Shown here: positions 1-32,000 of the stretch, one piece after another
Layout of the letters: the number at the start of each line of letters is the position of its first letter
How positions within the stretch are numbered: position 1 is the stretch's first letter
From: Nostoc sp. PCC 7120 = FACHB-418
GTDB taxonomy: Bacteria; Cyanobacteriota; Cyanobacteriia; Cyanobacteriales; Nostocaceae
Assembly: GCF_000009705.1 (NCBI RefSeq)
Contig: NC_003272.1
Span: 4,110,001-4,142,000 of the forward strand
Direction of reading: 5' to 3'
Length of the DNA: 32,000 bases
The notes under the pieces: model-generated
What the model was told of the DNA's origin: nothing
Database searches by the model: none
Seen by the model: only the letters and a program-made list of their open reading frames with translations
Position numbers and translations under genes: made by a program

Positions 1-52
1 AAAAATCCGATTAAATTAAAAAGATAACTGATTGCTTGTCATCTAACCGTAC

Positions 53-182
53 TAGGACTTACGTATGGAGAAGAAAAATCAAAGCTTTGGGCAAGAGGTG
101 CAGGGGTTTAGGGGTTTTAAACCCTCACACCCCTAAACCCTCACACCCTTCCAAGGTGAAAAGTCTAATTGCCTAAGTCCTA
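53..182. mobile_element. MITE-like miniature non-coding element (~130 bp) bounded by 9-bp terminal inverted repeats
   Basis: TAGGACTTA at 53-61 has its exact reverse complement TAAGTCCTA at 174-182. The interior has a strong hairpin (AGGGGTTTAGGGGT 102-115 vs ACCCCTAAACCCT 129-141) and a tandem AAACCCTCACACCC duplication (119-132, 135-148). There is no ORF. The family cannot be named without a database. Confidence 0.3.
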
Positions 183-316
183 ATATCTCTGGTTGCGATC
201 ACCAACAAATTCCTGTTATCCCTGTTGTCAGGGGTTACTTAGAGCAGAAATCAAAAACTGATGATTAAGTATCACACAATGAAAGTAAACTGGCTTGTGG
301 TTGAGGAATAAACTTT

Positions 317-1486
317 ATGAAAGCGATGATTCTCGCAGCAGGTAAGGGTACTCGCGTTCGTCCGATTACCTATACGATTCCCAAACCGATGATTCCCATC
401 CTGCAAAAGCCAGTGATGGAATTTTTACTGGAACTTTTACGTCAACATGGTTTTGACCAGATTATGGTCAACGTCAGCCATCTGGCTGAAGAAATTGAAA
501 ACTATTTTCGTGATGGTCAACGGTTTGGTGTACAGATTGCCTATTCTTTTGAAGGCAAAATTGATGATGAAGGTAAGCTGGTAGGGGAAGCAATAGGTTC
601 TGCTGGAGGGATGCGACGCATCCAAGATTTTTCACCATTTTTTGATGATACCTTTGTGGTGTTGTGCGGCGACGCTTTGATTGACTTAGATTTGACGGCA
701 GCAGTGAAGTGGCATAAATCCAAAGGCTCCATCGCTACTATCATCACCAAAACTGTCCCCGAAGAAGAAGTTTCTAGTTATGGTGTGGTCGTCACTGATG
801 AGAATAGTCGGGTTAAAGCCTTCCAAGAAAAACCATCGATAGAGGAAGCACTTAGTACTAATATCAACACAGGTATCTACATTTTTGAGCCAGAGGTGTT
901 TAATTACATACCTTCTGGTGTGGAATATGACATCGGTGGTCAACTATTCCCCAAACTGGTAGAAATTGGTGCGCCCTTCTATGCGATCGCAATGGATTTT
1001 GAATGGGTGGATATTGGTAAAGTACCAGACTACTGGCGGGCAATTCGCGGCGTTTTACAAGGGGATATTAAGAATGTGCAGATTCCCGGTCATGAGGTTG
1101 CCCCTGGTATCTATACTGGCTTAAATGTGGCAGTGAATTGGGACAAAGTAGATATCACTGGCCCAGTTTACATTGGTGGCATGACTCGCATCGAAGATGG
1201 CGCGAAAATTGTCGGCCCGGCAATGATTGGCCCCAATTGCTGGATATGCGGTGAAGCCACTGTTGATAACAGTGTCATCTTTGAATGGTCACGATTAGGG
1301 CATGGAGCCAGGCTAGTTGATAAACTGGTGTTCGGGCGTTACTGCGTCGATAAAACAGGAGCTGCTATTGACGTACAAGCTGCTGCTTTAGATTGGCTGA
1401 TTACCGATGCCCGGCAAACACCACCAGAACATACCCCAGTGGAACGGCAAGCGATCGCCGAATTGTTGGGAACAAACGCAACTTAG
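317..1486 (+). CDS. NDP-sugar pyrophosphorylase (mannose-1-phosphate guanylyltransferase-like nucleotidyltransferase)
   Basis: 389-aa ORF. The N-terminus MILAAGKGTRVRPIT..PKPM is the sugar-1-phosphate nucleotidyltransferase signature. The C-terminal third resembles a left-handed beta-helix (hexapeptide-like repeats). Confidence 0.85.
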   Translation: MKAMILAAGKGTRVRPITYTIPKPMIPILQKPVMEFLLELLRQHGFDQIMVNVSHLAEEIENYFRDGQRFGVQIAYSFEGKIDDEGKLVGEAIGSAGGMRRIQDFSPFFDDTFVVLCGDALIDLDLTAAVKWHKSKGSIATIITKTVPEEEVSSYGVVVTDENSRVKAFQEKPSIEEALSTNINTGIYIFEPEVFNYIPSGVEYDIGGQLFPKLVEIGAPFYAIAMDFEWVDIGKVPDYWRAIRGVLQGDIKNVQIPGHEVAPGIYTGLNVAVNWDKVDITGPVYIGGMTRIEDGAKIVGPAMIGPNCWICGEATVDNSVIFEWSRLGHGARLVDKLVFGRYCVDKTGAAIDVQAAALDWLITDARQTPPEHTPVERQAIAELLGTNAT

Positions 1487-1556
1487 TCATTAGTCATGAG
1501 TCAGTTGTCAGTTGCAATTTCTACTGACAACTGACAACTAACCACTAACCACTAAC
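1487..1556. repeat. STRR-like heptamer repeat tract in the convergent intergenic region
   Basis: The tract contains tandem 7-mers (TAGTCAT x2, CAGTTGT/CAGTTGC, CTGACAA x2, CTAACCA x2). It lies between the stop at 1484-1486 (+) and the speA stop at 1552-1554 (-). Confidence 0.7.
1503..1539. terminator. Bidirectional terminator-like hairpin built from the heptamer repeats
   Basis: AGTTGTCAGTTG (1503-1514) pairs perfectly with CAACTGACAACT (1528-1539), a 12-bp stem with a 13-nt loop. It sits between two convergent genes. There is no clear U-tract. Confidence 0.4.
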
Positions 1557-3591
1557 TATTTAAGTATGTGTATCTTCTGAGACTTTGTTCGTAAGTCTGG
1601 AGTAAGCGCTGGGATTCAGCTAAGGTAATGCGCTTTTCTTCTAACGCCCGCTCGCAACGTTGGCGGATGTTTTCTACCATGTCCTCGGAGTCATATTGGA
1701 CGTAGCTCACCACTTCACTCATGGTATCGCCTTTGACCACGTGTTCAATTTGGTAGCCTTTGGGGGTTAACTGGATATGAACGGCGTTGGTATCGCCGAA
1801 TAAGTTGTGTAAGTTCCCCATAATTTCCTGATAAGCACCATTGAGGAACATTCCCATATAATAGGGTTCCCCTGGTTGGAAGGGGTGCAGTTCTAGCACA
1901 GATTTGACATCCCGTAGGTCGATAAAGCGATCAATTTTGCCATCGCTGTCACAGGTGAGGTCTGCTAAAATTCCTCGCTGCGTTGGTTCTTCATCTAGGC
2001 GATGGATGGGCATAATTGGGAATAGTTGATCGATCGCCCAACAATCTGGTGCTGATTGGAACACGGAAAGATTGATGTAGTAGATGGAAGCCATGATTTT
2101 TTCTAGGTCTTCCAACTCATCAGGTACGTAATCGTGCTGGCGGATGATGTCTAAAATTTTCTGACAACAAGCCCAATAAAGACGTTCAGCTTTGGCTCGT
2201 TCTCTCAGGCGCAAAATCCCCAGATTGAAGCGGCTAATAGCTTCTTCCTTGAATTGGGTAGCGTCGTGGTAGAACTCTTGATAGTTCTCTTTGTTGATGG
2301 ATTGATAAGTTTCCCACAGGTAATTAATAACTGGGGATTCGCCTTCTTTTGGCGGTTCCGGGTTATCGCGGGGAACATCACTAGTACTGAGAACATCAAA
2401 AATGAGTACCGATTGATGGGAGGCGATCGCCCGTCCACTTTCACTAATCAGTGTTGGTACTGGTATTTGTTTCTCTGCACAGGTATCTTTTAACTCTGCC
2501 ACAATGTCGTTGGCATAGTTCTGCATATTGTAGTTTTTGGAGGCGTAGAAGTTGGTCTGGGAACCGTCATAGTCTACACCTAAGCCGCCGCCAACATCCA
2601 GGTATTTCATATTTGCTCCCAAGGATGCTAGCTCTACGTAAATCCGGCTAGCTTCTTGGATGGCATCTTTAATCACATTGATGGCGGAGATTTGCGAACC
2701 AATATGGAAGTGCATTAGCTGTAAAGAATCCAGCAAGTCAGCATCGCGGAGCTTGTCAACTGCTTGGATGATTTCAGGAATCGTCAAACCAAATTTAGCG
2801 CGATCGCCTGTGGATGTACCCCAGCGTCCCATGCCTTGGGTGCTTAATTTCGCTCTTACTCCCAAAATCGGTTTAATTCCTAATTGGTGACTAGCCGCAA
2901 TCACTAAATCGACCTCTTCCACCTGTTCTAGGACGATAATTGGCGTTTGCCCTAGTCTTTGGGATAACATGGCTGTTTCCACATACTCCCGGTCTTTGTA
3001 GCCGTTGCAAATTAGCAAAGATCCAGGGGTATCCAACAACGCCAAAGCAATCATTAATTCTGGCTTGGAACCAGCTTCTAAACCAAACTGATGTGGCCTG
3101 CCAAATCTCACTAAATCCTCAATCAAATGCCGTTGCTGGTTGCACTTCACAGGAAACACACCCCGATATACACCAGGGTAATTGTAGCGAGCGATCGCCT
3201 TGGCAAAACAAGCATTTAAGCGTTCAATGCGGTCTTCTAAAATATCCGAAAAACGAATCAGTAAGGGCAAACCCAAACTGCGTTGTTTCAAAGCATTGAC
3301 CAATTCAAACAAATCCAAAGAACCGCCGCGATCGCCTTTGGGAGAAACAGTGACGTGACCAGCCGCATTAATCGAGAAATAAGGCTGTCCCCAACCTTCA
3401 ATCCGGTATAAAGCTTCGCTGTCCTCAATCTTCCAAACGCGAGATACATCTCCTGGCGTATTCGTTGGTAGCAGCTTTTTCTGCTTGTGATTTTTCCCCT
3501 CCAACTTGTTTCCGTTGGCTGGTACTTTCACCACCTCGTCAGATGTAGCAGTTGACTCAACACCCATTTCTTCCTGACCTCTGTGTTTCAC
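1552..3591 (-). CDS. speA: Biosynthetic arginine decarboxylase
   Basis: 679-aa ORF with the full-length SpeA architecture. It has the PLP-lysine region FPVKCNQ, GGGLGVDYDG, and C-terminal SpeA-specific helices. Confidence 0.95.
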   Translation of the reverse strand: MKHRGQEEMGVESTATSDEVVKVPANGNKLEGKNHKQKKLLPTNTPGDVSRVWKIEDSEALYRIEGWGQPYFSINAAGHVTVSPKGDRGGSLDLFELVNALKQRSLGLPLLIRFSDILEDRIERLNACFAKAIARYNYPGVYRGVFPVKCNQQRHLIEDLVRFGRPHQFGLEAGSKPELMIALALLDTPGSLLICNGYKDREYVETAMLSQRLGQTPIIVLEQVEEVDLVIAASHQLGIKPILGVRAKLSTQGMGRWGTSTGDRAKFGLTIPEIIQAVDKLRDADLLDSLQLMHFHIGSQISAINVIKDAIQEASRIYVELASLGANMKYLDVGGGLGVDYDGSQTNFYASKNYNMQNYANDIVAELKDTCAEKQIPVPTLISESGRAIASHQSVLIFDVLSTSDVPRDNPEPPKEGESPVINYLWETYQSINKENYQEFYHDATQFKEEAISRFNLGILRLRERAKAERLYWACCQKILDIIRQHDYVPDELEDLEKIMASIYYINLSVFQSAPDCWAIDQLFPIMPIHRLDEEPTQRGILADLTCDSDGKIDRFIDLRDVKSVLELHPFQPGEPYYMGMFLNGAYQEIMGNLHNLFGDTNAVHIQLTPKGYQIEHVVKGDTMSEVVSYVQYDSEDMVENIRQRCERALEEKRITLAESQRLLQTYEQSLRRYTYLNS

Positions 3592-3682
3592 CCACGAATA
3601 AACAATTTAACGCATTCGTATAAGAACTGATATGAACTCAGAGATAATTTCTGAGATAAACTCTGATTGGTCAGTAGTTAAT

Positions 3683-3710
3683 TGTTGACTGTTGACTGTT
3701 GACTGCTGAC
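3683..3710. repeat. STRR heptamer array (TGTTGAC x3 + TGCTGAC)
   Basis: Four tandem 7-mers lie in the divergent speA/ndk intergenic region. They are flanked by the inverted pair TTGGTCAG (3667-3674) and CTGACCAA (3706-3713). Confidence 0.8.
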
Positions 3711-3745
3711 CAAATAAAAATTTTATTAAGTTTTGGGAGATAGTT

Positions 3746-4195
3746 TTGGAACGCACATTCTTAGCAATTAAGCCTGATGGCGTACAGCGTGGACTGGTTG
3801 GGGAAATTATCCGTCGCTTTGAAACAAAAGGTTTTACCCTTGTGGGTTTGAAGTTCCTCCAAGTCAGTAAAGAATTGGCTGAACAACATTATGGCGTACA
3901 CCGCGAAAGACCATTCTTTCCTAGCTTAGTGGAATTTATCACCTCTGGCCCGGTGGTAGCGATGGTTTGGGAAGGTGATGGCGTGATTGCTTCTGCCAGA
4001 AAAATTATTGGTGCGACCAATCCCCTAACAGCAGAACCCGGAACAATTCGGGGCGATTTTGGTATTAACATCGGTCGCAACCTCATCCACGGTTCTGATG
4101 CACCAGAAACCGCACAAAAGGAAGTAAGCCTATGGTTTACAGATGCAGAATTAGTCAATTGGCAACCCCATTTAACACCTTGGTTGCACGAGTAA
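3746..4195 (+). CDS. ndk: Nucleoside-diphosphate kinase
   Basis: 149 aa. The start is TTG, with a GGGAGA RBS at 3735-3740. Motifs are [21 protein letters not shown] and the active-site NLIHGSD. Confidence 0.95.
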
Positions 4196-4257
4196 TTAGT
4201 TAGGGTGTGGGGAGTAGGGAGTACTGAGTGAAATATTCTAGTTACTAGTTTTCATTT

Positions 4258-4280
4258 CCCAGTCCCCAGTCCCCAGTCCC
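4258..4280. repeat. STRR1-type heptamer array (CCCCAGT repeats)
   Basis: The sequence is CCCAGT CCCCAGT CCCCAGT CCC, between convergent ndk and terC. A partly complementary G-rich tract (4201-4228) could pair with it to form a terminator-like hairpin. Confidence 0.8.
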
Positions 4281-4288
4281 TAATTCCC

Positions 4289-5011
4289 TTACTTCGATAC
4301 TTCACTTTTTTCCACTTCTACTTGTGGTGATTCAATAAGAGTTCGCTTGGAAAAGCCCCAGGTAAATATTAGGGCGATCGCCGCAATCATTAACCACTCT
4401 GGTGGGACAAAATCATCGTTGACGACTTTTAATAACAGACGCAAACCTACCAAAGATACGGTGATATATCCTGCGTCTTCTAGATTTTCAAATTCATCTA
4501 ACCACCGAATAAATAATCCCGCCATGAATCGCAGGGTAAAAATGCCAATTGTTGTCCCGGTGATGACTAGCCAAGTTTCTTGAGATACAGCGATCGCAGT
4601 TGTCACGCTATCCAATGAAAAGGCTAAGTCGGTAAATGCAATCACGGGTATCGCTTGCCATAGGTTAGCAAAACGCGGGCCGTGATGATGCTCGTCTTCA
4701 GTTTCTTCTGAGGTAAAGTGTTGGAATACCAGCCATAGCAGGTAAGCCGCACCCAGGAGTTCAAATTGCCAGAATTTTTGTACCTCAGTGGCGGTTAACA
4801 ATAAGGTTATTCGCAACACATAGGCGACAACTAAACCAATGTTGAGGGCTTGGCGTTCTAGGTTTTTGTCTTCTAGCCCTTGGGCGATCGCAGCGAGGGC
4901 GATCGCGTTATCTGCTGATAGTACCGCCTCTAGTAATACTAATATCAGCAGGACTATAGAGGCTTCAACGCTGAAATGAAAGTGCAGGTAGTCAAAAATT
5001 CGGTCTAGCAT
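4289..5011 (-). CDS. TerC-family integral membrane protein
   Basis: 240-aa multi-pass membrane ORF. It has the LEAVLSADNAIALA motif and a second DSV..AIA half-repeat, both typical of the TerC family. Confidence 0.8.
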   Translation of the reverse strand: MLDRIFDYLHFHFSVEASIVLLILVLLEAVLSADNAIALAAIAQGLEDKNLERQALNIGLVVAYVLRITLLLTATEVQKFWQFELLGAAYLLWLVFQHFTSEETEDEHHHGPRFANLWQAIPVIAFTDLAFSLDSVTTAIAVSQETWLVITGTTIGIFTLRFMAGLFIRWLDEFENLEDAGYITVSLVGLRLLLKVVNDDFVPPEWLMIAAIALIFTWGFSKRTLIESPQVEVEKSEVSK

Positions 5012-5196
5012 TCCAGATTTCTCAAGCAGTGGAAATTAAAAATTAGCAGTGATAGCCAATCTCATATAATAAAGTGCAACAAATTGCTACTTTCATCCAG
5101 CTTAACCTGTAGGGGGTGGATTCTGGTAAGTCCAGAATCTATGCGTTAGTGTGGTTTACCGCAGGTGCCACTTTTTTAGTTCACACAGAGAAGACA

Positions 5197-5248
5197 TCTT
5201 CTCTAATTTAGAGGGAGAATATTTTTACGAATATCTAGATGAAGACCT
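5197..5248 (+). repeat. Copy A of a ~51-bp direct repeat (ends in ATGAAGACCT)
   Basis: TCTTCTCTAATTTAGAGGGAGAATATTTTTACGAATATCTAGATGAAGACCT aligns with 6026-6076 at about 46 of 52 positions, with a 1-nt indel. Confidence 0.7.
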
Positions 5249-5358
5249 TTTCAGAAAAAAGATTATTCAGAAAGTTAGGAAAACTATCTGACTCAGAGAT
5301 GCAACTTGTTTCTCAAGTATTAGCGATTGTTTTAAATCTCGCTCACTCGTCAAATTAG
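5239..5358 (+). pseudogene. Internally deleted MazF/PemK-like toxin remnant (39 codons)
   Basis: The ORF reads MKT-FSEKRLFRKLGKLSDSEMQLVSQVLAIVLNLAHSSN. The tail has the C-terminal pattern of MazF/PemK/EndoA toxins (RL..K.G.LS...M..V..AL.I.L.L). The roughly 75-aa core is missing. Confidence 0.35.
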
Positions 5359-5429
5359 CGATCGCTTTTTTAACAACCTGCAAAGGGCGCAAATGGATAA
5401 AGAGAGCGATCGCATAGTAAACTACGATC

Positions 5430-5873
5430 TTATTGCTGCTGTTGCAACCAAGTTACCAAATCAGCTTCAGTAGAAAAATCTAGTAATGCTTCAGCTAAAT
5501 CTTCTAACTGAGTTAAAGATAATCCCTGCACTCGCTCTTGTAATTCAGGGGTAATATCACCAATTCGTCTTGTTAATTGACGCTGGATTACTTTCAATTC
5601 TCCTTGCTGTAGACCTTGTTGCAGCCCTTGTTGTATTCCTTCCTCCATCCAACTAGTGACGATCTGCATAACTACCTCTTGTTGAGTTGGTTCAAATTGT
5701 GCAATTTCAGCCTGGAAAATTTCTGTTTCTTGGGCGTTTAGGCGTAGGTAGGTGTCAATAAACCCAGAAATTAACTGCATTCGTGCTGGATCTAACTGCA
5801 AAGTAGCTAAAAGACGCAGACACTCAGATTTTACTCTGGGGCGGTCTTGTAGTGCTATGCTCATTTTAGCCAT
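5430..5873 (-). CDS. DUF4351 domain protein, probably a 5'-truncated remnant of an Rpn/DUF2887-type putative transposase-nuclease
   Basis: 147-aa ORF ending ...LKVIQRQLTRRIGDITPELQERVQGLSLTQLEDLAEALLDFSTEADLVTWLQQQQ, which is a typical DUF4351 C-terminus. The in-frame region upstream hits TGA 13 codons before the ATG. A KLIRLF reading sits in another frame, so the N-terminal nuclease-like half is absent or frameshifted. Confidence 0.65.
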   Translation of the reverse strand: MAKMSIALQDRPRVKSECLRLLATLQLDPARMQLISGFIDTYLRLNAQETEIFQAEIAQFEPTQQEVVMQIVTSWMEEGIQQGLQQGLQQGELKVIQRQLTRRIGDITPELQERVQGLSLTQLEDLAEALLDFSTEADLVTWLQQQQ

Positions 5874-6025
5874 CAGCGCACTAGCTACGGGATTTTGCTC
5901 CTCAAAATAGGCGAATCAGCTTTAGAACTTGTGCTTCAAGATAAAGACTCACTTACTAAAATACCAATTAGTGCCAGCCGCAATCACAGCTATTGCAGAC
6001 TACGCACCTAATAGCGGATTAAATC

Positions 6026-6076
6026 TCTTCTCTGATTTAGAAAGAGAAGATTTTACGAATATCCAGATGAAGACCT
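6026..6076 (+). repeat. Copy B of the ~51-bp direct repeat
   Basis: TCTTCTCTGATTTAGAAAGAGAAGATTTTACGAATATCCAGATGAAGACCT. See copy A at 5197-5248. Confidence 0.7.
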
Positions 6077-6132
6077 CCACAATTGAGAGCCTTATGTATA
6101 GAGGTGAAGTCTGGCTAGTAACTTTAGAATAA
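6067..6132 (+). pseudogene. N-terminal fragment of a MazF/PemK-like toxin (21 codons, then stop)
   Basis: The ORF reads MKTSTIESLMYRGEVWLVTLE*. RGEVWLV.L matches the RGD(I/V)W.V.L motif that opens MazF/PemK toxins. The reading frame then terminates. Confidence 0.3.
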
Positions 6133-6191
6133 ATTCTAATAAAAGAGATGAAAATCTACTTAATAATCAGGGGTTTCCGAGATTTTTTCTC

Positions 6192-6220
6192 TTGATAAGC
6201 CTATCTGAGCCTATTATAGA
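6192..6220 (+). promoter_or_regulatory. Candidate sigma70-type promoter for the ATPase-RloB operon
   Basis: TTGATA (6192-6197), a 17-nt spacer, then TATAGA (6215-6220), about 43 nt upstream of the ATG at 6263. Confidence 0.3.
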
Positions 6221-6262
6221 ATAAAGTGCAGTGTGAAATAGGACTTATTTGGGTGAAAGATA

Positions 6263-7654
6263 ATGCTAATTCAACTAACCATACAAAACTTTTTGTCTTT
6301 CAGAGATGAAGTTACATTCAGTATGCTAGGGGTTAGCAGTGACCAACAACACATAGATCATCTTGCTGAAAACGCGGCAGGAAAAGGTCGTTCTGTATTA
6401 CCTATTGCTGCCATTTATGGTGCAAATGCAGCAGGTAAATCAAATCTCATCAAGGCTCTCAATTTTGTCAAAGATTTAGTTGTAGAAGGTACTAGAAGCA
6501 ATAAACCTATTCTTGTTTCTCCATTTAAACTAGGTGATTATAGTAAACAGAAAAGTAAGTTTGAATTTATATTTACATATCAAGAATCTCAATATTCTTA
6601 TGGATTTACATTAAATAGAGAACAAATTTTCGAGGAATGGCTTTATGCTGTGCCTCGTAGTAAAAAAAAGGAAATTATGTACTTTGAACGCATCACTTCC
6701 TCAGAAAAAGAAACGATTTTAGAATATGGTTCAGCGCTTAAAGGTAAAACAGAGAAACGTCAACAAGTTTTAGAATTTATCGCAGAAGGAACTCGTCATA
6801 ATCAACTTTTTTTAACAGAAGCAGTTGACCGAAATGTTAAAACTTTACTTCCAGTTTTTAACTGGTTTAAAGAAGCACTAACTATCATTCCAGCAGAGGC
6901 AGAATACCAAGGATTAGAAGTTGGAATACTCAGTAATGAATCTTTTACAAATTTCCTCAGTGAATTTTTGAAATTTGCGGGGACAGGAATTGATTCAATA
7001 AGCACTGAAGAAGTTGATCTAGATTTTGAGCAACACTTTCCAACAATGCCTAAATCTATCACAGAGCGTTTGCTAGAAAAATTTGAAGAAGCAGACGATA
7101 ATTCGGTAGCAATGATAGTAAATACACGAGGTAAACGATATCTCCTTTTCAAGAATGAAGGCGATAGATTAAGATTGATTCAATTAAAAACTCAACATCG
7201 CCATGAAGATGGACATCTGATTGATTTTACAATTGAAGAAGAGTCAGAAGGAACTCAACGTTTGATTAATCTCATACCATCTTTATTTCTTTTACAAGAA
7301 GAATCTGAGAAAGTCGTTTTTTTAGATGAACTTGATAGACGCTTGCATCCTTTACTATCTCGTTGTTTTGTACAAACAGCAATAAATTGTAGAGGAAGAA
7401 ATAATCAATTAATCTTTACAACTCATGATACTAACTTACTCGATTTAGATTTGCTACGGCGTGATGAGATTTGGTTTGTTGAGAAGAACCAGCAGGGTGT
7501 GTCAAATCTTTATTCTTTAGCAGAATTCAAGATTAGACCCGACTTAAAAGTTGAGAAGGGTTACTTAAATGGTCGTTTTGGAGCTATTCCTTTCTTTGGA
7601 GATCCACAAAGTTTAGGGTGGTTCGATTGTGATACTGGTTTATCTGTAGGATGA
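6263..7654 (+). CDS. AAA15/AAA21-type ABC ATPase (AbiLi / AriA / OLD-ATPase-like)
   Basis: 463 aa. It has Walker A GANAAGKS (aa 53-60, nt 6419-6442), a signature-like SEGTQRLINL (from aa 328), Walker B VVFLDELD (D355/E356, nt 7325-7330), and an H-loop FTTHD (H388). The N-terminal MLIQLTIQNFLSFRD is typical of SMC/RecF-like ABC ATPases. Confidence 0.85.
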   Translation: MLIQLTIQNFLSFRDEVTFSMLGVSSDQQHIDHLAENAAGKGRSVLPIAAIYGANAAGKSNLIKALNFVKDLVVEGTRSNKPILVSPFKLGDYSKQKSKFEFIFTYQESQYSYGFTLNREQIFEEWLYAVPRSKKKEIMYFERITSSEKETILEYGSALKGKTEKRQQVLEFIAEGTRHNQLFLTEAVDRNVKTLLPVFNWFKEALTIIPAEAEYQGLEVGILSNESFTNFLSEFLKFAGTGIDSISTEEVDLDFEQHFPTMPKSITERLLEKFEEADDNSVAMIVNTRGKRYLLFKNEGDRLRLIQLKTQHRHEDGHLIDFTIEEESEGTQRLINLIPSLFLLQEESEKVVFLDELDRRLHPLLSRCFVQTAINCRGRNNQLIFTTHDTNLLDLDLLRRDEIWFVEKNQQGVSNLYSLAEFKIRPDLKVEKGYLNGRFGAIPFFGDPQSLGWFDCDTGLSVG

Positions 7655-7664
7655 GTCGCAAGTC

Positions 7665-8270
7665 ATGAGAAGAATCAATCGAACTAAACTATTAGATCGT
7701 CAGCATGATCGAAGAGATGCAAAGCTTTTCATAGTTGCTACTGAGGGTAAAGAGACAGAAAAGCAATATTTTGGAATGTTCCATAGTACCCGAATCAAGA
7801 TAGAAGTTCTGGCTACTGGGGATGATGGTAAATCTGCTCCCCAATATGTGCTAGAACGACTGAATACCTTTAAAGATAACTATGATTTAAATGAGGAAGA
7901 TATGCTTTGGCTTGTTCTTGATGTAGACAGATGGGGTGAAAATAATTTAAGTTTAGTGTGTCGTGAAGCCAAGCAAAAAAATTATTATTTAGCTATCAGC
8001 AATCCATGTTTTGAAATTTGGTTATATTTACATTTTGATGATTTAAACTCCCAAGATAGAACTTGTAATGATTTTAAGACAAAGCTACGAAAGATTTTAG
8101 GAAGTTATAACAGTAGCAATCTAGATTTATCTGTATACAAACCTAATATTACAAATGCAACAAATCGTGCAAAATTATTGCACCCCAACTCTCAACAAAA
8201 CTGGCCTCCAGAATTAGGAACACACGTATATAGGCTAGTTGAAATTATTCTCCAGAGCTTGAATAATTGA
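7665..8270 (+). CDS. RloB-like (Toprim-related) protein, predicted nuclease partner of the upstream ATPase
   Basis: 201 aa. It has FIVATEGKETEKQYF (Toprim Glu E27, nt 7743-7745), WLVLDVDRW (DxD, D86/D88, nt 7920-7928), and ISNPCFEIWLYLHF, all hallmarks of the RloB family. It starts 10 nt after the ATPase stop. Confidence 0.85.
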   Translation: MRRINRTKLLDRQHDRRDAKLFIVATEGKETEKQYFGMFHSTRIKIEVLATGDDGKSAPQYVLERLNTFKDNYDLNEEDMLWLVLDVDRWGENNLSLVCREAKQKNYYLAISNPCFEIWLYLHFDDLNSQDRTCNDFKTKLRKILGSYNSSNLDLSVYKPNITNATNRAKLLHPNSQQNWPPELGTHVYRLVEIILQSLNN

Positions 8271-8286
8271 TTTCAGAATAAAACAC

Positions 8287-8308
8287 AAAAAAAATGCCTC
8301 GGAAGCAT
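8287..8308 (-). terminator. Candidate intrinsic terminator of pntB
   Basis: On the minus strand the sequence is ATGCTTCCGAGGCAT followed by T8. The stem is short (4 bp, ATGC/GCAT) but the U-tract is strong. It lies about 45 nt downstream of the pntB stop. Confidence 0.3.
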
Positions 8309-8351
8309 CACACCCCCAAGGCAAGTAAACCTAGAAATTATTCTTAATTCC

Positions 8352-9755
8352 CTAAAGTTGCTTCACTTCAGAAACTAACTTCGCCACCATATCTTTCGCA
8401 CTACCAAAAAGCATTGTGGTTTTATCTTTGTAAAACAACTCATTATCTACACCGGCAAAACCTGCGCTCATCCCGCGCTTAATTACAATAGTGTGCTTCG
8501 CCCTATCTACTTCCAAAATTGGCATCCCATAAATTGGACTAGCGGTATCACTCCGCGCCGCCGGATTGACTACATCATTCGCCCCAATCACTAAAGCTAC
8601 ATCTGCTTGCTCAAATTGGGGGTTAATATCTTCCATGTCATACAACTGGGTATATGGTACATTCGCCTCAGCTAACAACACGTTCATGTGTCCGGGCATT
8701 CTCCCAGCAACGGGGTGAATGGCATACTTAACATCAACACCCATCCGTTCTAATTGATCAGCCAACTCTCTCACACTATGTTGTGCTTGAGCTACAGCCA
8801 TCCCATAACCAGGAACAATCACCACAGAACGAGCATAACCCAACATCATTGCGCCTTCTTCAGGATCGATGCTGTGGACTGTTTGATCTGTTGTACCAGT
8901 AGCCGCACCAGCGCCACCTGCACTCACAGAACCAAAAGCGCTAAACAGGACGCTGAAGAGGGAACGGTTCATGGCTTTACACATGATTTCCGTCAAGATT
9001 AAACCGGAAGCCCCCACCAATGCGCCGGCGATGATTAACATATTGTTCATCACCACGAAACCAGCAGCAGCAGCCGCTATCCCTGACAAAGAGTTCAACA
9101 GGGAAATTACCACCGGCATATCTCCCCCACCAATGGGGATGACGAACATCACGCCCAAAACTAGGGAAACGGCAACGACTGCCAAGAATACAGGTAAGCT
9201 ATCTGGTGTAACGATTAAATAAGCGCTCCCAGCTAGATAACCACCCAAAAGTAAGAGGTTAAATGGTTGTTGTAAAGGAAAGGTAATTGGTGAACCGCTA
9301 ATTAATCCTTGCAATTTGGCGAAGGCGAGGAAACTACCTGTGAAGGTGACACCACCAATCAACACATCCAACAACATGGAGATGTTCACATCTAAGGGTA
9401 CAGGTGCGCCTGCATCCAATAACCGCCAGAACTCAGCCACAGCAACTAACGCCGAAGCCGCACCACCCAAACCGTTAAGTAAACCTACCATTTGGGGCAT
9501 TTCTGTCATCTGGACTTTGTAGGCAGCGATCGCACCAATACCTGAACCAATCGCTAAACCTAACAAAATCATTTCATAATTGAGGACGTGCTGATCTAAC
9601 ATTGTGGCGACAATTGCCAACAACATCCCCACAGCGCCAATCACATTCCCGTTACGCGCTGTAGCTGGGGAACCTAATTTTTTCAAACCCAGAATAAATA
9701 AGGATGCAGCGACTAAGTACGTCAGCTGTATTCCAGTTGGTAAAAAGTCGCTCAC
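8352..9755 (-). CDS. pntB: NAD(P) transhydrogenase subunit beta
   Basis: 467 aa, with an N-terminal multi-TM domain and a C-terminal NADP(H)-binding domain III (VIVPGYGMAVAQAQ, GANDVVNP). It has a GTG start in a GTGA overlap with the upstream gene's stop (9752-9755). Confidence 0.95.
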   Translation of the reverse strand: MSDFLPTGIQLTYLVAASLFILGLKKLGSPATARNGNVIGAVGMLLAIVATMLDQHVLNYEMILLGLAIGSGIGAIAAYKVQMTEMPQMVGLLNGLGGAASALVAVAEFWRLLDAGAPVPLDVNISMLLDVLIGGVTFTGSFLAFAKLQGLISGSPITFPLQQPFNLLLLGGYLAGSAYLIVTPDSLPVFLAVVAVSLVLGVMFVIPIGGGDMPVVISLLNSLSGIAAAAAGFVVMNNMLIIAGALVGASGLILTEIMCKAMNRSLFSVLFSAFGSVSAGGAGAATGTTDQTVHSIDPEEGAMMLGYARSVVIVPGYGMAVAQAQHSVRELADQLERMGVDVKYAIHPVAGRMPGHMNVLLAEANVPYTQLYDMEDINPQFEQADVALVIGANDVVNPAARSDTASPIYGMPILEVDRAKHTIVIKRGMSAGFAGVDNELFYKDKTTMLFGSAKDMVAKLVSEVKQL

Positions 9756-10045
9756 GCTTTAACTTCCTTCTTCTTGAACATTTGCAACATTCTGTCGGTA
9801 ACGAGAAACCCAGCAACAACGTTGACTGTTGCCAGAGTCACAGCAATCAAACCTAGAATTACGGATAAATTAGTGTTTCTTTCACCCGATGCTAATATTG
9901 CGCCAATCACAGCAATACCAGAAATGGCATTTGAGCCTGACATTAATGGTGTATGGAGAGTGGGCGGTATTTTGTTAATGACTTCAAAGCCAATGAATGA
10001 TGCCAACACAAATACAAACAAAGCTGCAAGTAATGCCTCTGTCAT
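9752..10045 (-). CDS. pntAB: NAD(P) transhydrogenase subunit alpha, part 2 (membrane segment)
   Basis: 97-aa protein with three TM helices. It lies between pntAA and pntB and is translationally coupled to pntB. Confidence 0.9.
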   Translation of the reverse strand: MTEALLAALFVFVLASFIGFEVINKIPPTLHTPLMSGSNAISGIAVIGAILASGERNTNLSVILGLIAVTLATVNVVAGFLVTDRMLQMFKKKEVKA

Positions 10046-10084
10046 TTAAAACTCCTTAATTATTGAGAGGCTAGAGACTAGTCT

Positions 10085-11254
10085 CTAGTCCCTAACTAGT
10101 TGAGTAGTCGAAGCTTGTAACGCATCCTTGACGCGTTGATTGCGAATTTCTCCAGCGTGGGTAATGCAAGCAGCATCAATGATGTCGTCTGTAAAATCTA
10201 CTTGTAAGGCTTTATCTTTAATTAGCAATTGCAGCAAAGATGTGAGGTTCTTGGAATACAATTGGCTGGCGTGGACTGGCATTGATGAAGGGAGATTGAT
10301 GGGGCCGATAATTGTCACCCCGTTCCAGACAATATCTTTACCAGGATCAGTACAAGCACAGTTACCACCTTGTTCAGCCGCTAAATCGACAATCACTGAA
10401 CCGGGTTTCATTTGTGCAACCATTTCTGCTGTGACTAGCACTGGCGCTTTTCTACCTGGTACTTGAGCAGTTGTAATGACTACATCAGAATTTTTAACGT
10501 GTTCCGCGACGACTTCTTGAGTGCGCTGTTTACTAGCTTCAGAAATTTCCTTCGCATAACCACCGGCGGCGGTTGTTTCTTCTTCGAGTTTGACTTCGAC
10601 GAATTTTGCCCCTAAACTCTGCACTTCTTCTTTGACAGCCGGACGAATATCAAAGGCCTCTACAACTGCGCCCAAACGTCTAGCTGTGGCGATCGCTTGC
10701 AATCCTGCTACACCAGCACCCATAATAAATACTTTAGCTGGGGCAATTGTTCCTGCGGCTGTTGTCAGCATGGGGAAATATTTTGGTAACGCCGCCGCCG
10801 CAATTAATACCGCTTTATAACCCGCCAGTGACGCTTGTGAAGATAAAGCATCCATCGATTGCGCCCTGGTAGTTCTGGGGATCAATTCCATACTCAAGGC
10901 TGTGACTTTACGATTCACCAGTTGTTGCGCCACTACCGGATTACCCAAGGGATTCAGGAAGCTAATTAAGACAGCACCTTCCCGTAATAAATCAATCTCT
11001 AAGCGTCCATCTTCCCGTTCTTGCGGTGGGCTAACTTTCAACAAAACATCTGTTTCGCCCCATAATTTACCGGAATCGCCAACAATTGTCGCGCCTGCTG
11101 CTACATAGGCAGCATCATCAAAAAATGATCGCTCTCCTGCACCGGCTTCTACCCAAACCTCTAAACCTTGTTTTACCAATCGGGCAACAGTGTCAGGATT
11201 TAAGGCTACACGTCGTTCACAAACTTCAATTTCTTTAGCAACTGCTATTCTCAT
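10085..11254 (-). CDS. pntAA: NAD(P) transhydrogenase subunit alpha, part 1 (alanine dehydrogenase-like domain I)
   Basis: Re-started at MRIAVAKE (ATG 11254-11252), which has an AGGAGA RBS 4 nt upstream. The ORF-track start at 11320 adds 22 non-conserved residues. It has a Rossmann motif, IMGAGVAGLQA. Confidence 0.9.
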   Translation of the reverse strand: MRIAVAKEIEVCERRVALNPDTVARLVKQGLEVWVEAGAGERSFFDDAAYVAAGATIVGDSGKLWGETDVLLKVSPPQEREDGRLEIDLLREGAVLISFLNPLGNPVVAQQLVNRKVTALSMELIPRTTRAQSMDALSSQASLAGYKAVLIAAAALPKYFPMLTTAAGTIAPAKVFIMGAGVAGLQAIATARRLGAVVEAFDIRPAVKEEVQSLGAKFVEVKLEEETTAAGGYAKEISEASKQRTQEVVAEHVKNSDVVITTAQVPGRKAPVLVTAEMVAQMKPGSVIVDLAAEQGGNCACTDPGKDIVWNGVTIIGPINLPSSMPVHASQLYSKNLTSLLQLLIKDKALQVDFTDDIIDAACITHAGEIRNQRVKDALQASTTQLVRD

Positions 11255-11901
11255 GAAATCTCCTGAAGATAAATACCTAATCTCTGCAAAATCTGCAACT
11301 TTGCTTATGAGGAATGTCATTCACTCATGGCTCTTACGCCGAGCTATGAAAAATTGATTTTCCTTTTTGATTGAAACTTGAGCGTTCCCCTTAACTCTGG
11401 TGATGCAACAGACAAAGCTTTTCTGAGCATCTGGCAAATTTCCAATTTGCTGATAGTTGCCAATCGCTTACATATTGCAAATTCTATTTTGATACCCCAA
11501 GTTTTATCCTTCTCTTTAGCTTATTTTCGGGATTGCAAAATCTTTATGTTTCTTTTCTATTACATACCGTAATATTCAGCAAACTTATATTTTTTTTAGC
11601 TTGATTATTTTCTAACAAATGTTTAGTTATTTTTTTGAATGGTTATTGATATGATGCAAGCTGATTTTTACCAATCTATCTCAACTTAACAGGCGATCGC
11701 TCATTAGATAGCTCAATTTTTATAACAAACAACCTAAATTAAGATACACTTGTACATATTTAGAAACAAAATCACTTACTAAGTGTGTTTCTATTTACTT
11801 CCAGTACTAGTGTTATTACTAACAGTTGTGATTTCAGCAAAAATGGCACTTTTTGCCTCCACCGAACGTCTAAAGTGTATCACATGAAGCAAAAATAACA
11901 G

Positions 11902-11919
11902 AGGACTTACGTAAGACCT
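11902..11919. repeat. 18-bp near-palindrome AGGACTTACGTAAGACCT
   Basis: One mismatch from a perfect palindrome. The half-site GGACTTA(CG) is the same as the terminal repeat of the element at 53-182, so this may be a collapsed or solo-TIR footprint. Confidence 0.3.
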
Positions 11920-11986
11920 TGATTGAGTGCTTTTATACGTAAATCTCGTGATATCTATAAAATTACCTTGGTGGAGGAGACTAACT

Positions 11987-12499
11987 ATGAGACGTTTACT
12001 TTCAGGTTTAGCCGTTACTAGTTGTGTAATAGCCGGCTTACCAACTATTACCTCGGCACAAAGTCTACCTGGATTTACATTATTTAGTGGTGTTAAAAGC
12101 GAAAATCAGCTACCCTTTCGCTTAGATTTTGGTGGGCAGAGCAATAGCTGGGATAGATATATATTAAGGATTCCTGCCCAGAAAATGAAATTGGCAGCTG
12201 CTCAATTTGCCATTACCTATCCGGATCACTATAAAGGAAGTTTTGACACCAAAGATATTGAAATCAGAGTGGGAGACAAAAAAGTTCCTGTATCCGAAGT
12301 GAAATGGGATAGAGAAGGTCGCCTGTTGGAGATTTTCCCCGAAGAGCCAGTACCAGCAGGTAGCAGAGTAGAGTTAGTTCTTTCCAATGTACGTAACCCA
12401 GCATTTGGTGGAACTTTTTACTTCAACTGTCAAATTCTCTCACCTGGAGATGTCCCCTTACTACGATACTTGGGAACCTGGATTTTAAGCATCAATTAA
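11987..12499 (+). CDS. DUF2808-family secreted protein (cyanobacterial)
   Basis: Start moved to MRRLLSGLAV (ATG 11987), which has a GGAGGAGA RBS at 11973-11980. It has a signal peptide ending TSAQS. The body (LPFRLDFGG...YILRIPAQ...VELVLSNVRNP) matches my memory of the DUF2808 family. Confidence 0.7.
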   Translation: MRRLLSGLAVTSCVIAGLPTITSAQSLPGFTLFSGVKSENQLPFRLDFGGQSNSWDRYILRIPAQKMKLAAAQFAITYPDHYKGSFDTKDIEIRVGDKKVPVSEVKWDREGRLLEIFPEEPVPAGSRVELVLSNVRNPAFGGTFYFNCQILSPGDVPLLRYLGTWILSIN

Positions 12500-12645
12500 T
12501 TGAGAGGTATAGAGGCAGTTAAGGGAGAAATGCTTACTCAGCAACCACTGCTCCCTAATTACGTCTTTATAGACTATTAGCTATCCACAGTGATAAGATA
12601 ATAGATTGTGATTTTTTATAAAAAATCGTCTAAGAGGACAAAAGT

Positions 12646-12780
12646 ATGCAGAGAACGCTCGGTGGGACAAACCGTAAGAGAAAAAGAACTTCTGGGTTCC
12701 GTGCCAGAATGCGGACTCCAGATGGCAGAAACGTCATCAGAGCCAGAAGAAAGAGAGGTCGTCATCGTTTGAGCGTGTAG
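12646..12780 (+). CDS. rpmH: 50S ribosomal protein L34
   Basis: 44-aa ORF, too short for the 60-aa ORF track: [44 protein letters not shown]. It has an AAGAGGA RBS upstream. Confidence 0.95.
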
Positions 12781-12805
12781 GGTATTTTAGGCGCAAAGAA
12801 TAGCT

Positions 12806-13228
12806 GTGGCATTGCCCAAAGCAAATCGATTAAAATCCCGGCATGATTTTCAGGCAGTTTTCCGAGAAGGGCTGAGACGAAACAGCTCACATTTCACATT
12901 GCGAGCATTAAAACCGTCATCTGCCAGAAAGTCTTCTTTGGATACTGCCGCTCAAACCCAACCAGTAGATGAAGTACAAAATATACCTAGTACGCTCATT
13001 GGTGTCTCGATTAGTACCAAAGTTAGTAAGAGGGCGGTGGTGCGTAACCGCATAAAACGGCAAATTACGGCTGCTATGCAGCAATTATTGCCGAGATTAG
13101 CACCAGGGTGGAAATTAGTAGTAATTGTGAAGCCAACAGCCGCAGAAAGTAAGTGCGGAAGCCAGCAATTTCTGCAAGAATTAGAGCAGTTGTTGGCACA
13201 AACTGAGGTATTACATGGGCATTCGTGA
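12806..13228 (+). CDS. rnpA: Ribonuclease P protein component
   Basis: 140 aa with a GTG start. LPKANRLKSRHDFQAVF and the RNR motif (RAVVRNRIKRQI) are present. It lies directly downstream of rpmH, which is the conserved arrangement. Confidence 0.9.
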   Translation: MALPKANRLKSRHDFQAVFREGLRRNSSHFTLRALKPSSARKSSLDTAAQTQPVDEVQNIPSTLIGVSISTKVSKRAVVRNRIKRQITAAMQQLLPRLAPGWKLVVIVKPTAAESKCGSQQFLQELEQLLAQTEVLHGHS

Positions 13229-13598
13229 AGAAGTTTATTATGAAGGCGGCCCCCACATTGGGGATCTAATTTTGAATATACTAGTTGGGCTAACTGTTGT
13301 AGGTATTCCCTTAGCAGTTGGAGCAATTGTCAGAGCATTATGGTTACGCTACCGCATCACCGATCGCAGAATATCTGTAATGGGTGGTTGGATGGGACGC
13401 GATCGCTCAGACGTAATTTATTCAGAAATTACTAAGATCGTCAAAGTTCCCCGTGGTCTTGGTATTTGGGGAGATATGGTAGTTACTTTAAGAAATGGTA
13501 GTCGTTTAGAATTGCGGGCTGTTCCCAATTTCCGCGAAGTTTATGACTACATCAATGACAAAATTGCTGCCAAAAATCCTCAATATACTGCGAAGTAG
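13215..13598 (+). CDS. Membrane-anchored PH-domain (bPH_2/YdbS-like) protein
   Basis: 127 aa with two N-terminal TM helices followed by a RYRITDRRISV...-type bacterial PH domain. It overlaps the rnpA 3' end by 14 nt. Confidence 0.7.
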   Translation: MGIREEVYYEGGPHIGDLILNILVGLTVVGIPLAVGAIVRALWLRYRITDRRISVMGGWMGRDRSDVIYSEITKIVKVPRGLGIWGDMVVTLRNGSRLELRAVPNFREVYDYINDKIAAKNPQYTAK

Positions 13599-13627
13599 GG
13601 AAATAGGGATTAGGGAATAGGGAATAG
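13596..13627. repeat. Heptamer repeat tract (TAGGGAA/TAGGGAT units)
   Basis: The sequence is TAGGGAAATAGGGATTAGGGAATAGGGAATAG, starting at the stop codon of the PH-domain gene. Confidence 0.7.
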
Positions 13628-13812
13628 AAGATTCGCTTATATAAAATAAAAAATTCAGATAATTCCCAATTACCAACCACTAGTTACCGTTCATTACTCC
13701 CTATTTATCATCTTGTGCGGCTATCCGTAGCATAATATAGTCGCACAGTCATCCCGATTTAGATAAATTAGATTCAGTTCAGTTTACAGTACCTCAGGTT
13801 GAATTCAGAATA

Positions 13813-14955
13813 ATGGATTTTGGTATCGGGTTTCTCTCGAACAACGTCATGTTGCCGATCATAGACTTTTTCTATAGCGTTGTGCCGAGCTATGGATTGG
13901 CGATCGTTGCCTTAACATTGATAATCCGCTTCGCGCTCTATCCCCTGAGTGCTGGTCAAATTCGCAATATGCGGAAAATGCGAATTGTGCAACCCCTCAT
14001 GCAAAAGCGGATGGCAGAAATCAAAGAGCGCTATAAGGACGATCCGCAGAAGCAGCAAGAAGAAATGATGAACGTCCAGAAGGAGTTTGGCAACCCCTTA
14101 GCTGGATGTTTGCCGTTACTGCTGCAAATGCCAGTCCTGTTGGCTCTGTTTGCCACCTTGCGGGGTTCACCATTTGCTGGAGTTAATTACTCTGTGAACC
14201 TGCAAATCTTCCCCTCTGAGCAAATCGAACGCATCCAACCCCAAGCGTTCGCCACTCCCCCGCAAAATATTTACATTGCCGATGGGGAGCATACTAAAGT
14301 TACAGCCATCCTCCCTGGCGGTAATAAGTTAGCGGTAGGCGAAAAAACTAAAATTCAATATCAGACCCTTGAGGGTAAACCATTCCCAGTTCTATTAGCC
14401 GAACACCCAGAGAGTAAACTGTCGCCTGAATGGAAAATTACCAAGGGTGAAGATCGAATTAAAATCGATGCCGAGGGCAATATAGAAGCCCTACAGCCAG
14501 GAGATGTCACCATTCAAGGTACAATTCCCGGATTAGCTGCCGATAAAGGATTTTTATTCATTGATGCTTTAGGTAGAGTAGGCGCAATCGATCCCGATAA
14601 CACCATCCACTGGGATATCGTGGGAATGATCGTCTTCTTTGGTATCAGCCTTTACGTTAGCCAAATGCTTTCTGGGCAAAATTCTAGTGGTGGTAATCCC
14701 CAACAGGATACGGTCAACAAAATTACTCCTGTGATATTTTCCGGGATGTTTTTGTTCTTCCCTCTGCCGGCTGGTGTACTCATGTACATGGTGATTGGTA
14801 ACGTTTTCCAAACCCTACAAACCTATATCCTCTCCCGCGAACCTTTACCAGAGGAAATACAAAAAATTGTAGAAACTCAGGAAAAACAAGCGGTGGCGGA
14901 ACAAAAGACATTACCTTTTGAGCCAAAAAGTTCTAAGAAAAAGACCACAGGTTGA
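13813..14955 (+). CDS. yidC: Membrane protein insertase YidC/Oxa1/Alb3 family
   Basis: 380 aa. It has [39 protein letters not shown], and a C-terminal basic tail. It sits in the rnpA-yidC-jag context. Confidence 0.9.
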
Positions 14956-14958
14956 TAA

Positions 14959-15477
14959 ATGAGCAACAATCCCATGCAGCGAGGTCAGCAGTGGTTACAA
15001 TCACTGCTGGAACTCACTGGGGTATCAGCTGAGATTCACGGTAGTTTAGAAACTGCTCAATCTCACAATGAAGATTCCCAAGAAATAGATGGCTACTGGT
15101 TGACGATTGACGAAACCAATTTAAACCCACAGCAAATTCAAACTTTAATTGGTGCTGATGGCTCTGTATTAGACGCGATTCAGTATTTAGTTAATTCCAC
15201 TCTCAATATCAATCAACCCCAGGAAGGACAAGCTTCCTACACCGTAGAATTGAACGGTTATAGGGTTAAACGACAAGCCGAAATTCAAAAAATAGCAGAA
15301 ACAGCAGCCGAGCAGGTACGTTCTACAGGCCAAGAAATAGAGATAAAATCTCTTAGTTCTGCGGAACGGCGTTTAGTACACACTTTCTTAAAAGACTTTG
15401 GCGATTTAGAAACCTTTAGCCGTGGTAAAGAACCCCATCGTCATTTAGTTGTGCGTCCGGCTGTGAATGAATTATGA
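14959..15477 (+). CDS. jag: Jag/KhpB-like R3H-domain RNA-binding protein
   Basis: 172 aa. The start is 4 nt after the yidC stop. It has a C-terminal R3H region (ERRLVHTFLKDFGDLETFSRGKEPHRHLVV). Confidence 0.85.
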   Translation: MSNNPMQRGQQWLQSLLELTGVSAEIHGSLETAQSHNEDSQEIDGYWLTIDETNLNPQQIQTLIGADGSVLDAIQYLVNSTLNINQPQEGQASYTVELNGYRVKRQAEIQKIAETAAEQVRSTGQEIEIKSLSSAERRLVHTFLKDFGDLETFSRGKEPHRHLVVRPAVNEL

Positions 15478-15508
15478 GAGGCTAGAAGTTAGAGGCTAGA
15501 GGTTAGAA
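15478..15508. repeat. Heptamer repeat tract (GAGGCTA/GAGGTTA units)
   Basis: The sequence is GAGGCTAGAAGTTAGAGGCTAGAGGTTAGAA, immediately after the jag stop. Confidence 0.7.
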
Positions 15509-15638
15509 AATATATTTTACCCAGTTGCCCATCTATAGTCTGCATATTTATTCTTCCTAAAAGCTAAACTAAAAATGGATTATCAGCAAAATTGCTGATG
15601 ATTGACATAAATTCTTGTAATGATGTTTCCCAGATCCT

Positions 15639-16148
15639 ATGGACGCAATCTTTATTCCGCAGCTAACTAAAGCCCCGGAGCGGACAGAGGAAGTTCAAGT
15701 TAAGGAGTTTCTGCCTGGGCTAGAGACTTTGACACCTGTACGTGGCCTTGTCCGCATACAGCATCAGGGTAATTACCTGCAAGTGTCAGCACAGGCGGAA
15801 GCAATTATTACTTGTACCTGCAATCGCTGCTTACAGCAGTACAATCAGCGTTTAGCTGTAAATACTCAAGAAGTTATTTGGTTGGATGAGGCTGTCGAGC
15901 AAGAGCAAAACCTGCCTTTAGAACGGGAAGTAGCTATGGAAGATTTGCTAGAAACCGTATCGCCTAATGGTTATTTTTATCCCAGTGAATGGTTGTATGA
16001 ACAAATGTGTTTAGCGTTGCCGCAACGTCAATTATGTGACATTAATTGTCCGGGCATTCTAACTGATAATAGTGGTGAAAGTTCAGAGCAAGGGATTGAT
16101 AATCGTTGGTCTGGGTTGAAGGCACTGAAAAAACAGTTACCAGGATAG
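15639..16148 (+). CDS. YceD/DUF177-family protein
   Basis: 169 aa. It has the CxRC...C..NCPG cysteine pattern (TCNRCLQQY ... CDINCPG) and the overall layout of the DUF177 family. Confidence 0.75.
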   Translation: MDAIFIPQLTKAPERTEEVQVKEFLPGLETLTPVRGLVRIQHQGNYLQVSAQAEAIITCTCNRCLQQYNQRLAVNTQEVIWLDEAVEQEQNLPLEREVAMEDLLETVSPNGYFYPSEWLYEQMCLALPQRQLCDINCPGILTDNSGESSEQGIDNRWSGLKALKKQLPG

Positions 16149-16175
16149 TAATATTTTGCCCATGTAATTTTAAGT

Positions 16176-16233
16176 GTTGGTAGTAAGAAGTTTAGTACTT
16201 AGGAAAATTACAACTAAAGTTTTTACTACTAAC
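16176..16233. terminator. Bidirectional terminator-like hairpin between convergent genes
   Basis: GTTGGTAGTAAGAAGTTTAGT (16176-16196) pairs with ACTAAAGTTTTTACTACTAAC (16213-16233) at 18 of 21 complementary positions, with a 16-nt loop. Confidence 0.4.
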
Positions 16234-16271
16234 CTTCTTAAATATGCAAAATAAATTATTCTTTGTGATAT

Positions 16272-17747
16272 TTAGATTTGTAATAAATTAGCGATCGCCT
16301 CCGGCATTGGCAACACAATTATTACCAATAAAGCCATTGCCAACAACCCTAAAATATCGCGCTTGGTATCCAATTCCGTCACATCATTTAAAGCTGGTTC
16401 ATCGACTAAGGGAATGAACAATAAGATAATTGCCCATACGAAAAATTCAGATTGAACTAAAGACAGCAACAACAGCAACAGGCGGGCAATTTGACCAATA
16501 AACATAGCAGTTCTTTGCCCAAACATCGCATGGATAATGTGACCACCATCTAATTGCCCCACGGGCATAAGATTTAATGCTGTGACAATTAATCCCAAAA
16601 AACCAGCAACTGCGACTGGATGTAAATCAATCGCTAATTTTGCTGTTAAGGCACTTCCTAAGGCTAATTTAGCCAGTAACGCCACAAGAATTGAATATTT
16701 AGGATTCAGTGCGTCAGGGTTTAACAAACTAGTGTTTTCAGTCAAGGGAACCAAATCTGAATGAGCCAAACCCCAAATAACTAGCGGTAATGTAGCGATA
16801 AAACCAGCTAAGGGTCCAGCAATACCAACATCAAATAAAGCCTTACGGTTGGGAATTGGACTCCGCATTTGAATAAATGCACCAAAAGTTCCCAAGAAAA
16901 AAGGTATAGGGATAAAGTAGGGCAGGGTCGAGCGAATTTTATAAAATCTAGCTGTCAGGTAATGACCCATCTCATGGATACCCAAGATAGTCATTAAAGC
17001 TAAAGCATAGGGTAATCCCTGAAAAAGTAATTTCGGGTCAGATTGTAGCCTTGTAGGGTCAATACCGGCGATTTTTGCACCTACTAAGGTGGTTGTTACT
17101 AAAGTAGCTACTAACAGTAATAAAGCCAATCCTGGGCGTGTTAGTTGTTCAGATTTTCTAGAATTGGCTTTAGCCGCTTGGCTGTTGGGAACCAAGACGA
17201 AGAATGGCTTACCATTAAAACCTTCTTGAAAGATGAGCAAGAAGCGATCGCCAAATTGAGCTTCGATGTTAGCTCTAATCTGCTGGTAAGCTTGAGTTGG
17301 TGTAGTTCGCAACTGCCCTCGGCAAATCACCGCTTGGGGTCTATACTCAATGTTTTGGACGTAGTAAATAGACCAGGGAAAACAGTTTCGCAGTTGGGTT
17401 TCTTCCGTTGGTTCAATGGGACGTACAGGCACTGGTTCTGCGGTAGGATGATTAGCCGATTGTGATTCTGTGGTTTGGGGTGCAGTTTGCGTATCCCTCG
17501 GCAATTGCCGTCCCCACTGAAACAAAAGCCAGTATAACAAAAGGCAGATAATTGACGGCCAAAATATCAGGGCTGGCGGCGGCGGTTGTTTCACCCCATA
17601 AACCAGTGTCCATCCAGTTAAAACCAACGCAGGTGTCATCAACACCAGCCATAACAGCCAGATGGGTGTCTTGGTGATGTTAGCAACACTGCGCTGCACC
17701 ATCAGATAAGTAGCTATTCCCAATAGGAGGAGAAACCAGAATGTCAT
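16272..17747 (-). CDS. Site-2 protease family (M50) membrane metalloprotease, EGY-like
   Basis: 491-aa polytopic protein with HEMGHY (HExxH) and NLMPVGQLDGGH (LDG motif). Confidence 0.85.
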   Translation of the reverse strand: MTFWFLLLLGIATYLMVQRSVANITKTPIWLLWLVLMTPALVLTGWTLVYGVKQPPPPALIFWPSIICLLLYWLLFQWGRQLPRDTQTAPQTTESQSANHPTAEPVPVRPIEPTEETQLRNCFPWSIYYVQNIEYRPQAVICRGQLRTTPTQAYQQIRANIEAQFGDRFLLIFQEGFNGKPFFVLVPNSQAAKANSRKSEQLTRPGLALLLLVATLVTTTLVGAKIAGIDPTRLQSDPKLLFQGLPYALALMTILGIHEMGHYLTARFYKIRSTLPYFIPIPFFLGTFGAFIQMRSPIPNRKALFDVGIAGPLAGFIATLPLVIWGLAHSDLVPLTENTSLLNPDALNPKYSILVALLAKLALGSALTAKLAIDLHPVAVAGFLGLIVTALNLMPVGQLDGGHIIHAMFGQRTAMFIGQIARLLLLLLSLVQSEFFVWAIILLFIPLVDEPALNDVTELDTKRDILGLLAMALLVIIVLPMPEAIANLLQI

Positions 17748-18038
17748 GTTTTCTACAGTAATTTTGAAAAATGTCGTGCAAGTAGTGTTAGCACCACAGC
17801 CACCGCTACAAAGCAGACCCGCGACCCCAGATTTTTAGATAAAGTTCAACAAGGTTGATTAACTCTTTGCGCCTCAGTTATTTGTTGTCAGTTGTTTATG
17901 GATCTGATTTCATACCTTGTCCCCTGATGGGGTAGTTTTCACATATCGAAAACCACTGACCAATAACCACTGCCAAAAACAAATTCAACTTTGTTCTGTA
18001 ACTATATTTTCACAACTCCTCAGGTTTGGTTTTTTCTT

Positions 18039-18725
18039 ATGTGTCCCTCACCTCAACAGCCTAGTCATATAACTAAGTCACCACGGGATGTCTTGGACAG
18101 TATTTTTGCTTTTCCACCAAATCGGGACACATTAGGGGGAACCTCTTATCTCATTGTAGGAAATGAAGGGAATATCCTCATAGATTGTCCCGCCTTAGAC
18201 CAAACAAATTTAAATTTTTTGCGATCGCATGGTGGCGTAAGATGGTTATTTCTCACCCATCGTGGCGCTATTGGGAGAACAGCAGAAATTCAACAAAATT
18301 ATGGCTGTGACATTCTCATTCAAGAACAAGAAGCCTATTTACTACCAGGCTTAACCGTCACTACATTCACTCAAGAATTCGCCGTCACCCCCACAGCCAA
18401 AGCTATCTGGACACCCGGACACTCTCCCGGCTCCTCTTGCTTATACTATAACCACCAGGGCGGGGTACTATTTTCCGGTCGCCATTTACTTCCTAACCAA
18501 AAAGGCGAACCTGTTCCTTTACGTACCGCTAAAACTTTTCACTGGCCCCGACAAATTAAGAGCTTACAAACAATCTTAGAAACCTTAACTCCAGAAACCC
18601 TGCAATACATCTGTCCCGGTGCTAACACTGGTTTCCTCAGAGGTAAACGCTCCATAGATACAGCATACCAGCGCCTAGCCTCCTTGGATTTAAAAGCTTT
18701 ACTACAAACACAACCGCTAATTTAG
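18039..18725 (+). CDS. MBL-fold metallo-hydrolase
   Basis: The motif set is LTHRG(A), then TPGHSPGS, then a later FSGRH. The start is uncertain: the ATG at 18039 (MCPSPQQ) is preferred over the TTG at 17991 used by the ORF track. Confidence 0.7.
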   Translation: MCPSPQQPSHITKSPRDVLDSIFAFPPNRDTLGGTSYLIVGNEGNILIDCPALDQTNLNFLRSHGGVRWLFLTHRGAIGRTAEIQQNYGCDILIQEQEAYLLPGLTVTTFTQEFAVTPTAKAIWTPGHSPGSSCLYYNHQGGVLFSGRHLLPNQKGEPVPLRTAKTFHWPRQIKSLQTILETLTPETLQYICPGANTGFLRGKRSIDTAYQRLASLDLKALLQTQPLI

Positions 18726-18764
18726 GAGAGTGGGGAGTTGAGAATTGATCACTCCCCCAGCCTC

Positions 18765-20018
18765 CTAGCCTTTATTCCCAATCCCTGCTACTACCGAATC
18801 TTTACTCAACAGATCCAAAGCCGCTTGATATTGCAAATCTGTTTCTGTGGCAATTTCATCGCGGGTGAGTATTTGCTGAGTAACAACTGTATTTGGTTTA
18901 ATGCCTAACTTGTTAATATCTCTGTGATTAGGAGTTTCATACTTGGCAATTGTCACCGCCAAGCCAGAACCATCGGACAACTCAAATAAAGACTGGATTA
19001 AACCCTTACCAAATGTAGTTTCACCTACCAACTGAGCGCGGCCGTTATCTTGGAGTGCGCCGGCGAGAATTTCGCTGGCACTGGCGGTTCCTTGGTTAAC
19101 TAGAATTATTAATGGATCGTCTGTCAAGGCTGGGCCAAAGGCTTCAAAGCTACCCTGAATACCTTGGCGATTGACAGTGTAGACAATTGTGCCGGAATCT
19201 AACCACTGACGGGCAATCTCAATGCCGGCTTGCAGTAAACCGCCTGGATTATTACGCAAATCTAAAATGTAGGCAGCAGCACCCTTTTTCTCTAGACTAG
19301 AAATAGCGTGTGCTAATTCCATTGAGGCATTGGCATTGAATTGAGTGAGGCGAAGATAGCCGAAAGACTTACCTTCGGGGGATGAGCGTAATTCTGCCAC
19401 AACAGGGTTAAGAGCGATGCGATCGCGCACTATTCTGATTTCTTTTTCCCCTTCTCCGTCACGTTCAATTACAAGCGTGACTAAACTACCTATGGGGCCG
19501 CGCATCCTCGTGGCTGCTTCATCGAGAGTCAAATCCGTTGTGGAAATTCCTTCAATTTTCACAATGCGATCGCGTGGTTTAATACCCGCTTGATCTGCCG
19601 GCGAACCCGCAATAGGAGAAACCACTTCCAATTTTCCACTCTGGGGATTTAAGGCGATTTGTAAACCCACTCCGGTCAGTTCTCCAGAAGTATTAACCTG
19701 TAAACTGCGGTATTGCTCAGGGTCTAAAAACCTCGTAAAAGGATCACCTAAAGTCTTGAGCATATTCTGAATCGCCCCATAAGCAGCTTTATGGTCTGTC
19801 AGGGGCTTTTCCAATGCCTTCTGTCTCACATTTGCCCAATTTTGATGGTTAAACGTCTCATCTAGATAAGAGCGATTGACAATTCGCCACACTTCTGAAA
19901 CTAGTTTCTGTTCCTCCGTCAATGCTGTGGCTGGTTGAACTACTATTCCTACAGCCAAACTCAAAGCCACCAATAGCGAAAATCCTAGCCGAAAAAACTG
20001 TTTTTGCATGAACCCCAT
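18765..20018 (-). CDS. S41 carboxyl-terminal processing protease (Ctp family)
   Basis: 417 aa with a signal/anchor sequence, a PDZ domain, the catalytic GTASASEI serine and the TFGKG lysine. Which Ctp paralogue this is cannot be decided. Confidence 0.9.
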   Translation of the reverse strand: MGFMQKQFFRLGFSLLVALSLAVGIVVQPATALTEEQKLVSEVWRIVNRSYLDETFNHQNWANVRQKALEKPLTDHKAAYGAIQNMLKTLGDPFTRFLDPEQYRSLQVNTSGELTGVGLQIALNPQSGKLEVVSPIAGSPADQAGIKPRDRIVKIEGISTTDLTLDEAATRMRGPIGSLVTLVIERDGEGEKEIRIVRDRIALNPVVAELRSSPEGKSFGYLRLTQFNANASMELAHAISSLEKKGAAAYILDLRNNPGGLLQAGIEIARQWLDSGTIVYTVNRQGIQGSFEAFGPALTDDPLIILVNQGTASASEILAGALQDNGRAQLVGETTFGKGLIQSLFELSDGSGLAVTIAKYETPNHRDINKLGIKPNTVVTQQILTRDEIATETDLQYQAALDLLSKDSVVAGIGNKG

Positions 20019-20386
20019 TTGCAGTTTTACCTCAACCGAAATTGCCTAGAATTGCCCAGTCGCATGATCATTAATGAAATCTATCTCTCGACTATGTTAC
20101 TTTTTTTATAGAAGTGGTGCATTATTCTCATCAAGTTGTTAAGGCATCTGATATTAGTGCATCCCCTTTACCAAAAGGATTATGATCTACTTTGTACCCA
20201 CCAATAGAGTTGGCTTGCAAAGAGAACGCAATATATTCCATATTTACAGAGTGTTAAGTTTGTGAAAACTCTTGACATTCTGCAAGAGTTAAAAACAGAC
20301 GAAAAACTCCTCTTAAAAGAAAATCCCAAAATTGCCAATTGGGAGATTGAATCAAACGCAACCGATTTTTAGGAACTTGAGATTGT

Positions 20387-21034
20387 ATGGCCAACGTTTA
20401 CGACTGGTTTGAGGAACGCTTGGAAATCCAAGCAATTGCTGAAGATGTCACAAGCAAATACGTCCCTCCCCACGTCAACATCTTCTACTGCTTGGGTGGT
20501 ATTACCCTAGTTTGCTTTCTAATCCAGTTTGCCACTGGATTCGCTATGACGTTCTATTACAAGCCAACAGTTGCTGAAGCTTACTCCTCCGTTCAATACA
20601 TTATGAACGAGGTAAACTTCGGTTGGCTAATTCGCTCCATCCATCGCTGGTCTGCCAGCATGATGGTGTTGATGATGATTCTCCACGTCTTCCGCGTCTA
20701 CCTAACTGGTGGTTTCAAAAAGCCCCGTGAATTAACCTGGGTAAGTGGTGTGATCCTCGCTGTAATTACCGTTTCTTTCGGTGTTACAGGGTATTCTCTA
20801 CCTTGGGATCAAGTAGGTTACTGGGCTGTGAAAATCGTTAGTGGTGTACCAGAAGCGATTCCTGTAGTCGGTGTACTCATCTCCGACCTACTGCGTGGTG
20901 GTTCCAGTGTTGGTCAAGCAACCCTGACCCGCTACTACAGCGCCCACACATTTGTACTACCTTGGTTGATTGCAGTATTTATGCTGTTCCACTTCTTGAT
21001 GATCCGCAAGCAAGGTATTTCCGGGCCTTTGTAA
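20387..21034 (+). CDS. petB: Cytochrome b6
   Basis: 215 aa. [38 protein letters not shown] is a near-invariant PetB sequence. Confidence 0.97.
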
Positions 21035-21204
21035 TCCAGCAACTAGTTTTCAGAGCCAGTAGTTTGTTTTAAACTGATGAAAAATCAGCAATTAAGACTC
21101 ATAACTCAAAAAACTAGTATCTGAAACTCAACGCTGTCAAAAAACCTCAATAAAGGTTTGATCAAGGCTTTAACTGAATTTTAAGCAGGAGAGCGCATTC
21201 AAAA

Positions 21205-21687
21205 ATGGCTACACACAAAAAACCCGATCTGAGCGATCCTACGTTAAGAGCTAAACTCGCCAAAGGCATGGGTCACAACTACTACGGCGAACCAGCTTGG
21301 CCCAACGACTTGCTGTATGTATTCCCAATTGTAATTATGGGTTCATTCGCTTGTATCGTGGCTCTAGCCGTACTAGACCCCGCCATGACAGGCGAACCAG
21401 CAAATCCTTTCGCTACACCACTGGAAATTTTACCAGAGTGGTATTTGTACCCAGTATTCCAAATTTTGCGATCGCTTCCTAACAAATTGTTGGGAGTATT
21501 AGCAATGGCTTCCGTACCCTTGGGACTAATCCTCGTTCCCTTCATTGAGAACGTCAACAAGTTCCAAAACCCCTTCCGTCGTCCAGTTGCAACCACAGTG
21601 TTCTTGTTTGGAACCTTGGTAACTCTGTGGTTGGGTATTGGTGCTGCGTTACCATTAGACAAATCTTTGACCTTAGGATTGTTCTAA
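21205..21687 (+). CDS. petD: Cytochrome b6-f complex subunit IV
   Basis: 160 aa with [34 protein letters not shown] and [13 protein letters not shown]. It is co-oriented 170 nt downstream of petB. Confidence 0.97.
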
Positions 21688-21707
21688 GCTAGTCACCTAG
21701 AAGCTTC

Positions 21708-21843
21708 TTGACACCTGTAGGTTTCAGGAGCGTATATCTGGAAGTTATGATGTCTAATGACAAGTCACCCTTAAGGTGTACGTAGTCGAAAATGCCATTC
21801 ATATCAAGGATATGCGCTCTTGAAAACACCACACAGGTGTCAA
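21708..21843 (+). other. Long imperfect inverted repeat (31-35-nt arms, ~70-nt spacer) after petD, either a 3'-end stem-loop or a MITE-like element
   Basis: The left arm is TTGACACCTGTAGGTTTCAGGAGCGTATATC (21708-21738). The reverse complement of the right arm (21809-21843) is TTGACACCTGTGTGGTGTTTTCAAGAGCGCATATC. The outer 11 bp are perfect, and TTTTAG follows. Confidence 0.35.
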
Positions 21844-22012
21844 TTTTAGTGATAGGGGGGTTGCTGAGATGTAGTTCCTAGTGTTGACCAATGACTAATG
21901 ACCAAATTAAATTTTTAGCTTTGGATACAAAAAATCATCCAAAAACTAAAATAGACTGAAGACGATAGATTACATAAAATTCTTACTCATAATTACATGA
22001 AAGCTACGGTCA

Positions 22013-22456
22013 ATGCTTGGCATAATGCAGCACGACCATCTAACAATTAAGAGCGAACTAAAGCTCCTTAACCAAGTACAACAATGGTTTGAGGACTTTT
22101 CCCTAAAATACCTGTCTCAACTCGGCTGGACAGAAGGTCAACTTTATCGCCTCAACTTAGCACTAGCAGAGGGCTTTACCAATGCAGTTCGTCATGCACA
22201 TCGTGCTTTACCGCCAGAAACGACCATAGAAATTGAGGTCAGCCTATGGATTAACAAAATAGAAATTAGAATTTGGGATCATGGCAATCCGTTTGATCCT
22301 GATGCGATCGCTGAACCAGTACCAGGTACTCTACAAGTGGGAGGCTATGGCTGGTTTCTCCTCCGGCGCTTGGCTGACCGTGTGGTCTACGAACGTAGCG
22401 AGGATGGTAGAAATTGTTTAGTCATAGTTAAGTATGCCAAGGAAGGACAATATTAG
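22013..22456 (+). CDS. Anti-sigma regulatory factor / RsbW-SpoIIAB-like serine kinase (HATPase_c_2)
   Basis: 147 aa with an N-box (LAEGFTNAVRHA), a G-box-like GGYGWFLLRRLAD, and a size typical of partner-switching kinases. Confidence 0.75.
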   Translation: MLGIMQHDHLTIKSELKLLNQVQQWFEDFSLKYLSQLGWTEGQLYRLNLALAEGFTNAVRHAHRALPPETTIEIEVSLWINKIEIRIWDHGNPFDPDAIAEPVPGTLQVGGYGWFLLRRLADRVVYERSEDGRNCLVIVKYAKEGQY

Positions 22457-22790
22457 GGGAGTGAGGGAAGATGAGTAGAAATTTTTGCTTAGAGACTTCC
22501 AGATAAAAAAATATGCAAGATGTAGGGTGCGTCAGTGTGACAGAACCACCCTAGCAAACTTCAATTAACCGAGTAGGGTGCTTTTAACTTAAAGCATTTT
22601 TGTATAAAAAATTATACTTGTAGCAGTAGAGTTAGCATACGAGTTGCTGTTAATACTTTGTTAAAATTAGGCAAAATTATTGTAGGTGGGAAGTCGAATT
22701 GAGATGTTTATAAGTAGAATAAACCCTCAGTAATTCTTCCCTAGCCTGCTGTAGCTCTTTATTGGTCAAAGAGGGGATGGGGAAGAGGAT

Positions 22791-23795
22791 ATGACTAAAA
22801 CAGCCTTAGTTACAGGTATTACTGGTCAAGATGGCTACTATCTCAGCCATTTGCTCCTCAATCAAGGTTATCGAGTAGTGGGATTAGTTTCACCACACCG
22901 CCAACCGAATTTGGCAAAGTTAGGGGATTTGGCAAACAAGGTAGAAATATATAATGTTGATTTGAGAGATCCTGTAGCATTGTTAAATGCAGTGGAACAA
23001 CTGCGTCCCCAAGAAATTTATAATTTAGCTGCACCTAGTTTTGTGCCTGATTCGTGGAAAGACCCACTAGGAACTTTGGATCTGATTACTGGGACTGCTA
23101 CCCGACTGTTAGATGCAGTCCGACAGGTTGGTTTATCTACAAGATTCTATCAAGCTAGTAGTTCCGAGATGTTTGGGGATGTTTTATCTTCTCCTCAAGA
23201 TGAAGAAACCAGCTTTCGTCCCAAAAATCCCTACGCAGCAGCAAAGTTACACGCCCATTGGACAATGGTGCATCACCGACAGCGCTATGGTCTATTTGCC
23301 TGTAGTGGCATTTTATATAACCATGAGTCACCTTTACGCCCGCCTCAATTTGTTACGCGTAAAGTTTCTTTGGCTGCTGCATCGATTAAGTTGGGTTTAG
23401 CTCAGACACTGGAAATGGGTAACTTAGATGCTAAACGTGATTGGGGATTTGCTGGCGATTACGTCAAAGCTATGTGGCTGATGTTGCAAGCAGAGGAACC
23501 AGAAGAGTACGTAATAGGTACAGGAAAACTGCACAGTGTTAAAGAATTAGTGTCTATCGCTTTTGAGTCGGTGGGCTTAAACTGGCAAAATCATGTAGTG
23601 ATTAATACAGATTTGCTCAGACAAGACGAACATTTTCAGCTCGTAGCTAACCCTATTAAAGCTAAAAAGAACCTTGGTTGGGAAACGGAAGTTAGCTTTG
23701 AGAGACTTTTAGAGAAAATGGTGCAAACAGATGTAGAAAGATTACAAAGCGGTGCGATCGCCCAAGCATCAGAAGGAAAATTACTGGTAGATTAG
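22791..23795 (+). CDS. gmd: GDP-mannose 4,6-dehydratase
   Basis: 334 aa with ALVTGITGQDGYYL (Rossmann), ASSSEMFG, the catalytic YAAAK, and NHESPLR, all Gmd hallmarks. Confidence 0.9.
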   Translation: MTKTALVTGITGQDGYYLSHLLLNQGYRVVGLVSPHRQPNLAKLGDLANKVEIYNVDLRDPVALLNAVEQLRPQEIYNLAAPSFVPDSWKDPLGTLDLITGTATRLLDAVRQVGLSTRFYQASSSEMFGDVLSSPQDEETSFRPKNPYAAAKLHAHWTMVHHRQRYGLFACSGILYNHESPLRPPQFVTRKVSLAAASIKLGLAQTLEMGNLDAKRDWGFAGDYVKAMWLMLQAEEPEEYVIGTGKLHSVKELVSIAFESVGLNWQNHVVINTDLLRQDEHFQLVANPIKAKKNLGWETEVSFERLLEKMVQTDVERLQSGAIAQASEGKLLVD

Positions 23796-23858
23796 GATAC
23801 CGTAGCGCACTTGCACCCATCACCGTACTATCTCTAAAAATCAATAGAAAGAATCTCA

Positions 23859-25025
23859 ATGCCAATTGATACAGTGAGAGAACAAATAAGTTTAGGCACA
23901 ACTTCTAGAGAACAAGTTAACCATATCTTCTTGTTTTTAGAGGTTTTTAAACAGGAAGGGGGAATTCAATCTTATGTCAAGGATATTTTTCGGGCATATT
24001 CAGGATTGAGTCAAGGTTATCAAGCAGAAGTATTACTATTACGGGATAGCCCTGAATGCTCAAACCCTTTTACATCTAATAATTTAAAATTTCATTACTT
24101 CCAAAATCCATCACCCCAAATAGGCAGAATCAAAATGGCCGGGGTGCTACTAAAATTTTTATTGCAGAGAAGACCACAGATGGTCTTTTGTGGACATATC
24201 AAGCTAGCAGTTTTAGTACAGACACTTTGCCAACCCTTGGGTATTCCCTACACTATCCTTACTTATGGCAAAGAATTTTGGGAACCGTTAAAAAATCAAG
24301 AACGCCGCGCTTTAGCATCAGCCAAGGAGATTTGGACAATTAGTCGCTATAGCCGCGATCGCGCCTGTGCTGTTAATGGTATAGATCCTCATAAGGTGAA
24401 AATGTTGCCTTGTGCCATAGATGGGAAGAAATTTACTCCCGGCCCAAAACAGCCAGAATTAATCGAGAAGTATGGCTTAAGCGATGCCAAGGTATTAATG
24501 ACTGTAGCGCGATTGTGGTCAGGAGATATATACAAAGGCGTGGATGTCACAATTAGGGCATTGCCGAAAATTATCCAGGCGTTCCCAGAAGTAAAATATT
24601 TAGTGATTGGTCGTGGTGATGACCAACCGCGATTGGCTCAGTTAGCCCAAGATTTAGGTGTAAGCGATCGCGTGATTTTTGCAGGTTTTGTCCCCACTGA
24701 ACAATTAATGGCACACTACCGCCTAGCTGATGCCTATATTATGCCCTCACAAGAAGGTTTTGGAATTGTTTATCTAGAAGCAATGGCTTGTGGTGTACCA
24801 GTGCTGTCTGGTGATGATGACGGTTCGGCTGACCCCTTGCAGGATGGTAAACTGGGTTGGCGAGTTCCCCATCGCAACCCGGAAGCCGTAGCCGCAGCTT
24901 GTTTAGAAATTCTTCAAGGAGACGATCAGCGTTGTGATGGAGAGTGGCTGCGCGAACAGGCGATCGCACTGTTCGGAATGGATGCTTTACAAAAGCAGCT
25001 TTTGTCTTTAGTCCAGAGTCAATAG
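23859..25025 (+). CDS. Glycosyltransferase family 4 (GT-B, GT1-type C-terminal domain)
   Basis: 388 aa with a C-terminal PSQEGFGIVYLEAMACGVPV (EX7E motif). It lies 63 nt downstream of gmd. The exact start is uncertain. Confidence 0.85.
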   Translation: MPIDTVREQISLGTTSREQVNHIFLFLEVFKQEGGIQSYVKDIFRAYSGLSQGYQAEVLLLRDSPECSNPFTSNNLKFHYFQNPSPQIGRIKMAGVLLKFLLQRRPQMVFCGHIKLAVLVQTLCQPLGIPYTILTYGKEFWEPLKNQERRALASAKEIWTISRYSRDRACAVNGIDPHKVKMLPCAIDGKKFTPGPKQPELIEKYGLSDAKVLMTVARLWSGDIYKGVDVTIRALPKIIQAFPEVKYLVIGRGDDQPRLAQLAQDLGVSDRVIFAGFVPTEQLMAHYRLADAYIMPSQEGFGIVYLEAMACGVPVLSGDDDGSADPLQDGKLGWRVPHRNPEAVAAACLEILQGDDQRCDGEWLREQAIALFGMDALQKQLLSLVQSQ

Positions 25026-25063
25026 TCCATAGTCCACACTCAGAACTAATGACTAATGACCAA
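25023..25063. repeat. Heptamer repeats (TAGTCCA x2, CTAATGA x2)
   Basis: The tract begins at the stop codon of the glycosyltransferase gene. Confidence 0.6.
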
Positions 25064-25101
25064 ACTCGCTATCCTAGAAGGAGAGCAAGATAGTATTTAA
25101 A

Positions 25102-25473
25102 ATGAGCCTTAACAATTCTCAATTAAATCTTTTAAACTTCCGCCCTTGGCTAACGCTGTTAGCAATTGCTTGGTTACTAGCTTCCTTGGGTTTAGGCTGG
25201 TTAGTAAATTCCTTGTTGATTATAGTGGGATTGTTGTTTCTAGCGCCTGTTGTGGCGTTTTTTGGGTTTCGCTGGTGGCTGGAACGCAATTTAGTCTCTG
25301 ATCAATGTCCCGTCTGTGGTTACGAATTTACGGGTTTAAATAATAGTCAGTTGCAATGTCCTAATTGCGGAGAAAACTTAACTGTACAAAAAGGTCATTT
25401 TCAACGCTTTGCCCCAGAAGGGACAATTGATGTCACAGCAATTGAAGTTCCATCCCAACGCTTGGAAGAATAA
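25102..25473 (+). CDS. Hypothetical membrane protein with a C-terminal zinc ribbon
   Basis: 123 aa with two TM helices followed by CPVCG...CPNCG. Coding is supported by its length and position. I do not recognise a family name. Confidence 0.55.
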   Translation: MSLNNSQLNLLNFRPWLTLLAIAWLLASLGLGWLVNSLLIIVGLLFLAPVVAFFGFRWWLERNLVSDQCPVCGYEFTGLNNSQLQCPNCGENLTVQKGHFQRFAPEGTIDVTAIEVPSQRLEE

Positions 25474-25555
25474 ACAGTTGATATATTTCTTGGTTCTCTA
25501 GCCAGAGGAACTTAATAGTATATAATGAGGGATTGTGTCGAATTAGAGCCAATCC

Positions 25556-25753
25556 ATGCCTAAACTAAAAACACGCAAAGCCGCAGCCAAAAGATTCCGT
25601 GCCACTGGTACTGGTAAAATCGTGCGCCGCAAAGCTTTCAAAAACCACCTTTTAGAACACAAAACCACCAATAAAAAGCGTCAATTCTCTAAGATGGCGA
25701 TTGTCAACGAGCGCGACGAAGAAAACGTGCGTTTAATGCTGCCTTATTTGTAA
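25556..25753 (+). CDS. rpmI: 50S ribosomal protein L35
   Basis: 65 aa: [33 protein letters not shown]. Confidence 0.95.
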
Positions 25754-25779
25754 ATTTGTAAGTTTTTCAGGAATAAAAT

Positions 25780-26136
25780 ATGACTCGCGTAAAACGCGGT
25801 AACGTTGCTCGTAAACGCCGCAATAAAATTCTCAAACTAGCTAAAGGTTTCCGTGGTTCTCACTCAACCCTGTTTAGAACCGCCAACCAACAGGTAATGA
25901 AGGCACTCCGCAGTGCTTACCGCGATCGCAAAAAGAAAAAGCGCGATTTCCGCCGCCTGTGGATTACCCGCATTAACGCTGCCTCCAGACAACATGGATT
26001 AAGCTACAGTCAGCTAATCGGTAACTTGAAAAAAGCTGACATCCAACTCAACCGGAAAATGTTGGCACAATTGGCAGTCCTCGATCCTGCTAGCTTCGGC
26101 AAAGTGGCTGAATTAGCAAGTCAAGCTAAAGGTTAA
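25780..26136 (+). CDS. rplT: 50S ribosomal protein L20
   Basis: 118 aa: [26 protein letters not shown]. Confidence 0.95.
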
Positions 26137-26148
26137 GGATGGTAACGG

Positions 26149-26964
26149 ATGAATAACGGATGTAACAGATGGCAAATAATTAGTCGGTTACATCTGATAT
26201 TATCCGCCATCATTATTTGCTTCATGATTTCGGCAACAGGACTCGTTGCATCTGCCGCCGAAATGCCAGAAATTCAACGTAGGGGCTACATAACTGTAGC
26301 AGTGAAGGATAATTTGCCTTTGTTGGGGTTTAAAGATGCTGACGGCAAATTACAAGGTTTAGAAATTGATTTAGCAAAGCGTTTAGCGGCTGATTTGTTA
26401 GGTAAAGCCGACGCTGTAAAATTGCAACCTGTGAGTAATCGCGATCGCCTATCTGTAGTATTTAATCATAAAGTTGATATAGCGATCGCCAGAGTCACCG
26501 CCACCGAATCACGCTCACGCCTGGTAAGTTTCAGTGTCCCCTACTACATGGATGGCACTTACCTAATTACCAAAGACGCGACTGTACAGCAAATAAATGA
26601 TTTAGCCAAACGCAAAATTGCTGTCCTGAATAATTCCAGCACCATCGCCGAAGTCCGTTACTACATCCCCAAGGCCGAGTTAGTGGGAGTTAATTCTTAC
26701 CAAGAAGCACAAGCAGCAATAGAAAATAATAGCGTCGCCGCTTTCGCCGCCGATGGTAGCCTCTTGAGTGGTTGGGTGAGAGAACATCCTCAATATCGCC
26801 TATTACCAACAAAATTATCCACAGCACCCTTGTCTGTAGTCATGCCCAAAGGATTGCAGTATGATGAATTGAGAAGAGAAATTAACGAAGCGATCGCCCG
26901 TTACATCGCTCAAGGTTGGTTAAAAGAACGGATTGAGTATTGGGGATTGGTCAATAGTCAATAG
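26149..26964 (+). CDS. Family-3 solute-binding protein (amino-acid ABC transporter substrate-binding domain)
   Basis: 271 aa with a signal/anchor sequence. It has the typical YITVAVKDNLPLLGF...GLEIDLAKRLA N-lobe. No permease or ATPase gene is adjacent. Confidence 0.8.
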   Translation: MNNGCNRWQIISRLHLILSAIIICFMISATGLVASAAEMPEIQRRGYITVAVKDNLPLLGFKDADGKLQGLEIDLAKRLAADLLGKADAVKLQPVSNRDRLSVVFNHKVDIAIARVTATESRSRLVSFSVPYYMDGTYLITKDATVQQINDLAKRKIAVLNNSSTIAEVRYYIPKAELVGVNSYQEAQAAIENNSVAAFAADGSLLSGWVREHPQYRLLPTKLSTAPLSVVMPKGLQYDELRREINEAIARYIAQGWLKERIEYWGLVNSQ

Positions 26965-27013
26965 TCATTACTTCCCCTGCTCCCCCTGCTTCCCCTGCTC
27001 CCTTGCCCCTCCT
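26951..27013. repeat. Short tandem repeats (TCAATAG x2, then a C/T-rich 9-mer TTCCCCTGC-like x4)
   Basis: The sequence is TCAATAGTCAATAGTCA followed by CTTCCCCTG CTCCCCCTG CTTCCCCTG CTCCCTTG CCCCTCC, spanning the stop codon of the SBP gene. Confidence 0.6.
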
Positions 27014-27069
27014 CTTAAGAGTCCCCAAAAGACCCATAATAGAGATAGAAGACACTTTAATAATTTGAT

Positions 27070-27603
27070 TTGAAGATAATGGATAACAGTCTAGCGGTTG
27101 TTTATCTCTCCGTGTTGGTGGGGATACTGGGATTTGCAGTTGTGAGTGTTTTCCGCCAGCTGTTCAAAACTCGTAAGCGTGAAAGTGCTTTATCACGGTT
27201 ACGTAACAAGTTGAGTAAAGACAAGGGTACAGCTCAAGAATATTATGAGTTAGCGTGTATTTATTCAGAGAAGAAAGTGTACACACAAGCTATACCTTTG
27301 TTCCAAAAGGCTCTTAAAGCAGCCGAAGAAGAAGGAGAAGAAAATACTGCACCTATCTACAATGGTTTGGGTTACGCCTATTTTGCTCAAGAGCAGTATG
27401 ATTTAGCAATTCGTCAGTATAAGGAAGCACTAAAATTTAAACCCGATTATGTAGTAGCTTTAAATAACTTGGGTCATGCTTATGAGCGTAAAAAACTCAC
27501 TGCTCAGGCTTTGCAAATGTACGAAGAAGCACTCAAATTTGCTCCCAATAATGCGACAGCCAAACGTCGTGCGGAGTCTTTACGGCGTTTAGTTACTGCT
27601 TGA
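27070..27603 (+). CDS. Tetratricopeptide-repeat protein with an N-terminal TM anchor
   Basis: 177 aa with repeated A..Y...L.......A...LG.AY TPR units. The true start may be the ATG at 27079 rather than the TTG at 27070. Confidence 0.8.
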   Translation: MKIMDNSLAVVYLSVLVGILGFAVVSVFRQLFKTRKRESALSRLRNKLSKDKGTAQEYYELACIYSEKKVYTQAIPLFQKALKAAEEEGEENTAPIYNGLGYAYFAQEQYDLAIRQYKEALKFKPDYVVALNNLGHAYERKKLTAQALQMYEEALKFAPNNATAKRRAESLRRLVTA

Positions 27604-27618
27604 TGGTTCTATATCCTA

Positions 27619-27649
27619 GATCCCCGATTTCTCAAAAAAGTCGGGTATC
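27619..27649 (+). terminator. Hairpin after the TPR gene (GATCCCCGA / TCGGGTATC arms)
   Basis: The arms at 27619-27627 and 27641-27649 are complementary at 8 of 9 positions, with a 13-nt loop. It resembles the CCCCGA...TCGGGG hairpin repeats common in Nostoc intergenic DNA. No U-tract follows. Confidence 0.3.
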
Positions 27650-27722
27650 TGTCTTAACTATTCGGTTTTATATCTGAATTCTGGGAAATAAATAACTATA
27701 AATTTATTGCCAGATTCCTAGA

Positions 27723-29705
27723 ATGATAAAGCGGCTAAAGCTATTCTTCTTGTTAGCTATTACTATTATTATCTGCTGTGGTATATCACTTATATTAATA
27801 GAAACAGTGACAGCAAAACAGCCAGTAATTTCCCATCCTTTGACAGCTTTAACCGAGGCAGAAATTAAAACGGCGGTTGCCTTGATTAGAAAGGAAAAGT
27901 CTTTAACTGACATGGCTGCTTTTCCGTTAATTACCTTGGCTGAACCAGATAAACAAGAAGTTAGAAATTTTACACAAGGTCAATCATTTGAGCGCAAGGC
28001 TTTTTTGGTAGTATATGAGCGCGCGCAAAATAAAACCTATGAGGGTATTGTTGACCTGAAAACGCAAAAAATAGCGTCCTGGCAAGAGAAACCCCATGTG
28101 CAACCGGCAATTTTTAACTCAGAATATGAACTAGCACGCAATGTAGTCAAATCTGATTCCCGATGGCAAGAAGCGATGAAAAAGCGGGGAATTACAGATT
28201 TTGACCAAGTGCAGGTGAGTTGCTGGGCGGCGGGCATTCTAAGTCAAGAAGAAGCAGCAACAGGGGGGCGTTTGTGTCGGACTTTATTATTTTATCGCGG
28301 GGAACGCTGGAATTATTACGGTAGTCCTATTGAGGGTGTGATAGCAACGGTTGATTTAAATAAAGGTACAGTCACCAATTTTATCGACCAGGGGATAGTT
28401 CCCATCTCCAAAGAAAATTGGAATTATGATTTACAGTCTTTAGGTAAATTACTCTCACCGCCGAAACTCTTACAAATACTGCAACCAAAAGGAAAGAGTT
28501 TCCAAATTCAGGGTAATGAAGTCACCTGGCAAGGTTGGAAGTTTCGGTATGTTATGCACCCCCGTGATGGGTTGGTACTGTATCAAGTAAATTACAAAGA
28601 TGGGGGAAATGTCCGACCAGTATTGTATCGCGCCAGCTTATCGGAGATGGTTGTACCTTATGGCGACCCTGATCCTACTTGGTCATTTAGAAACGCTTTC
28701 GATGTTGGTGAATATAATCTGGGTTTACTCGCCAGCACAATGGAGTTAGGAAAGGAAATTCCCCAAAATGGCGTTTTATTTGATGCTGTGTTTGCTAATG
28801 AAGAAGGGGAACCCTATGTTATGCCTGGGGTTGTGGGTATCTACGAACGGGATAACGGCATACTTTGGAAGCATTATGAATATAATACCCAACGCAACGA
28901 TGTGCGGCGCGATCGCCAATTAGTCATTACCATCACGGCGGCGGTTGATAACTATGATTACGGTATTAACTGGATTTTCCACCAAGACGGCACGTTAGAA
29001 GTAGAGAATGATTTAACCGGTATTGTTTTGGTGCAGGGAACAGAAGCGGAAACCCAACCTGAAGATAATTTCTATGGGAGATTGCTGGCTAAAAATATTT
29101 TTGGTGTCAATCACCAACACTTTTTTAACTATCGCTTAGATATGGATGTGGACGGTCAAGCTAATAATGTCATGGAAATGAACGTGGCAAGCTTGCCGAT
29201 AGGTAAGAACAATCCTATCGGCAATGCCATTGTTGTCAAAGACACCCCACTCAAAACAGAAAAGGCTGCTGTCCGTGATTTGGATATCAAACACAGTCGG
29301 GAATGGATGATTGCGAATGCAGATAAGAAAAATGCTTTAGGGGTTGCCCCTGCATATATGCTGATGCCGGGAGGTAATACGGTATTTTTCCCTGTGGAGG
29401 GGGCAAAAATTCGGCAGAAAGCTGAGTTTGCCACTCATCATGTTTGGGTGACTCGATATAAACCACATGAATTATATGCCGGCGGTGATTATCCTAATCA
29501 AGCACCACCAGGAAAAGGTTTACCTGAGTATATTGCTGATGATGAATCGTTGATGGGTCAAGATATTGTTTTGTGGTACACGATGGGTATTACTCATGTA
29601 CCTAAGCCAGAAGATTGGCCTGTGATGCCGGTTCACAAGCTTGGCTTTAAACTTTCACCTAGAGGCTTTTTTAGCCGCAATCCGGCGATTAATCTGCCTG
29701 AGTAA
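27723..29705 (+). CDS. Copper-containing primary-amine oxidase (topaquinone enzyme, TynA-like), secreted
   Basis: 660 aa with an N-terminal signal/anchor sequence. It has the TPQ consensus N-Y-D-Y (aa 410-413, nt 28950-28961), the copper ligands NHQHFF (HxH) and GITHVP, and a conserved catalytic-base region FDVGEY. Confidence 0.9.
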   Translation: MIKRLKLFFLLAITIIICCGISLILIETVTAKQPVISHPLTALTEAEIKTAVALIRKEKSLTDMAAFPLITLAEPDKQEVRNFTQGQSFERKAFLVVYERAQNKTYEGIVDLKTQKIASWQEKPHVQPAIFNSEYELARNVVKSDSRWQEAMKKRGITDFDQVQVSCWAAGILSQEEAATGGRLCRTLLFYRGERWNYYGSPIEGVIATVDLNKGTVTNFIDQGIVPISKENWNYDLQSLGKLLSPPKLLQILQPKGKSFQIQGNEVTWQGWKFRYVMHPRDGLVLYQVNYKDGGNVRPVLYRASLSEMVVPYGDPDPTWSFRNAFDVGEYNLGLLASTMELGKEIPQNGVLFDAVFANEEGEPYVMPGVVGIYERDNGILWKHYEYNTQRNDVRRDRQLVITITAAVDNYDYGINWIFHQDGTLEVENDLTGIVLVQGTEAETQPEDNFYGRLLAKNIFGVNHQHFFNYRLDMDVDGQANNVMEMNVASLPIGKNNPIGNAIVVKDTPLKTEKAAVRDLDIKHSREWMIANADKKNALGVAPAYMLMPGGNTVFFPVEGAKIRQKAEFATHHVWVTRYKPHELYAGGDYPNQAPPGKGLPEYIADDESLMGQDIVLWYTMGITHVPKPEDWPVMPVHKLGFKLSPRGFFSRNPAINLPE

Positions 29706-29776
29706 GTTGTTGCAGCAATTGTATTCATCAATCGCGATCGCCTACAGTGGGTCTATGCCCTGCCGTGGGTGATATA

Positions 29777-30553
29777 TTAGGCTGAGATTAAAGCTTTAAC
29801 TTGACCAAAACGGCGATCGCGTTTTTGGTAACTCAACAAAGCCTGATGAAATGCTTCTCTGTCAAAATCAGGCCACAGAATATCTGTGAAATACATCTCT
29901 GTATATGCCATCTGCCACAACAGAAAGTTACTCAATCGCATCTCTCCGCTAGTCCGAATCAATAAATCTGGTGGTTGAGTATCTGTTGTGTAAAGATGTT
30001 GTTCTACAATACCTTCGTTTACTGCATCAGCACTGAGTTTGCCTTGTTGCACCAGTTCCGCTACTTGACGACAGGCTCTAGTAATTTCGTTGCGACTGCC
30101 ATAGTTGACTGCAACAGTAAAGTGAATTGCTTGATTATTTAATGTCTCTGTCATGGAGCGTTCCATTTCCGTTTGTAGTGACTTGGGTAATGCTGTCAAA
30201 TCGCCAATAAAGGAAATTCTCACTCCTTCTCGGTGCATTTGCGATAATTCCCGGCGCAGTAATCGCTCAAATAAAAGCATCAGAAAATCTACTTCTTCGA
30301 TGGGACGCTGCCAATTTTCCGTAGAGAAGGCGTAGGCGGTGAGGGCTTTGATTCCCCAATCTTTACAGCAGCGCAAGAGTTCTTTGAGTGTTCTTGCGCC
30401 TTGGCGATGTCCGGCTATGCGTGGTAATCCTCGGCTAGTTGCCCATCTGCCGTTACCATCCATGATGACGGCTATGTGTTGGGGGATTTTTTGGGGATCT
30501 AAGTCTGGGGGGGTCATTTTTGGTGTTGATGGGTGGATTGGGGGAAAGTTCAC
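29777..30553 (-). CDS. uppS: Isoprenyl transferase (undecaprenyl-diphosphate synthase family)
   Basis: 258 aa with [21 protein letters not shown], and [20 protein letters not shown]. Confidence 0.95.
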
Positions 30554-30577
30554 GCAGAGGAGAGTATAGAGGGGTTA

Positions 30578-31510
30578 TTAACTACTTAGTAGATTGTTGA
30601 GATATTTTGGGTTAAGGGTGTTGTGCCATGTCCACAGGCGGCGCATGGTTTGGGTTGATGTGTAGATGAGGGTGGCTTTGTTGGTGAGTGTCCAGGCGTT
30701 CCAGTTAAGTGTATTCATCATGCGGCGTAGGGTTCGCATGAGGTTGTTACGTTGATAGGTTTGGGAACGGGTTTTGATGAGGGTGCGCCCTACTCGGATT
30801 AGTCCTGTGTCAGGAAAAGCCCAAACTCCAAAGCCCCAGAATTTGGTCATGTGGTTGATTTCGTCTTTCGTGAGTTCTTCGAGAACTTCTTGGAGTGCGC
30901 CTGTTGTGTGCGCCATTAGCCACAGGTAAAGGCAGGTTGCACCGTATTCTGTGGCTACGCGGTGTAAGCCGTGGCGATAGAGGTCTTCTTGGGGGTCATT
31001 TGTGGGGAGGTAGCCTCTGATTGTACGATGTTTAGGGGTGATTTTCTCCCCTGTTAATTGGGTGTAGATTTTGATTAATGCGGGTGTGTGTTGACGTTCT
31101 TCTTTTTCCCACAAACCAAGTTCTTGGAGTTCGCCATCTCCATCGACTGTTCCACCGACAAACCGCGCCATCTGGGGATGTAACTTTTCTAAATATTGCC
31201 GACTGGTTTGGGTGTAGCCTCGAATGGGGGCTTCTGTGTCCATTGCACCGATCAATATAGATAAAAATACTTCTGGTTCTATACCGATAATTTGGTTGCG
31301 GTTAATGGCTTGCCAGTCAATTAGTTTCCAGGGACGCGCTTGGGGATTGGCAAATTGTATCGGTAAATCTTGCAAGCGAGCGCGTAGTATTTCGACTGCA
31401 ATATATTTATCTATGAGGGAGCGAATACGGCTCTGTGTTTGCCAGTAGTGAGGATGAGCATAGCTTTGTGCCGCCGATGCTTCTAGTTGTGGGCTGGTGG
31501 TATCAAGCAT
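30578..31510 (-). CDS. Ferritin-like diiron-carboxylate protein resembling soluble acyl-ACP desaturases
   Basis: 310 aa with ligand pattern E93 ... W-EK-EERQH (E138/H141) ... E188 ... DEINH (E217/H220). This mirrors the desaturase pattern E..W..EENRH..E..DEKRH in spacing. It ends 24 nt upstream of uppS on the same strand. Confidence 0.55.
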   Translation of the reverse strand: MLDTTSPQLEASAAQSYAHPHYWQTQSRIRSLIDKYIAVEILRARLQDLPIQFANPQARPWKLIDWQAINRNQIIGIEPEVFLSILIGAMDTEAPIRGYTQTSRQYLEKLHPQMARFVGGTVDGDGELQELGLWEKEERQHTPALIKIYTQLTGEKITPKHRTIRGYLPTNDPQEDLYRHGLHRVATEYGATCLYLWLMAHTTGALQEVLEELTKDEINHMTKFWGFGVWAFPDTGLIRVGRTLIKTRSQTYQRNNLMRTLRRMMNTLNWNAWTLTNKATLIYTSTQTMRRLWTWHNTLNPKYLNNLLSS

Positions 31511-31665
31511 AATTTTTATACTATGACTTCTATGCCCAATAGCCTAAGCGATCGCACCAGCGTTTGTCAGTCGGCTAAAGTCGGCAGTTTTATGTGATTC
31601 AGTTGGAAAAGTCAGGGAAAAAGTCTTTGGTTTAGTATATATCTATTGTATAGAGTTTATTAAGT

Positions 31666-32000
31666 ATGAAAGTCTACGATATATACTCAAAGCGTCAAAC
31701 AAGGCTAAGAGAAGAATTTCCTGATGTTTATCAGTATGTTGATATCCCTCAACCGCTTCGCGTGCAGATTGCTTACATTATTTATGATGTTATAGCTGAA
31801 CCTGTAGATATAGAATTAATAAAGAGTTTTAGCGAAATTTATAGCAGACTATACCGTGAATACGGTAAGTTAAAACAATCAATTGTAGGCAAGGATATAA
31901 TTAATCTTTTTATGTTCAATACTGAGAAAACAGAACATACTCTTGATTTTATAGAGTTAAGTTTTAAATTGATTGACTATACATATAGAAACAGAATGGC
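31666..32000 (+). CDS. Hypothetical protein, 5' part only (runs off the window), AT-rich and possibly accessory
   Basis: The frame is open from ATG 31666 to the window end (111 codons, no stop): MKVYDIYSKRQTRLREEFPDVYQYVDIPQPLRVQIAYIIYDV... It is absent from the ORF track because it has no stop. Two hand-counted 60-nt lines give about 27% GC. Confidence 0.5.
   Translation, partial: MKVYDIYSKRQTRLREEFPDVYQYVDIPQPLRVQIAYIIYDVIAEPVDIELIKSFSEIYSRLYREYGKLKQSIVGKDIINLFMFNTEKTEHTLDFIELSFKLIDYTYRNRM

What the first reader, a model, noticed from the sequence alone, without database searches (positions are those of the whole stretch)
6263..8270. Two-gene AAA15-type ABC ATPase + RloB/Toprim operon: candidate split-OLD (AbiL/PARIS-like) anti-phage system in a cyanobacterial chromosome
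Seen in the sequence: a 463-aa ORF carries a complete ABC-ATPase motif set. This comprises Walker A GANAAGKS (nt 6419-6442), signature-like SEGTQR (from aa 328), Walker B VVFLDE (D355/E356, nt 7325-7330), and H-loop TTHD (H388). After a 10-nt gap comes a 201-aa ORF with RloB/Toprim hallmarks: ATEGKETEKQYF (E27), LDVD (D86/D88), and SNPCFEIWLYLHF. There is one promoter-like element upstream (6192-6220) and no internal terminator, so the two genes look like an operon. Established knowledge: an ATPase plus a Toprim domain is the OLD-family nuclease architecture. The two are fused in P2 Old and Gabija GajA. They are split in PARIS (AriA/AriB) and in lactococcal AbiL (AbiLi/AbiLii). RloB was first named as a restriction-linked ORF in Campylobacter type I R-M loci. 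Inference: the ATPase acts as a sensor or scaffold that controls a small Toprim effector nuclease, giving abortive-infection-type immunity. The trigger, the target (DNA, or tRNA as reported for PARIS AriB), and any role against cyanophages are all unknown. The pair stands alone here, with no R-M or other defence genes nearby. This is the best candidate in the window for an uncharacterised system.
Basis: partly seen in the sequence, partly recalled or inferred. Interest (0 to 1): 0.8.

Follow-up and report, generated by a model that had tools for sequence, protein, structure and literature searches.

The report
AbiL-type ATPase plus RloB nuclease pair
This is a real, intact two-gene module in a Nostoc/Anabaena chromosome (an ABC ATPase followed by a small RloB nuclease-like protein) that belongs to the long-known AbiL family of anti-phage abortive-infection systems, so it is an ordinary member of a known kind whose mechanism is still unsolved.

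Summary
ORF 6263-7654 (463 aa) is an ABC ATPase (Pfam AAA_21, 2e-53). ORF 7665-8270 (201 aa), 10 nt downstream, is an RloB protein (PF13707, 2e-39). PADLOC's own AbiLi and AbiLii models hit at 8.6e-90 and 2.1e-24, so standard defence finders would call this AbiL. The two proteins are BAB75105.1 and BAB75106.1 (Nostocaceae), and UniRef already names the second one 'Abortive phage resistance protein'.

The pair is a conserved two-gene unit:
- In 72 of 73 loci from many phyla, the ATPase lies directly upstream of the RloB gene.
- The divergence of the two proteins co-varies (r=0.96).
- Both genes are under purifying selection (dN/dS about 0.18).
- All catalytic-type residues are invariant.
- There is no conserved third gene and no link to R-M genes.

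The pair sits in a low-GC patch among housekeeping genes.

The most likely mechanism is that the ATPase holds a toxic Toprim-type nuclease in check and releases it on infection. This is inferred by analogy with PARIS and P2 Old and from published toxicity data. My own structure and profile tests of the Toprim link were inconclusive.

Verdict: a new member of a known kind, of low to moderate interest.

The parts
6263..7654 (+). abiLi-like gene: 463-aa Rad50/SMC-type ABC ATPase (BAB75105.1)
   Evidence: ORF. Pfam AAA_21 2e-53 and AAA_15 3.7e-9. PADLOC AbiLi 8.6e-90. AF2 model pLDDT 84, matching Rad50, SMC and PtuA heads at E down to 5e-13. Exact-sequence accession.
6419..6442 (+). Walker A / P-loop, GANAAGKS (K59)
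   Evidence: Sequence. G53, N55, G58 and K59 are invariant in 37 homologues.
6890..7237 (+). Insertion between the two ABC half-domains (about aa 210-325), modelled as a mixed alpha/beta module rather than a coiled coil
   Evidence: AF2 secondary structure: E243-252, H264-276, E282-286, E292-297, E303-313, E319-323. A sensor or partner-binding role is inference only.
7244..7261 (+). ABC signature-like motif, SEGTQR (S328-R333)
   Evidence: E327, S328 and G330 invariant; R333 at least 90% conserved.
7313..7330 (+). Walker B, VVFLDE (D355/E356)
   Evidence: D355 and E356 invariant. The region aligns to the P2 Old ATPase by hhalign (probability 84%, E=7.9e-6).
7418..7429 (+). H-loop, TTHD (H388)
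   Evidence: T387 and H388 invariant.
7562..7591 (+). Conserved C-terminal tail motif, Y434-L-N-G-R-F-G-A-I-P443
   Evidence: Y434 and R438 are invariant in the 37 diverse homologues, and G437, G440 and P443 are at least 90% conserved there. The motif is present in 62 of 68 full-length partner ATPases and in no other ORF of the loci. The region has low model confidence (pLDDT below 50 for residues 424-448). Its function is unknown.
7655..7664 (+). 10-nt intergenic spacer; no terminator between the genes
   Evidence: In homologous loci, as called by the longest ORF, the gap runs from a few tens of nt down to overlaps, several of them 4-nt ATGA-type. This is consistent with co-translation.
7665..8270 (+). 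abiLii-like gene: 201-aa RloB-family, Toprim-like putative nuclease (BAB75106.1)
   Evidence: ORF. Pfam RloB 2e-39. PADLOC AbiLii 2.1e-24. AF2 model pLDDT 89.6, pTM 0.87. 100% identical to a protein named 'RloB family protein' / 'Abortive phage resistance protein'.
7737..7772 (+). Toprim-type glutamate motif, ATE27GKETEKQYF, immediately after beta-1
   Evidence: E27, Y35 and F36 invariant. Beta-1 spans residues 20-26 in the model. The best local hhalign match to the P2 Old 'VLLVEGKTE' motif is not significant, E=0.02-0.08.
7920..7928 (+). DxD motif, D86-V-D88, at the C-terminal end of beta-3
   Evidence: D86 and D88 invariant, as is D79. Beta-3 spans residues 80-86. The E-to-DxD spacing is 59 residues, against 55 in P2 Old.
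7998..8036 (+). Family signature block, SNPCFEIWLYLHF (aa 112-124), after beta-4
   Evidence: S112, P114, C115, F116, W119 and H123 invariant; N113 and E117 at least 90% conserved. A role in metal or substrate binding is inferred.
6040..6262 (+). Upstream non-coding region, conserved with the syntenic Nostoc copy, containing a -10-like TATTAT (6212-6217)
Evidence: Alignment with L084. The promoter scan gives no site here.
6000..8300 (.). Low-GC patch (about 34% against about 45% in the flanks; GC3 0.21-0.25 against 0.36-0.48)
   Evidence: Composition profile and per-gene GC3. Consistent with horizontal origin.
8295..8323 (-). Strong hairpin with a T-run on the minus strand (terminator of convergent pntB), 25 nt past the RloB stop. 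It may also stop the pair's transcript, but no T-run follows it on the + strand.
   Evidence: 13 pairs, 6 GC, T8 tail on the - strand. Sequence.

Best explanation
The locus is an AbiL-type, two-gene anti-phage / toxin-antitoxin-like module carried as an accessory, horizontally derived insert in a Nostoc/Anabaena chromosome.

Shown:
- Gene 1 encodes a Rad50/SMC-type ABC ATPase with a complete, conserved nucleotide-binding motif set.
- Gene 2 encodes a small RloB protein with an invariant Glu after beta-1 and an invariant DxD after beta-3.
- The two genes are co-oriented, almost contiguous, co-inherited across phyla, co-evolving, and under purifying selection.

Inferred mechanism:
- The two proteins are made from one transcript.
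- The ATPase oligomerises and binds the RloB nuclease, keeping it inactive. The family-specific alpha/beta insertion or the conserved C-terminal Y-x2-GRFG-x-IP tail may be involved.
- A phage-derived cue, either a protein or an aberrant nucleic-acid structure, is sensed by the ATPase. ATP binding or hydrolysis then changes the assembly and frees or activates the nuclease.
- The metal-dependent Toprim-type site (E27, D86, D88, probably with D79 and E117) then cleaves a host nucleic acid. This is most likely tRNA or another RNA needed for translation.
- The infected cell is arrested before phage progeny are released (abortive infection).

My confidence differs by step. That this is an AbiL-family defence-type module: about 0.85. 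The sequester-and-release logic: about 0.5. An RNA/tRNA target: about 0.35.
For: Family assignment:
- PADLOC AbiLi 8.6e-90 and AbiLii 2.1e-24.
- Pfam AAA_21 2e-53 and RloB 2e-39.

Module integrity:
- 72 of 73 loci across Cyanobacteria, Desulfobacterota, Gammaproteobacteria, Planctomycetota, Bacteroidota and others have the ATPase directly upstream on the same strand.
- Identity co-variation is r=0.96 over 63 pairs. dN/dS is 0.17 and 0.19.
- There is no conserved third gene.

Catalytic competence:
- All ABC motifs and the E/DxD residues are invariant.
- Model topology puts E27 right after beta-1 and the DxD at the end of beta-3. This is the Toprim arrangement described for RloB in PMC12065111.
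- The ATPase fold matches Rad50/SMC heads and the defence ATPase PtuA. Its C-terminal ABC half aligns to P2 Old.

Accessory and mobile character:
- Low GC and GC3.
- Homologous pairs occur on 51-174 plasmid records, many of them about 5 kb and mobilizable.
- Relatives carry the pair at different chromosomal sites.

Published function of relatives:
- Lactococcal AbiL gives abortive phage resistance, acting 'after transcription' (Deng 1999, as tabulated in PMC13064643).
- Fusobacterium AbiLii is toxic in E. coli (PMC3985639).
- A Clostridium RloB-node:AAA pair was validated as a toxin-antitoxin pair (PMC10440598, Fig. 6B).
- PARIS AriA sequesters AriB and releases it to cut tRNA (PMC11464382, PMC10802264).
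- P2 Old is reported to be a tRNase (bioRxiv 10.64898/2026.07.10.737580).
Against: - There is no experimental data for this locus or for any cyanobacterial member.
- My independent tests of the Toprim link were not significant. Foldseek against the PDB found no hit at E<=1e-3; topoisomerase II and RecR Toprim proteins appeared only at E about 0.09. A profile search against PDB sequences found nothing. hhalign against an Old profile matched only the Glu motif, at E=0.02-0.08.
- Published antitoxin evidence is mixed. Fusobacterium AbiLi did not neutralise AbiLii in trans, and L. lactis AbiLii was not toxic in E. coli (PMC3985639).
- The ATPase lacks AriA-like coiled-coil arms in the model, and AriA was not among the top 50 structural matches. 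PARIS-style architecture therefore cannot be assumed. The PARIS authors themselves say that AbiL, RloAB and a Nostoc pair look structurally distinct from PARIS (PMC10802264).
- Defence-island association of homologues is weak. Only about 10% of immediate neighbours hit defence models.
- The pair is nearly absent from phage genomes.
- Other Toprim nucleases of this superfamily cut DNA in vitro (PMC10568477), so the target is open.
Confidence: 0.6

Rival explanations
1. Same family, different effector logic. The RloB nuclease acts directly on phage or host DNA by nicking or exonucleolytic degradation, as reported in vitro for Class 1 and 2 OLD/GajA enzymes. The ATPase acts as a DNA-binding clamp or sensor rather than as an antitoxin that sequesters a tRNase.
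For: - The ATPase fold is closest to the DNA-binding Rad50/SMC heads.
- Toprim domains classically catalyse DNA phosphoryl transfer, and OLD Class 1 and 2 proteins show DNase activity in vitro (PMC10568477, PMC12392090).
- Fusobacterium AbiLi did not behave as an antitoxin in trans (PMC3985639).
Against: - The two best-understood split or related systems (PARIS AriB; P2 Old in the 2026 preprint) cleave tRNA in vivo (PMC11464382; 10.64898/2026.07.10.737580).
- Lactococcal AbiL is tabulated as acting after phage transcription (PMC13064643). That fits a translation block better than DNA destruction.
- A Clostridium RloB:AAA pair did behave as a toxin-antitoxin pair (PMC10440598).
Confidence: 0.22
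2. A selfish toxin-antitoxin / addiction module whose main role is to stabilise the DNA that carries it (plasmids, islands), with no dedicated anti-phage role in this host.
For: - Homologous pairs are the main cargo of many about 5 kb mobilizable plasmids.
- Relatives have been validated as toxin-antitoxin pairs (PMC10440598).
- Here the pair stands alone among housekeeping genes, outside any defence island.
- Neighbours of homologues are only rarely defence genes.
Against: - The founding member gives phage resistance (Deng 1999, via PMC13064643).
- ABC-ATPase plus nuclease pairs are recurrently antiviral (PMC11464382).
- The chromosomal copy is retained under purifying selection at the same site in two Nostoc lineages, where plasmid-style addiction offers no obvious benefit.
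- The two roles are not mutually exclusive.
Confidence: 0.12
3. An R-M-linked sentinel, like Campylobacter RloAB or PARIS, that fires when a phage anti-restriction protein (Ocr/Arn-like DNA mimic) disables the host's restriction systems.
For: - RloB was named from type I R-M loci.
- PARIS, the nearest mechanistically solved analogue, senses Ocr (PMC10802264, PMC11464382).
Against: - There are no hsdR/M/S or other R-M genes in the 32 kb window.
- No R-M family appears among the commonest families in the immediate neighbours of 73 homologous pairs.
- The effector is not DUF4435/AriB.
- The ATPase insertion is not AriA-like in the model.
Confidence: 0.05
4. A housekeeping DNA-repair pair analogous to RecF (SMC-like ABC ATPase) plus RecR (Toprim protein).
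For: The architectures are formally parallel. RecR (3vdp) appears among the weak structural matches, at E about 0.09.
Against: - Distribution is patchy and phylogenetically scattered, and includes plasmids.
- Composition is foreign.
- The genomic position varies between relatives.
- Relatives are toxic (PMC3985639, PMC10440598).
- The specific PADLOC AbiL models match.
Confidence: 0.01

Closest known systems
AbiL (AbiLi/AbiLii) of Lactococcus lactis plasmid pND861, as modelled in PADLOC
   Same: - Two co-oriented genes, ATPase first.
- Both PADLOC models hit (8.6e-90 and 2.1e-24).
- Same Pfam families (AAA_21/AAA_15 plus RloB).
- The effector is of similar size: 201 aa here, against about 206 aa quoted for AbiLii in PMC13064643.
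   Different: - The host is a filamentous cyanobacterium and the location is chromosomal, not a lactococcal plasmid.
- No phenotype is known here.
- I could not retrieve the lactococcal sequences for a direct pairwise comparison, so closeness to the founding member rests on the PADLOC profiles.
PARIS (AriA/AriB; Class 4 OLD-like)
   Same: The architecture is split: an ABC ATPase plus a separate small Toprim-type effector. It probably works as a toxin-antitoxin-like sensor and effector pair.
   Different: - The effector family differs. It is RloB, 201 aa, not DUF4435/AriB (about 35 kDa); there is no AriB or DUF4435 hit.
- The ATPase insertion is modelled as an alpha/beta module, not AriA's coiled-coil arms.
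- AriA was not among the top 50 structural matches.
- The trigger is unknown.
- The PARIS authors regard AbiL-type systems as structurally distinct (PMC10802264).
OLD-family nucleases (P2 Old, Class 1; GajA, Class 2; retron-associated, Class 3)
   Same: - ABC ATPase plus Toprim logic.
- The ATPase signature, Walker B and H-loop region aligns to P2 Old (probability 84%).
- The 'hhhhEGxxTE' and 'hhhDxD' motifs and their spacing resemble Old's.
   Different: - The two domains are separate polypeptides here.
- RloB is not detectably homologous to the Old Toprim domain at significance in my tests.
- There is no helicase or retron partner.
Campylobacter RloA/RloB (restriction-linked ORFs)
   Same: The same Pfam family for the small protein (RloB), paired with an ATPase.
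   Different: It is not embedded in or adjacent to a type I R-M locus, either here or in the homologous loci surveyed.
NetFlax AAA(D29):RloB-like(D44) toxin-antitoxin pair from Clostridium algidicarnis; Fusobacterium nucleatum AbiLii
   Same: The same domain pairing. These are the only relatives with direct toxicity or neutralisation data (PMC10440598, PMC3985639).
   Different: Sequence relationship to the window proteins was not measured here. Results in the two studies disagree on whether the ATPase neutralises the toxin.
Septu PtuA / retron Ec78 PtuA, and MADS mad3-mad4
   Same: - The ATPase fold matches PtuA structures at about 1e-10.
- mad3 also hits the window ATPase weakly (4e-11).
- mad4 (DUF4276) is the other small Toprim family named alongside RloB (PMC12065111).
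   Different: The partner effectors differ: HNH in Septu and DUF4276 in MADS. MADS is a multi-gene methylation-associated system.

Membership tests
AbiL (PADLOC definition) | AbiLi-type ABC ATPase | tested here: met
   PADLOC PDLC02335 AbiLi 8.6e-90, 299 bits. Pfam AAA_21 2e-53.
AbiL (PADLOC definition) | AbiLii-type RloB protein | tested here: met
   PADLOC PDLC02337 AbiLii 2.1e-24. Pfam PF13707 2e-39, covering 1-194 of 195 profile positions.
AbiL (PADLOC definition) | The two genes adjacent and co-oriented, ATPase first | tested here: met
   10-nt gap, same strand. The same arrangement is found in 72 of 73 loci elsewhere.
AbiL (PADLOC definition) | Direct sequence similarity to the founding L. 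lactis AbiLi/AbiLii proteins | not tested
   The lactococcal sequences were not retrievable. No Lactococcus record appeared among the listed plasmid hits.
AbiL (PADLOC definition) | Abortive-infection phage resistance phenotype | not testable with these tools
   Needs phage challenge. It is known only for the lactococcal system (Deng 1999, via PMC13064643).
Toprim superfamily (for the RloB protein) | Conserved glutamate in the loop after beta-1 | tested here: met
   E27 is invariant in 38 sequences at 33-76% identity. Beta-1 spans residues 20-26 in the model.
Toprim superfamily (for the RloB protein) | Conserved DxD after beta-3 | tested here: met
   D86 and D88 are invariant. Beta-3 spans residues 80-86.
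Toprim superfamily (for the RloB protein) | Significant structural similarity to a solved Toprim domain | tested here: inconclusive
Toprim superfamily (for the RloB protein) | Profile-level sequence similarity to a bona fide Toprim family | tested here: inconclusive
   hhalign of the RloB profile against P2 Old finds nothing. Against a 6-sequence Old profile, the best local match is the Glu motif, at E=0.083 or 0.019. The Old profile was shallow. A permissive Pfam scan finds only RloB.
PARIS (AriA/AriB) | Effector of the AriB / DUF4435 Toprim family (about 35 kDa) | tested here: not met
   The effector is 201 aa. It has no PADLOC AriB hit and no Pfam DUF4435 hit, even at E<=10.
PARIS (AriA/AriB) | AriA-specific ATPase with coiled-coil arms forming a propeller hexamer | tested here: inconclusive
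   The PADLOC 'AriA' hits PDLC02980 and PDLC02979 have the same lengths and coordinates as Pfam AAA_21 and AAA_15, so they are generic. The monomer model shows an alpha/beta insertion, not a coiled coil. The oligomeric state is not predictable here.
OLD-family nuclease, Classes 1-3 | ATPase and Toprim domains fused in one polypeptide | tested here: not met
   Two separate ORFs, each with its own start and stop codon.
OLD-family nuclease, Classes 1-3 | ABC ATPase related to the OLD ATPase domain | tested here: met
   hhalign of the ATPase profile against P2 Old: probability 84%, E=7.9e-6, over the signature to H-loop region.
RloAB (restriction-linked ORFs) | Located within or next to a type I R-M (hsd) locus | tested here: not met
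   There are no R-M genes in the window. No R-M family is among the commonest in 125 neighbours of homologous pairs.
Type II toxin-antitoxin (AAA antitoxin : RloB toxin) | Effector toxic alone and neutralised by the ATPase | not testable with these tools
   Published for one relative (PMC10440598, Fig. 6B) and contradicted for another (PMC3985639).

The most novel reading that the evidence does not exclude
AbiL-type systems could be a mechanistically separate branch of ABC-ATPase/Toprim immunity rather than a 'mini-PARIS'.
- The ATPase would use a family-specific alpha/beta insertion (about aa 210-325) as its sensor, in place of AriA's coiled-coil receptor.
- An almost universally conserved but structurally unassigned C-terminal tail (Y434-x2-G-R-F-G-x-I-P443, in 62 of 68 partners) would grip or plug the RloB active site.
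- The RloB effector, whose fold has no significant match to any solved structure, would have a target and activation mode of its own.

The Nostoc sp. PCC 7120 copy would then be a genetically tractable chromosomal model with known cyanophages.
Probability: 0.3. Interest if true: 0.5.

Novelty: new member of a known kind. Interest (0 to 1): 0.28.

Why it matters
AbiL has been known since 1999 and is widespread. RloB relatives fall into about 4,600 clusters at 50% identity, and the partner ATPase has at least 7,900 relatives. Yet its trigger, target and assembly are still unknown, and no RloB-family structure is solved.

This copy sits in a model cyanobacterium that has genetics and isolated cyanophages, so it is a reasonable place to test how this branch of ABC-ATPase/Toprim immunity works. 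It is also a place to ask what such systems do in cyanobacteria. Nothing about the locus itself is surprising to a specialist, because routine defence-finder software already labels it.

Tried and rejected
1. Structural confirmation of Toprim. Foldseek of a confident RloB model found no significant hit against the PDB. Against BFVD the only hit was another RloB protein.
2. Sequence-profile link to solved structures. phmmer and hmmsearch against PDB sequences found nothing.
3. Profile-profile link to OLD. I fetched P2 Old and gathered Old homologues from viral contigs. hhalign matched only the Glu motif, and not significantly. A forced global alignment was meaningless.
4. PARIS membership. Rejected, because the effector family differs and the 'AriA' PADLOC hits are generic Pfam-equivalent models.
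5. R-M linkage (RloAB reading). Rejected from the window and from 125 neighbour ORFs.
6. Defence-island association. It is weak, with only a minority of neighbours hitting mad3, mad8, DpdF or BrxL.
7. An RNA hairpin bracketing the ATPase stop and the RloB start (7614-7629 / 7676-7691) as a translational-coupling device. The fold z-score is -1.38, and the arms are just conserved coding sequence. Not supported.
8. The sigma-70 promoter at 6192-6220. It is not called by the scan, and the -35 is not conserved.
9. An empty-site comparison. All contigs sharing the identical small pnt subunit are the same strain-level neighbourhood, so the insertion boundaries remain undefined. No convincing flanking repeats bracket the pair.
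10. Literature on guessed locus tags (alr3404-alr3407). No papers. Makarova 2011 and Krishnan 2020 were not available. I therefore could not check whether the 'unnamed two-gene system in Nostoc sp.' cited by PMC10802264 and PMC13064643 is this locus.
11. NCBIfam. No model matches either protein.

Full report
**Observation.**

Every motif coordinate I checked is correct.
- In the ATPase: Walker A GANAAGKS at nt 6419-6442 (K59), SEGTQR from S328, Walker B VVFLDE with D355/E356, and TTHD with H388.
- In the small protein: ATE27GKETEKQYF, LD86VD88 and SNPCFEIWLYLHF.

Pfam gives AAA_21 2e-53, AAA_15 3.7e-9 and RloB 2e-39, the last covering 194 of 195 profile positions. NCBIfam has no model for either protein.

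The promoter claim is the weakest part. TTGATA-17-TATAGA does not meet the scan's criteria, and promoter-like sites are not enriched in the region. When the upstream region is aligned with the syntenic copy in another Nostoc, a TATTAT box at 6212-6217 is conserved but the TTGATA is not. No terminator lies between the genes. The strong hairpin at 8295-8323 belongs to the convergent pntB gene.

**Where the window comes from, and its existing annotation.**

The two proteins are identical to BAB75105.1 and BAB75106.1. They are found on a 6,413,771-bp contig and labelled 'MULTISPECIES … [Nostocaceae]'. NCBI calls them 'AAA family ATPase / ATP/GTP-binding protein' and 'RloB family protein'. UniRef calls the second 'Abortive phage resistance protein'. 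From my own knowledge, BAB accessions and that contig length point to Nostoc (Anabaena) sp. PCC 7120. From an accession offset I guess the locus tags are alr3406/alr3407, but this is unverified, and a literature search on those tags found nothing.

**What it is.**

PADLOC's dedicated models hit both proteins: AbiLi 8.6e-90 and AbiLii 2.1e-24. The PADLOC 'AriA' hits (PDLC02980 and PDLC02979) have the same profile lengths and match coordinates as Pfam AAA_21 and AAA_15. They are generic and do not indicate PARIS. The small protein hits no AriB or DUF4435 model, even in a permissive scan. By the criteria that defence-finding software uses, this is an AbiL system.

**Is the pair a real unit?**

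I scanned one genome per species with an RloB alignment and obtained 80 loci at 33-76% identity. They come from Cyanobacteria, Desulfobacterota, Gammaproteobacteria, Magnetococcales, Planctomycetota, Chloroflexota, Bacteroidota and others.
- Of the 73 loci with at least 1.4 kb upstream, 72 have a homologue of the window's ATPase directly upstream on the same strand.
- With starts called by the longest ORF, several pairs show a 4-nt overlap.
- Identities of the two proteins to the window pair fall together (r=0.96, 63 pairs).
- Against the syntenic Nostoc copy, dN/dS is 0.17 for the ATPase and 0.19 for RloB.

The 125 immediate neighbours are heterogeneous. There is no conserved third gene and no R-M enrichment. 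Only a minority hit defence models: mad3 7, mad8 5, DpdF 2 and BrxL 1.

The family is large. There are 4,639 representatives at 50% identity with E<=1e-3, 2,948 RloB clusters at 90% identity, and at least 7,928 ATPase relatives. Pairs also occur on plasmids, with 51 records for RloB and 174 for the ATPase. Many of these are mobilizable replicons of about 5 kb in Klebsiella, Enterobacter or Acinetobacter, and one record labels the ATPase abiLI. The pair is rare in phages: 2 of 50,697 phage records and 20 of 2.9 million viral contigs.

**Genomic setting.**

The pair lies in a low-GC patch, about 34% against about 45%, with GC3 of 0.21-0.25 against 0.36-0.48 for the neighbours. On the left are ndk, a TerC-family gene and a DUF4351 fragment. 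On the right are pntB, pntA, rpmH-rnpA-yidC and, further on, petB/petD, rplT and uppS. No defence or R-M gene turned up anywhere in the window, though two ORFs have no Pfam match.

A Nostoc sp. with 82-85% identical proteins carries the pair at the same site next to pntB, again preceded by a DUF4351 fragment, but its left flank is different. Anabaena sp. PCC 7108 (62%) carries the pair elsewhere. The pair's dS against that Nostoc copy (0.44-0.52) is about half that of the flanking housekeeping genes (0.75-1.43). Either the pair was exchanged after the lineages split, or its extreme AT bias depresses the estimate. I could not find an empty site or flanking repeats that bracket the pair.

**Anatomy of the proteins.**

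The ATPase model (pLDDT 84, pTM 0.81) matches Rad50 and SMC head domains and the defence ATPase PtuA, at E from 5e-13 to 1e-9. AriA was not in the top 50. Its C-terminal ABC half aligns to P2 Old (hhalign probability 84%, E=7.9e-6).

Between the two ABC halves, at about aa 210-325, the model shows a mixed alpha/beta module rather than a coiled coil. The last 40 or so residues carry a motif, Y434-x2-G-R-F-G-x-I-P443. It is conserved in 62 of 68 full-length partners and absent from all other ORFs, but it is modelled with low confidence.

The RloB model is confident (pLDDT 89.6, pTM 0.87). It has a beta-alpha-beta-alpha-beta-alpha-beta core followed by helices. E27 sits right after beta-1, and D86-x-D88 sits at the end of beta-3. 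Those residues, together with D79, S112, P114, C115, F116, W119 and H123, are invariant over 38 diverse sequences.

**Is RloB a Toprim domain?**

My own tests did not reach significance.
- Foldseek against the PDB found no hit at E<=1e-3. Toprim-containing topoisomerase II and RecR appeared only at E about 0.09.
- Foldseek against BFVD found only another RloB protein.
- Profile and single-sequence searches against PDB sequences found nothing.
- hhalign against P2 Old, and against a shallow Old profile that I built from viral contigs, picked out exactly the Glu motif (RloB 23-36 against Old 394-407), but at E=0.02-0.08.
- The E-to-DxD spacing is similar, 59 residues against 55.

I therefore record the two defining residues as met, and the fold and profile similarity as inconclusive.

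**Mechanism.**

These points are shown: an intact, conserved, co-evolving ATPase plus RloB operon with complete catalytic-type motifs.

The proposed mechanism is inferred. The ATPase restrains a toxic metal-dependent nuclease. It senses an infection cue, and through ATP binding or hydrolysis it releases or activates the nuclease. Cleavage of a host nucleic acid then aborts the infection. The support is indirect:
- Lactococcal AbiL confers abortive resistance, acting after phage transcription (PMC13064643, citing Deng 1999).
- Fusobacterium AbiLii is toxic in E. coli (PMC3985639).
- A Clostridium RloB-node:AAA pair behaved as a toxin-antitoxin pair (PMC10440598).
- PARIS works by sequestration and release of a tRNase (PMC10802264, PMC11464382).
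- P2 Old is reported as a tRNase (bioRxiv 10.64898/2026.07.10.737580).

There is also evidence against a simple transfer of the PARIS model.
- Fusobacterium AbiLi gave no antitoxicity in trans, and L. lactis AbiLii was not toxic in E. coli (PMC3985639).
- The ATPase insertion is unlike AriA's.
- The PARIS authors state that AbiL, RloAB and 'an unnamed two-gene system in Nostoc sp.' look structurally distinct (PMC10802264). I could not read Makarova 2011 to see whether that Nostoc pair is this one.

A DNA target remains a live alternative (PMC10568477).

**Comparison, novelty and score.**

The locus works like the ABC-ATPase plus Toprim systems. By the available criteria it is a member of AbiL. 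It is not a member of PARIS, because the effector family was tested and does not match. It is not a member of fused OLD Classes 1-3, and it is not an R-M-embedded RloAB.

It is a new, uncharacterised member of a known kind, already flagged by public annotation. Its value is as a tractable entry point to an unsolved family, and that value is modest. Interest: 0.28.

Noticed in passing
window 5430-5873 (-), with repeats at 5223-5248 and 6051-6076: A 147-aa DUF4351-only ORF (Pfam 5.5e-25) sits just upstream of the pair. It is bracketed by a 26-nt direct repeat (96% identical, 828 nt apart). A DUF4351 fragment also precedes the pair in the syntenic Nostoc locus L084. It may be a remnant of an Rpn/YhgA-like recombination nuclease or transposase that travelled with, or targeted, this site.
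   Followed up: partly
window 6263-8270 compared with L084 6598-8606 and flanks: Synonymous divergence of the pair (dS 0.44 and 0.52) is about half that of the adjacent pntB, pntA, DUF2808 and yidC genes (0.75-1.43). GC3 is 0.21-0.25 against 0.32-0.48. Either the pair was exchanged between Nostoc lineages at the same site after they split, or AT-biased codon use deflates dS.
   Followed up: partly
window 7562-7591 (ATPase aa 434-443): A conserved C-terminal tail motif, Y-x2-G-[RK]-[FYW]-G-x-[IVL]-P, is present in 62 of 68 RloB-partnered ATPases and in no other ORF of the 80 loci. It is modelled with pLDDT below 50. It could be a partner-binding or auto-inhibitory peptide.
   Followed up: partly
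PADLOC models PDLC02980 / PDLC02979 ('AriA'): These models have the same profile lengths and match coordinates as Pfam AAA_21 (304) and AAA_15 (373/374). An 'AriA' hit from them is generic and should not be read as evidence for PARIS.
   Followed up: partly
plasmid hits H9-H27, H51-H72 (e.g. NC_016979.1, NZ_CP026748.1): Many mobilizable plasmids of about 5 kb in Klebsiella, Enterobacter, E. coli and Acinetobacter carry an ATPase+RloB pair, which must account for much of their coding capacity. One record (AP022428.1) labels the ATPase abiLI.
   Followed up: no
neighbours of homologous pairs in L004-L083: Seven immediate neighbours hit PADLOC mad3 (best 8.7e-93) and five hit mad8. Some RloB pairs therefore sit beside MADS-type systems, which have their own ATPase plus small Toprim (DUF4276) pair. 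I did not identify which loci these are.
   Followed up: no
window 5349-5425: A cluster of HIP1-type GCGATCGC palindromes (5358-5365, 5405-5412), typical of cyanobacterial genomes, lies in the spacer between the TerC-family gene and the DUF4351 fragment.
   Followed up: no
window 7614-7629 / 7676-7691: An inverted repeat brackets the ATPase stop and the RloB start. The RNA fold is not better than shuffles (z=-1.38), and both arms are conserved coding sequence.
   Followed up: yes
L036 1517-4024: In a Planctomycetaceae MAG the ATPase ORF is 836 aa, against about 460 elsewhere. This is either an N-terminal fusion or a start-codon artefact of calling the longest ORF.
   Followed up: no
window 25102-25473 (+) and 30578-31510 (-): Two ORFs, of 123 aa and 310 aa, have no Pfam match at E<=1e-3. 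They lie among housekeeping genes.
   Followed up: no
L023, L044, L020, L035, L052, L027: Several homologous loci carry degraded copies: a truncated RloB gene, or a split or fragmentary ATPase gene. The module is therefore sometimes lost by decay.
   Followed up: no
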